NCBI GenBank assembly: GCA_000146045.2
Contig: BK006941.2
Location: 704,001-768,000, forward strand
DNA: 64,000 nt
From: TPA_inf: Saccharomyces
Lineage: Eukaryota
Direction of reading: 5' to 3'
Part shown: one piece after another, positions 1-64,000 of the stretch
How positions within the stretch are numbered: position 1 is the stretch's first letter
Layout of the letters: every line of letters starts with the position of its first letter
Position numbers and translations under genes: made by a program
The notes under the pieces: model-generated
What the model saw: only the letters and a program-made list of their open reading frames with translations
Databases searched by the model: none
What the model was told of the DNA's origin: nothing

Positions 1-1051
1 TCATACGAATTCGACTGCCTTGAGCTGTAATCGGTTGATATACTCTGAGAACAAGTCTATTTCCACTCAAATGGAATGGCAGAAAAAAATAATGAGAGAA
101 GATTCCAAAAAAAAAAGGCCAATATCAACTCTTGTAGAGCAGGATGACCAGAAAAAGTTCAAACTCCATGAATTGACTACAGAAGAAGAGGTTCTGGAGG
201 AGTACGAATGGGATGACCTAGATGAAGAAGATTGTGATGATCCCTTAATGGTGAGCGAAGAGGTTAATGATATCTTCGATTATTTGCATCACTTGGAAAT
301 AATCACATTGCCAAATAAGGCGAATCTCTATAAGCATAAAAATATTAAGCAAAACAGAGACATTTTGGTGAACTGGATAATCAAGATTCATAATAAGTTT
401 GGCCTTCTGCCGGAAACTCTATATTTGGCCATAAACATAATGGATAGATTTCTTTGTGAAGAGGTGGTTCAGTTAAATAGATTGCAACTGGTTGGTACAT
501 CATGCCTGTTCATCGCATCTAAGTATGAGGAAATATACTCCCCTAGCATAAAACATTTTGCGTACGAGACAGACGGTGCATGCTCTGTGGAAGATATTAA
601 AGAGGGTGAAAGATTTATATTGGAAAAACTCGATTTTCAAATTAGTTTCGCTAACCCAATGAATTTCTTAAGGAGAATATCAAAAGCGGATGACTATGAT
701 ATCCAGTCTAGGACGTTAGCGAAGTTCCTAATGGAAATATCTATAGTGGACTTCAAGTTCATCGGGATATTACCGTCATTATGTGCCTCAGCGGCAATGT
801 TCCTTTCGAGAAAAATGCTGGGCAAGGGCACCTGGGATGGCAACTTAATCCATTATAGTGGTGGTTACACAAAGGCAAAACTATATCCCGTTTGCCAATT
901 ACTGATGGATTATCTTGTTGGATCTACTATTCACGACGAGTTCTTGAAAAAATATCAATCGAGAAGATTTTTAAAGGCTTCCATAATTTCTATCGAATGG
1001 GCATTGAAGGTAAGGAAAAATGGATATGATATTATGACATTGCATGAGTGA
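1..1051 (+). CDS. CLB1: B-type (G2/M) cyclin, C-terminal ~350 aa; the 5' end lies outside the window. The reading frame is open from position 2 and stops at 1051.
   Basis: The frame is open from the window edge. A cyclin-box region (MDRF..LVGTSCLFIASKYEEIYSPSI..) is present. Gene order CLB1 > < CLB6 followed by Ty3 and tRNA-Cys matches chromosome VII. The paralogue CLB2 could be confused with it, but this genomic context fits CLB1. Confidence 0.8.
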   Translation, partial: HTNSTALSCNRLIYSENKSISTQMEWQKKIMREDSKKKRPISTLVEQDDQKKFKLHELTTEEEVLEEYEWDDLDEEDCDDPLMVSEEVNDIFDYLHHLEIITLPNKANLYKHKNIKQNRDILVNWIIKIHNKFGLLPETLYLAINIMDRFLCEEVVQLNRLQLVGTSCLFIASKYEEIYSPSIKHFAYETDGACSVEDIKEGERFILEKLDFQISFANPMNFLRRISKADDYDIQSRTLAKFLMEISIVDFKFIGILPSLCASAAMFLSRKMLGKGTWDGNLIHYSGGYTKAKLYPVCQLLMDYLVGSTIHDEFLKKYQSRRFLKASIISIEWALKVRKNGYDIMTLHE

Positions 1052-1358
1052 AGGTGCTAGCCTACACAGAAAACCAAAATCTCACTTCCTTACTTTATCA
1101 TCTATTTTATAGAAAAATCAGGCATTCATTATTCATATAACGGTTATCTCATATATATTATCACACGGTATCAGTTTTGTAGGCTGTAATAATTAATTCA
1201 TTTATAAATTTTTTCTCCCATAATTGGAAAATTATCTTTAAAGTGAGGAATAATGCATTTTCTTTCTTTTTTTGAATACATAAAAGAAATAAAGAAGTAT
1301 GTCTATCGATGATATTTAAGATGCAGGGGGTTAGCTGGCTATAATTTTGATCTATGTT

Positions 1359-2501
1359 TCAACGTTTTTGTTTACACCAGTCAAAAACCTTGAAATAAAC
1401 CATGCCATGTTTAGGCTTTTTGTATTTAAGTCTCAAGGAATCTAGATTCGTATCAGGTACAGCAATATCTTCAACTAGTTCACTGATAAAATCCTTAAAC
1501 GCTGGATCTGATTCAATATCAATGCCGCCACTATAATGAATAAAAGTTTCATCCCATTTGGAATTTTCATTTTTAATTTTTCTGGCGATATACATGGACA
1601 TTGCAGCTAAATATGATGGCTTCAGGTGGATGAATTTATTACAACAAATCGAATATTCCATGATGAATTTGGCCATGTTCCTTGTTTCAATGCAGTAATT
1701 GTCAGCTTTTGAAATTCTCCTAATGAAATTTAGGGGGTTTGGTAGAGATATGTTATAACCTAAAGAACTTAGAACGAATAGCTCAGCCTTCCTAATTCCT
1801 TCGACAGTGGCAGCACCGTCAGTCACGTACGCAAAATTTGTTATTTTTGGTAATTTAACTTCTTCAAATTTACAGGCAATGAACAGGCAAGTGATGCATA
1901 GTAGTTGTAATTTATTCAATTTAACAACATTTTGTGATAAAAATCGATCTAGCAGGTTGATCGCTAAAAATAATGTTTCAGGTAAGCAGTGAAATTTCTC
2001 ATGAACTTCAACCAACCAGTCAATTAACAGCGCCCTCATGGAGCTTTTCAAATGATAGGGAGATTGCGTGTCCATTAAATAGTTATGTGTCGGTAGCATT
2101 TGGATTTCCTTCTCGTAAAGATGAGAAAATATAGAATCTGTATATTCTGCTACCATGAATGGATCATCCATCTCTATCGAATCCAAATTTTTCCATTGAT
2201 GACATTTTATTTTTTTCACAGTTTTTGGCTCTATAGGATCGGTTGAATCATTTGATAATTGTCTCTTTCTTGTTTTTTCCAAATGGGTGGAATCTCTTTG
2301 CAATTTACCTCGAGGGAGTTGTAAAGAATCGATTTTGTTACTGTTTACCTCGGATAGAACTTTTTTTTCATTCGTAGAGTGAGGTGTCAAGTTAATTGAA
2401 CTTTCTCTTGGAATGGTATGGAAAGCATTTTCCTTGCCTATACAATCTTCATTATTAATTTGGATTTTCCTTTCACTAATTGGACTAGGGATACAATTCA
2501 T
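1359..2501 (-). CDS. CLB6: B-type S-phase cyclin, 380 aa
   Basis: Complete ATG-to-stop ORF of 380 aa with a cyclin box (MRALLIDWLVEVHEKF..QLLCITCLFIACKFEE). It is convergent with the upstream cyclin, and the 380-aa length matches CLB6. Confidence 0.85.
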   Translation of the reverse strand: MNCIPSPISERKIQINNEDCIGKENAFHTIPRESSINLTPHSTNEKKVLSEVNSNKIDSLQLPRGKLQRDSTHLEKTRKRQLSNDSTDPIEPKTVKKIKCHQWKNLDSIEMDDPFMVAEYTDSIFSHLYEKEIQMLPTHNYLMDTQSPYHLKSSMRALLIDWLVEVHEKFHCLPETLFLAINLLDRFLSQNVVKLNKLQLLCITCLFIACKFEEVKLPKITNFAYVTDGAATVEGIRKAELFVLSSLGYNISLPNPLNFIRRISKADNYCIETRNMAKFIMEYSICCNKFIHLKPSYLAAMSMYIARKIKNENSKWDETFIHYSGGIDIESDPAFKDFISELVEDIAVPDTNLDSLRLKYKKPKHGMVYFKVFDWCKQKR

Positions 2502-2861
2502 TTTAAAAATTTAAAAGGAGGGAGAGAATATCAGAGAATAATAATTTTCAACACACTGATTTGTATGTTGTATGAACGCTAGATTAGTGAAGCTTGTTAT
2601 TATTTAATAAAAGATAAAAGTCACTTGTATGAAATGAAGCAGTTATATATATGTTAATAAGAAAAAGGCAAAAACTTAACCCTAGCAAAAAAGGTAATCA
2701 ATGTGCTAAAACGGTAAATATTTAAACGCAGGTTGCGAATTGCCAATTGCCAATTGTAGGATACACAGGGAGAGTAGAAACAACCAAGTCCTGTGTCCTG
2801 TGGTAGACCCACTTGTTTTACCGCAGAGGGCCCTTTTTTTGTTTACCGTCGCAAAAAAAAA

Positions 2862-2939
2862 ACGCGAAGAATACGCGTTGGTCGTTAAATTTTGTGGTAC
2901 GCGTAAAACTGCTATTTGGTATCCTCTTTAGGGACGCGC
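2862..2939. promoter_or_regulatory. Cluster of MluI cell-cycle box (MCB, ACGCGN) motifs 360-440 bp upstream of the CLB6 ATG
   Basis: ACGCGA at 2862-2867, ACGCGT at 2873-2878, ACGCGT at 2899-2904 and ACGCGC at 2934-2939 are read directly. MBF/SBF binds MCB elements at G1/S genes such as CLB5 and CLB6. Confidence 0.6.
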
Positions 2940-3107
2940 CCATTGTCTATACGGTAATATAGGGCTTTCTTCATTACCTGCTTGCGTCAATTAGCTTTAC
3001 TCATGTAACACATAATAACCTCTTACATTGTAATGAGGCCCAAAAAAAAAAAAAGAACATCTTCAAAAAAAAAAAACTTTCATGGAAGGACCACCTAGTT
3101 AATAAAA

Positions 3108-3179
3108 AGCTCGCACTCAGGATCGAACTAAGGACCAACAGATTTGCAATCTGCTGCGCTACCACTGCGCCATACGAGC
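3108..3179 (-). tRNA. tC(GCA)G: tRNA-Cys (anticodon GCA), 72 nt, no intron
   Basis: The reverse complement reads GCTCGTATGGCGCAGTGGTAGCGCAGCAGATTGCAAATCTGTTGGTCCTTAGTTCGATCCTGAGTGCGAGCT. Cloverleaf elements and the internal A box (TGGCGCAGTGG) and B box (GTTCGATCC) are recognisable. A T5 run follows the 3' end on the minus strand and would act as the Pol III terminator. Confidence 0.9.
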
Positions 3180-3189
3180 TTGATTTTCT

Positions 3190-3194
3190 GAAAG
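3190..3194. repeat. 5-bp target-site duplication GAAAG flanking Ty3; the second copy is at 8546-8550
   Basis: GAAAG lies immediately 5' of the left LTR and again immediately 3' of the right LTR. Ty3 integrase generates 5-bp duplications at Pol III transcription start sites. Confidence 0.9.
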
Positions 3195-3534
3195 TGTTGT
3201 ATCTCAAAATGAGATATGTCAGTATGACAATACGTCACCCTGAACGTTCATAAAACACATATGAAACAACCTTATAACAAAACGAACAACATGAGACAAA
3301 ACCCGACCTTCCCTAGCTGAACTACCCAAAGTATAAATGCCTGAACAATTAGTTTAGATCCGAGATTCCGCGCTTCCACCACTTAGTATGATTCATATTT
3401 TATATAATATATAAGATAAGTAACATTCCGTGAATTAATCTGATAAACTGTTTTGACAACTGGTTACTTCCCTAAGACTGTTTATATTAGGATTGTCAAG
3501 ACACTCCGGTATTACTCGAGCCCGTAATACAACA
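3195..3534 (+). repeat. Ty3 5' LTR (sigma element), 340 bp
   Basis: By eye it is identical to the 3' LTR copy. The termini are TGTTG...CAACA, and a TATA-like TATAAATG lies inside. Confidence 0.95.
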
Positions 3535-3609
3535 CCTGGTAGCGTTAAAGGTTACTAATTGTTCAAACGAACCATCGAAAAGCCGAACCTAGCTACACCA
3601 CACCCCAGT

Positions 3610-4482
3610 ATGAGCTTTATGGATCAAATCCCAGGAGGAGGAAATTATCCAAAACTCCCAGTAGAATGCCTTCCTAACTTCCCGATCCAACCATCTTTGA
3701 CCTTCAGAGGTAGAAATGACTCGCATAAACTGAAAAACTTTATCTCCGAAATAATGTTAAACATGTCTATGATATCTTGGCCGAATGATGCCAGTCGTAT
3801 TGTGTACTGCAGAAGACATTTATTAAACCCCGCTGCTCAGTGGGCTAATGACTTTGTACAAGAACAAGGTATACTTGAAATAACATTCGACACATTCATA
3901 CAAGGATTATATCAGCATTTCTATAAGCCACCAGATATCAATAAAATCTTTAATGCAATCACGCAACTTTCCGAAGCTAAACTTGGTATTGAGCGTCTCA
4001 ACCAACGATTCAGAAAGATTTGGGACAGAATGCCACCAGACTTCATGACCGAAAAAGCTGCCATAATGACATATACTAGGCTATTGACAAAGGAAACCTA
4101 TAATATTGTCAGAATGCACAAACCAGAGACATTAAAAGACGCCATGGAAGAGGCTTACCAGACAACTGCACTAACTGAAAGATTCTTCCCAGGATTCGAA
4201 CTTGATGCTGATGGAGACACTATCATCGGTGCCACAACCCACTTACAAGAAGAATACGACTCTGACTATGATTCAGAAGATAATCTGACCCAGAATGGAT
4301 ACGTCCATACCGTAAGGACAAGAAGATCTTACAATAAACCAATGTCAAATCATCGAAACAGGAGAAATAACAACCCATCTAGAGAAGAATGTATAAAAAA
4401 TCGGCTATGCTTCTATTGTAAGAAAGAGGGACATCGCCTGAACGAATGTAGAGCACGTAAGGCGAGTTCTAACCGATCTTGA
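3610..4482 (+). CDS. GAG3: Ty3 Gag (capsid/nucleocapsid), 290 aa, with a CCHC zinc knuckle near the C-terminus
   Basis: ORF from the ATG at 3610 (MSFMDQIPGG...) to the stop at 4482. A CX2CX4HX4C motif (CFYCKKEGHRLNEC) is present. The ORF track begins 17 codons upstream, also at an in-frame ATG; I chose 3610 to match the 290-aa Gag3 I recall starting MSFMDQ. Confidence 0.9.
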   Translation: MSFMDQIPGGGNYPKLPVECLPNFPIQPSLTFRGRNDSHKLKNFISEIMLNMSMISWPNDASRIVYCRRHLLNPAAQWANDFVQEQGILEITFDTFIQGLYQHFYKPPDINKIFNAITQLSEAKLGIERLNQRFRKIWDRMPPDFMTEKAAIMTYTRLLTKETYNIVRMHKPETLKDAMEEAYQTTALTERFFPGFELDADGDTIIGATTHLQEEYDSDYDSEDNLTQNGYVHTVRTRRSYNKPMSNHRNRRNNNPSREECIKNRLCFYCKKEGHRLNECRARKASSNRS

Positions 4483-7400
4483 ACTCGAATCAAAAGACCA
4501 ACAAACTCCTTTTATCAAAACCTTACCAATTGTACACTATATCGCCATCCCCGAGATGGACAATACCGCCGAAAAAACCATAAAAATACAAAACACGAAA
4601 GTAAAAACCCTGTTTGACAGTGGATCACCCACGTCATTTATCCGAAGAGATATTGTAGAACTTCTCAAATACGAAATCTACGAGACCCCTCCACTCCGTT
4701 TTAGAGGATTCGTAGCCACCAAATCCGCCGTTACATCCGAAGCAGTCACCATTGACCTCAAAATCAATGACCTGCATATAACTTTAGCCGCGTACATACT
4801 GGATAACATGGACTACCAATTGTTAATTGGAAATCCAATCTTACGCCGCTACCCGAAAATCCTGCACACAGTACTGAATACCAGAGAGAGCCCCGACTCC
4901 TTAAAGCCCAAGACTTATCGCTCCGAAACCGTTAATAACGTTAGAACCTACTCCGCTGGTAATCGTGGTAACCCCAGAAACATAAAACTGTCTTTTGCCC
5001 CCACCATTCTCGAAGCAACTGACCCGAAATCCGCTGGTAATCGTGGTGACTCCAGAACCAAAACCCTGTCTCTTGCAACCACTACTCCTGCAGCAATTGA
5101 CCCGCTTACGACCCTTGATAACCCAGGTAGTACTCAAAGTACATTTGCGCAATTCCCGATACCTGAAGAAGCGAGCATCCTAGAAGAGGATGGAAAATAC
5201 TCCAACGTTGTCTCAACCATTCAGAGTGTAGAACCTAATGCTACTGATCACAGCAATAAGGACACCTTTTGCACTTTGCCAGTTTGGTTACAACAGAAGT
5301 ATAGAGAGATCATACGTAATGATCTCCCACCAAGACCTGCCGACATTAATAACATCCCCGTAAAACATGATATTGAAATTAAACCTGGCGCAAGACTACC
5401 TCGACTACAGCCATACCATGTTACAGAAAAGAACGAACAAGAAATCAACAAAATAGTTCAAAAACTGCTCGATAACAAGTTCATTGTTCCCTCAAAGTCG
5501 CCTTGCAGCTCCCCTGTAGTCCTCGTCCCGAAGAAAGACGGTACCTTCCGACTCTGCGTCGATTACCGCACCCTGAACAAAGCTACCATCTCCGACCCAT
5601 TCCCATTACCCAGAATCGACAACCTATTGAGCCGTATTGGAAATGCCCAGATATTTACCACGCTAGATTTGCATAGTGGTTACCACCAGATCCCGATGGA
5701 ACCCAAAGACCGCTACAAAACCGCCTTTGTCACACCATCCGGTAAGTATGAATATACCGTCATGCCATTTGGCTTAGTCAATGCACCTAGTACATTCGCA
5801 AGATACATGGCTGATACATTTAGAGACCTGAGATTCGTCAATGTTTACCTTGATGATATATTAATATTCTCCGAATCTCCAGAAGAACATTGGAAACATT
5901 TAGACACGGTACTAGAAAGATTAAAGAACGAGAACCTCATTGTTAAGAAGAAAAAATGTAAATTTGCATCTGAAGAAACTGAGTTTTTAGGCTATAGTAT
6001 TGGAATCCAGAAAATAGCTCCACTACAGCACAAATGTGCAGCAATCCGAGACTTTCCGACGCCTAAAACAGTAAAACAAGCACAGAGATTTTTAGGAATG
6101 ATTAATTACTACAGACGATTCATTCCAAATTGCTCCAAGATTGCACAGCCAATCCAACTGTTTATTTGTGACAAAAGTCAATGGACAGAAAAACAAGACA
6201 AGGCAATTGATAAACTAAAAGACGCCTTGTGTAACTCCCCCGTCCTAGTACCATTCAACAACAAAGCAAACTACCGACTTACAACAGACGCCTCAAAAGA
6301 CGGCATTGGTGCTGTTCTAGAAGAAGTCGACAACAAGAACAAACTTGTTGGTGTCGTCGGTTACTTCTCTAAATCCTTAGAGAGTGCCCAGAAAAACTAT
6401 CCTGCTGGCGAATTAGAACTACTTGGAATTATCAAAGCACTCCACCACTTCCGATATATGCTTCACGGAAAGCATTTCACGTTAAGAACAGACCACATTA
6501 GTTTGTTATCATTACAAAACAAGAACGAACCCGCACGACGCGTGCAACGCTGGTTAGATGACCTAGCCACATATGACTTCACCTTAGAATACCTAGCTGG
6601 ACCCAAGAACGTTGTCGCAGATGCCATATCCCGTGCCGTATATACTATAACCCCCGAAACATCCCGACCTATCGACACAGAAAGCTGGAAATCTTACTAC
6701 AAATCAGACCCATTATGTAGTGCTGTCTTAATTCATATGAAAGAATTGACACAACACAACGTCACACCTGAAGATATGTCAGCCTTCCGTAGTTACCAGA
6801 AGAAACTCGAACTATCAGAGACCTTCCGAAAGAATTATTCCCTAGAAGACGAAATGATCTATTACCAAGACCGACTAGTAGTACCAATAAAACAACAGAA
6901 CGCAGTTATGAGACTATATCATGACCATACCTTATTTGGAGGACATTTTGGTGTAACAGTGACCCTTGCGAAAATCAGCCCAATTTACTATTGGCCAAAA
7001 TTACAACATTCGATCATACAATACATCAGGACCTGCGTACAATGTCAACTAATAAAATCACACCGACCACGCTTACATGGACTATTACAACCACTCCCTA
7101 TAGCAGAAGGAAGATGGCTTGATATATCAATGGATTTTGTGACAGGATTACCCCCGACATCAAATAACTTGAATATGATCCTCGTCGTAGTTGATCGTTT
7201 TTCGAAACGCGCTCACTTCATAGCTACAAGGAAAACCTTAGACGCAACACAACTAATAGATCTACTCTTTCGATACATTTTTTCATATCATGGTTTTCCC
7301 AGGACAATAACCAGTGATAGAGATGTCCGTATGACCGCCGACAAATATCAAGAACTCACGAAAAGACTAGGAATAAAATCGACAATGTCTTCCGCGAACC

Positions 7401-8254
7401 ACCCCCAAACAGATGGACAATCCGAACGAACGATACAGACATTAAACAGGTTACTAAGAGCCTATGCTTCAACCAATATTCAGAATTGGCATGTATATTT
7501 ACCACAAATCGAATTTGTTTACAATTCTACACCTACTAGAACACTTGGAAAATCACCATTTGAAATTGATTTAGGATATTTACCGAATACCCCTGCTATT
7601 AAGTCAGATGACGAAGTCAACGCAAGAAGTTTTACTGCCGTAGAACTTGCCAAACACCTCAAAGCCCTTACCATCCAAACGAAGGAACAGCTAGAACACG
7701 CTCAAATCGAAATGGAAACTAATAACAATCAAAGACGTAAACCCTTATTGTTAAACATAGGAGATCACGTATTAGTGCATAGAGATGCATACTTCAAGAA
7801 AGGTGCTTATATGAAAGTACAACAAATATACGTCGGACCATTTCGAGTTGTCAAGAAAATAAACGATAACGCCTACGAACTAGATTTAAACTCTCACAAG
7901 AAAAAGCACAGAGTTATTAATGTACAATTCCTGAAAAAGTTTGTATACCGTCCAGACGCGTACCCAAAGAATAAACCAATCAGCTCCACTGAAAGAATTA
8001 AGAGAGCACACGAAGTTACTGCACTCATAGGAATAGATACTACACACAAAACTTACTTATGTCACATGCAAGATGTAGACCCAACACTTTCAGTAGAATA
8101 CTCAGAAGCTGAATTTTGCCAAATTCCCGAAAGAACACGAAGATCAATATTAGCCAACTTTAGACAACTCTACGAAACACAAGACAACCCTGAGAGAGAG
8201 GAAGATGTTGTATCTCAAAATGAGATATGTCAGTATGACAATACGTCACCCTGA
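3610..8254 (+). CDS. POL3: Ty3 Gag-Pol polyprotein made by programmed +1 ribosomal frameshifting. It joins 3610-4468 in frame 1 to 4470-8254 in frame 2. Pol carries aspartic protease (DSGS at about 4616), RT (YLDD), RNase H and integrase (HHCC and DDE).
   Basis: The POL3 frame is open for about 3.7 kb and overlaps the GAG3 3' end by 38 nt. The Ty3 frameshift heptamer GCG AGU U lies at 4462-4468, just before the GAG3 stop. Motifs seen in the translation include LFDSGSPTSF, VYLDDILIFS, an integrase zinc finger and a DDE-type core. Confidence 0.9.
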
Positions 8255-8545
8255 ACGTTCATAAAACACATATGAAACAACCTTATAACAAAACGAACAA
8301 CATGAGACAAAACCCGACCTTCCCTAGCTGAACTACCCAAAGTATAAATGCCTGAACAATTAGTTTAGATCCGAGATTCCGCGCTTCCACCACTTAGTAT
8401 GATTCATATTTTATATAATATATAAGATAAGTAACATTCCGTGAATTAATCTGATAAACTGTTTTGACAACTGGTTACTTCCCTAAGACTGTTTATATTA
8501 GGATTGTCAAGACACTCCGGTATTACTCGAGCCCGTAATACAACA
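8206..8545 (+). repeat. Ty3 3' LTR (sigma element), 340 bp
   Basis: Identical to the copy at 3195-3534 and preceded by the polypurine tract. Confidence 0.95.
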
Positions 8546-9039
8546 GAAAGTTCCATTTTGGATGCTCTATTTATGGGAATATGACTATACGAATGTCACC
8601 CACGATGGCCGGAGTAGCTGTGATGAGCATCTTTTTGTCCTGGGCGGCTTAAAACGTGAGCAAAATTGTACTGTAAATTACTTACGTTATCAATGGAAGT
8701 GTGTGAATTTCGTGATAAAATTATTGTCAGAATAGTGACTTCATTATTCTTTATAACTAACCATTAGGATCATATAAGTAATCAGATGCAGTTCGTCATT
8801 AATATGTCAGGATGGATAACCATAGGTAAGCACGTGATTATGGAAGGACAGTAAAGTTACCGATCTACTTTTTTGAATGATCAACTTGGTGTTTTCATCT
8901 ATAAGGATATGGGTCGTTACATTGAAACTATAGTAAAAGATCTCGTTATTGGTATATCGGTCATAATGAAGATGAAATAGTCGGTATGTATTTTTATACC
9001 CCCCCCTATATGGTAAAAAGGTTAAGATTCATATTTAAA

Positions 9040-9384
9040 TCTTCATTAATACCACCTCTAATTTCTAATTACCAACATTTTTAACTCCACTTTTATTATA
9101 TGCTATATACAACATTATGTAAAAGGAGTATACCAAAAATTCTCCTTCATAATATAGGAATTCACAAAATGGAACCGATATCTCCGCATAATGCTATTAT
9201 CATTTCTTACTCGTTTTATACATTGTCATTCATTATCTTATTGCATTTGCAATCCTTGTTTTCCGGCTTCTGTGAAATTTGACGACTGATTCTCAATTTT
9301 ATGTCATCTTTTTACACTTATATATGACAATATACTAGTAGTATGAAGACTAATCAACGGAGGTTATTTGATTTCTATTCTAAC
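9040..9384 (-). repeat. Degenerate delta-type (Ty1/Ty2 family) solo LTR remnant on the minus strand
   Basis: The reverse complement resembles delta termini: ...GTTAGAATAGAAATCAAATAACC... at 9371-9384, and an internal ...GAATTCCTATATTATGAAGGAGAATTTTTGG... that matches the conserved delta core GATTCCTATATCCTCGAGGAGAAC. Boundaries are approximate. Confidence 0.5.
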
Positions 9385-9708
9385 TTATTTGAACATATAT
9401 AATTTGTAAATTTTATGCAGATTAGACTTGGGAGTTATCACAACATTTTGTCAGTGTTTAGCCTCTTTCACCTTTGCCTTTTTCAGCCTTTTTTGTGTAA
9501 ATTGATGGTGTAGTTTGTTTCTGAAAGGGCTCTTTTTATTTTTTTCGCTTCCGCCGTTCGTTATTGGATAATCCCCGAAATATGCTAGAGTGGCTGATAC
9601 ATTATAGAACATAAAAGTGAGCTGCAATGAGCACTCAAGCACGTTATTGACAAGGATAACGGAAAGGTACACTAATACTTATACTGATTAATAAGGGTTA
9701 GCCTTTTA

Positions 9709-11046
9709 ATGTTCAAGTCAACTTTAAACTCCATAATAAGAAGACCCTTGAAAGGTTTTCAACTTCTTAGAGGGGCTGACTCATCGAATACACGGCCACA
9801 GTCCCCTAGAGCCTCCGCAAGAGATGTTACAGAGAAACAGATATTAAGAACTCCGTCAGCACCAACTGCAATACCATTAAGGGAGATTATCTATAGAGTC
9901 CCAAGCTTGTTTCCTCGCCCTTTAGAAGATTCTGTTAAGGACTTCCGAGATTTTATCAAGAACGAGGATGCATTCCAGACTGAACTTTTGAAAACGCTGC
10001 CATTCTACCCCACTCCTTCGGAATCAAAAACAGCAAGACTTATAAGAACTGTTGTTGATGATGAGGGCAATTACATCAATGAATTTTGCATACGCCCTCG
10101 AAAAACCTCAGTGCCTGAGGCTGACTTAAAACATCTGGTTTTCATTCATGGGTATGGCGCCGGATTGGGTTTTTTCATCAAGAATTTTGAGGATATTCCA
10201 CTATTGGATAACGAGTGGTGCATACATGCCATCGATTTGCCTGGGTATGGTTTTTCTTCAAGACCTAAGTTTCCGTTCGAGTATCCGAGAGATAATATTC
10301 ACAGCGTTCAAGATTGGTTTCACGAAAGAATACACACATGGTTTAGTAAAAGAAATCTTTTGAACCGACCTGAGAAAAACATTGTTATGGCACATTCTTT
10401 AGGGTCTTACTTGATGGCTTTATATTTGCAAAAATATAAGGAATCTCCATCTTTTAAAAAGCTGATCCTTTGTTCCCCAGCAGGCGTGTCTTATAGAGAT
10501 TTCAACAATACTGCTTCAGAGGTTGAAAAATGGAAACCGCCTCCTTGGTGGTATGTCAAGCTTTGGGACAGAAATATCTCGCCTTTTACACTAGTAAGAA
10601 ATTTTCGCCAGTTAGGTTCGAAGATTACAAGTGGATGGTCATATCGGCGCTTTAAGCACATTTTGAATGGTGATCCAGAACAGTCAAAACGGTTTGAAGC
10701 CTTGCATAGATACGCATATGCTATTTTCAATAAACGTGGTTCAGGTGAATACTTATTAAGCTTTGCTTTGAAATGTGGTGGTGAACCAAGACTATCATTG
10801 GAGCAGCAGCTATTCGATGGCAAAAAGTCTGATATTTTAAAGAATAGTAATTGTGACTGGCTTTGGCTTTATGGCGATGACGATTGGATGGATGTGAATG
10901 GTGGACTTAGAGTATCAAGATTCTTGAAAGAGAAGTTGAAACAAAAAAGTAACGTCATCATTGTTCCTCATTCAGGGCATCACTTGTACCTGGATAACTA
11001 TAAGTTTTTCAATAATATTCTTACGAAAGAAATGCAAAAAATATAA
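9709..11046 (+). CDS. CLD1: Alpha/beta-hydrolase fold mitochondrial cardiolipin-specific phospholipase, 445 aa
   Basis: ATG-to-stop ORF of 445 aa with a GXSXG lipase motif (AHSLGSY) and a HG..G oxyanion region ([12 protein letters not shown]). Its position matches YGR110W. Confidence 0.85.
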
Positions 11047-11827
11047 TGAAGAAATCTTGTGCATCTACATTATATAACGAAATTTTTACATACATTTTCG
11101 CCGCTATTTTTCTTCTTATCTCAAAATGAAATTACCGTTTGCAATCAACACCGGTCGCTGTTTTATTTTGTTCATAATAATAATTTAGATACAGCATGAA
11201 CTGTATATTAAAGTCAACGATTTCAACAATTCATTTCTGTGTAACTATTTTTCCAATAGAACCACTGTCTTTATGGAGTAGTTGGGCTCTATAAAAATTA
11301 TTTAGTTCCAAAGTTTGTTTATATTTTGTTTCTATAATAATGTATTGAAGATATAAACAAACATAATTTTACTGTTAACATTTAGGCGCAACAAAAGGAC
11401 GATCTTTTTTTATTTATCACAAGTTAAAGATTTTCGATACAAATAATATTGTGGTTTAAGGTACGTCCAACTCTACTTAAATCACTGAATCCTTCAGATA
11501 ACGAAATTACGAATAATATCTACTCTGTTTCTCCTTGTCTTTGTTCTTTCTTGCAGCCAGCCAAGCCCATTCGGGATCAGAGATTCAAATATCCCTGACG
11601 GCTGGTTCTGGATTAAGTTGATTTTGTGGAACTTCTGTCTTCACAATTATATTGTTACCCACTTAATGCTTCTCGGGGGTTAGAAACACTAGCACTTGAA
11701 AGAACATGAAAAATTGAAAAAAAAAAAAAACAATGCACAATAAATTCCAGGGGTTAGCGACTTTATACTTCTTCTGTTAGCTACTGTAGTGTTCTGTACA
11801 CATATTCACTTGTAGAAGTTGATTAGA

Positions 11828-13030
11828 ATGACAGCCTCATCAAATGACGATGACCTAATATTCGAATGTTATAGCGATCCTGAGTTAAAAAGATGGACAC
11901 ACCTTGCTAATGCAAAAGCTTGGAAAGGTATTCTGACCGTGCAGCAGTACGCTGATAGGGAACAATTGCTAGGGTCTTCAGAGATTTCTCAAAAGAATAA
12001 ATCAAATGAAATGATGACAAAATACCCAAAAAGTTACCAGTGGCTTGGGCAGAAGTACTTTGTTTTAAAGGATCGATCTTTGCCAGATAATGGAAAATTT
12101 AGTCAAGTTGTTTCCAGTTGCGAAACTTTAAACAGGATTGGATATTGTATTCATCCGGGTTCTAATGGAAAAATCGAGCCAGCTTTGATTGTATGCATTG
12201 GGGGCGTCTTTACCTTTGAAAACCATCGCGGCAAGGGCTACGCCAAGAAGATGATTATCAAACTGAATGAATTTTATGACAAGATTCGTGATGACGCTAA
12301 CACCGTACTAGAATTGAAAAATTTGGTGATTAACCTTTACAGCGAAGTCGGAGAATATTATTCCGCATTAGGATACGAGAGTATGCATGTTCCCTTGCAC
12401 CGCATTTCTAAATTAGATGAACTTACTGAGAGATACTGTGGAGAAGATGATGACCATGATGGTAAGTACTTGGGATTTGATGATTACAGGGGTTTAGTAG
12501 GACTACATGAGACACAGTTCAAAGAAAGCTTATTAAGTTTACACAAAGAAAACCCAGAGAAGTTTGTTTTTACCGTTGCGCCAGACTTTGACATTTTCAC
12601 ATGGTTTCAGTATCGTGATCTTTTTATCATGAATAAATCAGGAAGAAAAGCCCAGCAAAATCTGTTTTTTGGATACGCGTTGAGTGATAACAGCCACATC
12701 ATATGGCATCACAATTGGAACGGTGATTCTCTGATTATTGTCAAAATCCATATACCTGAAGAAACATTTCAAAGGAAAGAATTGAAGCTCAAAAAATTAC
12801 TAAGGAAGGCCATAGAAGAGACAAAGCTTCATGGATTGCAAGAATTAGAATTTTGGGACGAAGAAATTCCCATCAAAAAGTACCCACAATTGTTTCAGTT
12901 ATTAACAGAGCTTGAAAATGAATCTAAAGTTTTCTCAGAAAACGGTTCCATCAGTGCTGTTCGTCCCCCCAAAGGATATACAGCCGAGCAGGTAATTTGG
13001 GATAACAATACCAAATTCTGTTGGTTTTAA
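11828..13030 (+). CDS. YGR111W: Uncharacterised protein, 400 aa from the first ATG; the ORF track begins 3 codons upstream at TTG
   Basis: Long ORF with no obvious domain visible by eye. The first in-frame ATG is at 11828. Its position between CLD1 and SHY1 fits YGR111W. Confidence 0.75.
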   Translation: MTASSNDDDLIFECYSDPELKRWTHLANAKAWKGILTVQQYADREQLLGSSEISQKNKSNEMMTKYPKSYQWLGQKYFVLKDRSLPDNGKFSQVVSSCETLNRIGYCIHPGSNGKIEPALIVCIGGVFTFENHRGKGYAKKMIIKLNEFYDKIRDDANTVLELKNLVINLYSEVGEYYSALGYESMHVPLHRISKLDELTERYCGEDDDHDGKYLGFDDYRGLVGLHETQFKESLLSLHKENPEKFVFTVAPDFDIFTWFQYRDLFIMNKSGRKAQQNLFFGYALSDNSHIIWHHNWNGDSLIIVKIHIPEETFQRKELKLKKLLRKAIEETKLHGLQELEFWDEEIPIKKYPQLFQLLTELENESKVFSENGSISAVRPPKGYTAEQVIWDNNTKFCWF

Positions 13031-13357
13031 GTCAAATATTGTGTTGCTTATACAGGAAAAGTCAAGGTTTCAAACTACATATCATTATTTACTGTTAAAA
13101 TTCACATATACTAATACATACGGTAATAGATTGAACCTCTTCTGTGCTCTTCTCTAAAAGTACTTCTGAACGTATGTGTCATTTTTCCTTTCAGTTTTCT
13201 TTGTAGCTCGCATTGATGTAGCCGAGTATATTTAAGGGATTCTTATGCAATGATGAAATATTTTTCACCTATAACGCCGACTACTGAAAACAGAGGGCCA
13301 TCTTAACCGTTTTGCATTCAGTAACCCATACTCAGGATTTAATAAAAGAGGAAAGCA

Positions 13358-14527
13358 ATGTCTCTACTAGGCGCCAGGTCCACTTACCGTTGGTTTTCAA
13401 TCGCTGCATCAATTCCGACTAAGAATGCTATTGGCAAATCCACGTACCTCTTAGCTTCAAGAAATCAACAGTACCGAGGCATCATAACGTCAACTGTAGA
13501 CTGGAAACCAATCAAGACAGGTAAGAGCCCAAATGATGATTCTCGAAGAGAAAGATCCTTTGGCAAGAAAATTGTTCTGGGTCTGATGTTCGCGATGCCA
13601 ATAATATCCTTCTATTTGGGAACTTGGCAAGTAAGGAGATTGAAGTGGAAAACCAAGCTGATTGCGGCATGCGAAACTAAACTTACTTATGAACCAATAC
13701 CACTTCCTAAGTCATTTACACCTGACATGTGCGAGGATTGGGAATACCGTAAAGTTATACTTACCGGACACTTCCTTCACAATGAAGAGATGTTTGTTGG
13801 TCCAAGAAAGAAAAATGGAGAAAAGGGTTATTTTCTGTTTACACCGTTCATTAGAGATGACACCGGTGAGAAAGTTCTGATAGAAAGAGGGTGGATAAGT
13901 GAAGAAAAAGTTGCTCCTGACTCAAGAAATTTACACCATTTGTCGTTGCCTCAAGAAGAACACTTGAAAGTGGTTTGCTTAGTAAGACCTCCAAAGAAAA
14001 GAGGCTCGCTACAATGGGCGAAAAAGGATCCAAATTCTAGATTGTGGCAGGTGCCAGACATATATGACATGGCAAGATCATCAGGGTGCACGCCCATTCA
14101 ATTTCAAGCCTTGTATGACATGAAGGACCATCCAATAATCGAGGAACACACAAGAAACGAGGCTTCACAAAACAATTCCACCTCTAGCCTGTGGAAGTTC
14201 TGGAAACGAGAACCTACGACTGCTGTAAACGGAACGCAAGCTGTTGATAATAATACATCGAAGCCTCGTTCTAGGCAGGAAATGCCGACAGACCAAACAA
14301 TTGAATTCGATGAACGACAGTTTATCAAAGCAGGTGTTCCCATAGGCCGGAAGCCCACTATTGATTTAAAGAATAACCATCTACAATATTTGGTAACGTG
14401 GTATGGCCTTTCGTTTTTGAGCACAATCTTCCTCATTGTGGCTCTTAGGAAGGCGAAAAGAGGGGGCGTTGTGTCCCAAGACCAACTAATGAAAGAGAAA
14501 CTGAAGCATTCAAGGAAATATATGTAA
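13358..14527 (+). CDS. SHY1: SURF1-family cytochrome c oxidase assembly factor, 389 aa, with two predicted transmembrane segments
   Basis: ATG-to-stop ORF of 389 aa with N- and C-terminal hydrophobic segments (IVLGLMFAMPIISFYLG and YLVTWYGLSFLSTIFLIVAL) typical of SURF1/Shy1. Confidence 0.85.
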   Translation: MSLLGARSTYRWFSIAASIPTKNAIGKSTYLLASRNQQYRGIITSTVDWKPIKTGKSPNDDSRRERSFGKKIVLGLMFAMPIISFYLGTWQVRRLKWKTKLIAACETKLTYEPIPLPKSFTPDMCEDWEYRKVILTGHFLHNEEMFVGPRKKNGEKGYFLFTPFIRDDTGEKVLIERGWISEEKVAPDSRNLHHLSLPQEEHLKVVCLVRPPKKRGSLQWAKKDPNSRLWQVPDIYDMARSSGCTPIQFQALYDMKDHPIIEEHTRNEASQNNSTSSLWKFWKREPTTAVNGTQAVDNNTSKPRSRQEMPTDQTIEFDERQFIKAGVPIGRKPTIDLKNNHLQYLVTWYGLSFLSTIFLIVALRKAKRGGVVSQDQLMKEKLKHSRKYM

Positions 14528-14892
14528 ACGGCAAACTCCTCTGCCCATACTATCGAACTCTATCCAAGAAGCGCGTAATTTCACGAGCACTGCCTAAACG
14601 GTTTTCCACATTAGTTTTGCAACTACAATGATTCGGATATGGCACATTTACATAATTTAAACTTGTACATAACTAACACCTTTTTATCCATATACCTTAT
14701 GTGCCGCTCAAGATATGAACATTGCGCGTTGCCCGGACAATATCGATAAATAATAGCCAAAACAAACATGTTTTATCGACGCATGAATCCTTTGGCGTTA
14801 AACTTGTCCAATTGCACTGAAACTTGGAGCGTATAAGCTCAGCAATTGCACCAAAACAATATCAGAAAAGGCTTGTATTGCCACTTTCACCT

Positions 14893-15924
14893 ATGAGCGA
14901 AGATAAAGCTAAATTAGGGACCACAAGGTCTGCCACGGAATATCGTTTATCCATTGGTAGCGCTCCGACTTCAAGAAGGTCGTCTATGGGTGAATCCTCA
15001 TCCCTGATGAAATTTGCTGATCAAGAGGGATTAACGAGTTCCGTTGGCGAATATAACGAGAATACCATACAACAGCTTCTGTTGCCTAAAATAAGAGAAC
15101 TGAGCGATTCAATCATTACTTTAGATTCCAATTTCACGCGCTTAAATTTTATCCACGAGAGTTTAGCTGATCTTAATGAATCCCTAGGTTCGTTGTTGTA
15201 CGGTATTATGAGCAATTCATGGTGCGTAGAATTCTCACAGGCGCCTCATGATATTCAAGACGATTTGATCGCTATTAAACAATTGAAATCGTTGGAAGAT
15301 GAGAAAAATAACTTAGTAATGGAACTCTCCAATATGGAACGCGGGATTAAAAGAAAAAAAGACGAACAAGGTGAAAATGATTTGGCCAAGGCATCTCAGA
15401 ACAAACAGTTTAACCAGCCGCTATTTCCCTCCTCACAAGTAAGAAAATACAGGTCATATGACAACAGAGACAAGAGGAAGCCCTCCAAGATAGGCAACAA
15501 CTTACAAGTAGAGAATGAGGAGGACTATGAAGACGATACTAGTAGTGAAGCTTCTTTTGTTCTAAATCCAACAAATATCGGTATGTCCAAATCATCTCAA
15601 GGTCACGTGACTAAAACCACGCGTTTGAATAATAATACCAACAGTAAACTGAGAAGAAAGTCCATCTTACATACAATCAGAAATAGCATTGCTTCCGGCG
15701 CTGATTTACCCATCGAAAACGACAATGTTGTTAATTTGGGAGATCTGCATCCAAATAATCGAATATCACTCGGAAGTGGTGCTGCAAGAGTGGTCAATGG
15801 GCCCGTTACGAAGAACAGAAATTCAATGTTCTCAGGACGTGCTGAAAGGAAACCCACAGAAAGCAGACATTCTGTTGCAAAGAAAACTGAAAAAAAAATA
15901 AATACAAGGCCCCCCTTCAGATGA
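14893..15924 (+). CDS. DAM1: DASH/Dam1 outer-kinetochore complex subunit, 343 aa from the first ATG
   Basis: The ORF-track start at 14824 is TTG. The first ATG, at 14893, begins MSEDKAKLGTTRSATEYRLSIGS.., which matches Dam1. Confidence 0.85.
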   Translation: MSEDKAKLGTTRSATEYRLSIGSAPTSRRSSMGESSSLMKFADQEGLTSSVGEYNENTIQQLLLPKIRELSDSIITLDSNFTRLNFIHESLADLNESLGSLLYGIMSNSWCVEFSQAPHDIQDDLIAIKQLKSLEDEKNNLVMELSNMERGIKRKKDEQGENDLAKASQNKQFNQPLFPSSQVRKYRSYDNRDKRKPSKIGNNLQVENEEDYEDDTSSEASFVLNPTNIGMSKSSQGHVTKTTRLNNNTNSKLRRKSILHTIRNSIASGADLPIENDNVVNLGDLHPNNRISLGSGAARVVNGPVTKNRNSMFSGRAERKPTESRHSVAKKTEKKINTRPPFR

Positions 15925-16408
15925 CTACGCCCAACCCAACCAAAGAATTATCCTCCTCACAAAATATATCGCTAGCATGCGTGAGTTATGGATAAGAAGA
16001 ATATTTGATGAGCTGACTGATTCTTTATAGCAATAGGGAGGAAGGCAGTACACATATCAGCAGTGCATGGGCACAACCCGCATTACAACGAAACATGATA
16101 TATCTATATAAAAGAAGATACGGACAGGCGGTCGAGGCTATTACTGTGCCACTATGCGAGTCATGAATGATTTTTAAATTAGTTAGTACCCCTTTATATA
16201 ACGTCTTCAATAAAAGTGCGGGAAAATTCGGGTAATATTTTCTATAACTGTCATTTTTTTTTCGTTATGTATGGCAAACCAAATTGACAAGAAACTGGAC
16301 AACGGTTAAAGCAAAAGGAGGAAGAAAGATATTGATTTGTGCTTTGAAGAATAACCCAAGCGAACAGGTCATTAATTGCCTAGAATCTTTACATAGAATT
16401 TGCCTTTT

Positions 16409-19400
16409 ATGGAAGAGACGGGAGATTCGAAGCTGGTCCCTAGGGACGAGGAAGAAATAGTAAATGACAACGATGAAACTAAAGCGCCTAGTGAGGAAGA
16501 AGAAGGAGAAGATGTCTTTGACTCCTCTGAGGAAGACGAAGATATTGATGAAGACGAAGATGAGGCAAGAAAAGTGCAAGAAGGCTTCATTGTCAACGAT
16601 GATGATGAAAATGAAGACCCAGGAACAAGTATTTCCAAAAAAAGAAGAAAACATAAAAGAAGAGAAAGAGAAGAAGATGATCGACTATCCGAAGATGATT
16701 TGGATTTGTTAATGGAGAATGCTGGTGTTGAACGTACCAAAGCGAGCTCCTCTTCAGGAAAATTTAAAAGATTAAAGAGAGTAGGAGATGAAGGAAACGC
16801 TGCAGAATCAGAAAGTGACAACGTCGCTGCATCAAGGCAAGATTCTACGTCTAAATTGGAAGATTTCTTTTCTGAAGATGAAGAAGAAGAAGAATCTGGT
16901 TTACGCAACGGTAGGAACAATGAATATGGGCGTGATGAAGAAGACCATGAAAATAGGAACAGAACAGCTGACAAAGGTGGAATCTTGGACGAATTGGATG
17001 ATTTCATTGAAGATGATGAATTTTCTGATGAGGACGACGAAACCAGACAAAGGAGGATCCAAGAAAAGAAGCTTTTAAGAGAACAATCCATCAAACAACC
17101 TACACAGATTACTGGTCTATCGTCGGATAAGATTGACGAGATGTATGACATTTTTGGTGATGGTCATGACTACGATTGGGCTTTAGAAATTGAAAATGAA
17201 GAACTAGAAAATGGTAACGACAACAATGAAGCTGAAGAAGAAGAGATCGATGAAGAAACTGGTGCTATAAAAAGCACCAAGAAAAAGATATCTCTACAAG
17301 ACATTTATGATTTAGAGGATTTGAAAAAAAACTTGATGACTGAAGGAGACATGAAAATTAGAAAGACAGATATTCCAGAAAGATATCAAGAATTAAGAGC
17401 AGGTATTACTGACTACGGAAATATGTCATCGGAGGATCAAGAATTAGAAAGAAACTGGATAGCAGAAAAAATTTCTGTGGATAAGAACTTCGATGCCAAT
17501 TATGATCTCACTGAATTTAAAGAAGCAATTGGGAACGCAATCAAATTTATCACCAAAGAAAACTTGGAAGTCCCTTTTATATATGCTTACCGTCGTAACT
17601 ATATTTCCTCAAGAGAAAAAGATGGGTTTCTTTTGACTGAAGATGACCTTTGGGATATAGTTAGCCTTGACATCGAATTTCACAGTCTTGTGAACAAAAA
17701 GGATTATGTCCAGAGATTTTATGCAGAATTACATATCGATGATCCTATTGTCACTGAATACTTCAAAAATCAGAATACTGCATCTATTGCGGAACTGAAT
17801 TCTCTACAGGATATTTATGACTACCTAGAATTCAAATATGCCAACGAAATCAATGAAATGTTTATAAACCACACTGGAAAGACTGGTAAGAAACATTTGA
17901 AAAATTCCAGTTATGAAAAATTTAAAGCTAGTCCTCTTTATCAAGCGGTTAGTGATATTGGTATATCAGCTGAGGATGTTGGTGAAAATATCAGTTCCCA
18001 GCATCAAATCCACCCTCCCGTAGATCATCCAAGTTCCAAACCAGTAGAAGTGATAGAATCTATATTGAATGCAAACAGCGGTGATTTGCAAGTCTTTACG
18101 TCCAATACTAAGCTGGCAATTGATACGGTCCAAAAATACTACTCTTTGGAATTGTCTAAAAATACAAAAATAAGGGAAAAAGTTAGATCCGATTTTTCCA
18201 AATATTATCTGGCTGACGTTGTGTTAACTGCTAAAGGTAAAAAAGAAATTCAAAAGGGATCTCTGTATGAGGACATAAAATATGCCATCAATAGAACTCC
18301 AATGCACTTCCGTAGGGATCCAGACGTTTTTTTGAAAATGGTCGAGGCTGAGTCTTTGAACCTGCTCAGTGTTAAGTTACACATGTCGTCACAAGCCCAA
18401 TATATAGAGCATTTATTCCAAATTGCACTTGAAACTACCAATACCTCGGACATCGCAATAGAATGGAATAACTTCCGTAAACTGGCATTCAACCAAGCGA
18501 TGGACAAGATTTTCCAGGATATATCTCAAGAAGTCAAAGACAATTTAACAAAAAATTGTCAAAAATTGGTAGCCAAGACTGTTCGCCATAAGTTTATGAC
18601 AAAATTAGACCAGGCTCCATTCATTCCTAATGTCAGGGATCCAAAAATTCCAAAAATCTTATCTTTAACCTGTGGACAGGGTAGATTCGGAGCCGACGCT
18701 ATAATTGCTGTCTACGTCAACAGAAAGGGTGATTTTATAAGAGATTACAAGATTGTCGACAATCCATTTGATAAGACGAATCCTGAAAAATTTGAAGACA
18801 CCTTGGATAATATCATTCAAAGCTGTCAACCGAATGCCATCGGAATCAATGGCCCTAACCCAAAGACTCAAAAATTTTACAAAAGATTACAAGAAGTTCT
18901 ACATAAGAAGCAAATCGTCGACAGTAGAGGACATACTATTCCAATCATTTACGTTGAGGACGAAGTCGCTATCCGTTATCAGAATTCCGAAAGAGCTGCT
19001 CAAGAATTCCCTAATAAACCTCCTCTAGTTAAATACTGTATCGCCTTGGCGCGCTATATGCATTCCCCATTGTTGGAATATGCTAATTTAACAAGTGAAG
19101 AAGTGAGATCATTGTCAATTCATCCACACCAAAATCTGTTATCCTCAGAACAATTGAGTTGGGCTCTTGAAACCGCTTTCGTTGATATTGTCAACCTGGT
19201 AAGTGTTGAAGTTAACAAAGCCACAGATAATAATTACTACGCTAGTGCGCTGAAATACATCTCTGGCTTTGGAAAACGTAAAGCTATTGATTTCTTACAG
19301 TCCCTTCAAAGGCTAAATGAACCATTACTGGCTCGTCAACAATTAATTACTCATAACATTCTTCACAAGACTATTTTTATGAATTCCGCGGGATTCCTCT

Positions 19401-20764
19401 ATATCTCATGGAATGAAAAAAGACAAAAATACGAAGATTTGGAACATGATCAACTAGATAGCACTAGAATTCATCCAGAAGACTACCATTTGGCCACCAA
19501 GGTTGCCGCTGATGCTTTAGAATACGATCCTGATACTATTGCCGAAAAAGAAGAACAGGGGACTATGAGTGAATTCATTGAACTGTTGAGAGAAGATCCT
19601 GACCGTAGAGCTAAACTAGAATCACTAAATCTAGAATCATACGCAGAAGAACTTGAGAAGAATACCGGATTAAGAAAACTTAATAATCTAAATACAATTG
19701 TCCTTGAATTGTTGGATGGATTTGAAGAATTGAGAAATGACTTTCATCCTTTGCAAGGTGATGAAATTTTCCAAAGTTTGACTGGTGAGTCTGAAAAGAC
19801 GTTTTTCAAGGGTAGTATTATTCCAGTCAGAGTAGAAAGATTCTGGCACAACGATATAATTTGCACTACAAACTCTGAAGTTGAATGTGTAGTAAATGCT
19901 CAACGTCACGCAGGTGCACAATTAAGAAGACCTGCAAATGAAATATACGAAATTGGTAAAACATATCCAGCAAAGGTGATATATATTGACTATGCTAATA
20001 TTACTGCAGAAGTTTCCTTATTAGATCATGATGTCAAACAGCAATATGTTCCAATAAGCTACAGTAAAGATCCTTCCATTTGGGACTTGAAACAAGAACT
20101 GGAAGATGCCGAAGAGGAGAGGAAATTGATGATGGCAGAAGCCCGTGCAAAGAGAACACATCGTGTTATCAATCATCCTTACTATTTCCCTTTCAACGGC
20201 AGACAGGCTGAGGATTACTTAAGGAGTAAAGAACGTGGTGAATTCGTGATCAGACAGTCTAGCCGAGGTGATGACCACTTGGTTATCACCTGGAAATTGG
20301 ATAAGGATTTGTTTCAACATATTGATATCCAAGAATTAGAAAAAGAAAATCCTTTGGCTTTAGGTAAAGTCTTGATTGTCGACAATCAGAAATACAATGA
20401 TTTAGACCAGATCATTGTAGAATATCTTCAAAACAAGGTAAGGCTCTTGAATGAAATGACATCTAGTGAAAAATTCAAAAGCGGTACTAAGAAAGATGTG
20501 GTCAAGTTTATTGAAGACTACTCTAGAGTGAATCCAAATAAGTCTGTGTACTATTTCAGTTTGAACCACGATAACCCTGGTTGGTTTTACTTGATGTTCA
20601 AGATTAACGCAAATAGCAAATTATACACATGGAATGTGAAATTAACGAACACTGGTTATTTCCTGGTAAACTACAATTATCCAAGTGTTATCCAGCTTTG
20701 TAATGGTTTTAAGACGCTTCTAAAATCTAACAGTAGTAAGAATAGAATGAACAACTACCGTTAG
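16409..20764 (+). CDS. SPT6: Transcription elongation factor and histone chaperone, 1451 aa, with a very acidic N-terminus and a C-terminal SH2-like region
   Basis: The ORF track starts at a TTG three codons upstream. The ATG at 16409 gives [16 protein letters not shown]... The N-terminal ~300 residues are D/E-rich and the protein is large and conserved. Confidence 0.9.
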
Positions 20765-21048
20765 ATGCGTATGTAGTGTCCATTGTTATTATTAATTTTA
20801 TTATTACTTTGACCATTGTTTAGGTAAGGTATGTAAACTAGAACGCTTCAACTGTATTTTTTACGTAATTATTTGCTGCATGTTTAGTTTCGCAAAGTTT
20901 GTACCGTGACGAACATAGCACGAACACAACATTTAATAGAAATAGCTTGGGAACCAAAATTTTAGAAATTTTTTTCACTAATGAGAAGGAAAGCGTTGCA
21001 AAGTGGCGACTATTTTGGTTCTTCAAATATTTGCAGGAAATAAATAAT

Positions 21049-22479
21049 TTACTGTGCATTTCTGATTACATTTAGGATGTAAATTGACTTAGTAGACGTT
21101 CCAGCGACCATTCTCATTTGGTCCTTACTGATATCCATACACTTTATCCTGTCGTGCAAGGAGTTTGCCTCACCAGGAATATTTAAAATTCTCGAATCAC
21201 CAGTCATCAAATCAACACTGTAAATACCTTCATCATTTCCTACCAATACACCATTAGAAGATTCTAATTTGCCGAGAATTGGTAATGAGAAATCATCTTG
21301 ATATATTTCTGTCGCAAAATTTCGTAAGATTTTATCGTAGTAAGTCTGAACTTTATCCAATTTCATTGCCTTTGGATGGCCTGTATTCATAGGTATTTCT
21401 ACTAAAATCAATCTCATGTATGGTTTATGTGACGTGGCTACAACTAGCATGGTACTGGGTGATAATCCTATCGTATCCTTAGTATTGGAATGAACATAAT
21501 CTACTGCCATTACGTCTCGAATGTTGAAAGCGTACGTGCTAAATTCCGCATTGTTTAAGGCAATATTGTATGAATGGACAAGATTTTTGGCATCTATAAT
21601 TGAGTAACATGCTATATGAGTGTATTCTGCTCTGGTAAGAAACACAGAGAAACTATTCTGACCATTGCCGTCACCGTTGGCGATTACATTCAACGACGTA
21701 CAATTGGAAGCCAACTTTATTTCGGAGAGTTTTGTGAGGAAAGTGTTCCCGTTTTTTATCTCCAACAAACTCAATCGCAGGAAGTTATCCATTCCACTAG
21801 TAATAACAAACCAAGATGATTCCGTAACATTGCAGATCTTTATATGCGTAATCATTCTGGCATGAATTTTCCATACTGCGTTGTTCACCAGTTCAAAATC
21901 GTTATTTAGCAAGTAAAAACTTCCGTTCATTGGACATACATATTGGTAACCGGAGCTACCAATGGGTCCGTACAGCTTGACGATGCTCTTGACTTTTTCA
22001 TTAATTTTAAATGACTTCGACGTCGCTTTCTCAATGTCGTAGATTACTAGGTATCCAGTAGCTGACGAAAGTAATATATATTTGCTATCTTCTGTAAAAG
22101 TTGCGCTAATGAACAAGGTATCTTTGGGTAAGGATTTGTTCAATTTTACATCAATACTAAATTTCAAACTATGGTTCCAAGGTTGAATTCCATACTTAGC
22201 ATTGTCAATTGGGGCTAAATCATCGTTTATTGAAAGAGTTTTAAACCTATCTTTGAAAGACCGTCTTTTGTAGTAAATCCTATCTTCAACGACACTCTGC
22301 AAGTCTTCTAGCGGTATCTCACCGACATTACTATTTGAACTATCGGACTTTTCTAAGGCAGAAAGAGGTAACGCTGTCTCCCTTATGAATGCAGCTAATG
22401 TATCTTCCAGACCGTTATGTTTGAGATAATTAGCTATCAATAGATTAGTATAAAATCTGGAAGTAGAATTGTCAGCCAT
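21049..22479 (-). CDS. YGR117C: Uncharacterised protein, 476 aa
   Basis: Complete ATG-to-stop ORF, MADNSTSRFYTNLLIANYLKHNGLED.. with a LisH-like N-terminus. It lies between SPT6 and RPS23A. Confidence 0.8.
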   Translation of the reverse strand: MADNSTSRFYTNLLIANYLKHNGLEDTLAAFIRETALPLSALEKSDSSNSNVGEIPLEDLQSVVEDRIYYKRRSFKDRFKTLSINDDLAPIDNAKYGIQPWNHSLKFSIDVKLNKSLPKDTLFISATFTEDSKYILLSSATGYLVIYDIEKATSKSFKINEKVKSIVKLYGPIGSSGYQYVCPMNGSFYLLNNDFELVNNAVWKIHARMITHIKICNVTESSWFVITSGMDNFLRLSLLEIKNGNTFLTKLSEIKLASNCTSLNVIANGDGNGQNSFSVFLTRAEYTHIACYSIIDAKNLVHSYNIALNNAEFSTYAFNIRDVMAVDYVHSNTKDTIGLSPSTMLVVATSHKPYMRLILVEIPMNTGHPKAMKLDKVQTYYDKILRNFATEIYQDDFSLPILGKLESSNGVLVGNDEGIYSVDLMTGDSRILNIPGEANSLHDRIKCMDISKDQMRMVAGTSTKSIYILNVIRNAQ

Positions 22480-22586
22480 GTCGGTCGCACTAGACTTTTC
22501 TTCTCACTGTCACTTACCTGTTTGAAATCATGTCCTTTTTTTTTTTGCCATTCTTATACATTTTCTTTCCTTCTGAAATTAACTGT

Positions 22587-22616
22587 ACACCCATACCCTA
22601 TATACACCCATACCCT
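22587..22616 (+). promoter_or_regulatory. Two tandem Rap1-binding sites (ACACCCATACCCT, twice) in the divergent YGR117C/RPS23A promoter
   Basis: ACACCCATACCCT at 22587-22599 and again at 22604-22616. This is the classic ribosomal-protein gene UAS (ACACCCRYACAYM), about 360-390 bp upstream of the RPS23A ATG. Confidence 0.65.
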
Positions 22617-22973
22617 ATTTTTAAATATAAAAAGTAAACTTCATTTTGAAAGACCACTCTGCATCAGCACGCGGGCTCTGGAAGGAAGAAATGACGTTTC
22701 GGCGGAATACCCTTTCAGAAGGTCTGCTCTTGTGGCTGGTTCATGGGAGACACCCAGCGGAGCTCCTCCCGAGAAAGGCCCCTTCATCTCTGCCGATTGC
22801 TGACGGAAAGCAGTAGCGGAGGTTTGAGTTCTCTACGCCGAGAGTACACTGCCGTAATATCACAATGTTTCGACTAACGGTTACAGTACGTTAAATTAGA
22901 TACTGCCTATGAATTGACATATTAGATAATGTCAAATTTTACAAAAACCTAAGACAACAGGAAATAAACAAAG

Positions 22974-23730
22974 ATGGGTAAAGGTAAGCCAAGAGGTTTG
23001 AACTCTGCTAGAAAGCTACGTGTCCACAGAAGAAACAAGTATGTTGACTATTTCAAAATTAAAAAAAACTATCAACCCCCTATTGTGATATCGTTTTAGG
23101 TGAAGGAAATGTTGTGAGCTCTGGAGTGATAAATTTATCAGTAACATATCCTGGCGCAAATCAGTTTGGAGAGGCTTAAAATGACACGTCACAGTGATAA
23201 AAAGTAATGAATAGTGAACGGTCAGCTTCGGCCATTCTTCCCAATCTATAGTGTGGAAAATAAACCTTTTCTTCCCAAAATAACTCAGAAAGTCACAGGA
23301 GGCCGTTTTTTACAACGGAATCATTTTTTTACTAACAGTTTTTTTTTATTATTATAGCCGTTGGGCCGAAAACAACTACAAGAAGAGATTGTTGGGTACT
23401 GCCTTCAAGTCTTCTCCATTCGGTGGTTCTTCTCATGCCAAGGGTATCGTCTTGGAAAAATTGGGTATCGAATCCAAGCAACCTAACTCTGCTATCAGAA
23501 AGTGTGTTAGAGTTCAATTAATCAAGAACGGTAAGAAGGTCACTGCTTTCGTTCCAAACGATGGTTGTTTGAACTTTGTCGACGAAAATGATGAAGTCTT
23601 GCTAGCAGGTTTCGGTAGAAAGGGTAAAGCTAAGGGTGATATTCCAGGTGTTAGATTCAAGGTCGTTAAGGTCTCTGGTGTCTCCTTGTTGGCTTTGTGG
23701 AAAGAAAAGAAGGAAAAGCCAAGATCATAA
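22974..23730 (+). CDS. RPS23A: Ribosomal protein uS12 (S23), 145 aa. Exon 1 is 22974-23038 and exon 2 is 23358-23730, separated by a 319-nt intron at 23039-23357.
   Basis: Exon 1 encodes [21 protein letters not shown] plus a split codon. The 5' splice site is GTATGT at 23039, the branch point TACTAAC is at 23330-23336, and the 3' splice site is TAG at 23355-23357. The spliced product continues ..[24 protein letters not shown].. in frame to the stop at 23730. Confidence 0.9.
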
Positions 23731-24045
23731 GCACGAAAGTTATCCTCTCGAGGACTACATTGTTTTTGTACCTTAATGTATCTCTTTATTCTTCCAGAAA
23801 GTTCCTTCTAATTTCTTATTAGGAATGGGAGAGAATCACATCAATATTTTCTCTTTAATAGAATGTATAATTCAATAGAAAAAAACAACATAATTTGCAC
23901 TTTATTTTGATGCTGAGAAAAGTTTTATAGTGAATGTCTGCTTCCCTTGGGTTGAAGTTCTGTTCATATACTAAGTTGGTTAATAATGCTATATATGTAA
24001 TAGATCGATCTTTATACAATTCAGTCATTGATTTAAGTAACCTGA

Positions 24046-25671
24046 TTACGTTTTATTTTTATATTTTTTTACAATTGCAGCATCTTTCTCTAAAACCTCA
24101 TTTAAATATGTTATACCGCGTTGTTGATTCGTCAGAATTTCCACTATCTTATTAATACGATCATTAGATTCTTCACCGGTGCCTTTGGACATGCTGTCTT
24201 GGTTTTTTGTATCGTCGTTGAAAACCATTAATTTACTATCTAATTGACTAGAAATGTTTTTAGCACGTTCTTTTAAGATAGCCAAACGTGCCCAAAGTTC
24301 GTTAGTCTTACCTAAACCTGCAGGATCTTCGCTCCGCTGTAGTAAAGTTTGGAATTGCGACCACATTTTCTCTTCTGCAATACCCAATGGCAGTCCTCTA
24401 TTTTTCAGGGTTGCCAATTGTGTGCCCAATTTTAAGATTCTTTTTTCAATTTCAACATTCCTTGATTGTGCCTTCAAAATTCTGGACGCAGTGTCCAATT
24501 CATGCTTTTGTTGCAATTGTGTGGATTTCTCTAAAATATGGTTCAAAATTATTCTAGCTTGGGCTACATTTTCAGTCTGTACTTGATTACGTTGATTCAA
24601 ACCCTCAAATCCATATATTTGAATGGGAATTGTCTGAGGGGAAGGTTTCTTTTCCATTGCCTGATCCCACTCTTCTTGAAGTACATGTCCTGGTTTTGTA
24701 TATAAAATGGCTTCCGTTTCGTTCACTTTATTGTACACGAAAGCCCTGAGTTTTGTTTTCGTTGTGTTTGGATCCCACGATTCTTTACATTTCAACACCT
24801 GTTCTTGAATTTGCTGCGGATAATTAGACAGCTGCTGTTGTTGAGCAATTGCTTGCGTTTGTTGCAACGGTACTTGAATTTGCTGCTGCTGCTGCTGCTG
24901 TAAATTAGATCCAGTTGAAGGCTTAGACCAAGCAAATGATGGTTGTGTGGATACCGTGTTTCCAAGTCCGGGCGCAGTGTTTGTTTGAGGCTGCTGGGAT
25001 TGGCCAAAAAGGCCACCTCCCCCAAGGGTATTGTTATTCTGGGTGCCGCTTCCAAACAGGCCACCATTAGTTGTTGATCCTTGTGGCTTACTGCCAAATA
25101 GGCCTCCCGTAGTCGCTGTAGTATTCTGAGGCTTTGCACCAAAAAGTCCGCCTGCATTCATGTTAGATGTGTTTTGAGTGCTATTGCCGCCCATCAGTGA
25201 GCCAGTGGATCCTACTTTATTACCAAATAAACCCCCACTTGTGGTACTATTGTTTTGTGCACTGTTGCCGAAAAGACCTCCCGTTGTGGTAGTTGGCTTG
25301 TTTCCAAATAACCCACCTCCAATGGTGGATTGTTGAGGTTGTGCTGTTTGTTGCCCAAATAAACCTGTTCCAGTAGCTGTAGTTCCTGAAGCGGTAGTGC
25401 TTGAACTTCCTAGGCTGCCAAGAGCAGGCTTATTACCGAAAAGGCCTCCACCTGTACTACTTTGTTGGTTACTTCCAAAAGTATTTGTGGCCTGATTTGC
25501 ACCAAACCCTCCGGTAGTAGCCGTCCCAGAATTTGGCTGGCTGCCCCCAAAACCAAATCCTGAAGCCGAAGGTTGAGTATTTGTATTGTTATTGTTTTGT
25601 CCAAATGAAAAACCGGTCGAACCAGCTGGTTTATTTCCGAACCCGTTATTACTACCGCTGAAACCAAACAT
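24046..25671 (-). CDS. NUP57: GLFG-repeat nucleoporin, 541 aa
   Basis: The N-terminal half is full of GLFG/GFG repeats (GGLFGNKP.., GGLFGQ..) and a poly-Q stretch. The C-terminal part is a coiled coil. Confidence 0.9.
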   Translation of the reverse strand: MFGFSGSNNGFGNKPAGSTGFSFGQNNNNTNTQPSASGFGFGGSQPNSGTATTGGFGANQATNTFGSNQQSSTGGGLFGNKPALGSLGSSSTTASGTTATGTGLFGQQTAQPQQSTIGGGLFGNKPTTTTGGLFGNSAQNNSTTSGGLFGNKVGSTGSLMGGNSTQNTSNMNAGGLFGAKPQNTTATTGGLFGSKPQGSTTNGGLFGSGTQNNNTLGGGGLFGQSQQPQTNTAPGLGNTVSTQPSFAWSKPSTGSNLQQQQQQQIQVPLQQTQAIAQQQQLSNYPQQIQEQVLKCKESWDPNTTKTKLRAFVYNKVNETEAILYTKPGHVLQEEWDQAMEKKPSPQTIPIQIYGFEGLNQRNQVQTENVAQARIILNHILEKSTQLQQKHELDTASRILKAQSRNVEIEKRILKLGTQLATLKNRGLPLGIAEEKMWSQFQTLLQRSEDPAGLGKTNELWARLAILKERAKNISSQLDSKLMVFNDDTKNQDSMSKGTGEESNDRINKIVEILTNQQRGITYLNEVLEKDAAIVKKYKNKT

Positions 25672-26032
25672 GTGATCAATTGGTCAACAAGGTATGTCTT
25701 TTGTTACTAACGAGCGTTTCTGGAATAGTTTGAACGGGATAATCCTCGATTTAGTCTTTCAGTCCCTTTGGCAAAAAGTTGTTTACATCGACTTGGAGAG
25801 TTGGACTTTTGCTTTTACTCATTTCAAGAAACAAAATTTTTGAAAATAATCCATTTCGCGTACGTTCAAAATGATATAATTACACATTGGCAACAATTAT
25901 TTAGATTATATCACGTAGCTATTGTACTATTTTCCTATGAGAGAACTGCTGTAGCCATGTGGGATGATCATGCGGGCAAAACTAAAATACTTATATCAGT
26001 CCACAATTGAAGTATGGAAAGTTTTCTCCCAA

Positions 26033-26860
26033 CTATGCCGTTTTTATAATGGAGACTAATGTCAAAGATAGGTTTTGCAGGCTTGATGGGTTTTCAAGAC
26101 ACTTTTCGGTCAAGATTTTCAGTGAGATTTGAAATTCTTGCAGAAGGTCTTGATAGTCATTGCGCAGATGATGAATATATGGTGAATTGGAATCAGCACA
26201 AGACTCCAATATTCGACGAGATGCCGTAATCAACTTATACAACTGCTCAATCAGGCCAGAGCAAATTTCTTCTTCTAATGGTTCTATACCGCACATTTCA
26301 TGGAGAGATTTACTCAATCTCTTTCCAAGTGAGAGCGCTTCTGTCAATTGTGAATGGTTACGCAGAGAGCCGTAAATCTCATCTAACTTCTTTAGGTATT
26401 CCAGGACATCCTTTATAATTTCTTGTGTATTGCTGATGTCATCCTTTATCAAATGATCTAATTGAGTCATAAATTTTTGAAGATCACTTTGTGTTTTCTC
26501 TAAATTTATTAGAGTTTCATTTTCTTCATCTGTATAGGTATTGGAAAAAGTCAGATAGTCGTCGTAGTTACTTCTTATTTGTTCTAATAATGTTTGTACC
26601 ATTTTTTGTGAAAGTCCAGACAAATCTCTAATAAGGGAATCGAGAGGAAGGTAATGGAAATTTTTCTGCACTAGGAATCTGTCGACATCAAAGTTATCAA
26701 CATCGGTCCCATTAGTCTCGGATTCACGATACTTCTCTATTTCTGTTGCGAATAACTCTTTCGATATTTCTGCGGTTACCGGTAAATCTAAGTCTAGTTC
26801 ATCATCATTCAAAAAGTCCATTTCGCCCTGAGAGAAATTGCGACTATGACTGTTGACCAT
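26033..26860 (-). CDS. COG2: Conserved oligomeric Golgi complex subunit 2 (Sec35), 275 aa from the first ATG
   Basis: ATG-to-stop ORF, MVNSHSRNFSQGEMDFLNDDELDLDLPV.. An internal Met at 26821 would give 262 aa; the longer ATG ORF is shown. Confidence 0.75.
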   Translation of the reverse strand: MVNSHSRNFSQGEMDFLNDDELDLDLPVTAEISKELFATEIEKYRESETNGTDVDNFDVDRFLVQKNFHYLPLDSLIRDLSGLSQKMVQTLLEQIRSNYDDYLTFSNTYTDEENETLINLEKTQSDLQKFMTQLDHLIKDDISNTQEIIKDVLEYLKKLDEIYGSLRNHSQLTEALSLGKRLSKSLHEMCGIEPLEEEICSGLIEQLYKLITASRRILESCADSNSPYIHHLRNDYQDLLQEFQISLKILTEKCLENPSSLQNLSLTLVSIIKTA

Positions 26861-27126
26861 TCCCTTTTCATATTATTTATTATTCTATATTTTTTCTAAG
26901 CTTCATTTTCTTGTCCTGTTGAAAATTCCATGAAATCGAGGTAAAGGCCCGAGCAATAATAATTTTAATTTAAATAAGGCACCCTCATAAAAACGGTCTT
27001 ACATCCCATTATACCTAAATACGTATTTTTTGGATCTAGAGTGTTAACTATTTCACGATTACCGGTTGGTGTACTCAAATAATTAAAATGTTGAGGACTA
27101 AGAGAGCCTATATTTTCTCGAGAACA

Positions 27127-27200
27127 TAGTCAAAAAGACTCCATGGCCAAGTTGGTTAAGGCGTGCGACTGTTAATCGCAAGATCGTGAGTTCAACCCTC
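27127..27200 (+). tRNA. tN(GUU)G: tRNA-Asn (anticodon GUU), 74 nt
   Basis: GACTCCATGGCCAAGTTGGTTAAGGCGTGCGACTGTTAATCGCAAGATCGTGAGTTCAACCCTCACTGGGGTCG. An A box and a B box (GTTCAACCC) are present, and a T6 terminator follows. Confidence 0.9.
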
Positions 27201-27448
27201 ACTGGGGTCGTTTTTTGCTTGAAATGAGCAACATTGGAGGAAGATTTGTGAAATCCTCCAGTTTTCTTTTTTTCCTCTAGGTTTTAACGAATGTGATAAA
27301 AGATAACTAAATAGGAGGGTCATTAAAATGCTAGGTAACGTATAAACAATGCACATCTATACATATATGAAGGTTTGAATAAGGAATAAATAACACGTGC
27401 TCATAAAAAATCAAGAGAGCCAAGCTGGAAACAAAATCAATAAACCGT

Positions 27449-28927
27449 TTACCTATTGGCAGGATCTTCTTGATGAATTGGTAGGATCTTTTCGGATTGA
27501 ATCATTTCTCCATTCCCATCCGAGGAACTATTAGTACCGCTACTGCTACGTTCAGCGGCCAAATGAGCGTTGTTCACCCGGTGATTTACATCAGAGCGTT
27601 GTGAATCTTCGTCTACACCCCATAGATAGTAATCTCTTCTCACTTCCACATAATCGTACGCAAATTCGCCAATTTGATCTTCGTCCATACCCGCCTCCTC
27701 TGCCTCTTCTGATATTCTTAGCCTCATACCGGGTATGTAGCCGAGCACAAAGCAGATTATTGCAGTTACAGCAGCAGTGTACCCAATGGATGCGGCAATG
27801 TAAGCGATCTGCTTATACATTTGCTTGTAATTGTGAGTTACCCAGCCGCCCTCGTGCTCTGTAGTGCCATCCATACCAATGACCCAGTCTGCTCCAAAAA
27901 GGGCATTGAAAATTAGTCCTATTACGCCTGCAACCCCGTGCTCAGCTAGAATGTCCATGGCATCATCTACTTTAGCGTAGTATTTCAACTTCGTCGCAAA
28001 GTTACACACTACCCCCGCCACAATGCCTTGAATAAGTGAACCGTAAAGGGTTATACAGCCTGAGCTTGGCGTTGCAGCCACCAGCCCAGAAATGATACCG
28101 GAGCACAGACCAACTGTCGACCATTTCTTCTCCGATCTGTAATCCAGAAGACACCACGTCATCCCACCAGTAATGGCACTGAGACATGTATTCATGAATG
28201 CATAAACTGACCTCAAATTTGGGGATAATGAGGATGCAGAATTAAATAGCAGCCAGCCAAACCACAGTATGGATGTGCCTAGAGTGACCAATGAAACATT
28301 ATGAGGCCTGAAATTTATCAGTAACTTTTCATTTCTTTTGCCCAAAAACCAAGAGTAAACAAACCCGGAAACAGCGCTTAATATTTCAATGTTGCCGCCG
28401 CCTGCCCAATCGAGGACTCCCCATTGGTATGCCCAACCACCTGGTGACCAAATCCAATACGTCACTGGACAATATCCAATGGTAGCTAGAATAAAGAGAA
28501 AAACCATGTGCGGTAGCAGCCTGCCTCTTTCGGCAGTGGCGCCAGCGATAATACTTAAGTTGACGCACGAAAACATCATTTGGAAGGTTGCATACGCGAG
28601 CTCAGGGTAGGCATCTTCATCGAATTTTTTTCCGTACACGTTTCTAAAGCCAAACGAATCTAGATTCCCAATGAATTTATTATTCGGAGCGGACTTTGAA
28701 AAAGCTAGAGAGTAACCCCAGAAATACCATTGCAGTATACCGACCAAAGTCGCCATTAATACAACCCAGATTAGTGCTAGTGCAGACTTCCTTCTTGCCA
28801 ATCCGGAGTACAAGAATCCCAATCCGGGCACCATAAAAAATACTAGGGCGGCACCTAATATCATGAAGGCCACAGTGGGGCCATCGTAGGTTTCAGTCGT
28901 TAAAGGCCCTGTAGTTCGACTCTCCAT
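27449..28927 (-). CDS. MEP1: Ammonium permease of the Amt/Mep family, 492 aa, multi-pass membrane protein
   Basis: Complete ORF with about 11 hydrophobic segments and Amt-family signatures. The 492-aa length and position fit MEP1. Confidence 0.85.
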   Translation of the reverse strand: MESRTTGPLTTETYDGPTVAFMILGAALVFFMVPGLGFLYSGLARRKSALALIWVVLMATLVGILQWYFWGYSLAFSKSAPNNKFIGNLDSFGFRNVYGKKFDEDAYPELAYATFQMMFSCVNLSIIAGATAERGRLLPHMVFLFILATIGYCPVTYWIWSPGGWAYQWGVLDWAGGGNIEILSAVSGFVYSWFLGKRNEKLLINFRPHNVSLVTLGTSILWFGWLLFNSASSLSPNLRSVYAFMNTCLSAITGGMTWCLLDYRSEKKWSTVGLCSGIISGLVAATPSSGCITLYGSLIQGIVAGVVCNFATKLKYYAKVDDAMDILAEHGVAGVIGLIFNALFGADWVIGMDGTTEHEGGWVTHNYKQMYKQIAYIAASIGYTAAVTAIICFVLGYIPGMRLRISEEAEEAGMDEDQIGEFAYDYVEVRRDYYLWGVDEDSQRSDVNHRVNNAHLAAERSSSGTNSSSDGNGEMIQSEKILPIHQEDPANR

Positions 28928-29234
28928 AGTTTCTACAGTATAAGAATCCGTACTGCAGTTATGTTTACTAAAATAATTCTCTGATCATAAGCCTAAACAA
29001 GTTACAAGAGCGCCTATATAAATAAACTACCTTTTAAGTATCTTATTCTGGAACTGCATTATCGACTGGTAAGCAGAAGGTGCTATAGAAGCCTACACCA
29101 CTTTTCCGATTTTTTTTTTTTTTTTTTTTCAGGAAAAACATCTTCCATCAATACTTTGTCATTTCTTTCTTCTTCTCTTCTGTGCTTACATAGCCATAAG
29201 ATGTCACACAAGGGTGTCTGTAGCAATTGTGAAT

Positions 29235-29246
29235 CTTATCGTTATC
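29235..29246 (-). promoter_or_regulatory. Tandem GATAA motifs about 310 bp upstream of MEP1; candidate Gln3/Gat1 nitrogen-catabolite-repression sites
   Basis: The plus strand reads CTTATCGTTATC, which is GATAACGATAAG on the MEP1 coding strand. MEP genes are GATA-factor regulated. Confidence 0.45.
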
Positions 29247-29934
29247 GCAATCTCTGAGATGTCTCATCCAATAAGAGGGGCGCGTGTCCGCAGAGATAAG
29301 CAACCAGGGCCTTTTCTTTTGCACTCAGCCTGACAAAGGGAGGGGAGGCGCAAAACAAAGTTCGTGGCAAAGGACAACCGTAGAAGAGCATCGCCATGTT
29401 GATTTTGAAGAATGTCAAGACACAAGTACAAGTTATGGATGTGCATCGCAAAGGGAAAAAGGGGAGTGGGGGAAAGAAATACGTTTGTCCCTAAGTGCTC
29501 TTATGCTCCCTTTTGTGCTTCAGAGGTTCTTGATCAATTATTAAGAGGGGATAACTCTATCGTATATAACTTTTATCTTAAAAATGGTTCAGGTAGTGTT
29601 TATATAGGCTCAGTCTTTCTTATCTGAAAAAAAACAGTACGGGATTTTTTGTGCGCTCGAATAGTGCCGAACTCAATTACGGGCTGTGGTAACACTTGAG
29701 ATCTTGTCTTCCCTTACAAATAGCTCTAGGGGTGTTGCATGTAGCCGCAGTAACATCTTGAAGAAGTGTACACTTTTGAGGGGACGCCATTGTGTTACGT
29801 TCTATGTATTGAATAGTATAGTTTTCAATTTTCCTGCGCTGACGTAAACCGGCTGTAAGAAAAAACGTATAATCGAGAACTGGTTATTCAAAGGTTGAAC
29901 TTTAAAGTGAAAAGTAGCTCTAACAAAATAAATC

Positions 29935-31143
29935 ATGCGTGAGAATGCAATGTCTACAAAGAAACTTCCCTATAAATTATCTGGCAGCAGCAAAATAACA
30001 ACTTCCATACCTAATGATTTAATCATACTGCGAAATAATTGCATAAATTCACTGAACAGTTCCTCGTCCAAAGCTGACAGCATTACATGTATAGATACGT
30101 GGCTAAAATACACAGAGGGTTTGTTAACCCACAGGTACGAAGCTAATAATGACGCCGCTCTCATTGAAGAGGAGATAGCGATTGCGTTAATCAATGTTGC
30201 CGTATTTTATCAAGACATCGGTATTGAAACATTGTACAGAGCTTATGAATCTTCACAAGCGTCAAATAACTTATGGACAACAAGCGGGACCTATCTAAAG
30301 AGAGGTCTAGGCTTAATCTGCTTTCTTGGAAAGAATTTTCAAATAAACACAGCTAATGATTGCCAAAAGATGCAGGTTCTCAACGTCCTTAATCAGCTAT
30401 CATTAGAGTTTCAATTGCTGCAACAACTAGGGATTGTCGTTTTAGCACTGTCTAAACTAAGATCAAAAATCAGCAAGGATGCTGTTGCGGACCTTGAGCC
30501 TCAAGAATTGGAAGAGCTAGGCAAGTCCAGTGTCTTTTACGCTAAGCTTTGTATTGGATCTTATAGCACTGCTTCGCAATGCCAAGGAGGCCGTATAGTG
30601 GACGCATTATTTATGAATTATTTACAGAGTTTGACCTATCTCTTCCTATCAATCAACCAATACAACAATGATGAGTGCGGAATTGCCATTGGGATGCTCC
30701 AAGAATCGATCAAAAAACTGTTAAATATAGTACCCAATTCGCAACTAAAAGAGTTGGACATTTTATCCTCAACCGATATTACAAAGAAGAGGGATCTTAT
30801 AAAGATGTCGTTTAAAAGGAAAATACATGGGTCTACTTTAAAAAACCAACGGATATTTGAGAAGAAGGTGCCATTTTCATCCAAAGCGTACATGATGCCG
30901 TTATTGAAATCTTCATTAGACGATTTTGTTATCCCACTAACGATACTGTTAAGGTACAGATACCAGACAACCAATGAGAATTATTCCTTCAAAACGGTTG
31001 AAACCGACGTTTCTAAATTGAAGGAGCTTTTCCCCAGGGGAAAATCGTCAGATATTGAAGGCACTGTATGGAGTTTCCAAGATGGACATCTTACATTTGC
31101 AGACTCAAATAATGCAACCCACAATTGCGGTAATTATTTTTGA
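29935..31143 (+). CDS. YGR122W: Protein of 402 aa whose function I recall only vaguely (Rim101-pathway related), so the functional label is uncertain
   Basis: Complete ATG-to-stop ORF of 402 aa lying between MEP1 and PPT1. Confidence 0.75.
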   Translation: MRENAMSTKKLPYKLSGSSKITTSIPNDLIILRNNCINSLNSSSSKADSITCIDTWLKYTEGLLTHRYEANNDAALIEEEIAIALINVAVFYQDIGIETLYRAYESSQASNNLWTTSGTYLKRGLGLICFLGKNFQINTANDCQKMQVLNVLNQLSLEFQLLQQLGIVVLALSKLRSKISKDAVADLEPQELEELGKSSVFYAKLCIGSYSTASQCQGGRIVDALFMNYLQSLTYLFLSINQYNNDECGIAIGMLQESIKKLLNIVPNSQLKELDILSSTDITKKRDLIKMSFKRKIHGSTLKNQRIFEKKVPFSSKAYMMPLLKSSLDDFVIPLTILLRYRYQTTNENYSFKTVETDVSKLKELFPRGKSSDIEGTVWSFQDGHLTFADSNNATHNCGNYF

Positions 31144-31322
31144 ATTGAATCAAACGCCGTTCGAACGTAGAGGTCAATAGTCTATATGAATAATATTTTT
31201 AAGGTCTACTCTACTATGAATTTTGCATAAAAATATACACATGTTAGAATAAGGAAACCACTATCTACTAATCACGGCTAACCACTGCAAACAATGGCAT
31301 TATTTACTAATATAATTATGTG

Positions 31323-31400
31323 TGTTGGAGTGAGAATCAATTATAGTCTACCGATCTGGTGCTCTTGTCAGCAGTATATTATTTTTGAGAAGAACTTTCC
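31323..31400 (+). repeat. Short 5' fragment of a delta-like LTR (TGTTGGAGTGAGAATCAATTATAG...CAGTATATTAT)
   Basis: Resembles the delta 5' terminus TGTTGGAATAGAAATCAACTATC..AGTATATTATCAT. It is truncated and its boundaries are approximate. Confidence 0.35.
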
Positions 31401-31541
31401 TTTTTTTTTTATGTATACGTAATGATCAGAATTTTTTAATAAAGATGTACTTCAAAAGCTTTTTTTAATATTCATAGTAGAATTTAGTGAATAATTTGAT
31501 AATTGTTGGGCTTCCATTGTTGGTAAAGGCTATTATATTAG

Positions 31542-31910
31542 TTTTGGAATAAAAATTCAACTATCGTCTATCAACTAGTAGTCATACTACCAGTATATTA
31601 TCATATACGGTGTTAGATGGTGACATAGGTTATGAGAAGCTGTCATCGAAGTTAGAGGAAGCTGAAGTGCAAGGATTGATAATGTAATAGGATAATGAAA
31701 CATATAAAACCGAATGAGAAATAATCGTAATTGTATTACATAGGGACACCAATTCCATTTTGAGGATTCCTATATCCTCGAGGAGAACTTTTAGTATATT
31801 TTCTGTACTAATATTATAGCTTTTACCGATAATTGAATCCTAACAGTAATCTCAAAATTCACCAATTTCCCACAACTATCGCAAAATTCACCCATATTCC
31901 AATCTTGTGC
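31542..31910 (+). repeat. Solo delta (Ty1/Ty2-family LTR) with a duplicated 3' terminus
   Basis: Begins ..TTGGAATAAAAATTCAACTATCGTCTATCAACTAG..ATATTATCATATACGGTGTTAGA.. Its core GAAGCTGAAGTGCAAGGATTGATAATGTAATAGGATAATGAA matches delta consensus. The 3' end AAAATTCACCAATTTCCCA is repeated as AAAATTCACCCATATTCCA. Confidence 0.6.
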
Positions 31911-31981
31911 GCTTCATGGCGATTATTTCATTATGTTTGGTTAATAAAATAAACATAATCTTGCATTAGAGATAGTTAAGT

Positions 31982-32322
31982 TGTTGTATCTCAAAATGAG
32001 ATACGTCAGTATGACAATACGTCATCCTAAACGTTCATAAAACACATATGAAACAACCTTATAACAAAACGAACAACATGAGACAAAACCCGTCCTTCCC
32101 TAGCTGAACTACCCAAAAGTATAAATGCCTGAACAATTAGTTTAGATCCGAGATTCCGCGCTTCCACCACTTAGTATGATTCATATTTTATATAATATAT
32201 AAGATAAGTAACATTCCGTGAATTAATCTGATAAACTGTTTTGACAACTGGTTACTTCCCTAAGACTGTTTATATTAGGATTGTCAAGACACTCCGGTAT
32301 TACTCGAGCCCGTAATTCAACA
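31982..32322 (+). repeat. Solo sigma (Ty3 LTR), about 341 bp, diverged from the two full-element LTRs; lies 17 bp upstream of tRNA-Arg
   Basis: TGTTGTATCTCAAAATGAGATACGTCAG...CGTAATTCAACA. It differs from the LTRs at 3195 and 8206 by several substitutions and a 1-nt indel. Confidence 0.9.
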
Positions 32323-32339
32323 CAAGTGTAATTTCAATA

Positions 32340-32411
32340 GCTCGCGTGGCGTAATGGCAACGCGTCTGACTTCTAATCAGAAGATTATGGGTTCGACCCC
32401 CATCGTGAGTG
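32340..32411 (+). tRNA. tR(UCU)G2: tRNA-Arg (anticodon UCU), 72 nt
   Basis: GCTCGCGTGGCGTAATGGCAACGCGTCTGACTTCTAATCAGAAGATTATGGGTTCGACCCCCATCGTGAGTG. A box and B box (GGTTCGACCCC) are present, and a T7 terminator follows. The G2 suffix is recalled from memory. Confidence 0.9.
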
Positions 32412-32661
32412 TTGTTTTTTTAAATAATTTCCTGGCTGAAGGGAATAATGTTGTTCAACAACGAAGATATTTCTTATTTTTCTAAGAGGTATTATGATAT
32501 GATACATGACAATAAACATTATGAAATTTTTTGTGAAAGATGTATAAATTTATAAAAAAAAAAAAAAAGTTACTTCCTCCACTTCGTTAGCTCATATTAG
32601 TTTCTTTTATTCCCAGACTTTCTGCTTTTGATAATAATCTAGCAAAATAGAAAAGGCATGA

Positions 32662-34203
32662 CTATAAACCAAAACCACCATTAGAATAGGCCATTGGTTT
32701 TATATCTGGGTGCTCAACAGCTTCGAATGTCTCAATTATTAGATTTTGGTCGTCATTCCTGCCAGCCTGTAAAATACCATGGCCTGGTACAACATGAATA
32801 ACACCCCCAAGATTACCTTGGCTATCACAATAGTTTGGAGCACTGAAAACTGTCATTAATTTACCCTTCTGCTCGAATTGCACACCACCCATTCTTAACT
32901 CGTGAGATCTAAAAATCTTGCGCAATTTGTTGTTTCTTAGAAATCTATCTGTAATGTCGGGTCCAAAAGCATGTCCTAAACCACGCTGAGAAGGACCCAT
33001 CCCGTTGGCTTCTTGTGGGTCCGCCCATAGAAGTTCCATAAAGGCGCCATCTCTAGGTGGTTGGGCAAATCTATCAATATTCTTGAAATCAGACAAAGTT
33101 GCTGAAGGATCACTTGGTAAACCACCATGCATTACAAGGTAATCATTATTAATTAAGGTAGCCAATGGAAGGCTCTCAAAACTTTGTGCAAACATGTTAA
33201 ATATCCTTTGTGAATATTTGTATTTACACTCATCTTCAAACCCATAGATTTTGTTCATATTATCACTCTCATGATTACCTCTGTTCAAAAAGAAATTATT
33301 TGGATGTAATATTTTCAAACAGTAGAATAATAGTGCAACTTCACACGACCAAGAACCACGGTCGACAAAATCACCATTGAATAGATAAGTGTGCTTAGGA
33401 CCTACTTTACCAAACTTGCGAAATAAATTCAAAACATCATAAAATTGGCCATGCGTATCACCACATACTGATATCTTAACATCAGGAGTAGAGTTATTTT
33501 CTAGTTCTACCATAGATGGCTCTTGACGAAATAAGGTATCAGCATGAGAGATAATAGCTGCAACGTACTTTTTTGGTAAATATTTTCCCTTTAGGAAAAG
33601 ATCGTTAACCATTTTGGAAATAAACTCTTGAGACATGTTCTTGATCTTTGCACCTTTAAAGGCATTCTTATCGTCATACAGCTGTTCAAATTCTAACTTT
33701 GGACCTTCATAATTGGCTAAATCTGCATTAGCATCAAATGAACTCAAGTTCAAAGTCTGACACAAACTGATCTTGGCTTCATTTTCTGCGCCTCCGATAG
33801 CTTTCCTAAATCTTTCTTCTCTAATGAACCTATCACATGTAAGTAACGCCTTAGTAGCAGCCGGATCATTGGGCTTCGCCTTTAGAAGCACATTCAAATC
33901 TTTCCTAGCCTTTTTAAATTCTAGCAGAGCCATGCAGGATAATGCACGTCTATGATAAGCTTTGATATTTTTGGGATCCAGTTTAATGGCTTCATCACAG
34001 TCATTTAAAGCGCTTTGAAAGTTATCTACCTTAAAGTGAGCAAATGCTCTGTTCGAAAAATAGATAGACTGTGTAGAATCTAAATCGATCGCCTCTGTAT
34101 ATTTTTCAATGGCCTTTAAAAAATGTTTTTCCTTCACAAAAACATTTCCTTCGTTCTTTCTTTCAAGTGCCTTCGCGCGATCTGCTGCTGTGGGTGTTGA
34201 CAT
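32662..34203 (-). CDS. PPT1: Ser/Thr protein phosphatase type 5 with N-terminal TPR repeats, 513 aa
   Basis: Three TPR motifs are followed by a PPP catalytic core with GDTHGQ, GDFVDRG and GNHE motifs. Confidence 0.9.
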   Translation of the reverse strand: MSTPTAADRAKALERKNEGNVFVKEKHFLKAIEKYTEAIDLDSTQSIYFSNRAFAHFKVDNFQSALNDCDEAIKLDPKNIKAYHRRALSCMALLEFKKARKDLNVLLKAKPNDPAATKALLTCDRFIREERFRKAIGGAENEAKISLCQTLNLSSFDANADLANYEGPKLEFEQLYDDKNAFKGAKIKNMSQEFISKMVNDLFLKGKYLPKKYVAAIISHADTLFRQEPSMVELENNSTPDVKISVCGDTHGQFYDVLNLFRKFGKVGPKHTYLFNGDFVDRGSWSCEVALLFYCLKILHPNNFFLNRGNHESDNMNKIYGFEDECKYKYSQRIFNMFAQSFESLPLATLINNDYLVMHGGLPSDPSATLSDFKNIDRFAQPPRDGAFMELLWADPQEANGMGPSQRGLGHAFGPDITDRFLRNNKLRKIFRSHELRMGGVQFEQKGKLMTVFSAPNYCDSQGNLGGVIHVVPGHGILQAGRNDDQNLIIETFEAVEHPDIKPMAYSNGGFGL

Positions 34204-34706
34204 ATTCGAGATATTTGATTATACCAAGGCAAGCGTTATTTCTTGCCTCTAAAATTGTTAAAGTTCTGTGTCAAGCTCTATAAGCTGTTTTCGCCAATTT
34301 TCTTACCTCATCTGTGAAATTTTTCAGTTTCCCGCCGTCGTTTTTTTCCCTGGTTTAGCGTTTTAACGGAAAAAGAAATACATACATACAATGATTGAAA
34401 AAATATTTTCATAAAGAAGAAAATGAGAAGGAACTTTTGAGGACTAGAAGTGTTCCTGATAATTGTCTCAGCCAGAATTTTCAGTGGCCAAGGTACGAAC
34501 AAGAAACTGCTAAAAGGAAAAAAAATACTCAGAATAACAGAAGATGACAGACAGTATTGTGGAACCCCAACAATTATCTCAAAATTTACCTATTTCTTAA
34601 GTATAAACAGTACACTGCATCAGTGGTATTAGATTTGTCATGGTGTAAAATTTTATGATAAAAAAATACAACATGGCGGGCGTAAAATAAAATACATATT
34701 CGTAAT

Positions 34707-35010
34707 CCTGGAATATTACGCCAACTACAACCAATAACTTATGATTATATTACCAGAATATTATCATGTATGGCTCTCAAAATATGACATAAATGGTTTC
34801 TATTAAAAGCATCATCAATTCAATGAAGCTGAAATTTCAAGGATTGGTGATGTAATAGAACAATGAGCGGCGATATCATAGAACGAAAAAAGAAGTAATC
34901 GTCATTTTTTGTAGCACTCTTATTTCCTTTTTTAGAGTTCTAATCCTCAAGGTGAAACCGTAACATATGCATATACTTAACGATACCGCCTTCTTTGAAA
35001 ATTAGAAGCC
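34707..35010 (+). repeat. Degenerate delta-type solo LTR remnant about 110 bp upstream of tRNA-Ile
   Basis: ..CCTGGAATATTACGCCAACTACAACC..AGAATATTATCATGTATGG..GAAGCTGAAATTTCAAGGATTGGTGATGTAATAGAACAATGA.. aligns with the delta consensus at roughly 70-75% identity. Ends are approximate. Confidence 0.45.
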
Positions 35011-35121
35011 TTATATCTATTTCGAACGCACATATGTTGTCATACACAATGCGACACATGAAAATACTACTCTTTACACCTGTATTATCAAACTATTAAT
35101 CAGTGACTTCCGAAAAAAATA

Positions 35122-35195
35122 GGTCTCTTGGCCCAGTTGGTTAAGGCACCGTGCTAATAACGCGGGGATCAGCGGTTCGATCCCGCTAGAGACCA
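35122..35195 (+). tRNA. tI(AAU)G: tRNA-Ile (anticodon AAU), 74 nt
   Basis: GGTCTCTTGGCCCAGTTGGTTAAGGCACCGTGCTAATAACGCGGGGATCAGCGGTTCGATCCCGCTAGAGACCA. A box and B box (GGTTCGATCC) are present, with a T5 run shortly downstream. Confidence 0.9.
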
Positions 35196-35746
35196 TTTAC
35201 TTTTTAGAATGCAAATATAAGATCCCGATAAATCATAGAACCACCACTTACTTATTCACTTATGTGGTCCTTCCTGCTGTGGGCAGAGAGCGATTTGCAC
35301 GTACAAAGCGATCAAATTACGAACAAAACAATACATAAGAGGTTTGGACACGTTCTTAAGGCTAACTCCACATTGCGATAACAAGATTAAAGTGAGCTCC
35401 TGCTCATTCCTAATTGGAACTCATCATGCCTCCCATCAAGGTGGAGCCTGGATTTTACTAAAGAAACCGTTCGAACGGCTCTGTATTTACTAAGAGGGGG
35501 ATATATCAAATCGTGGAAAACATGAGAGAACAGTCTCGTTGCGTGCAACAGCCGCTATCCTGCTGCTCTCTGCATAACTGGACCTTGCGTATTGGGTTCA
35601 TTCTTTTGGCTTTGTGAAACGATTCACAAAGCCATACGTCCGTAGTATGGACCCTGCAGGAATGGTCTACATTTTCTATCTACTAGTAAAGCTTTATTCA
35701 CATATGGGTGCCGCACGGCGCGGGTTTTTGCAAATTTTCTTAGCAT

Positions 35747-35753
35747 TGACTCA
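35747..35753 (+). promoter_or_regulatory. Gcn4 response element TGACTCA about 190 bp upstream of ASN2
   Basis: Exact GCRE core. Amino-acid biosynthetic genes, including the asparagine synthetases, are under general amino-acid control. Confidence 0.45.
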
Positions 35754-35943
35754 TGGCAAGATTTCTCCAGAAAATCAGTAAAGCCTCATCCAGCCTCTCT
35801 TCTTGAAAAAATTATGACTTTGAATCGCATATTTCAAAGATTTGCCACTTGCTTAGTTTCATTTATTCTAATTTAACTTTTATACTATTTTTTTTGCTTC
35901 CCAGTTAAGCTCACCAAAACACAAATACTCACTACAATACAAT

Positions 35944-37662
35944 ATGTGTGGTATCTTTGCAGCCTTCAAGCATGAAGATATTCACAACTTCAAACCAAAA
36001 GCTCTACAACTATCTAAAAAAATCAGACACCGTGGCCCAGATTGGTCAGGAAATGCCGTTATGAATTCCACCATTTTCGTTCACGAGAGGTTGGCTATTG
36101 TTGGTTTAGACTCCGGTGCCCAGCCAATCACTTCAGCTGATGGCGAATATATGCTTGGCGTTAATGGTGAGATCTACAACCACATCCAACTAAGGGAGAT
36201 GTGCTCTGATTACAAGTTTCAAACTTTCAGTGACTGTGAACCCATCATACCGTTATATTTGGAACATGATATCGATGCTCCAAAATATCTGGACGGTATG
36301 TTCGCATTTTGTCTGTATGATTCCAAGAAAGACCGTATTGTCGCTGCAAGAGACCCTATCGGTGTTGTCACTTTATACATGGGGCGTTCTTCTCAGTCTC
36401 CAGAGACCGTTTATTTTGCCTCCGAATTAAAATGTCTAACTGACGTTTGTGACAGTATCATTTCGTTCCCTCCTGGTCATGTCTACGATTCTGAAACGGA
36501 CAAGATTACTCGTTACTTTACCCCAGACTGGTTGGATGAAAAGCGTATCCCATCCACCCCAGTTGACTACCATGCTATCAGACACAGTTTAGAAAAGGCC
36601 GTTAGAAAGAGGCTAATGGCTGAAGTTCCATACGGTGTTCTTCTATCCGGTGGGCTGGACTCTTCTTTGATTGCTGCGATTGCTGCTCGTGAAACGGAAA
36701 AAGCTAATGCTGATGCTAACGAAGACAACAATGTTGACGAGAAGCAACTTGCAGGTATCGATGACCAAGGCCATCTACACACATCCGGTTGGTCTCGTTT
36801 GCATTCGTTTGCGATTGGTCTACCAAATGCACCTGATTTACAAGCGGCTAGAAAAGTCGCCAAATTCATTGGTTCTATCCACCATGAACACACTTTTACA
36901 TTACAAGAAGGTTTGGATGCTTTGGACGACGTGATCTACCATTTGGAAACTTACGACGTTACCACTATCAGAGCTTCTACACCAATGTTCTTACTATCTA
37001 GAAAGATTAAGGCCCAAGGTGTCAAAATGGTTCTTTCTGGTGAAGGCTCGGACGAAATATTCGGTGGCTATCTATATTTCGCACAAGCACCTTCTGCTGC
37101 AGAATTTCACACCGAATCTGTGCAACGTGTCAAGAACTTGCATTTGGCAGATTGTTTGAGAGCTAATAAGTCCACGATGGCTTGGGGTCTAGAAGCTCGT
37201 GTTCCCTTCTTAGACAAAGACTTTTTGCAGCTATGTATGAACATTGATCCAAATGAAAAGATGATCAAGCCAAAGGAAGGACGTATCGAAAAATACATTT
37301 TAAGAAAGGCATTCGACACTACAGATGAACCAGATGTTAAGCCATACCTACCTGAAGAAATCTTATGGAGACAAAAGGAACAATTTTCCGATGGTGTTGG
37401 CTACTCATGGATTGACGGCCTAAGAGACACTGCTGAAAGGGCCATTTCTGACGCCATGTTTGCCAATCCAAAGGCTGATTGGGGCGACGATATTCCAACC
37501 ACCAAAGAAGCTTACTGGTACAGGCTGAAGTTTGATGCTTGGTTTCCTCAAAAGACTGCGGCAGACACTGTCATGAGATGGATTCCAAAGGCCGATTGGG
37601 GTTGTGCCGAAGATCCTTCAGGTAGATACGCCAAAATACACGAAAAGCACGTCAGTGCTTAA
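35944..37662 (+). CDS. ASN2: Glutamine-dependent asparagine synthetase, 572 aa
   Basis: N-terminal MCGIF with the class-II amidotransferase catalytic Cys2, plus an SGGLDSS PP-loop motif. The 572-aa length and chromosome VII context distinguish it from ASN1. Confidence 0.9.
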
Positions 37663-37893
37663 TACGAGCGCAATCGTATTCTTATAATTGACGAGTGAAC
37701 CAAGAAATGCGGTGATACAAACGGATATTAATCTATATAGATATATGTATATAATAAAAGTTTTCAATCTGCTGACCCCTTAGGTTACTTATCTATAGGA
37801 TTCGAATTACGATATGAAACCCTTTCGGTAGATATCACATGGAATACTGCAGCCGATTGATTAGTTAATTTCTTATCTCGCTTTTTTTCTCTT

Positions 37894-37926
37894 TATCTAT
37901 CTATCTATCTATTTATCTATCTATCC
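37894..37926. repeat. Imperfect (TATC)n tetranucleotide microsatellite
   Basis: TCTATCTATCTATCTATTTATCTATCTATCC is read directly in the ASN2 3' region. Confidence 0.8.
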
Positions 37927-38324
37927 TTATGCTGCAAAATGAAAAATTCCCTAGGAAGTTCGCGCTATCAAGGTTCTTTTTCCCACGTATCGGTCCCTGA
38001 GTGGATCCCAAAAAATGTGTGGGACTATGACTATATATATAACAGTCACAGTTGAATCATATTAATGTTCTATTTCTTGAGGTGATTTCAAATTGTGGCT
38101 CCAACAAGTAATCTCGGCAAGCTATCCCTTTTTAAATAATATTTTGCATTCTTTTTCTTTTTTTTTTTTTTTTTTTTCCATCTCACAGCCCTTCTTTATT
38201 TTTTCAATAAGGTAACAGAGTTGATAAGGAACCAGATAACAATCAAAAAGAATCGTTTCATTTCAGAGCTACCACCGGTCTATAAGCAAGACAGTTTAAA
38301 ATCTCAAAAATTTAATTTAGAAAT

Positions 38325-41300
38325 ATGGGAAGGACTATTAGGAGACGCCGGAGTAATTCGTCGCTTTCGGAGGCCATATCAGTTTCTTTAGGAATAAATC
38401 AAGACTCATCTGTGAACAAGATGCATAGAGCGAGTGTTAGCGCAATGTCTCCTCCATTATGCCGTTCATACATGAGCGGATTTTTTACTGGTGGAAACTC
38501 ACCTATGATCAATAATTTGTCGGATTCAAAACTTCCCATCTCGAACAAACAACATCCTAAAGTGATACATGGATCAGAAAATTTGCATAGGCAGACAGCT
38601 CAACTATCCAATGAATTTTGCTCCTCTTCTGTGGAAGAAAATTCTCCCACAATTAAGGATTACATGGACATTATAGGCAATGGTGATAGAAAAGATGATC
38701 AATCTATGCGTACTATAGAAGAGAATATTGATGAAGAATATTCAGATGAGTACTCCAGATTGCTACTTAGCCCAGCATCGTCTAACGTGGACGATGACCG
38801 AAATCGAGGACTACAGAATAGTTCACTACCGGAATTAGAAGATGGTTACGCGGGCGGATATCAGTCACTTCGTCCCTCCCATAATTTAAGGTTTAGGCCA
38901 AGAAACTTGTGGCATATGTGTACGTCATTTCCTTCCAAATTTGCACATTATCTGCCCGCAGCAGTGTTAGGTTTGCTTTTGAACATTTTAGATGCCTTAT
39001 CTTATGGTATGATCATTTTTCCAATCACAGAGCCAGTTTTTTCTCATTTAGGGCCCACTGGTATATCCATGTTTTATATTTCCACCATAATATCACAAGC
39101 CGTGTACTCCGGAGGCTGGTCGAGTTTTCCTTCCGGGATTGGGAGTGAAATGATTGAAATTACTCCGTTTTATCATACAATGGCATTAGCTATAAAAGAG
39201 GCATTAGCAGGTAATGATGACGAAATCATAACGACAACGATATTTTGTTATGTGATAAGTTCGATGCTCACAGGTGTCGTTTTCTATGCATTGGGTAAAC
39301 TACGACTAGGAAAGATAGTGGGATTTTTTCCACGACACATATTGATTGGCTGTATTGGAGGTGTTGGTTATTTCTTGATAATTACAGGAATTGAAGTCAC
39401 AACGAGGGTGGCGAAATTTGAATATTCATGGCCTTTTTTTTCAGGGCTGTTTACGGATTATGACACATTAGCGAAATGGTTATTACCTGTACTATTGACT
39501 GTAGTTTTAATCGGCACTCAACGCTACTTTAAGAACTCACTCGTTTTGCCAAGTTTTTACATCTTGACGTTAGTTTTGTTTCATTTTATTGTTGCGATCA
39601 TTCCAACATTATCCTTGGATGCTTTGAGACAAGCTGGATGGATTTTTCCTATTGCCAACTCAGATAGTAAATGGTATGACCATTATAGATTATTTAATGT
39701 CCATAAAGTTCATTGGTCACTAGTTTTGCAACAAATACCAACGATGATGGCATTGACATTTTTTGGTATCCTACATGTTCCTATAAATGTTCCTGCGTTG
39801 GCTATGTCACTACAAATGGATAAGTATGATGTTGACAGAGAATTGATTGCACATGGTTATTCCAACTTTTTTAGTGGATTATTAGGTTCTGTCCAAAATT
39901 ACTTGGTATATACCAACAGTGTTCTGTTTATTAGGGCGGGCGCTGATTCGCCATTCGCTGGGTTCCTTTTAATAGCTTTGACTATCTGTATTATGATCAT
40001 TGGACCAGTCATAATATCATTCATTCCAATCTGTATAGTGGGCTCTCTAATTTTCCTACTAGGCTACGAGTTATTAGTGGAAGCGTTGGTCGATACATGG
40101 AATAAATTGAATAGATTCGAATATTTGACTGTTGTCATTATTGTTTTCACGATGGGTATCTTTGATTTTGTCCTAGGTATCATCGTTGGCATTTTAATTG
40201 CATGTTTTTCGTTTTTGGTGGATAGTACGAAATTACAAACCATTAACGGTGAATATAATGGGAACGTCGCAAGAAGTACAGTATATCGTGATTACGTTCA
40301 AACAAAATTTTTGGATGGAATTGGTGAACAAATATATGTTTTAAAGCTCCAAAACCTTCTGTTTTTCGGAACAATCATATCTATTGAAGAGAAAATTGAA
40401 AGATTGCTGCAAATAAGTAACAAAGATGCAACAAAACGCAGAATAAAGTATTTAATATTGGACTTTAAAAATATTAATGCCGACAATATTGACTATTCTG
40501 CGGCAGAAGGTTTCAATAGAATTAAAAGATTCACGGAAACCAAAAGAATCAAACTAATCATATCTTCAATCAAAGAAAGGGACCGTATTTACAACGCCTT
40601 CAATAATGTGGGATTACTAAACGATGTGGAATTATTTGCTGATTTAAACAGTGCGTTGGAATGGTGTGAAAACGAATTCCTTTTTCAATATAAACAATTA
40701 AGAAAAAAGGCGAAAGAAAGATTGGAAGAAGGAAAGCAAAATAATGTCGTATCCGCAGTAATTGCAGCCACTAAAAACAAAAAAATTGATACAATAGGAA
40801 ATGGTTTAAACAGGGGAAGCAATGGAGACACAGCGAGAAACTTAATGTCACTACCAACCAATACTCCTCGTAATTACCAAATACTTTCTGTAGCACAGAA
40901 TGTATTTGTAAACGACGAACAAGCAGTGAAGAATTTCAAAAAGGAGTACAAAGATGATGAACCTGTCCTGCCTATATTGTTATTTGCATTAAAGCAGTAC
41001 CGACCCGATATAATATCTGAAGTTCAAAAAGTAAGAGAAAAGGAAATCAAGTTTTGGGCACAACTCTGCCCCTACTTCACCAGGCGCAGATTAGCAAGTC
41101 AATCACATTTACTACATGCAGACAACATTTTTTTCCTTGTGGAAACAGGTATGTTGAAGGCAACATATGAACTACCACAAGGAACCTTGTACGAGATTTT
41201 TTCAAATGGCACATGCTTCGGAAAAATCATTGCGCCAGGGAATGCTATGCCTAGAGAACAAAAGCTCACCATCGAAACTGAAACTGATTCCGTATTATGG

Positions 41301-41435
41301 GTTATAGACTCTAGCTCGTTGAACAAATTGAAAGAAGACAATCTAGCATTGTACGTGGAGGTTGCATTAATGGTCATGTGTATCAAGGACACCAGATTCA
41401 AAGAATTACTAGGTTACACACTTGTTAGCGCATGA
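38325..41435 (+). CDS. YGR125W: Large polytopic membrane protein of 1036 aa with a SulP-like transporter core and a STAS-like C-terminal region. The VSB1 alias (vacuolar basic amino-acid storage) is recalled with moderate certainty.
   Basis: ATG-to-stop ORF. The N-terminal ~330 aa are hydrophilic, followed by about 10-12 hydrophobic helices and a long cytosolic tail. Confidence 0.8.
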   Translation: MGRTIRRRRSNSSLSEAISVSLGINQDSSVNKMHRASVSAMSPPLCRSYMSGFFTGGNSPMINNLSDSKLPISNKQHPKVIHGSENLHRQTAQLSNEFCSSSVEENSPTIKDYMDIIGNGDRKDDQSMRTIEENIDEEYSDEYSRLLLSPASSNVDDDRNRGLQNSSLPELEDGYAGGYQSLRPSHNLRFRPRNLWHMCTSFPSKFAHYLPAAVLGLLLNILDALSYGMIIFPITEPVFSHLGPTGISMFYISTIISQAVYSGGWSSFPSGIGSEMIEITPFYHTMALAIKEALAGNDDEIITTTIFCYVISSMLTGVVFYALGKLRLGKIVGFFPRHILIGCIGGVGYFLIITGIEVTTRVAKFEYSWPFFSGLFTDYDTLAKWLLPVLLTVVLIGTQRYFKNSLVLPSFYILTLVLFHFIVAIIPTLSLDALRQAGWIFPIANSDSKWYDHYRLFNVHKVHWSLVLQQIPTMMALTFFGILHVPINVPALAMSLQMDKYDVDRELIAHGYSNFFSGLLGSVQNYLVYTNSVLFIRAGADSPFAGFLLIALTICIMIIGPVIISFIPICIVGSLIFLLGYELLVEALVDTWNKLNRFEYLTVVIIVFTMGIFDFVLGIIVGILIACFSFLVDSTKLQTINGEYNGNVARSTVYRDYVQTKFLDGIGEQIYVLKLQNLLFFGTIISIEEKIERLLQISNKDATKRRIKYLILDFKNINADNIDYSAAEGFNRIKRFTETKRIKLIISSIKERDRIYNAFNNVGLLNDVELFADLNSALEWCENEFLFQYKQLRKKAKERLEEGKQNNVVSAVIAATKNKKIDTIGNGLNRGSNGDTARNLMSLPTNTPRNYQILSVAQNVFVNDEQAVKNFKKEYKDDEPVLPILLFALKQYRPDIISEVQKVREKEIKFWAQLCPYFTRRRLASQSHLLHADNIFFLVETGMLKATYELPQGTLYEIFSNGTCFGKIIAPGNAMPREQKLTIETETDSVLWVIDSSSLNKLKEDNLALYVEVALMVMCIKDTRFKELLGYTLVSA

Positions 41436-41834
41436 GAGCGTACACGTATATTTATTTAATTTCTTTTATTGCCGGCGTATTGCAAGTAATTTACACCAGT
41501 ACTAAATAAAAGCAGGATGCTCCTGCATCTGTATAAGTGATGCCGTTGTAGGATTTTTACCATCTCGACTATAAACTTTTTGTACTTGAGTCTTCACTTC
41601 CGGAATTTTACTGCGCGATTTTCTTTGATAGGGCCCCTATCGTAGACGAAAAGTGATAATTCCCATCGATGAGCAACTACATACCTCACTTGACTTAATT
41701 GCTCTCCTAAAGAAAAAAAATACCGTTACTTTTTTCATTAATATACTACCACAACAATTCACAACGGGTAGTTGTACGGTTAGTTTATATCCGCATTAAC
41801 AAATCAAAGTCATAACAACGTATCAACGTAGACT

Positions 41835-42527
41835 ATGCCTGTCCCATCTGTTACTGTCACTACCGATAATGAATATGAAGACATATCGTCCTTTTCTTCT
41901 ATTGACTCTTACAAACCGGAGCCCTTTACTGGGTTCAAAGATTCTGAAGCTCCAGAACAGCCTCTTTTAAAAAACGATACCATTGTTGGAAAGGGGCAAC
42001 TGGAAGATGATAGTAATGTAGATGATCAACACCGTCATTCAGATGTGCATTCTCATCACAGTTCTAGTACTTTAAAAAGGCCAACTTCAAATTCGATAGA
42101 AAAGATGGTTACCCACAATGCTTTAGAGGGCAACTCAGAAACAGTTGATTCCTTAAAAGAAGATGGTTTAAATTTGAACAAGAAAGCTCTTCCGGATATT
42201 ACCGCCCCAGTAACAAACTCAGCTCACGATGCTGCATTTCCAGAAGAGTATCGTTTAGAAACTGAAACCGGGTTGGTCAAATTGAAGACGCTTGAAAGTT
42301 TGAAGAGGGAGGACTCTCGCGTATCCTCAACTAAAAAAGAGCATATTAACGACCATACAGATATGCATTCGACACGATCCAAGGTTACTACAAATTCTCA
42401 AGGTTCTTCTCTAGAACCAAACAAGTTGAACATGGCAGTAGAGAAGAATAAGAAGAGGATCGAAAAATATCAAAAACATAAATCAGAAAAGGGGATCAAG
42501 GGGTTTTTTCATAGAATTTTCGATTAA
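41835..42527 (+). CDS. YGR126W: Uncharacterised hydrophilic protein, 230 aa
   Basis: Complete ATG ORF rich in S/T/D/E/K. Position fits YGR126W. Confidence 0.7.
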   Translation: MPVPSVTVTTDNEYEDISSFSSIDSYKPEPFTGFKDSEAPEQPLLKNDTIVGKGQLEDDSNVDDQHRHSDVHSHHSSSTLKRPTSNSIEKMVTHNALEGNSETVDSLKEDGLNLNKKALPDITAPVTNSAHDAAFPEEYRLETETGLVKLKTLESLKREDSRVSSTKKEHINDHTDMHSTRSKVTTNSQGSSLEPNKLNMAVEKNKKRIEKYQKHKSEKGIKGFFHRIFD

Positions 42528-42797
42528 GTGGCATAGCAACATTTAGTTCGCAATGCGTTTACTTCAGAATCATTCTTTTTTTTTTTTTTTTTTTTTTTTT
42601 GCCTCACATTATATTCTTGGCATCTGCCTAGCTTTCGACTTTTTCGTTCAATTCCTAAAGCGCTAAAAAAATAGTCTCCCCCTGAAAGTGGAGTAGGATA
42701 GTAGTATATGAAGTGAGGCAGAAAAGGAAAGAAACGCTTGCATTTATTAACACACCTGTGGCTAAAGTATTAAAAACCAAAAACTAACGAACAAATA

Positions 42798-43736
42798 ATG
42801 TGCATTTTAATGGCCACAAGGGCACATCCTGACTATGAACTCATCTTAATATCTAACAGAGACGAATTCTTGGCAAGAAAAACACATGCTACATGCTGGC
42901 ATAACAATGATTTTATCCTTTCACCCTACGATCTGGCCAAAACCTCAGCAGAAAAACAAATATTTGGCACTTGGTCTGGCATAAATAAAGAAGGAAAATT
43001 AGCCACTATTCTTAATTTAAAACTTGACAATGAGCAAAATAATACGAAATCAAGATCCCGTGGTCTGTTACCATTTATATTTTTGTCGATCCATAAAGCA
43101 GATTTTGAAGATTGGGATAATTACAAAAAGTTTGAAGGTCACTATGATGGGTTGAAGTCCACAGGTGATTTTAATTTTTTTTACGGCGACGTTATCAAAA
43201 AGCAATATAAAGTTATTGATTCTCTAGGAAGAACTTTTGATGTGTTGAGTTCTACCTGTAGGAAAGATCTTGATTCTTACATGGTTGTTTCTAATGGTAA
43301 ATTTTATGACAGCTCCAGTATACCAGGGCAGGCTTGGGAAAAAGTAAAGGTAGCACGTGATAGTTTAGAAAATCTAGTTTTAGAGAATATTGAATCAGAT
43401 GAGGAGAAAATAATATCAAGTTGCTTTCAACTCGCCTCGAAGTCTTCCCTTCCAAGCACTATTTCAAACCCAGATGTCTTGCAGATGGTAGATCCAAATG
43501 TAACCATGAATACCATATACGTACCACCTTTACGGAGGCCTCCCAGGGATGACTTAGGTGCCTCAATTCCTGATGGTGATTACTACGGAACTCGCTCTCA
43601 AATAGTTTTACTCGTGAGTAAGGATTCAACGAGAGTTACCTTTATAGAAAGGGTCCTTTATAGCTCAGATGAAGACGTGCGCAAGTATTCGGTAACCTCA
43701 CCTAAGGAGGAAAAAAGGTTTAAATTCAAATTGTAA
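42798..43736 (+). CDS. YGR127W: Uncharacterised protein, 312 aa
   Basis: Complete ATG ORF. Position fits YGR127W. Confidence 0.7.
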   Translation: MCILMATRAHPDYELILISNRDEFLARKTHATCWHNNDFILSPYDLAKTSAEKQIFGTWSGINKEGKLATILNLKLDNEQNNTKSRSRGLLPFIFLSIHKADFEDWDNYKKFEGHYDGLKSTGDFNFFYGDVIKKQYKVIDSLGRTFDVLSSTCRKDLDSYMVVSNGKFYDSSSIPGQAWEKVKVARDSLENLVLENIESDEEKIISSCFQLASKSSLPSTISNPDVLQMVDPNVTMNTIYVPPLRRPPRDDLGASIPDGDYYGTRSQIVLLVSKDSTRVTFIERVLYSSDEDVRKYSVTSPKEEKRFKFKL

Positions 43737-43949
43737 AAATCACAATCTTCCATTTTATTTCAAACTAGCTTTAAATTCCATCTTCTTCCCCTCAGAACAT
43801 TCCGGTATCTCTTGTTGGACACATCTAATGTATATGATGTTTTCAAATTCTAAATGCCTGTTAGTTTATCAGTAACCACAGTAGACGCTATATATATTAG
43901 TTCCTTTTCTATATAGGTATTATACAATACAATCAAATTCATTGCATAC

Positions 43950-46091
43950 TCAAATGTCCAAGTATTCCATGGTGTAAGTGGGTAAGGCTCGCTTCTGAGA
44001 AGTTCCGTTATCAAAGGTTGAGCTAGCAAACCCATGCTGAAAACCTTTCGTATCAATCAAATTCCACAATTCGGTATTTCTTTCAGCAATCTCAACTTGT
44101 TTGTCAATATATAAGGTTAAGTTCTCCAATAGAGCACCTTCTAATGAAAATAGCCCGATAGAATCTAGCACAAGGGACAAGAGTTGAAATAGCTGCGTGC
44201 TTTGGCTAGGGTTGAAGCATTCTGGTGAGCTGTCTTCACCACCGCTTGTTATGAACTCAATGAAATTTTGAACGTCTAATTTACTTAGTTTCTTCATTTC
44301 TTGTTTAATAGAGTCTCTGGTGAAATCCTGCAAAATCCTAAATGAGATATCAAGTAATAGTTCCCTGTTTCTGATAGAAAACAATTCTTCAAGTAGTTCA
44401 TTTAATGGCAAGTTTGGGCATGTTACAATTGCTTGTTTAAATAATCTAGGTTGGTCTCTTAGTAAGGATAGCAAGTTGCGTGTACGACTCAATGGAAACA
44501 ATGGGTGTGTCAATAAAAACGTTAAAGTTTTTGGATAATCATTTCCGCTAAACTTTCCGAAAATTAGATCTAAAACTTTATTCAAAAAGCCAGGATCAGA
44601 AATATATCTATCTTTTTCAGTATAATGTTCTTCTTTGATTTTTAGTTCTTTGAAAAATATGTCATCAAATGATGTAATGTCATTATCTTGAAGGGCTGAA
44701 AGCTTTTCAATAACTTCATTACAGTGGAGGACTGGAACGCTTGAATCCCCGCTGACGTCGTTACATTTCACTCTCTTGTCATTTATGTCTTTATCATCAA
44801 ATAGCGGCTTTAAAATAACTGAGCTATCATTATTTCCAACTTGAAAACTCTTGCCTAATGAGTCCTTCAACGTATTAGTTCCAACATCAATATTAATTAT
44901 TTCTAAGGAAGACGTTGGGTTTGGTCCATTTTTCGTTGAAATACCAATTGCTATTGTTTTTGAATTATGCGACTTTTCTGAATTGATCACTGCAGATTTT
45001 AATAGTTGGAATGTTTTCACGTGAGTTAATTCTCTTTGGCTTAAAGTAGAACAATGCAGTAAGTCTAGTAGATAAATGACGTTGTTTACGGTCAGTAGAA
45101 CTCTGTTTACTGAAACAGGTTGGAAAGAGATTAAGTCATCTCCAGGACTGAGTTTATCCACCATCGGAAATTCAATAACTTGTTGCAATTGGCAATGTGG
45201 TAAAGAGTAAATGTATATTTTCCCCTGGTTCAATTTGTAAAGTTTTCCAAATTGATAACAAAGCTTTGAATTTTCAAAAGAAAATCCTTCGATGATAGTA
45301 GATGATAATTCTTTTATGGGCGAACTTTCTCCACTGCCACAATCTGTTAGCTCGAGCAATTTATAGCAGACTTTATCATCCTGTAATGGACAGAGAACAA
45401 AAACATATTCAGTTCCATTTTCAGTGAACCATTTAGCATATTTTAAGTTATCATAAGATATATCAAATGAATGCAAAAGTGTTAACTTAAAATCAAAAAT
45501 TTCAATCAACCCGTTCTGTAAAATTGCAATTACTAAGCTGTTCTTGGTGTCAATTTTAATACTCATGACTTTGGCTTTCGCCTTGATCTTATACTGAGAT
45601 AAAAATTCGTCTGAACCCGTGTATGCTTTATTGTCAATATCACTCTCACTCAGATGGTCATTTGAGGTATCAGTGGTATCTTCCAGTGCCTTAGTGATAA
45701 CATTTAGCGTATAATTACCCTTATTTACCATTAAACCAAAGGCCCAAATTTCAACATTTCTTTTTTTTTGGGTGTTGATAGTCTTCTCGTTGTTGGCTTC
45801 ATCATCGGTACTGGCTTCTATATTTCCGTCAATGTTCGCTTGACCTTTCTCAGCATTGCATGCCGTGATAATATTTGTAGAGGGTATTGGGTAATCGAAT
45901 GTTAACTTTGGTGTAGGATTAATAATATATTGAGATATAGATGACCCGGAAATACCTAACGTTATGTTATTTGTAGATTCATTAAAGGTGCCATCTGCGA
46001 CTTGAACGTAATCTGCTTGTAAAGAAAAATTGCTCAATGAAGCAATTTTTGGGAGAGTTGCTAGTCTAAATGGTTGAGACAGGGATGGCAT
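43950..46091 (-). CDS. UTP8: U3 snoRNP / SSU processome t-UTP subunit, 713 aa
   Basis: Complete ATG-to-stop ORF of 713 aa, MPSLSQPFRLATLPKIASLS.., which is the length of Utp8. Confidence 0.8.
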   Translation of the reverse strand: MPSLSQPFRLATLPKIASLSNFSLQADYVQVADGTFNESTNNITLGISGSSISQYIINPTPKLTFDYPIPSTNIITACNAEKGQANIDGNIEASTDDEANNEKTINTQKKRNVEIWAFGLMVNKGNYTLNVITKALEDTTDTSNDHLSESDIDNKAYTGSDEFLSQYKIKAKAKVMSIKIDTKNSLVIAILQNGLIEIFDFKLTLLHSFDISYDNLKYAKWFTENGTEYVFVLCPLQDDKVCYKLLELTDCGSGESSPIKELSSTIIEGFSFENSKLCYQFGKLYKLNQGKIYIYSLPHCQLQQVIEFPMVDKLSPGDDLISFQPVSVNRVLLTVNNVIYLLDLLHCSTLSQRELTHVKTFQLLKSAVINSEKSHNSKTIAIGISTKNGPNPTSSLEIINIDVGTNTLKDSLGKSFQVGNNDSSVILKPLFDDKDINDKRVKCNDVSGDSSVPVLHCNEVIEKLSALQDNDITSFDDIFFKELKIKEEHYTEKDRYISDPGFLNKVLDLIFGKFSGNDYPKTLTFLLTHPLFPLSRTRNLLSLLRDQPRLFKQAIVTCPNLPLNELLEELFSIRNRELLLDISFRILQDFTRDSIKQEMKKLSKLDVQNFIEFITSGGEDSSPECFNPSQSTQLFQLLSLVLDSIGLFSLEGALLENLTLYIDKQVEIAERNTELWNLIDTKGFQHGFASSTFDNGTSQKRALPTYTMEYLDI

Positions 46092-46399
46092 TTTGAATCT
46101 TTACTATCCTCCGGAATGATTTGCTGTTCAAGGAGCGCTAGGTGTGACATATAATATTACAAATTTAACAGTGACCTCATCTCATCAAAGTTTTCAAATT
46201 TTTCAGGCATCTGCTACAGCATAATGAAAAAATTTGAAAAATACAGACATTTCCGTGTAGAATGACAAAAAAGCTAGAATATTACTATATTTTCCTTAAA
46301 AGAGCAATATTTGCGATGAGGGGCTCTCAATGACAATGTTTGACTTCTCTATTGAACTGTAAGCGAAGCAAAACCATATCTTGTCAAAGTATTCGAAGA

Positions 46400-47047
46400 A
46401 TGGATTTTTACAAATTAGACGAGAAGCTGAAGGAGTTGAAAAGGAAAAGAGTAGATGTATCTATAAAGAGTAGGAAGTTGGCTGACAGAGAGATTCAGGA
46501 AGTAAGCGCAAATCGAAAACCAAGAGTATACAGTATGGAAGACGTAAATGATGCAGATGAATCAGTAGGAGATACAGAAAGTCCTGAAAAAGAGAAAGCA
46601 TTTCATTACACTGTCCAAGAATATGATGCGTGGGAACGTAGGCATCCTCAAGGGAAGACTGGGCAAAGCCAAAGAGGTGGAATTTCCTATGATCAACTTG
46701 CAAAATTGAGTTATGAGAAGACCTTGCGGAATCTCGCTACGCAAACACAGAATTCGAGCAAACAGGATAGTTCCGCCGATGAAGAAGACAATAAAAACGT
46801 ACCCAAGAAGGGTAGAATCGGCAAGGTACAGAAGGACACTAAGACGGGTAAGATAACAATTGCAGATGACGACAAGCTAGTTAATAAGTTGGCCGTTTCT
46901 TTGCAATCTGAGTCGAAAAAAAGATACGAAGCAAGAAAAAGACAAATGCAAAATGCAAAAACACTGTATGGGGTTGAAAGCTTCATTAATGACAAAAATA
47001 AACAATTCAATGAAAAATTGAGCAGGGAATCAAAAGGATCAGAATAA
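46400..47047 (+). CDS. SYF2: NineTeen-complex splicing factor, 215 aa from the first ATG; the ORF track starts 20 codons upstream at TTG
   Basis: The first ATG, at 46400, gives [17 protein letters not shown].., a highly charged small protein matching Syf2. Confidence 0.8.
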
Positions 47048-47393
47048 GCTTCTCTTTTATTTAGAATATACCGATATAACCAAAGGAAAGTTTTAATACC
47101 CTGGATTTTTCATCGACCGTCACGTGACGAGCTGAGGTTAAATGCCCGCAAAAGTGCTTCAGAAGAGAGTCCATCTTACTCGGTTATTTGAGCACGAAAC
47201 ACTAGAGAATAACTAACTGGTTGATAAATTGTTGATTGAGTAAATATTGGTACATAAAACGGTTACAAAGAGAGGTAGATTAGGAAGGGTGAAAATAATC
47301 AAAGGATAACTTGATGATACTCGACAAAGAATAGAAGAGAAAAATAAAATAGAGGTGGGATATTCCTTGAACAAAAGTGGAATATTATTTTTT

Positions 47394-49296
47394 TTAGGCA
47401 TACATGACGTCTTCCTCAGTATGATATTCATACAAGGAATCGTCCTTTGGAAGGACGCTCGTATTCTTTTGTGAACGGTCATTTGGTATTTTGTGGTTTT
47501 CAGCCGCGTGTATACCTTCAGCTTGTTTGTGCTGCCTACTCAATATTTCTTGCTTCAAGGCCTCATCAGCGTTTTTCTGGCGAGTTTGTTCCTCGATAGC
47601 CTTTTCAGCTTGTAATCGCGTTCTTTCCCTCTTGACTGCCTCCAGTTCTTTCTCTTCGGTTGCCAGCTTATCCTGTAGTTCAGTCAATTGGTCATTATAG
47701 GTTTGCTTGACTTGAGTAATTTGCTGCTCATGATCTAATTGAGCCTGATGCGCTTGTTCCTCCAGCTCTTGGCGCTGTTTTTCCAATAAGTTCTCTTCTT
47801 TGCGTTTTCTTTCTTCAGCTTCTAGCTTCAACTGTTCTTCATGAGCGCGGCGCTCATCTTCGAGTCTTTTGGTAATTGCCGATAGTTGAGTTTTTTCATT
47901 GGCGTTTTCCTGCTTGATTATGGTCACTTCGTTCAATAAGCTTGATATTTGATTATCAATATCATTAATTTGTGGAAGATATTCCTTGTTCTCTACACTT
48001 TCCAAAACTTGTACATTTTTTTCATGCAGCTTCTTATTTTCTTCAGTTTGGGTAACCAAATCCTCCTTTTTCTTTTCCAGATTATCGATTTCGTTTTGAA
48101 CTTTGCCTTGTTTCAAATTAATCTGGTTAATCTTAAAGATCTGAGCATCCAACTGTTGAGATAAGTTACTTAAGTTCGTGGTCCAGTCATTGAACTCCTT
48201 TTGGACATTCGTTTTCTCATTGTTCAAATCATCGATTTCTGACTTAACGTTGGTTTGTTTGTCCAAGACCTCATTTTTCTCCTGCAACTTTTGGTTTTTC
48301 ATATTTTCAGTGTCTTTTAATATCATTAGTTTCTTATTATTATGCTCGGCATTAACATCAATGATTTTTTTGACCAACCGGTTTTTACTAACTTCAATTT
48401 TCTCAGAAGTTTCTTCTCTCATGGCCTTCATTGAATTTTCAATTTCGTCAATCTGATTTTGTAAATCTTGTAGCTTTTCTTTGTATTCTTTATTTTTAGC
48501 ATCATATTTATCCTTTTCCTTTGCTCGAAGATCAGCTAACCATGCTTGATGAATTTTTTCATCATAATTGATTTTATCATAAACTGCCTTTGATAGGTAA
48601 CCATGTTCTTTTGTCTTTACAATTAATTCAGGATTTTCTGGAGTGGCCACTGGATTGGATGGAGCGGCGGTCTTACTTTTTTGGGTAGATGAAGAAGTAG
48701 GGCTTTTCCATAAAGCGAAAATTCCGGTTCTTTCCTTTCGAGAAGGTTCCTGAAAAGGGACCTTGGGAGCCTTGCTTGGATCGATTGGGCTTTCATCTTC
48801 TTCGGATTCCGGTTCCGAGGTTTCTGGAGTAGACGTTCTCTCAGCAGATTCCTCTGCAGACGATTGTTCGGTTTCCTCTTCTGCATCCCCTTCCGCTTCC
48901 ACTTCCTTTTTTTCTTCCCCACTGGGAGGATTGACTTTTTTTACATCGGATTTTTCCTCCTTTTGTTCGTCTGTTGGCACGACACCTGACTTTGAACCGC
49001 CACTTTGATCTGTAGTGCGTGGTTCCAACACCCCATTCTCGGATGAGATTGGTTCCGCTACATTAATTTGAGCTGAATCAGCAGTGCCTTTGCCAATTGA
49101 AGTAGACTCACTCACTTTGTCTTCATGTTCTTCCTCCACGGAAGTTGCTTCATCAGCACTATTTTCGACAGCATTAGTAGTAGAAGTGCTGGTAGTAGAA
49201 GTACTGGTGGTAGTGGTTGTCGTAGTTGCAGTGTCAGCAGTTGCTTCAGTGGCCTCAGATGTGGTAGTAGAAGTAACGTCCCCTTCATCTGATGAA

Positions 49297-49334
<38 letters not shown>

Positions 49335-49844
49335 TGATGTAGAAGTGGACGAAGAAGTAGTAGTGTCAGTGTCATCTTTTTCATCCTTAGTTAAGTCAGT
49401 AATTTTCTGGCACTTCTTCAAATATTTCAAATGTTTCTCCTTTAGTTCCAACTCAGTTAGTAACTGATATTGTCTTTCTTCATTTTGAGTTAGGTAAGTT
49501 GGAAATCTAATATCTTTGGCTCTCTTAGCATTTTTTGGTATGTTTTTGTACCCTAAATCCTTAGGTTGCTGTTTTGAATAGGCAGAAGTAGCACTTACGG
49601 TAGGAAACTTTCTGTTTTTTGCGTCTTCCCCATATGCCCGGTTGTTTTGCCTATTGGCGAGGGCATCTTGTCTAAATGGCGAGACCCACTCTTCCTTACC
49701 TTTTGGCTCATTGGACACAACCTTTTGCAAAAACTGATAAGGGCTTTCCTGCTGATGCGCTTGCTGATTTTGCGTATTTGCCGAAGATTGATTGATCAAT
49801 TGCGTAAAGGGGTCGTCTTCTTGACGGTTGATATTGAATAGCAT
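47394..49844 (-). CDS. YGR130C: Protein of 816 aa with an S/T/D/E-rich low-complexity N-terminal half and a C-terminal coiled coil; recalled as eisosome-associated
   Basis: Complete ATG ORF. It includes a long Ser run (SSSTSTSSSSSSSSSSSSSSSSSD) and heptad-rich sequence over the last ~350 aa. Confidence 0.8.
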
Positions 49845-50725
49845 GTTTTGAATACGTAGTTGATTGACCTCTTTCTTTTAATTGCGTGCAGCTGCTCTCA
49901 GGTTTAAGATGTACGAGGGTCCACGGGGTAGCAAGCACAAGAACGATGATATATATGACAGAACGATGGATAAGAATGGTATGTTGTCTGCACTGTTCAG
50001 CATTCGACTACCCCTCTCCCGGTTCTTTTCTCCTCGTTTCAATTTAAAAAAGCAACTCGCTACCCGGCCGCACACCCCTTATTCCTGTTCAGCCGTTTAA
50101 GGTGAGAACCCTTTACTTCATAGCCTTTGTAGATCTTTCTATTGCTACCATTGAAGGGTCGGTGACGTGGAAATTTTGACATTTATCAGTGGCGTATTGG
50201 GAGGCAAGCAATTGAAAGAACTGTGATTTATTTCCGCTTGTTCGAAATTATTGATGTTTAGCACTTTGCAGTAGCGACAATACAATATATGTGCTTTTAG
50301 TGCTGGGATAGTTCGTAGCTCCATTTCGGGGCGCTTGTTACATTTATTGTATATGCGCGGATGTGGCACATGCTGTTGAGATCTCACTCCTTTGGTATCT
50401 CTTTCCTGCGCCGCATTGTGCCGGCAGAATGTCGCGCTTGTATTCTCATGAACTTTTCCTCTTTACGAACCCTTTGGCGGCATGCCGTTTAAAATCTGTT
50501 GAAGATTTCCTTTACGAACAATGAGCAATGTTTTGCACAGGCAGGTGGGAAGTAGGGCCTATCGCGCCTTGGATGCAGATATAAGTATAAATATAAATTA
50601 TAATAATTGGCTGTATCAGTAAATCCTTCTTGCGATGGGAGGAAGCACGATAGAGTATGTTAAGCTTTTGAGAGGCTTCATATTCATTGGAATTTTAAAT
50701 AACAATAAAGCAACAACAATAATAA

Positions 50726-51250
50726 ATGCTATCAGCTGCAGATAATTTAGTGCGCATCATAAATGCTGTTTTTCTTATTATATCCATAGGTCTAATCAGC
50801 GGCCTGATAGGTACACAGACAAAGCATAGTTCTCGAGTGAACTTTTGTATGTTTGCCGCCGTTTATGGTCTGGTTACGGATTCATTATATGGGTTTTTGG
50901 CTAATTTCTGGACATCATTAACATACCCAGCAATTTTGCTTGTTTTGGATTTTTTAAATTTCATATTTACGTTTGTAGCAGCCACCGCTTTGGCTGTAGG
51001 TATAAGATGCCATTCGTGTAAAAACAAAACATATCTGGAACAGAATAAGATCATACAAGGCTCAAGCTCCAGATGTCATCAATCTCAGGCTGCTGTTGCG
51101 TTTTTTTACTTTTCCTGTTTTCTATTCCTCATCAAAGTGACTGTGGCCACGATGGGTATGATGCAAAATGGTGGATTTGGCTCTAATACCGGATTCAGCA
51201 GAAGGAGGGCAAGAAGACAAATGGGCATACCTACAATTTCCCAGGTTTAA
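50726..51250 (+). CDS. FHN1: Nce102-family MARVEL-like four-transmembrane protein, 174 aa
   Basis: Complete ATG ORF of 174 aa with four hydrophobic segments. Nce102 homologue on chromosome VII. Confidence 0.8.
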   Translation: MLSAADNLVRIINAVFLIISIGLISGLIGTQTKHSSRVNFCMFAAVYGLVTDSLYGFLANFWTSLTYPAILLVLDFLNFIFTFVAATALAVGIRCHSCKNKTYLEQNKIIQGSSSRCHQSQAAVAFFYFSCFLFLIKVTVATMGMMQNGGFGSNTGFSRRRARRQMGIPTISQV

Positions 51251-51588
51251 GCCTACTGGACTGAAAAAAAGGCAATTCGCGTACAATTTTCGTTGATCGT
51301 TCTTTATATAACCTTTGCATTAAATAAATTTAACAAAAAAAGTTCTTTCTAAAATAATATTATGGTGATACATGAATGTGCTTTAGTTTTTTCGTAGGCT
51401 CATCCATGTATATATATAAATGATAAAAAACTAAGTTACGATATTGATAGCATACGTATTCGTGTTGGTAACTAAATGGAAAGATGGAATATGTTATTGG
51501 CGTTGTTATCCCCCATATATACAGGTTTCTAATATGATTAAAAAAAAATTTTCTCCCCTAGTTTATTGTGTTCATAGCTTTTCCAGAC

Positions 51589-52452
51589 TTAACGGCCAAT
51601 GTTCAAAAGCAAGGAATTTGGTGATCCCGAAGACTCGCTGTTACCACCACCAGAATGTTGACTTGGTAAATAGACAACGTTAGATGAGTTTGCTAATGTT
51701 TGAGCGATGTCCTTAGAAGCTTCTAATCTTCTAATCAATAACAGACCATCACCAACTTTAGCTAAGGCTTTTGAAATGAATTCAGCACTTTCTGCTTCAC
51801 CTTCAGCTCTGATAACAGAAGCTTGTCTCTCTTGCTCTGCCTTTTCGACAAGGAATTTGGCTCTTTCGGCATCTTGCTGTGCAATCTGCTTCTGCTCAAC
51901 TGCTTTCGTGAATTCGGGACCAAACGTCATATGAGTGATAGAGACATCTTCCAACTTAATACCGAATTCGTTGGCCCTCGTAGAAAGCTCTTTTCTGATT
52001 TTTTGAGAAATAATTTCTCTCTGAGTAATTAACTCAGCAGCATCAAATTGAGCTACTATAGACTTTAAAACCTCATTGCCGATAGATGGTAACACTCTTT
52101 CGTCGTAATCGAGACCCAAATTTTGGTATATTGCGGGTAGCTGTAAGACCTCTGGTCTATGTAAGACTCTCAAGGTCAATGACACCATTTGCAAATCCTT
52201 CGTACCAGTATTGGTAGCAATGCTCTTTGGTTTCGTCCTCACATCGTATATGATCGCCTTCTGTAGCCAAGGCACCAAGAAATGAGTGCCTTCACCCACA
52301 ACCTGTTGCTTTACACCATTGATTCTGTCGAAAATAACACCACGAGAACCACCCTTCACATCATACATGGAGTACTGAATCCCGCTAGCAATTATACCAA
52401 TGGGCAACGCCACCTTGGTGATGACATCGATAAGTTTGGCAGAATTAGACAT
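51589..52452 (-). CDS. PHB1: Prohibitin subunit 1 (SPFH/Band-7 family), 287 aa
   Basis: Complete ORF with SPFH-domain sequence (ALPIGIIASGIQYSMYDVKGGSRGVIFDR.., coiled-coil C-terminus). Confidence 0.9.
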   Translation of the reverse strand: MSNSAKLIDVITKVALPIGIIASGIQYSMYDVKGGSRGVIFDRINGVKQQVVGEGTHFLVPWLQKAIIYDVRTKPKSIATNTGTKDLQMVSLTLRVLHRPEVLQLPAIYQNLGLDYDERVLPSIGNEVLKSIVAQFDAAELITQREIISQKIRKELSTRANEFGIKLEDVSITHMTFGPEFTKAVEQKQIAQQDAERAKFLVEKAEQERQASVIRAEGEAESAEFISKALAKVGDGLLLIRRLEASKDIAQTLANSSNVVYLPSQHSGGGNSESSGSPNSLLLNIGR

Positions 52453-52895
52453 TCTTTTCTAAAGTAAATTATTGATTTTGAATGTAAGTTTCGTACCGTT
52501 GATGGTTGGTTTACCGATTTATTTTTTTTCCTCTTCTTTCTGCTTAATATTATATACCTCAACCGTTGCATCCATGAGATCGTCAAACTCCCTTTCCCTG
52601 AAATTTATTGATGCGATACATTCGCGTTACCCGTATCATCATGAAGACGAGTTTATTCTCATCAGTGTTGATCTCTCATACTTGAATAACTCATTTGCAA
52701 TGGTCTAAGACTCCAACTATGTAGTCATAGTCATTCACTGAAGTTTCTCTTTTCGAAATCCTGAACGGAAGCGGAATATATGTGGTATATATCGCATATT
52801 ACTGCTTCACAGCATGCAGCGCAGACTGGCCGGGTTATGCTGCCACTTACTGGAGACAACATAAAATATACATAATCATCGCCTTTATACATAAT

Positions 52896-53447
52896 ATGCC
52901 AAACTTCTGGATTCTTGAGAATCGTAGGAGCTATACGTCTGATACATGTATGTCGAGGATCGTGAAGGAGTACAAAGTCATACTGAAAACATTGGCCAGT
53001 GATGACCCCATAGCGAACCCCTACCGGGGGATAATCGAGTCACTTAACCCGATTGACGAAACCGACTTGAGCAAGTGGGAAGCTATAATTTCTGGGCCGT
53101 CAGACACACCTTATGAAAATCATCAGTTTCGAATACTAATAGAAGTCCCTAGTTCCTACCCCATGAATCCACCAAAGATAAGTTTTATGCAGAACAATAT
53201 TTTGCACTGCAATGTTAAATCAGCCACAGGAGAAATATGTCTGAACATCCTTAAACCAGAGGAGTGGACTCCTGTATGGGATTTGTTACACTGTGTTCAT
53301 GCTGTTTGGAGACTCCTAAGGGAACCCGTTTGTGATTCTCCACTTGACGTAGACATTGGTAATATCATCCGCTGTGGCGATATGAGTGCCTATCAGGGGA
53401 TTGTAAAGTACTTCCTAGCAGAAAGAGAGCGGATCAACAACCATTGA
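52896..53447 (+). CDS. PEX4: Peroxisomal ubiquitin-conjugating enzyme E2 (Ubc10), 183 aa from the first ATG; the ORF track starts 38 codons upstream at GTG
   Basis: The first ATG, at 52896, gives MPNFWILENRR.. A UBC fold with the catalytic Cys in ..TGEICLNILK.. is present. Confidence 0.85.
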   Translation: MPNFWILENRRSYTSDTCMSRIVKEYKVILKTLASDDPIANPYRGIIESLNPIDETDLSKWEAIISGPSDTPYENHQFRILIEVPSSYPMNPPKISFMQNNILHCNVKSATGEICLNILKPEEWTPVWDLLHCVHAVWRLLREPVCDSPLDVDIGNIIRCGDMSAYQGIVKYFLAERERINNH

Positions 53448-53769
53448 TACCACGTAGGATGGATGTGTTCGAATGGCAAACAATGGGCCCTCACTTTTAT
53501 CTGATGCAATTTCTACCTTACCCGGGCAGCGCCAATTTATGAATACAAATACTTTAACAAATTGCACTATTGATGTATTGACACATTTGTATATACATAT
53601 ACATATATTAATAAGGAGCACGAATTTTTGACAAGTAGTGCACGCAATATCTACATTAGTTAGCTTTTCCATTGACGCTGAATTTTATTTTGGCAGCCCA
53701 GTAGATCGTTGAGGAGCTTTTTTCAAACACTTTTTCTCTCTTAACTCCACATACTTACGTAAGAAAGTG

Positions 53770-56700
53770 ATGACGAAAAAGAAAGCAGCTACTAATTATG
53801 CTGAAAGGCAAAATTTAGCCAGTGAAGATTCTTCAGGTGATTCGGTTCATTTTAAGGACTTTATTCCCTTACAAGAGTTACTGAAAGATAAAAATTATGT
53901 TCCATCGGTGGAAAATTTGGAGAAGATCTTATATAATGAAACCATGTTTAATGATCAGAAAATATGCTCTAACCTATTGCTTGAGGCTCTCATAATTACG
54001 TTGTTCACAACAATTTCAGGGAAGTCAGCTTTACGATTAATTCAGACTTCTTCTTTGAAGGAAAGAAAATCCTGGGCCCAGTCCTTTGAAAATAACAGTT
54101 CTAGCTATGCTTCCATAGTACTGAGTTGGAAAGATAATGATATATTACTCCTGAAATTCTTAAGGTTTTTATTAGCAAATAAAACGGCCCCTCTTCAAAT
54201 TAATCGGTACAATCTTCCAGAATACAAACTCCCGTTGAGCTTTTTAATTGTTTCAAAAATTACTATTCCGTCCATATTACTCAATGAAACGTATAATTTG
54301 TTAAAGGACTATTTGTATTCGATAACTGGCCGTATAGAGAGTTTGATAAGCTGCAGCTCCACATTTGATAAGCCAGCACTTGTCGTTAGAAAAATTTTAA
54401 AAGATTACAATAGAATGATAGAATGCCGAAATTTTTATTTCTGGTATTCCTTTAATGCTGAGAACAGAGTAAATCTTACTTTTAGTGATAACATTAGCCT
54501 GTTAATGGAAAATGATGAAGGCAATGCTGGAAGTGGCCTTGACGATAGCCGTTTTGATCATCAAAAACAACCGAGAGAGGCGATAATGGGCCGAACAATA
54601 AATGACCAGGAACAAATATATTCATTCGAACTGAACCAAGATGGAACGCTTGAAATACCCAACGTTATGGAGCATTCTTTACTAAGACACGAGCTTCTTT
54701 TTAAAATATTAAATCTCACTACGGTATTGACGCCATTATTGGAACTACAATTTTCTACGCTATGTGGCTTAGTAGATCCATTAATGCAGCCTACTCCCAA
54801 TGATAAGCATATTATATCGATAGACTTTCTTTTTCAGCTTTTTTTGGGATTAATGTCTCAGTCGATCAAGACTTCTCAAGAACACAACGACCATTATGAC
54901 TGGAAATTTTATATGTGTTTTAACATGCAAAAAATTATTGATGCTACCATGTTGAGGCTCAACTGCTTTGATTTTGATATATTAAACTCGGTAAACAATA
55001 CAGATAATGCAGTTCATTGGAAGACGCAACTTCACAGATGGCTACCGCATGGCCTGAATACACAAGACTTGGAATTACTCTATATGATTGATATACTGGC
55101 GGTATATACCATCTACAAGTTGTATGAAAAAATACCTATACAACTAAACCCATTTTTATTTTCATTAATATCCTTATGGAAAAACCTCTCCTGTGTTATA
55201 CTTTTAGCCTTAGAAATTGATAGAATTGAAGAGGAGAATGGCACTTACGAAACGCCGCTTATGGTTCGCGCCACAATTCGTGGAGCCGCAGCATTGAGGT
55301 CTGTAATAGCTACCGTTCTCAATGGATTAGTGAAAAATAATGATCATGATTTCAAGCACGAGTCTTTAAACACATTCATGTCGCCCTATGGAAGAAAATT
55401 GTGTCATGGTGCTTTATATGCCGATTTAAGGTCACATACTGCATCTCTACTTGCGCTTGGAGCAAGCATCGAAGATGTAACAGATTTATTTGCCGATTTA
55501 CAGTCAGGTGATAGATTTGATGAGGATATTAGATATATGTTTGATTATGAATGTGAAGATTATGATGAATCTTTCTCTGAAAGCGATCATGGAGGATTGG
55601 ATGAAAGCGTTGTTAACCCAACAGAAAAAATAGCATCTGGTAGTAATAATGTTTTCTTTCGGAGACGGTGCAATTGCATCTTCAATGATGATAAGTTGGT
55701 GGCAGAGGATGGTGCAAATGAAGCCTTTGGGTCAACAAATAGCGAAAACGTTGAAGGCGCAATGCATAATAATAGGAATGCGGTACATAACGCGACTACA
55801 GCCACTTCTGATCACGTCGTTACGTCACCTAACCCACTTTCCGTTAGATCAAGAAGTACTTTTGAATTTGACTATAGTGGGGAAGATTGGAGGGACGTTC
55901 CCAGAGATTTCAATATGTACTATTCGCCATCTTATTCATTCATCCATGAGCCTAAGTTAGATGTCATATTTAGTTTGACTCTACGTGGCGCAACAGAAAA
56001 GTTGAATAAGGAGGAATCCATATTGTTAGTGCGTTCAGTTGCATCGTGTGTAAGGAACGAGCAGGACCAAATGATTTTAGCAGACCTGGAGTCTAATTTT
56101 TCCGCAAGTATAAACGGCGATGTAGAAGGTGAAGGAAATACCAAAATGTCCAAGATAGATAATGAAGATCTCAGAAGAACCACGCCGGATGATATTTATG
56201 AAATATGGTCTGAAGAATCAGCATTTGAAAGGATGCTAAACGTGAATCACGACGTTGCGTGGAGATTAATGGATGAAATGTTAATGTGCACCGGTTATAG
56301 GAGAATATTGATATGGTTCCTTACGCATTTGGAGTTAAAACATTCGTTGATATATTACGTTTTTGAACTAATAATGGGGTTACGTGGAAAACCGTTTTCC
56401 GGAGAAGCCAGTGATCAAGATAAAAAGGATGATATGATATATGAGATCTTGAAGAAAAAGCAGAAGAATGAAGATGCTTCAGGACTTCCCTTTTCAAGGC
56501 AAGGACCTATCGTATTATCTGATATTGAGACTAAAATGTTACTGCAGGAGTTTTTTATGAATGCTGCTATTTTTTTGTCATCAAAAAATAACGAAGAAGA
56601 GAATGAAGACGGCGAGAAAATCTCCTTGTACTCCCTTGGTTTGGTTAGGTTGATCTGTTACATGGTGCAGACACTCATCGCGAACGACAAGTTTTTTTTT

Positions 56701-57138
56701 ACCAAATCAGAATGCACTTTTGAGCTTCAAACTTTACTGATGACATGGATTGGCATCCTTCCTGAAGCCAAAGATTTATTCTTTAAGATCAAGACAAGGC
56801 TCGCCATGGAAGAAGAGGATAGTGCCGATACTATGCAGCATGAGGGCAGGAAGAACTCTGACATAGAGAAGAAGCTAAACGCTAAGCCAGCTTCTGAACT
56901 GAATCTGAAATTGTTAAACCTGTTTCCCTCAAAGCCTGCAAACAAAGACGATAGTTCCCCTATTAACACGTTGCGTAGTTTTATCGCTGATTACTCCTTC
57001 GACACCCAGGTGAACCCTCCAGGAAGAAGGGTGGTGTTCTACGATGGTAAGATTTTGCCATTGCCCAAAGCCGATAAGCCTATCCCACTTCATGAATATA
57101 TAACACTCGCAGAGCTCGATGTTGGAGACAGTGAGTGA
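53770..57138 (+). CDS. CAF130: CCR4-NOT complex associated factor, 1122 aa
   Basis: The ORF-track start at 53767 is GTG. The ATG at 53770 gives MTKKKAATNY.. Large ORF matching the ~130-kDa Caf130. Confidence 0.8.
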   Translation: MTKKKAATNYAERQNLASEDSSGDSVHFKDFIPLQELLKDKNYVPSVENLEKILYNETMFNDQKICSNLLLEALIITLFTTISGKSALRLIQTSSLKERKSWAQSFENNSSSYASIVLSWKDNDILLLKFLRFLLANKTAPLQINRYNLPEYKLPLSFLIVSKITIPSILLNETYNLLKDYLYSITGRIESLISCSSTFDKPALVVRKILKDYNRMIECRNFYFWYSFNAENRVNLTFSDNISLLMENDEGNAGSGLDDSRFDHQKQPREAIMGRTINDQEQIYSFELNQDGTLEIPNVMEHSLLRHELLFKILNLTTVLTPLLELQFSTLCGLVDPLMQPTPNDKHIISIDFLFQLFLGLMSQSIKTSQEHNDHYDWKFYMCFNMQKIIDATMLRLNCFDFDILNSVNNTDNAVHWKTQLHRWLPHGLNTQDLELLYMIDILAVYTIYKLYEKIPIQLNPFLFSLISLWKNLSCVILLALEIDRIEEENGTYETPLMVRATIRGAAALRSVIATVLNGLVKNNDHDFKHESLNTFMSPYGRKLCHGALYADLRSHTASLLALGASIEDVTDLFADLQSGDRFDEDIRYMFDYECEDYDESFSESDHGGLDESVVNPTEKIASGSNNVFFRRRCNCIFNDDKLVAEDGANEAFGSTNSENVEGAMHNNRNAVHNATTATSDHVVTSPNPLSVRSRSTFEFDYSGEDWRDVPRDFNMYYSPSYSFIHEPKLDVIFSLTLRGATEKLNKEESILLVRSVASCVRNEQDQMILADLESNFSASINGDVEGEGNTKMSKIDNEDLRRTTPDDIYEIWSEESAFERMLNVNHDVAWRLMDEMLMCTGYRRILIWFLTHLELKHSLIYYVFELIMGLRGKPFSGEASDQDKKDDMIYEILKKKQKNEDASGLPFSRQGPIVLSDIETKMLLQEFFMNAAIFLSSKNNEEENEDGEKISLYSLGLVRLICYMVQTLIANDKFFFTKSECTFELQTLLMTWIGILPEAKDLFFKIKTRLAMEEEDSADTMQHEGRKNSDIEKKLNAKPASELNLKLLNLFPSKPANKDDSSPINTLRSFIADYSFDTQVNPPGRRVVFYDGKILPLPKADKPIPLHEYITLAELDVGDSE

Positions 57139-57391
57139 GCAGTGAATTGCTCATGTTTTCTCTGCATCCTCATTTAATGACAATTAGCCATGTAATAACA
57201 TCTTGAGGCAGTTAAATATTCGTTACCCTGCAGGTGGCAAAAAATTTATAGAATAAAAGCATAAAAAGATGGATATCTATGTAATAAGGAAACATTGGCA
57301 GAGCGAAGAGAACAGACTGCTTTCTATAAAAAGTTTTCGATCAGTCTCTATTTTAATAATTGATTATTGGATATAGTTAGTAGTGTTAAAC

Positions 57392-58168
57392 ATGGGTTCC
57401 AGAAGATACGATTCCAGGACAACAATTTTCTCCCCTGAGGGACGTCTATATCAGGTTGAATACGCGCTAGAATCCATTTCACATGCAGGTACCGCAATTG
57501 GGATTATGGCATCTGATGGGATTGTTCTTGCAGCAGAACGCAAAGTCACAAGTACTTTACTAGAACAAGACACCTCTACCGAAAAACTTTATAAGTTAAA
57601 CGATAAAATTGCGGTTGCCGTTGCTGGACTGACTGCAGATGCAGAAATTCTAATAAATACGGCTAGAATTCACGCTCAAAATTACCTTAAAACCTATAAT
57701 GAAGATATACCAGTAGAAATTTTGGTGAGAAGGCTAAGTGATATAAAACAAGGTTACACGCAACATGGTGGTTTAAGACCATTTGGTGTGTCCTTTATCT
57801 ACGCCGGTTATGACGATAGATACGGTTACCAATTGTATACATCTAATCCATCGGGAAACTATACAGGGTGGAAGGCTATTAGTGTTGGCGCTAACACATC
57901 AGCAGCACAAACCCTACTTCAAATGGACTACAAGGATGATATGAAAGTCGATGATGCCATTGAACTGGCTTTAAAAACGTTATCCAAAACTACCGACAGT
58001 AGCGCGCTGACTTATGACAGGTTGGAATTTGCTACTATCAGAAAGGGTGCTAATGACGGAGAAGTGTATCAGAAGATTTTCAAGCCTCAAGAGATAAAGG
58101 ATATATTGGTAAAGACTGGTATTACCAAGAAGGATGAAGACGAAGAAGCTGATGAAGATATGAAATAA
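57392..58168 (+). CDS. PRE9: 20S proteasome alpha-3 subunit, 258 aa
   Basis: The ORF-track start is GTG. The ATG at 57392 gives MGSRRYDSRTTIFSPEGRLYQVEYA.., the proteasome alpha-subunit signature. Confidence 0.9.
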   Translation: MGSRRYDSRTTIFSPEGRLYQVEYALESISHAGTAIGIMASDGIVLAAERKVTSTLLEQDTSTEKLYKLNDKIAVAVAGLTADAEILINTARIHAQNYLKTYNEDIPVEILVRRLSDIKQGYTQHGGLRPFGVSFIYAGYDDRYGYQLYTSNPSGNYTGWKAISVGANTSAAQTLLQMDYKDDMKVDDAIELALKTLSKTTDSSALTYDRLEFATIRKGANDGEVYQKIFKPQEIKDILVKTGITKKDEDEEADEDMK

Positions 58169-58427
58169 GGTTGGAAAGTATTGTTTGACTTCATGCTTAT
58201 ATAAATATGTACGCATAGAAACATATCTCTAAAATTAAAAGTGAAAGAAAAAAATCGCTAAGATTCCCCTTTCGGGGGAAGGCTGAAGAAACTTTTTTTT
58301 GCGCAAATTTCAAGATCGGAATCGCTCGAGAGGCAAATATAAAAAAGGGCCTGCTCGTTTGGCCTACTTGTTGTTGGATTCTAACTCCAATCTAATTTTG
58401 GCAGCACTTCAAAAATAAACAAAAGCG

Positions 58428-59153
58428 ATGTCTGCGTCACTAGTGAATCGATCATTGAAAAATATAAGGAATGAATTAGAATTTTTGAAGGAATCAAACG
58501 TCATATCAGGCGACATTTTCGAATTAATCAATAGCAAGTTACCTGAGAAATGGGATGGAAACCAAAGATCGCCCCAAAATGCAGATACAGAAGAGTACGT
58601 TGAAGCTTTATATGATTTTGAAGCTCAACAAGATGGAGATTTGTCATTGAAAACAGGTGATAAAATACAAGTTTTAGAGAAGATTTCTCCAGATTGGTAT
58701 AGAGGCAAGTCAAATAATAAGATCGGAATATTCCCTGCAAATTATGTGAAACCTGCTTTCACGAGATCAGCCTCACCTAAATCTGCGGAAGCTGCTTCAA
58801 GCTCGACTGTTTCTCGTCCCAGTGTTCCACCTCCATCATACGAACCAGCCGCATCACAGTATCCTTCACAGCAGGTTTCAGCACCTTATGCACCTCCAGC
58901 CGGTTATATGCAAGCTCCGCCTCCACAGCAACAGCAGGCGCCTTTACCATATCCTCCACCTTTCACTAATTACTATCAACAGCCTCAGCAACAGTACGCA
59001 CCACCTTCACAGCAAGCACCGGTGGAAGCACAACCGCAACAGAGCAGTGGGGCTAGTAGTGCCTTCAAGAGTTTTGGTAGCAAATTGGGAAATGCTGCTA
59101 TATTTGGCGCTGGTTCTGCTATTGGTAGTGATATTGTCAACAGCATTTTTTAG
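58428..59153 (+). CDS. LSB1: SH3-domain protein (Las17-binding), 241 aa, with a P/Q-rich C-terminus
   Basis: SH3 fold (ALYDFEAQQDGDLSLKTGDKIQVLEKISPDWYRGKSNNKIGIFPANYV) followed by a PPxY/polyQ tail. Confidence 0.85.
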   Translation: MSASLVNRSLKNIRNELEFLKESNVISGDIFELINSKLPEKWDGNQRSPQNADTEEYVEALYDFEAQQDGDLSLKTGDKIQVLEKISPDWYRGKSNNKIGIFPANYVKPAFTRSASPKSAEAASSSTVSRPSVPPPSYEPAASQYPSQQVSAPYAPPAGYMQAPPPQQQQAPLPYPPPFTNYYQQPQQQYAPPSQQAPVEAQPQQSSGASSAFKSFGSKLGNAAIFGAGSAIGSDIVNSIF

Positions 59154-59761
59154 TATTCTGTCACGAAATATTTGTTTCAGTGATTTAAACTTACCCAATG
59201 ATTTTCGTAGCTTGAAAGAGAGAAAAACTCATACAGAATACGGATATGTGATGGTTGCTTAACGTAAAGAGCTCCAGCAGGATTTTTGAGTTGCATAATG
59301 TCAATTAGCGTGTTGATTATCCCGCGCTTGAAATTATTATGTAGTACACTATAGATGTATGTACACACATATACATGGAATAAAAAGTTAAATGTGATAC
59401 TGAGAACATTATTTGAAAACAAGAGACATTGGCCACGAGGAGTGTAGCGGCAATTACAATAATGTTAAAATTTAAAGGTGCAACTGTGTCGTCTTCGAAT
59501 AAGCAGGCTTTATGTGAGAAATAACGGTGTATGACTTCAGGAAGAGTAGCAAGAGCGATCTTGATATTCAGAAGCTGCAAAACAATAATACTTTGATATT
59601 TCGTTAAAGAGTATGTAGAAATGTCCGACGTTTTTTTGAGAAGTTCCTAATATAAAATATTAAAAATTAATTTTTCAGAATATATGTGGAAATTTGTTAT
59701 TTTTGTATCGTATATATGAATGACTAGAACATCATTATTTTTACCGGAAACTTGCACCAGC

Positions 59762-61606
59762 TTACATCTCAACACTGTCGATGGAATAGTCCTTCTTGGA
59801 CAACTTATGTCTCAAGCCCTTACCCCAGTAAGAAAATGCAAAAGGTAAAGCAATCATAGCAGTGGAGATGAAAGCCAACAACCAAGAACCCCAGTGCAAA
59901 TTCAATTTGTGGTACATTTGAATGGTAAACAAGGGGAAGGCAGCACCACCGGCGGATCTTAAGAAAACCTTTGTAGCCAGAGCACTGGATGCGTATTGGA
60001 CGTAGCAATCAATAATGTAATTATTCAATGAATAATAAATCAACACCATACCGAAACCAAAAGCTAAACCAGCTGAAGCTGGACCAACCCAAATAATATG
60101 TTTATAAGCGGTAGCACCCAGGATCCATAGAGCAATTGCAGCAAATGGAGCACCGATCTTAGCACCTAGCAAACGATCTTCAGGAGTAGGTTTACGCTGT
60201 TTGACAATTTGTAAATATTTGTTTTCACAGTAGAAAGTTGTGGCTAACGCCCAAAGAGCACCGATAACAATAGGAATAAACATTAAACCCACAAGGTTAT
60301 CTTTGTAGCCATATAGTTCACCGAAAATGACAGGGAAGGCAAAGAAGAACGCATATAGTAGAGAGTAAATCAAACACACGTAGAAACAAGTGGCAACTAG
60401 AACAGGTTCAGTGACAGCGAAGTACAAAGGTCTCAACAGACAAGCCCTCATCATTTCACTCATACTGACACCTTGCGCTTCCTGCTCAGTCATAATCTTG
60501 GGATTACCAGTTTCCTTTCTTAATCTAGCAGCCTTTCTCTTCAAGATAACTGGAGCGTACGTTTCTGGGATGGCAGAAGATATGATCCACATAACACCTG
60601 CAAAGGCCATATTGACCCAGAAAATCAGGTCCATACGTCCGGTAGAAACGGAAATAAAACCGTTAACTAGTGGACCAACAACGGGACCAACGTAAGGAGC
60701 AAAAGCGAAGAAAGCAATAGCCTTACCTCTTGTTTCACTTGGGAACATATCGGCAATAGACCCACCAACTAAACACAAACCAGATGATGACCAAACACCA
60801 CATAAAAATCTACAAGCTAAAAGACAACCTAGATTTGGAGCTAAGGCGCAAGGGATATTGAAGATGACATAAAGACCCATAGAAACAAAGTAAGCAACTC
60901 TTCTACCGTAAAGATCACTAACAGGAGACCAAATCAAAGGACCCAGCGAGAACCCAATAACCATTAAAGAACATGATAAAATAGCGGCTTCCATACCTAC
61001 ATGGTATTTCTTTTCAACGGTTCCCAACCCACCACTGATACAAGCAGAACCGTAGGCAACGCAAATAACTAAGATGGACAACAGGACAGTGTAACTCCAA
61101 CGAACCCATGAGGGCCAATTGTGAGGGTTTTCTGGATCACCAGTAACAAAAGTAACGAATTCGATCTCTGGATCTAGCTCGTTTTCACCGCTCTGGTCTT
61201 CACGTTCTTCAGTTTCTTCCTCTTCCATTTCTTCTTTACCTGTGGATGAGGAATTGGTAGCGGTACGGTTCAATTGCTTTGTTCTAGTACGAGATAAGGC
61301 AGAGGCGGTTCTACCCATAGATTGTAAGGTAGCCACTGGAACCAGCCCAGATGGTGTTTCCATGGTATATTCTTCAGGGAAAATGTTATTCTTAGCAGTT
61401 TGTGGCGCATTGATATCAGGCACTGGGGCGGCTGAAGTGACACCTAAATCTTGTAAAGACTTGACGGTCTCAGTCTTAGTTAACTTAAGTTGATTTGCAC
61501 GAGAGTTGGTTTTTGAGGGGACATACTGTTGAGGTTGTTGGCCCTCAACGTCCACCATGGAAGTGTTTTGTGAGTTGAATGAAACAACAGATTCTTGATC
61601 ACTCAT
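59762..61606 (-). CDS. TPO2: MFS (DHA1) polyamine/drug:H+ antiporter, 614 aa
   Basis: Complete ATG ORF with 12 transmembrane segments and MFS motifs. The hydrophilic N-terminus begins MSDQESVVSF.. Confidence 0.85.
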   Translation of the reverse strand: MSDQESVVSFNSQNTSMVDVEGQQPQQYVPSKTNSRANQLKLTKTETVKSLQDLGVTSAAPVPDINAPQTAKNNIFPEEYTMETPSGLVPVATLQSMGRTASALSRTRTKQLNRTATNSSSTGKEEMEEEETEEREDQSGENELDPEIEFVTFVTGDPENPHNWPSWVRWSYTVLLSILVICVAYGSACISGGLGTVEKKYHVGMEAAILSCSLMVIGFSLGPLIWSPVSDLYGRRVAYFVSMGLYVIFNIPCALAPNLGCLLACRFLCGVWSSSGLCLVGGSIADMFPSETRGKAIAFFAFAPYVGPVVGPLVNGFISVSTGRMDLIFWVNMAFAGVMWIISSAIPETYAPVILKRKAARLRKETGNPKIMTEQEAQGVSMSEMMRACLLRPLYFAVTEPVLVATCFYVCLIYSLLYAFFFAFPVIFGELYGYKDNLVGLMFIPIVIGALWALATTFYCENKYLQIVKQRKPTPEDRLLGAKIGAPFAAIALWILGATAYKHIIWVGPASAGLAFGFGMVLIYYSLNNYIIDCYVQYASSALATKVFLRSAGGAAFPLFTIQMYHKLNLHWGSWLLAFISTAMIALPFAFSYWGKGLRHKLSKKDYSIDSVEM

Positions 61607-63428
61607 ATTTGTTTTGTGTATTATTTTTGTGATTAGTTATTAGATGGAATTAAAGGAAAAATATCAATGGACAAAAAATATTAGGGTGTAGAAATAAAGA
61701 ATAATAGCAGGGCTTTGATAAAAGAATGTATCAATTACTTTTTGAAATTAAAGTTAAAATTAAAATTCAAACCGAAAAAAAAAAAAAATTAAATATTAAA
61801 CTTGATATAGTAGGAGAAGGAAGTTGTATATTGTTCTCTATAAACACAAACAATAAAATGATATATTTGTTTTCTTATTTCTTCTTGATGTCTTCAGGAA
61901 AAAAGAACATAAACAAATACAAAAAAATCCTAGTACGAAACCTCAAAAGGGTGTATGCGCAATGTATATATATAGCAAGAAAAAAAAATAAACAGTGGCA
62001 TTACAGTGCATGCGGATGGCAGTGTTCTTCGGTGGCTTTTTCGAAAAACCTAGAATGCGTTTAAAAGACTCAGACACCTAAGCAGAATATGCGAATGACT
62101 CGTTCAGTAAAATGCGACGCGACAGTTTGTTTTCGTTCTGCGCTGCTGTGTTCTCTATTCTTTTGAGATGAATTTAACGGCTATGGAATCATCTCGAGAA
62201 ATCGGTTCTAGTAAGGCACCAAGACATTATGTCCCTCGGGAGGAGAAGGGCGCACGCGTCAGGCTTCCACGACGTCCGCCGTGCATGCGCTCTCGCATTT
62301 TTAAGGTTTAGTGCGGCAGGCGACTGCGCTGCGGCCAGCCCGTGAGACCACCCGAGGGAATTTGAGTAAGCGCGCCCATTGCGGGGTTTTTGCGGTTTGC
62401 GCTGTTTTCCGCACGAGGTTTCTCCGGACACAGTTAAGCAGTATATTTCACTCGGAAGCGCCGGAAAATTTTTTTAAGCGCAAATATATTCAGGTAAGCA
62501 GCAAAAAAATACTTTTTCCGGTGGCCCGTGATGTGTTTGTAACAGCTTCTGCGGTACTTTGGGCGGCTAAATGGCAAATAGATCAGGGGAAGGGTTTTTG
62601 CATAGGTACAAAATAACCGGATTTTGGGTAAGATTCGATCTTCGGCACTTGTGGCGAAGTAAAAGTGTTGAAAAAGTTCGCGTAATAATAGTGTTAGCCG
62701 TTTCAGCTTCGTCCATAAAGTACATATCCACAACTCTCATGGTGCGAAGTACAAACATTGAACGGCAGCTGTCTTGCTCAGCTAGTGGTATGTAAGCAGC
62801 CGCATTCTATTTTTATTTTCGTGCCTTTAAGTGTTAAAACCTGAGGCAGATTTTTTATTTTTTTGCATTCCCCTTCCTTTTTGCCGTAATGGCGCATTCA
62901 GTGCTGATATATTTATACTTCAATGGTGCTTCTCCTTACTTTTCTTATAGAAATAAACATCAAAACATGAACCTCAAATTCATCCGAAAATGACTGCGGC
63001 CACTCACCTTGCTTCTTCCCCACAAATATTTGTGTTCTCTGCTTTCTTTGTGTGTACTTTGTCTTGCTCTATATAACTTTCTCTCTGCTGCTGAGTCTTC
63101 AAATAGGTAGATTGATGCCTGTGGACTTTTATACAAAGGAGTTTGAGTGATTACATTCAAGATAAACGTGAAAAGTTATTATTATATCTTATGCTAAACA
63201 ACAGTGTAATTGCGTTTGTTAAGCACAATCTCAAAATAATGCGCTAACAGTGGTGCGCATACTGCCATTTGTTATGGGCTATAATCGGATAGTGTATTCT
63301 TCTTGTTTGGTTATGTATCTCAACATCCAGGTATCCGTTACCCCACTTTGATACCAGGAACCTTTCGCGTTTTCTCTCGCTTTTATTTTTTTACCGCATA
63401 CAAACAAACAAGAAAAAGTAGAAAACAT

Positions 63429-64000
63429 ATGAGATCATCGATTTTGTTTCTACTAAAATTGATGAAAATTATGGATGTTCAGCAACAGCAAGAAGCTATG
63501 TCATCAGAAGATAGGTTTCAGGAACTGGTGGACTCCCTAAAGCCAAGAACTGCGCATCAGTACAAGACCTACTATACTAAGTACATACAATGGTGTCAGC
63601 TCAATCAAATTATACCGACACCGGAGGACAATTCTGTAAATAGCGTCCCCTATAAAGACCTGCCAATATCTGCTGAACTGATACATTGGTTTTTGTTAGA
63701 TACATTAATAACCGATGATAAGCCTGGAGAGAAAAGAGAAGAGACTGAAGATCTTGATGAGGAGGAGGAGAATTCATTCAAGATCGCTACGTTGAAGAAA
63801 ATTATAGGCAGTCTCAATTTTTTGTCAAAATTGTGCAAAGTTCATGAAAATCCAAATGCTAATATAGACACAAAATACCTGGAGTCAGTCACCAAGCTTC
63901 ATACCCATTGGATAGATTCACAAAAGGCAATCACCACTAATGAAACAAATAACACAAATACTCAAGTGCTGTGTCCACCATTATTGAAAGTGTCTTTGAA
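63429..64000 (+). CDS. CBF2: Kinetochore CBF3 complex subunit Ndc10, N-terminal ~190 aa; continues beyond the window
   Basis: The ATG at 63429 is followed by [57 protein letters not shown].., open to the window edge. It is not in the ORF track because no stop falls within the window. Confidence 0.8.

What the first reader, a model, noticed from the sequence alone, without database searches (positions are those of the whole stretch)
3190..8550. Intact, apparently young Ty3 retrotransposon inserted at the Pol III start site of tRNA-Cys
The element is complete at 5351 bp. GAG3 and POL3 are both uninterrupted, the 340-bp LTRs look base-for-base identical, and the 5-bp target-site duplication GAAAG is perfect. 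The insertion point is 16 bp upstream of the mature tRNA-Cys 5' end, the position Ty3 integrase selects through TFIIIB/TFIIIC. Identical LTRs together with intact ORFs suggest a recent, possibly still mobile copy.
Basis: partly seen in the sequence, partly recalled or inferred. Interest (0 to 1): 0.55.

Follow-up and report, generated by a model that had tools for sequence, protein, structure and literature searches.

The report
Known active yeast Ty3 retrotransposon (Ty3-G)

Summary
The two 340-bp LTRs (3195-3534, 8206-8545) are identical. The element is 5351 bp and is flanked by a perfect GAAAG duplication. GAG3 (290 aa) and POL3 are open and joined by the Ty3 +1 frameshift heptamer GCGAGTT. 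The first LTR base lies at -16 from the mature 5' end of tRNA-Cys(GCA) (3108-3179, minus strand).

The Gag3-Pol3 fusion (1547 aa) is residue-for-residue UniProt Q99315 / PDB 7Q5B, "Transposon Ty3-G Gag-Pol polyprotein" of S. cerevisiae S288C. Protease, RT, RNase H and integrase catalytic motifs, the PBS and the PPT are all intact.

Ten other S. cerevisiae chromosome assemblies carry a single GAAAG and no LTR at this site. Some of them differ from the window's flanks by only 0.26-0.9 changes per kb. Two near-identical assemblies carry the insertion.

The insertion is therefore real, recent and polymorphic. Published work names YGRWTy3-1 as the transpositionally active Ty3 of the reference strain, and a cryo-EM study explains the targeting through TFIIIB.

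Verdict: interpretation supported, already known, low interest.

The parts
3108..3179 (-). tRNA-Cys(GCA) gene, the Pol III target. It is transcribed divergently from the Ty3 and is followed by a T5 run.
   Evidence: Rfam RF00005, 62.7 bits. ARAGORN finds anticodon GCA. The T run is visible.
3190..3194 (+). Left copy of the 5-bp target-site duplication GAAAG (-11 to -15 from the mature tRNA 5' end)
   Evidence: The same pentamer is single-copy in the empty sites of L001-L010.
3195..3534 (+). 5' LTR (sigma), 340 bp. It carries the TGAAACA pheromone-response-type motif at 3262 and TATA-like runs at 3401-3413. The genomic RNA +1 is inferred at 3417.
   Evidence: Identical to the 3' LTR. Motifs found. 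RNA +1 is derived from the published RNA numbering of the frameshift site and PPT.
3537..3544 (+). Primer-binding site TGGTAGCG, 2 nt after the LTR, complementary to the 3' end of initiator tRNA-Met
   Evidence: The tRNAiMet sequence was supplied from memory. Use of tRNAiMet as primer and the bipartite PBS are stated in PMC11381356.
3610..4482 (+). GAG3, 290 aa: capsid plus nucleocapsid, with zinc knuckle CFYCKKEGHRLNEC at residue 267
   Evidence: Pfam Ty3_capsid, E = 1.2e-77. Exact match to NP_058162.3.
4462..4468 (+). +1 programmed frameshift heptamer GCG-AGT-T, in the GAG3 frame and inside the GAG3/POL3 overlap
   Evidence: The published Ty3 site is GCGAGUU (PMC11381356).
4466..8254 (+). 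POL3 as read after the shift (frame open from 4442). Protease ~4466-4996, RT ~5525-6001, RNase H ~6182-6574, integrase zinc domain ~6881-7060, integrase core ~7127-7405, integrase SH3 ~7760-7945. The last 49 nt lie inside the 3' LTR.
   Evidence: The domain coordinates are converted from the Pfam residue ranges. Identical to PDB 7Q5B chain A and UniProt Q99315.
4952..5104 (+). In-frame 78-bp (26-aa) imperfect tandem repeat, 2 copies, 80% alike, between the protease and RT regions
   Evidence: Another strain's Ty3 copy (L015) has 3 copies.
8192..8205 (+). Polypurine tract GAGAGAGAGGAAGA, abutting the 3' LTR
   Evidence: The sequence equals the published Ty3 PPT (PMC11381356).
8206..8545 (+). 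3' LTR (sigma), 340 bp
8546..8550 (+). Right copy of the target-site duplication GAAAG

Best explanation
The region is YGRWTy3-1 (Ty3-1, 'Ty3-G'), the transposition-competent Ty3 LTR retrotransposon of S. cerevisiae S288C, integrated next to the tRNA-Cys(GCA) gene that lies between the cyclin gene (1359-2501, minus) and the hydrolase gene (9709-11046, plus).

How it works:
- The 5' LTR drives a Pol II transcript that starts at about 3417 (inferred).
- GAG3 is translated directly. At GCG-AGU-U (4462), a fraction of ribosomes skip one base and go on to make Gag3-Pol3.
- The protease cleaves the polyproteins inside virus-like particles.
- Reverse transcription is primed by initiator tRNA-Met at the PBS (3537) and by the PPT (8192). 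This step makes the two LTRs identical at birth.
- The integrase tetramer docks on TFIIIB (TBP-Brf1) bound upstream of a Pol III gene. It joins the cDNA ends 5 bp apart, just upstream of the start site, which produces the 5-bp duplication and leaves the tRNA gene intact.

Shown here: the anatomy, the intact reading frames and motifs, exact identity to the reference protein, the position relative to the tRNA, the duplication, and empty sites in other strains.

Taken from the literature: activity of this copy, the frameshift mechanism, and TFIIIB docking.

Inferred: the position of the tRNA-Cys start site (about 3188-3189). Also inferred: TFIIIB for this tRNA gene must now sit on the first ~30 bp of the LTR.
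For: LTRs identical, element 5351 bp, GAAAG duplication. GAG3 and POL3 open, with GCGAGTT in frame at 4462. The fusion is 1547 aa without a stop. Pfam order is Ty3_capsid, Peptidase_A2B, RVT_1, RT_RNaseH, Integrase_H2C2, rve, SH3_Tf2-1. The fusion is identical over 1-1547 to PDB 7Q5B_A 'Transposon Ty3-G Gag-Pol polyprotein' and is an exact match to UniProt Q99315; GAG3 is an exact match to NP_058162.3 of S288C. Catalytic motifs, PBS and PPT are present. tRNA-Cys is at 3108-3179. Ten assemblies have the empty site, including flanks only 0.26-0.9 differences per kb from the window. Two assemblies carry the same insertion, with 0 and 1 mismatch in 16.9 kb. Literature: YGRWTy3-1 is the active copy, and the frameshift and PPT sequences match (PMC11381356). 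There are two endogenous Ty3 copies in BY4741 (PMC4589538) and two full-length Ty3 in S288c (PMC3511429). Strand transfer occurs at -6/-2 of the start site through TFIIIB (PMC8632968). tRNA leaders are 10-12 nt, and Ty3 duplications lie within 20 bp of the tDNA (PMC6673722).
Against: Nothing in the sequence argues against it. Limits: transposition competence of this copy was not and cannot be tested here. The Pol III start site of this tRNA gene is not measured. The original papers on Ty3-1 (Hansen et al. 1988, 1990) are not held in the library, so their link between Ty3-1 and tRNA-Cys rests on my memory plus the database names.
Confidence: 0.97

Rival explanations
1. It is a structurally complete but dead copy, like the second full-length Ty3 of the reference strain (YILWTy3-1, 'Ty3-I'), disabled by changes that ORF inspection does not reveal.
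For: Intact ORFs do not prove activity. The reference strain does hold one inactive full-length Ty3.
Against: The protein is identical to Ty3-G, not Ty3-I. The Ty3-I Gag chain (PDB 6R22) differs at three residues in the first 309. The 7Q5B chain, which carries this polyprotein sequence, comes from a complex that formed strand-transfer bonds in vitro. YGRWTy3-1 is named as the active copy. All cis sites are intact.
Confidence: 0.02
2. The insertion is old, and the LTRs are identical only because gene conversion, or assembly collapse of the two repeats, homogenised them.
For: LTR-LTR conversion occurs in yeast. Zero differences in 340 bp is a weak clock: with about 2e-10 substitutions per base per generation (value from memory), it excludes only ages above roughly 2e7 generations.
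Against: Ten assemblies lack the element and any solo LTR, and they carry a single GAAAG. Among them are haplotypes only 3-8 differences from the window over 11.6 kb. No known mechanism removes an LTR element and restores a single copy of the duplication, so the empty site is the ancestral state. Two independent assemblies give the same element sequence.
Confidence: 0.03
3. It belongs to a different Ty3-like lineage (for example Ty3p of S. paradoxus) or is a chimera, rather than canonical Ty3.
For: Ty3p-derived solo LTRs exist in S. cerevisiae.
Against: It has 100% protein identity to Ty3-G, whereas Ty3p shares only 82% nucleotide identity with YGRWTy3-1. Ty3p is present in S. cerevisiae only as degenerate solo LTRs.
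Confidence: 0

Closest known systems
YGRWTy3-1 (Ty3-1, Ty3-G; genes YGR109W-A / YGR109W-B) of S. cerevisiae S288C
   Same: Everything tested. GAG3 is an exact match to NP_058162.3 and Gag3-Pol3 to UniProt Q99315 and PDB 7Q5B. The frameshift site and PPT occupy the published positions relative to each other. The neighbours are tRNA-Cys, two cyclin genes and a hydrolase gene.
   Different: Nothing found. This is that element.
YILWTy3-1 (Ty3-2, Ty3-I), the other full-length Ty3 of the reference strain
   Same: Same family and organisation.
   Different: The Ty3-I Gag-Pol N-terminal chain (PDB 6R22) differs from the window's protein at three residues within 1-309. It is described as the non-active copy.
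Solo sigma LTRs at tRNA genes, for example the one in this window at 31982-32322
   Same: 98.2% identical to the Ty3-G LTR. It sits 17 bp upstream of tRNA-Arg(UCU), following the same position rule.
   Different: It is an LTR only, the product of LTR-LTR recombination. Its flanking pentamers match at 4 of 5 (TAAGT / CAAGT). Its U5 end, not its U3 end, faces the tRNA gene.
Ty3 copies of other S. cerevisiae strains (L014 in YJM1248; L015)
   Same: 99.2-99.4% nucleotide identity and the same gene set.
   Different: They lie at other genomic places. L015 has three copies of the 78-bp POL3 repeat instead of two. Their Gag3 proteins differ by a few residues.

Membership tests
Ty3 (Metaviridae, Ty3/gypsy LTR retrotransposons) | Two direct LTRs of about 340 bp with TG...CA ends and a short terminal inverted repeat | tested here: met
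   340 bp each, identical, TGTTGTAT...ATACAACA
Ty3 (Metaviridae, Ty3/gypsy LTR retrotransposons) | 5-bp target-site duplication | tested here: met
   GAAAG on both sides. The pentamer is single-copy in 10 empty sites.
Ty3 (Metaviridae, Ty3/gypsy LTR retrotransposons) | Domain order capsid-nucleocapsid / protease - RT - RNase H - integrase, with integrase last, unlike Ty1/copia | tested here: met
   Pfam residue ranges: 17-205, 286-462, 639-797, 858-988, 1091-1150, 1173-1265, 1384-1445
Ty3 (Metaviridae, Ty3/gypsy LTR retrotransposons) | POL3 expressed by +1 frameshift at GCG-AGU-U in the GAG3/POL3 overlap | tested here: met
   The heptamer is at 4462 in the GAG3 frame, and POL3 is in the +1 frame. 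The shifted product equals Q99315. The frameshift event itself is taken from the literature.
Ty3 (Metaviridae, Ty3/gypsy LTR retrotransposons) | PBS complementary to initiator tRNA-Met next to the 5' LTR, and a polypurine tract next to the 3' LTR | tested here: met
   TGGTAGCG at 3537-3544 and GAGAGAGAGGAAGA at 8192-8205. The PPT equals the published sequence. The tRNAiMet sequence used for the PBS test came from memory.
Ty3 (Metaviridae, Ty3/gypsy LTR retrotransposons) | Catalytic residues of protease, RT, RNase H and integrase | tested here: met
   DSG at 336. YLDD at 746. RNase H D893, E934, D961, D1004. HHCC at 1104-1145. D1175, D1236, E1272 with 35-residue spacing. D961 is the residue replaced by N in the Ty3 RT crystal construct 4OL8.
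Ty3 (Metaviridae, Ty3/gypsy LTR retrotransposons) | Integration within a few bases of a Pol III transcription start site | tested here: inconclusive
   The distance is as expected: the duplication is at -11 to -15 from the mature tRNA 5' end and the LTR starts at -16. With strand transfer at -6/-2 of the start site, the start would be at -9/-10, a purine. This is close to the published 10-12-nt leader range. The start site of this gene was not measured.
Ty3 (Metaviridae, Ty3/gypsy LTR retrotransposons) | Ability to transpose | not testable with these tools
   The literature states that YGRWTy3-1 is the active copy (PMC11381356).
YGRWTy3-1 specifically (this copy, this locus) | Exact protein sequence and genomic neighbourhood of the S288C chromosome VII copy | tested here: met
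   Exact look-up hits NP_058162.3 and Q99315. The same neighbours and sequence are found in two chromosome-scale assemblies. The chromosome VII coordinates are from my memory only.

The most novel reading that the evidence does not exclude
The least ordinary reading not excluded has two parts. First, this insertion arose very recently in the direct ancestry of the laboratory lineage: it is absent from haplotypes only about 0.03% different in the flanks. Second, by replacing the native TFIIIB-binding region of tRNA-Cys with LTR sequence, it measurably alters expression of that tRNA gene. Separately, the 78-bp POL3 repeat varies in copy number between Ty3 copies (2 here, 3 in L015) and might tune activity. 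Neither would change how Ty3 is understood.
Probability: 0.15. Interest if true: 0.15.

Novelty: already known. Interest (0 to 1): 0.06.

Why it matters
It matters only as a check on the scan. The element itself is the standard laboratory model for position-specific retrotransposon integration. Its proteins have solved structures (capsid 6R22-6R24, RT 4OL8, intasome-TFIIIB 7Q5B). The one small addition made here is the direct demonstration of empty sites in ten other assemblies, including near-identical haplotypes. This agrees with published population surveys, which find that recently active Ty3 insertions are polymorphic (PMC3511429).

Tried and rejected
1. The original Ty3-1 papers (PMC365627, PMC249438) are not held. 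A full-text search for 'Ty3-1 / Ty3-2 / sigma / tRNA' found nothing.

The exact cluster look-up gave the names instead.

3. Exact-protein look-ups of GAG3 and of the 1232-aa POL3 ORF returned only this same locus, in two and one assemblies respectively. They gave no evidence of identical copies elsewhere. The index depends on gene calls, so absence means little.

4. The Ty3 copy in strain YJM1248 (L014) lies near tRNA-Leu(GAG) on the same chromosome arm. That assembly has 200 N next to it, so I did not trust its exact insertion point.

5. A search for Ty1/Ty2 delta LTR starts (TGTTGGAATA, from memory) gave chance-level matches.

6. I did not run the large protein searches, structure prediction or fold search, because exact matches to named proteins and solved structures already settle the identity.

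Full report
**Observation**

I read both ends of the region and compared the repeats exactly.
- The LTRs occupy 3195-3534 and 8206-8545. Each is 340 bp, and they have no mismatch.
- Their ends are TGTTGTAT...ATACAACA, an 8-bp inverted repeat with the TG...CA dinucleotides of LTR elements.
- The element is 5351 bp.
- GAAAG lies immediately outside on both sides (3190-3194, 8546-8550). Similarity stops at the LTR boundaries.
- The repeat finder's '99%' for 3190-3489 against 8201-8500 arises only because its reference copy starts 5 bases before the LTR.

**The tRNA gene**

- ARAGORN finds tRNA-Cys(GCA) on the minus strand at 3107-3180. The Rfam tRNA model places it at 3108-3179.
- That gives the 5' end GCTCGTATGG... 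and a T5 run after the 3' end.
- Counting from the mature 5' G at 3179, the duplicated pentamer is -11 to -15 and the first LTR base is -16.
- The Ty3 and the tRNA gene are transcribed away from each other.

**Coding capacity**

- GAG3 runs 3610-4482 (290 aa). The POL3 frame is open from 4442 to 8254 and is +1 relative to GAG3.
- The heptamer GCGAGTT occurs once in the element, at 4462, with GCG in the GAG3 frame. It is the published Ty3 frameshift site (PMC11381356).
- Joining 3610-4464 to 4466-8254 gives a 1547-aa protein with no internal stop.
- Pfam finds, in this order: Ty3_capsid, Peptidase_A2B (Ty3 protease), RVT_1, RT_RNaseH, Integrase_H2C2, rve and the Tf2-type SH3 domain.
- Motifs present:
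  - nucleocapsid zinc knuckle at residue 267;
  - protease DSG at 336;
  - RT YLDD at 746;
  - RNase H D893, E934, D961 and D1004;
  - integrase HHCC at 1104-1145;
  - integrase D1175, D1236 and E1272, with the 35-residue spacing.
- POL3 ends 49 nt inside the 3' LTR.

**Cis sites**

- TGGTAGCG at 3537-3544, two bases after the 5' LTR, is complementary to the 3' end of initiator tRNA-Met. That tRNA sequence was supplied from memory.
- GAGAGAGAGGAAGA at 8192-8205 abuts the 3' LTR and equals the published polypurine tract.
- The published RNA coordinates of the frameshift site (1046) and of the PPT (4776) both place RNA +1 at window 3417. This is an internal consistency check showing that the window's element is collinear with the reference element.
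- The LTR also carries a TGAAACA motif at 3262 and TATA-like runs just upstream of 3417. Reading these as the pheromone-response element and the promoter is from memory.

**Identity**

- The 1547-aa fusion is identical along its whole length to PDB 7Q5B chain A, 'Transposon Ty3-G Gag-Pol polyprotein' (residues 1-957 shown, 944-1547).
- An exact-sequence look-up returns UniProt Q99315 for the fusion and NP_058162.3, 'gag protein [Saccharomyces cerevisiae S288C]', for GAG3.
- The Ty3 RT crystal construct 4OL8 differs only by the engineered D-to-N change at the RNase H site.
- The Ty3-I chain 6R22 differs at three residues. This is therefore the G (chromosome VII) copy and not the I copy.
- From memory, the window corresponds to about chromosome VII 704001-768000 of S288C. 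I could not verify these coordinates with the tools.

**Empty-site test**

I used the neighbouring cyclin protein (1359-2501, minus strand) to fetch ten other chromosome-scale assemblies.
- In all ten, the cyclin-to-hydrolase gap is shorter by about 5.0-5.4 kb.
- In all ten, the sequence reads ...GAGCTT(G/A)ATTTTCTGAAAGTTCCATT... with one GAAAG, no Ty3 and no solo LTR.
- Their flanks differ from the window by 0.26 to 15.5 changes per kb. Five of them differ by fewer than 1 change per kb.
- Two further assemblies, found through the exact GAG3 protein, carry the insertion at the same place with the same duplication. They differ from the window at 0 and 1 positions in 16.9 kb.
- LTR elements are lost by LTR-LTR recombination, which leaves a solo LTR, and not by clean excision. 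The empty site is therefore the ancestral state, and the insertion is a recent, segregating one.
- This sample is not a frequency estimate, because the tool shows long contigs first and collapses similar places.

**Mechanism and literature**

- PMC11381356 states that the reference background has two full-length Ty3 elements and that YGRWTy3-1 is the active one.
- PMC4589538 names the two endogenous copies.
- PMC3511429 counts two full-length Ty3 in S288c and finds that insertions of active clades are mostly polymorphic.
- PMC8632968, the source of 7Q5B, shows the integrase tetramer docked on TBP-Brf1. Strand transfer occurs at -6 and -2 from the Pol III start site, giving a 5-bp duplication. 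TFIIIB sits at -15 to -32.
- Applying that rule here puts the tRNA-Cys start at -9/-10 from the mature end (window 3188-3189, G or A on the tRNA strand). This sits at the short edge of the 10-12-nt leaders cited in PMC6673722. It is an inference.
- It follows, also by inference, that TFIIIB for this tRNA gene now binds the first ~30 bp of the LTR.

**Verdict**

The object is one of the best-characterised mobile elements in biology, so it is already known and of low interest. The only new piece of work here is the explicit empty-site comparison.

Noticed in passing
window 31982-32322 (with tRNA-Arg(UCU) at 32340-32411, + strand): A solo sigma (Ty3 LTR) of 341 bp, 98.2% identical to the LTRs of the full element. 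It ends 17 bp upstream of tRNA-Arg(UCU), with its U5 end facing the tRNA gene. The flanking pentamers are TAAGT and CAAGT (4 of 5 match). It is an older Ty3 insertion reduced by LTR-LTR recombination.
   Followed up: partly
window 4952-5104; L015 1496-1726: An in-frame 78-bp (26-aa) imperfect tandem repeat in POL3, between the protease and RT regions. It has 2 copies here and 3 copies in a Ty3 copy of another S. cerevisiae assembly, whose POL3 ORF is accordingly 1258 aa instead of 1232 aa. The consequence of this copy-number variation was not examined.
   Followed up: partly
L014 about 7586-12883 (assembly GCA_000976905.2, strain YJM1248 by protein name): Another strain has a Ty3 copy 99.2% identical to this one. 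It lies on the same chromosome arm but at another place, between the VOA1-like gene and the cyclin genes, near tRNA-Leu(GAG). That assembly has 200 N there, so the exact junction is unreliable.
   Followed up: partly
window 27137-27210 and 35122-35195: Two further tRNA genes, Asn(GTT) and Ile(AAT). The similarity search found no sigma LTR next to them. I did not check for other Ty-family LTRs beyond a chance-level motif search.
   Followed up: no
window 3107-3180 vs 3108-3179: ARAGORN's call for tRNA-Cys is one base longer at each end than the Rfam model's. This shifts a 'distance to the tRNA' count by one if it is used uncritically.
   Followed up: yes

What the first reader, a model, noticed from the sequence alone, without database searches (positions are those of the whole stretch)
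62190..62800. GC-rich ~600-bp island in the long TPO2-CBF2 intergenic region
Typical yeast intergenic DNA here is about 30-35% GC. This block is by eye above 50% GC, with runs such as GGCGCACGCGTCAGGCTTCCACGACGTCCGCCGTGCATGCGCTCTCGC and CGGCAGGCGACTGCGCTGCGGCCAGCCCGTGAGACCACCCGAGGG. It is open in several frames on both strands; the ORF track shows five overlapping 63-101-aa ORFs with no convincing protein character. It also contains an inverted repeat CCGGAAAA (62461-62468) ... TTTTCCGG (62514-62521). In yeast, a stop-poor GC-rich stretch of this kind is more typical of structured non-coding RNA genes or a conserved cis-element than of promoter DNA. I cannot match it from memory to a named RNA.
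Basis: seen in the sequence. Interest (0 to 1): 0.5.

Follow-up and report, generated by a model that had tools for sequence, protein, structure and literature searches.

The report
Conserved GC-rich TPO2 upstream control region
The GC-rich block is the distal control region of the yeast weak-acid/polyamine exporter gene TPO2, where the acid-stress activator Haa1 is known to bind; it is real and very well conserved, but there is no sign that it is an RNA gene.

Summary
The compositional anomaly is real but smaller than described. The interval 62190-62800 is 48.9% GC. The true peak is 62231-62430, at 62.5% GC with 24 CpG, the highest 200-nt window in the 64 kb.

In seven Saccharomyces species, 62057-62460 (plus a weaker block at 62555-62660) has 54-64% invariant sites. 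That is coding-level conservation, but it shows no codon periodicity, has frame-breaking indels, and none of the five ORFs is preserved.

The evidence argues against an RNA gene:
- No Rfam hit, tRNA, Pol III box or snoRNA C box.
- No excess folding stability on the + strand.
- No covariation: 1 compensatory pair out of 76.

The island lies 450-1050 bp upstream of the TPO2 ATG and 90-700 bp upstream of its conserved TATA box. The published Haa1 ChIP primers for "the TPO2 promoter" map inside it (62356-62455). They bracket an invariant Haa1-type site, GCGGGG.

The paralog TPO3 has its mapped acetic-acid response element in a GC-rich block at the same distance from its ATG.

Verdict: this is a known kind of element, an upstream activating/regulatory module, at a known Haa1 target. 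Its unusual length, its constraint and several unassigned invariant motifs remain unexplained. Interest is low to moderate.

The parts
62057..62460 (.). Main conserved block (distal UAS/URS of TPO2), -451 to -854 from the TPO2 ATG
   Evidence: In the seven-species alignment, 50-70% of sites are invariant per 50 nt, and 0.54-0.64 per 100 nt against a CDS mean of 0.65 and 0.05-0.5 for other intergenic DNA. Variable sites show no 3-nt periodicity: 60/53/52.
62231..62430 (.). GC/CpG peak (core of the 'island')
   Evidence: 62.5% GC and 24 CpG, top-ranked of all 200-nt windows in the 64 kb. The orthologous segment is 54-62% GC in all 7 species.
62356..62455 (.). Span of the published Haa1-13Myc ChIP-qPCR primers for 'the TPO2 promoter' (Kim et al. 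2018, PMC6379682)
   Evidence: The primer sequences come from the paper's supplement. They match uniquely at 62356-62381 and 62426-62455. The paper reports acetic-acid-inducible Haa1 binding there.
62381..62386 (+). GCGGGG, a match to the minimal Haa1-responsive element (G/C)(A/C)GG(G/C)G, preceded by ATT
   Evidence: Invariant in 7/7 species and part of the invariant run TGCGGGGTTTTT at 62380-62391. The HRE definition and the GCGGGG-type affinity (GGCGCGGGG, KD 13.6 nM) are from Mira et al. 2011.
62232..62239 (-). TCCCTCGG, first copy of the conserved word CCGAGGGA (inverted orientation)
   Evidence: Lies largely within the invariant run TATGTCCCTC at 62228-62237. It forms an 8-9 nt inverted pair with 62352-62359, 120 nt away. 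The binding factor is unknown. GAGGGA is a weak Haa1 variant in vitro.
62349..62362 (+). CACCCGAGGGAATT, a 14-nt invariant run holding the second copy of CCGAGGGA
62140..62145 (+). GCGCTG, copy 1 of three direct conserved copies
   Evidence: TGCGCTG occurs at 62139 and 62398, and GCGCTGC at 62140 and 62326, each with at least 6 of 7 positions invariant.
62326..62331 (+). GCGCTG, copy 2
62396..62405 (+). TTTGCGCTGT (GCGCTG copy 3), which fits the Ace1/Cup2-type copper-fist consensus HTHNNGCTGD and lies inside the Haa1 ChIP span
   Evidence: Conserved in 5/6 other species. The consensus is recalled from my own knowledge, not tested.
62249..62259 (.). GGCGCACGCGT: the invariant run GGCGCACGC plus the palindrome ACGCGT (MluI/MCB-like)
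   Evidence: The invariant run is 62249-62257. ACGCGT is kept in 5/6 species. Assignment to MBF is inference only.
62094..62107 (+). AATGACTCGTTCAG, a 14-nt invariant run with a TGACTC core (Gcn4/Bas1-type)
   Evidence: The factor assignment is from general knowledge, not tested.
62168..62182 (.). ATGAATTTAACGGCT, a 15-nt invariant run flanked by the GATGA/TCATC dyad
   Evidence: The factor is unknown.
62555..62660 (.). Second, weaker conserved block, containing GGCGGCTA (URS1/Ume6-type, 62562-62569) and AACCGGATTTTG (62615-62626)
   Evidence: Both runs are invariant, and 0.46-0.52 of sites are invariant per 50 nt. TPO2 is up log2 2.88 in ume6-delta, but it is not among the 144 direct Ume6 targets.
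61965..61974 (-). TATATATATA, the conserved TATA element of TPO2 (-360)
   Evidence: Kept in 5-6 of 6 species. It places the island 90-700 bp upstream of the core promoter.
59762..61606 (-). TPO2 (YGR138C) coding sequence, the gene controlled
   Evidence: A 614-aa ORF, 100% identical to S. cerevisiae Tpo2p.
62461..62521 (.). Present, but judged not to be part of a functional unit.
   Evidence: The arms are conserved in 4/6 and 1/6 species, and the count is within chance.

Best explanation
The island is the distal upstream regulatory module (UAS, probably with URS elements) of TPO2, the divergently placed MFS weak-acid/polyamine exporter gene.

**Proposed mechanism**
- The module sits 90-700 bp upstream of the TPO2 TATA box, which is itself about 360 bp from the ATG.
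- On weak-acid stress the copper-fist-type activator Haa1 binds inside the island. The most likely site is the invariant ATT-GCGGGG at 62381-62386. The neighbouring GCGCTG and CCGAGGGA words may contribute.
- Haa1 then drives the strong (about 19-fold) Haa1-dependent induction of TPO2.
- The other invariant runs and dyads are most simply read as tightly packed sites for further DNA-binding proteins. These runs are TGACTC, GACGCGA, ATGAATTTAACGGCT, AAGGCACCA, GGCGCACGCGT, CATGCGC, CACCCGAGGGAATT, GTTTCTCC, TCACTCGGAA, GGCGGCTA and AACCGGATTTTG.
- Together they integrate other signals, for example potassium starvation, nutrient or cell-cycle state, and repression.

**Why it is GC-rich**
Its recognition words are GC-rich. 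In addition, an unexplained compositional constraint keeps even the variable positions at about 61-63% GC.

**Shown versus inferred**
- Shown: the composition; purifying selection on primary sequence without coding or RNA-structure signatures; the position relative to TPO2; the mapping of the published Haa1 ChIP amplicon; a parallel architecture at TPO3 and at the K. naganishii ortholog.
- Inferred: which base pairs Haa1 contacts; the identity of the other factors; that the island is necessary and sufficient for induction.
For: **Position**
- The island lies -451 to -1050 from the TPO2 ATG, upstream of a conserved TATA at -360.
- The CBF2-proximal half of the intergenic region is almost unconserved.

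**Direct link to Haa1**
- The ChIP primers of Kim et al. 2018 for the TPO2 promoter map uniquely to 62356-62381 and 62426-62455.
- That paper reports acetic-acid-inducible Haa1 occupancy and near-complete Haa1 dependence of TPO2 induction.
- The same paper's second amplicon brackets the experimentally defined TPO3 HRE. The authors therefore appear to centre their amplicons on HREs.
- Mira et al. 2011 report that Haa1 binds the TPO2 promoter in vivo, and that activation is 18.7-fold.

**Motif**
- GCGGGG fits the minimal HRE. It is invariant in 7/7 species and preceded by A/T, as in 77% of HREs.

**Paralog and ortholog parallels**
- The TPO3 acetic-acid responsive element was mapped to -790..-590. 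In the TPO3 locus that interval is the GC peak (57-58%) and holds GGCGAGGGG at -676.
- The K. naganishii TPO2 ortholog has a 62% GC peak at -695..-595, with CCCCTC at -631 and a TATA at -366.

**Functional hint**
- A 510-bp TPO2 promoter fragment (61607-62116) that lacks the island gave only 1.3-fold induction. The mRNA rose 4.6-fold.

**Sequence-level constraint typical of protein-binding DNA**
- Invariant runs of 7-15 nt, dyads with invariant arms, and no covariation.
Against: - No experiment cited here deletes or transplants the TPO2 island itself. ChIP-qPCR resolution is a few hundred bp, so Haa1 contact with GCGGGG specifically is inferred.
- Minimal HRE matches are not enriched: 4 in 1.8 kb for a degenerate hexamer.
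- The high-affinity GAGGGG that Mira et al. ascribe to the TPO2 promoter is absent from this intergenic sequence.
- 400-600 bp of near-continuous, coding-level conservation is far more than one Haa1 site needs, and is unusual for yeast promoters. Most invariant runs have no assigned factor.
- Variable positions are as GC-rich as invariant ones, which a pure 'sum of binding sites' model does not predict.
- Transcription across the island was not examined.
Confidence: 0.8

Rival explanations
1. The island is an independent structured non-coding RNA gene (snoRNA-like, Pol III or other stable RNA), and its conservation reflects RNA structure.
For: - GC-rich, stop-poor and conserved at coding level.
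- RNAalifold windows at 62110-62310 score z = -2.2 to -3.7 against column shuffles.
- The - strand folds slightly better than shuffles: z = -1.97, with 7 of 100 shuffles as good.
Against: - No Rfam family matches, even at E<=10, inside the island.
- No tRNA, and no A/B boxes or C box.
- The + strand folding z-score is -0.07.
- The alifold signal is equal on both strands. It comes from short palindromes whose arms are invariant, and variation breaks pairs more often than it compensates.
- The covariation term is positive.
- Only 1 of 76 pairs is compensatory, and the covariation score equals the shuffled mean.
- The region is absent from the text and held supplements of the Kavanaugh & Dietrich ncRNA screen.
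- Power is limited, because the alignment is 84% identical.
Confidence: 0.04
2. The island is, in whole or part, the promoter or leader of a regulatory upstream transcript (a CUT/SUT, or a 5'-extended LUTI-type isoform). That transcript reads towards TPO2 or CBF2 and controls the gene by transcriptional interference. The conserved URS1-type site would drive it in meiosis.
For: - An invariant URS1-type GGCGGCTA lies at 62562-62569, on the distal side of the island.
- TPO2 is strongly up in ume6-delta, at log2FC 2.88.
- The 1.8-kb intergenic region is long, as at loci that have such transcripts.
- This reading can coexist with the UAS explanation.
Against: - Neither TPO2 nor CBF2 appears in the held supplements of the LUTI catalogue of Tresenrider et al. 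2021.
- TPO2 is listed only among the ume6-delta 'additional DEGs' that the authors consider largely indirect. It is not among the 144 direct targets or the Ume6-regulated LUTIs.
- No literature hit connects TPO2 with non-coding transcription.
- A transcribed spacer would not need coding-level primary-sequence conservation.
Confidence: 0.1
3. The island encodes an unannotated small protein from one of the 63-101-aa ORFs.
For: Five ORFs of 63-101 aa are present. The level of conservation equals that of neighbouring genes.
Against: - Variable sites fall 60/53/52 over the three phases, against 427/33/71 in TPO2.
- Indels are not multiples of three.
- Every ORF is interrupted by stops or frameshifts in at least four of the six other species. 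Three of the five start at non-ATG codons.
Confidence: 0.01
4. The GC peak is a neutral by-product of GC-biased gene conversion at a promoter-associated meiotic recombination hotspot, or another mutational bias, with no sequence-specific function.
For: Variable columns in the island are as GC-rich (61-63%) as invariant ones (53%). This is what a regional bias would produce.
Against: - A bias does not create conservation. The island has 3-10 times more invariant sites than neighbouring intergenic DNA.
- The GC peak is shared by all seven species.
- Haa1 occupancy has been measured there.
- A bias could still contribute to the composition on top of function.
Confidence: 0.04

Closest known systems
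ACRE (acetic-acid responsive element) of the paralog TPO3, with its Haa1-responsive element GGCGAGGGG (Mira et al. 2011, PMC3167633)
   Same: - Same gene family: TPO2 and TPO3 are 89% identical paralogs.
- Same distance from the ATG: the ACRE is at -790..-590, and the TPO2 GC core is at -625..-824.
- Both are the local GC peak of a long promoter.
- Both contain a minimal HRE and are occupied by Haa1 in vivo.
   Different: - There is no alignable sequence similarity between the two upstream regions.
- The TPO2 site is the lower-affinity GCGGGG type, not GAGGGG.
- The TPO2 block is longer and richer in GC and CpG.
- The TPO2 island itself has not been shown to be sufficient on a heterologous promoter.
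Long, multi-input yeast promoters with distal UAS/URS clusters (for example HO URS1/URS2, FLO11, IME1). This comparison is from general knowledge.
   Same: - The regulatory DNA lies many hundreds of bp from the ATG.
- Many distinct conserved protein-binding words are present.
- The gene is TATA-containing and highly inducible.
   Different: Those promoters have been dissected experimentally. Here only Haa1 is documented, and the density of invariant sites (about 60% over 400 bp) seems unusually high.
Structured ncRNA genes (Rfam families; the RUF RNAs of Kavanaugh & Dietrich 2009)
   Same: A GC-rich, stop-poor, conserved intergenic segment, which is the profile that such screens look for.
   Different: No family match, no covariation, a strand-symmetric folding signal from palindromes, and no Pol III or snoRNA boxes.
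Vertebrate CpG islands
   Same: It meets the usual compositional criteria: more than 200 bp, GC above 50%, and CpG observed/expected of 1.24. It also lies at a promoter.
   Different: S. cerevisiae has no cytosine DNA methylation (general knowledge). CpG depletion therefore does not shape the background, and the mechanism that defines CpG islands does not apply. The resemblance is superficial.

Membership tests
Haa1-dependent upstream activating element (ACRE/HRE type) | Contains the minimal Haa1-responsive element 5'-(G/C)(A/C)GG(G/C)G-3' | tested here: met
   GCGGGG at 62381-62386 is invariant in 7/7 species. CAGGGG at 62584, CAGGCG at 62317 and CGCCGG at 62459 are partly conserved. By count alone this is not above chance for a degenerate hexamer.
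Haa1-dependent upstream activating element (ACRE/HRE type) | Haa1 occupies the element in vivo | tested here: met
   This rests on the literature plus mapping done here. The published Haa1-13Myc ChIP primers map to 62356-62381 and 62426-62455, and binding is acetic-acid-inducible. Resolution is that of ChIP-qPCR.
Haa1-dependent upstream activating element (ACRE/HRE type) | Lies upstream of a gene whose weak-acid induction requires Haa1 | tested here: met
   The island is -451..-1050 from the TPO2 ATG. TPO2 induction is 18.7-fold Haa1-dependent and is abolished in haa1-delta.
Haa1-dependent upstream activating element (ACRE/HRE type) | Confers Haa1- and acid-dependent expression on a heterologous minimal promoter, and loses this when the HRE is mutated | not testable with these tools
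   This was done for TPO3 but not for TPO2. The only indirect hint is that a 510-bp fragment lacking the island responds poorly to potassium starvation.
Structured non-coding RNA gene | Match to a curated RNA family, or a tRNA | tested here: not met
   The Rfam E-value scan of 61500-63500 gave six chance-level hits, all with E>1 and none inside 62190-62800. The gathering-threshold scan of the whole window found only four tRNAs elsewhere. ARAGORN found none here.
Structured non-coding RNA gene | Base pairs supported by compensatory substitutions | tested here: not met
   1 of 76 pairs has a double change. The covariation score of 0.078 equals the shuffled mean, and 341 of 500 shuffles reach it. 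The covariation energy terms are +3.48 and +0.91 kcal/mol. Power is limited by the 84% identity of the alignment.
Structured non-coding RNA gene | Thermodynamic stability beyond composition, on one strand | tested here: inconclusive
   Single-sequence z-scores are -0.07 (+) and -1.97 (-). Alignment windows at 62110-62310 score z -2.2 to -3.7, but equally on both strands, as expected of DNA palindromes.
Structured non-coding RNA gene | A discrete transcript with defined ends | not testable with these tools
   No expression data are available. Literature and supplement searches found nothing for this locus.
Structured non-coding RNA gene | Pol III A/B boxes or snoRNA C/D boxes | tested here: not met
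   No A box, B box (even relaxed) or C box occurs in 62000-62800. H/ACA boxes were not scanned separately; the Rfam scan, which holds H/ACA families, found none inside the island.
Protein-coding gene | An ORF preserved in orthologs, with third-position bias of substitutions | tested here: not met
   All five ORFs are broken in at least 4 of 6 species. The phase distribution is 60/53/52, against 427/33/71 for TPO2.
Replication origin (ARS) | Match to the 11-bp ARS consensus WTTTAYRTTTW | tested here: not met
   No match, even to the 9-bp core, in 62000-62800.
Ume6/URS1-controlled element | URS1 core GGCGGCTA present and the gene directly Ume6-responsive | tested here: inconclusive
   The motif is invariant at 62562-62569. 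TPO2 is up log2 2.88 in ume6-delta, but it is absent from the 144 direct targets defined by acute depletion plus ChIP.

The most novel reading that the evidence does not exclude
The island is more than a Haa1 site. It would be a roughly 450-600-bp 'enhanceosome-like' module under coding-level constraint, with fixed order and spacing of its parts.

Those parts include an inverted pair of CCGAGGGA words 120 bp apart, three direct GCGCTG words, and several 12-15-nt invariant runs with no known factor. Together they would be read by one or more uncharacterised DNA-binding proteins. A maintained GC composition, perhaps setting nucleosome occupancy, would itself be part of the function.

A less likely variant is that the sequence also acts as RNA within an upstream-initiated transcript.
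Probability: 0.2. Interest if true: 0.45.

Novelty: already known. Interest (0 to 1): 0.25.

Why it matters
As it stands, the result mainly removes a false lead. The most GC- and CpG-rich spot in this 64-kb stretch of yeast chromosome is not a hidden RNA gene. It is the distal control region of TPO2, a gene that matters for tolerance of acetic acid and other weak acids in industrial fermentation.

The result also gives practical guidance:
- Reporter constructs of 500 bp miss this region.
- The likely Haa1 contact, GCGGGG at -775, can now be mutated precisely, as can about ten other invariant words.

Most of the 400 bp of coding-level constraint is not explained by any documented factor. For this reason the locus could serve as a compact test case for how dense, order-constrained regulatory DNA works in yeast.

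Tried and rejected
**Tests of the RNA-gene reading, all negative**
1. The Rfam scan at E<=10 gave only chance hits, all outside the island.
2. tRNA and tmRNA scans found none.
3. Several structure tests gave no RNA support: my own RNAalifold with column-shuffle z-scores, tool RNAalifold on both strands, and pair counting with controls. The signal comes only from strand-symmetric palindromes, with no covariation.
4. There are no Pol III boxes, C box or ARS consensus.

**Other sequence tests**
5. The coding test by ORF conservation and periodicity was negative.
6. BLASTN of the TPO2 against the TPO3 upstream region showed no real similarity. An nhmmer profile of the island found no hit in the upstream regions of S. 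cerevisiae TPO3, N. castellii, K. naganishii or T. delbrueckii. Primary-sequence conservation is therefore confined to Saccharomyces.

**Literature and supplement searches**
7. Searches for YGR139W, for TPO2+CBF2 intergenic, for iYGR138C, for TPO2 with non-coding-transcription terms, and for TPO2 with Ume6/Mbp1/Nrg1/Xbp1/Gcn4 returned nothing specific to this region.
8. Coordinate searches of two ncRNA papers' supplements found nothing in one and only numeric noise in the other.
9. The LUTI catalogue supplements list neither TPO2 nor CBF2.
10. The Ume6 idea stayed ambiguous: TPO2 is derepressed in ume6-delta but is not a called direct target.

12. Assignments of MCB, Gcn4/Bas1, Nrg1, Xbp1, Rgt1 and Ace1-type motifs come from consensus strings recalled from memory and scanned. 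They are leads only.
13. The sigma-70 promoter/terminator scanner was not used, because it does not apply to yeast.
Full report
**Where this is**

The ORF at 59762-61606 (-) is 100% identical to S. cerevisiae Tpo2p. The ORF starting at 63429 (+) is CBF2/NDC10: the orthologous neighbour carries Ndc10 domains. The dubious ORF YGR139W corresponds to 61726-62064.

**Check of the observation**

The quoted runs, the CCGGAAAA/TTTTCCGG coordinates and the five 63-101-aa ORFs are all exactly as described. The composition claim needs trimming:
- The interval 62190-62800 is 48.9% GC, not above 50%.
- The real peak is 62231-62430, at 62.5% GC with 24 CpG.
- That peak ranks first among all 200-nt windows of the 64 kb on both measures. 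The window means are 38.1% GC (sd 5.2) and 5.8 CpG (sd 2.7).
- GC exceeds 50% only between about 62100 and 62500.

The 8-nt inverted repeat is neither conserved (arms kept in 4/6 and 1/6 species) nor beyond chance.

**Comparative evidence**

I retrieved the syntenic CBF2-TPO2 loci of S. paradoxus, S. mikatae, S. kudriavzevii, S. arboricola, S. eubayanus and S. uvarum and aligned the intergenic regions.
- The CBF2-proximal half (62700-63350) is almost unalignable, with 0-20% invariant sites per 50 nt.
- In 62057-62460, 50-70% of sites are invariant. A second block at 62555-62660 has about 46-52%.
- In a 7-species alignment of the whole 8-10 kb loci, the island scores 0.54-0.64 invariant sites per 100 nt. 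Coding sequence averages 0.65 +/- 0.11, and the other intergenic windows score 0.05-0.5.

The constraint is therefore at coding level, yet the block does not code:
- Variable sites are spread 60/53/52 over the three phases, against 427/33/71 in TPO2.
- Indels are not multiples of three.
- Every one of the five ORFs is interrupted in at least four of the six other species.

**Is it an RNA gene?**

Nothing supports this reading.
- Rfam at E<=10 finds only chance hits, all outside the island. The only RNA genes in the window are four tRNAs elsewhere.
- There are no Pol III A/B boxes, no C box and no ARS consensus.
- The S. cerevisiae sequence folds no better than dinucleotide shuffles on the + strand (z = -0.07). 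It is marginal on the - strand (z = -1.97).
- My sliding RNAalifold test against column-shuffled alignments gave z = -2.2 to -3.7 only for 62110-62310, and equally on both strands.
- The pair table shows why. The 'helices' are short palindromes and inverted repeats whose arms are invariant, and the changes that do occur break pairs more often than they compensate.
- Tool RNAalifold gives unfavourable covariation terms, +3.48 and +0.91 kcal/mol.
- Pair counting finds one compensatory pair in 76, and a covariation score equal to the shuffled mean.
- Power is limited by the 84% identity of the alignment. Even so, the pattern (primary-sequence invariance, strand symmetry) is that of protein-binding DNA.

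**What it is**

The island lies 451-1050 bp upstream of the TPO2 ATG and 90-700 bp upstream of a conserved TATATATA at -360. That is where a yeast UAS is expected.

The literature ties it to Haa1.
- Kim et al. 2018 (PMC6379682) measured acetic-acid-inducible Haa1-13Myc binding to 'the TPO2 promoter'.
- The two ChIP primers in their supplement match uniquely at 62356-62381 and 62426-62455, inside the GC core.
- Both primers are printed on the same strand. The same is true of that paper's TDA6/TPO3 pair, which brackets the experimentally defined TPO3 HRE. I therefore take the span between the primers as the amplicon.
- The span contains GCGGGG (62381-62386). This is a match to the minimal Haa1-responsive element (G/C)(A/C)GG(G/C)G. 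It is invariant in all seven species and preceded by ATT.
- Mira et al. 2011 (PMC3167633) measured KD 13.6 nM for the GCGGGG-type site. They also state that Haa1 binds the TPO2 promoter in vivo and activates it 18.7-fold.

The paralog and an ortholog show the same layout.
- The TPO3 acetic-acid responsive element was mapped to -790..-590.
- In the TPO3 locus I fetched, that interval is the GC peak of the promoter (57-58%) and holds GGCGAGGGG at -676.
- The K. naganishii TPO2 ortholog has a 62% GC peak at -695..-595, with CCCCTC at -631 and a TATA at -366.
- The architecture is thus shared, although the sequences are not alignable. BLASTN and an nhmmer profile found nothing.

One functional hint points the same way. 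A 510-bp TPO2 promoter fragment, which ends at 62116 and so lacks the island, gave only 1.3-fold induction on potassium starvation. The mRNA rose 4.6-fold.

**Anatomy beyond Haa1**

Invariant runs of 7 nt or more include:
- AATGACTCGTTCAG (62094)
- GACGCGA (62116)
- ATGAATTTAACGGCT (62168)
- AAGGCACCA (62213)
- TATGTCCCTC (62228)
- GGCGCACGC (62249, continuing into ACGCGT)
- CATGCGC (62284)
- CACCCGAGGGAATT (62349)
- TGCGGGGTTTTT (62380)
- GTTTGCG (62395)
- GTTTCTCC (62418)
- TCACTCGGAA (62448)
- GGCGGCTA (62562)
- AACCGGATTTTG (62615)

Two kinds of word recur. CCGAGGGA occurs as an inverted pair 120 nt apart (62232-62239 and 62352-62359). GCGCTG occurs three times in direct orientation (62140, 62326, 62399).

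Some of these runs resemble consensus sites I know from the literature: Gcn4/Bas1 TGACTC, MCB ACGCGT, URS1 GGCGGCTA, Nrg1 CCCTC, and Ace1-type HTHNNGCTGD. These assignments are leads, not tests.

For URS1 the evidence is ambiguous. TPO2 is up log2 2.88 in ume6-delta. However, it is listed among the DEGs the authors regard as largely indirect, not among the 144 direct targets. Neither TPO2 nor CBF2 appears in the LUTI catalogue supplements.

**What remains unexplained**
- One Haa1 site does not need 400-600 bp of coding-level constraint.
- The GC richness is shared by all seven species (54-62% in the core). It is as strong at variable columns (61-63%) as at invariant ones (53%). Composition itself therefore seems to be maintained, or driven by a bias such as GC-biased gene conversion.
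- Mira et al. state that GAGGGG occurs in the TPO2 promoter. This sequence has none in the intergenic region. The nearest copy lies inside the coding sequence at 61515-61520.

**Verdict**

The element is the distal regulatory module of TPO2, a documented direct Haa1 target. It is the positional counterpart of the mapped TPO3 ACRE. I rate it as already known in kind and in instance.

Interest is low to moderate (0.25). The density of constraint and the unassigned invariant words leave a modest chance (about 0.2) that an uncharacterised, architecture-dependent regulatory assembly sits here. Transcript mapping and a deletion/transplant series would settle the question.

Noticed in passing
window 61826-61855: GTATATTGTTCTCTATAA.CACAAACAATA is the longest seven-species-invariant stretch of the whole intergenic region (18 + 11 nt). 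It lies between the TPO2 TATA box (-360) and the ATG, so it is probably a TSS or 5'-leader element of TPO2.
   Followed up: no
window 63363-63370: TTTCGCGT (SCB/MCB-like) lies about 60 nt upstream of the CBF2 ATG and is conserved in 5 of 6 other species. It is almost the only conserved word in the CBF2-proximal kilobase.
   Followed up: no
window 22651-22850: This is the second-highest GC 200-nt window of the 64 kb, at 56%. It also shows raised CpG: 14 in 22691-22890. It was not examined.
   Followed up: no
window 62356-62455; L007 2256-2354: In the supplement of Kim et al. 2018, both primers of the TPO2 ChIP pair are printed on the same strand. The same holds for the TDA6 pair. As printed they could not amplify, so this is presumably a table convention or an error.
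   Followed up: partly
window 61607-63429 and 61515-61520: Mira et al. 2011 state that the highest-affinity Haa1 site, GAGGGG, is in the TPO2 promoter. This sequence has none on either strand of the intergenic region. The nearest copy is inside the TPO2 coding sequence.
   Followed up: partly
L003 (S. kudriavzevii), aligned to window about 62176-62183: S. kudriavzevii carries an 8-nt tandem duplication (ACGGCTAT) inside the otherwise invariant ATGAATTTAACGGCT block.
   Followed up: no
window 62190-62470: Variable alignment columns are more GC-rich (61-63%) than invariant ones (53%). This suggests a maintained composition, or GC-biased fixation, on top of motif conservation.
   Followed up: partly
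window 61726-62064 (YGR139W): The dubious ORF YGR139W overlaps the TPO2 TATA box and leader on the opposite strand. The region carries large A/T-tract expansions and non-3 indels in S. arboricola, S. eubayanus and S. uvarum. This is consistent with the ORF being spurious.
   Followed up: partly
L009 2506-3500 (K. naganishii); L007 1526-3000 (S. cerevisiae TPO3): Both have a GC peak about 600-800 bp upstream of the ATG with a GAGGGG-type site, and K. naganishii has a TATA near -366. The layout is the same as at TPO2, without alignable sequence.
   Followed up: yes
window 3107-3180, 27137-27210, 32340-32411, 35122-35195: Four tRNA genes (Cys-GCA, Asn-GTT, Arg-TCT, Ile-AAT) are the only Rfam-level RNA genes in the window.
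   Followed up: no
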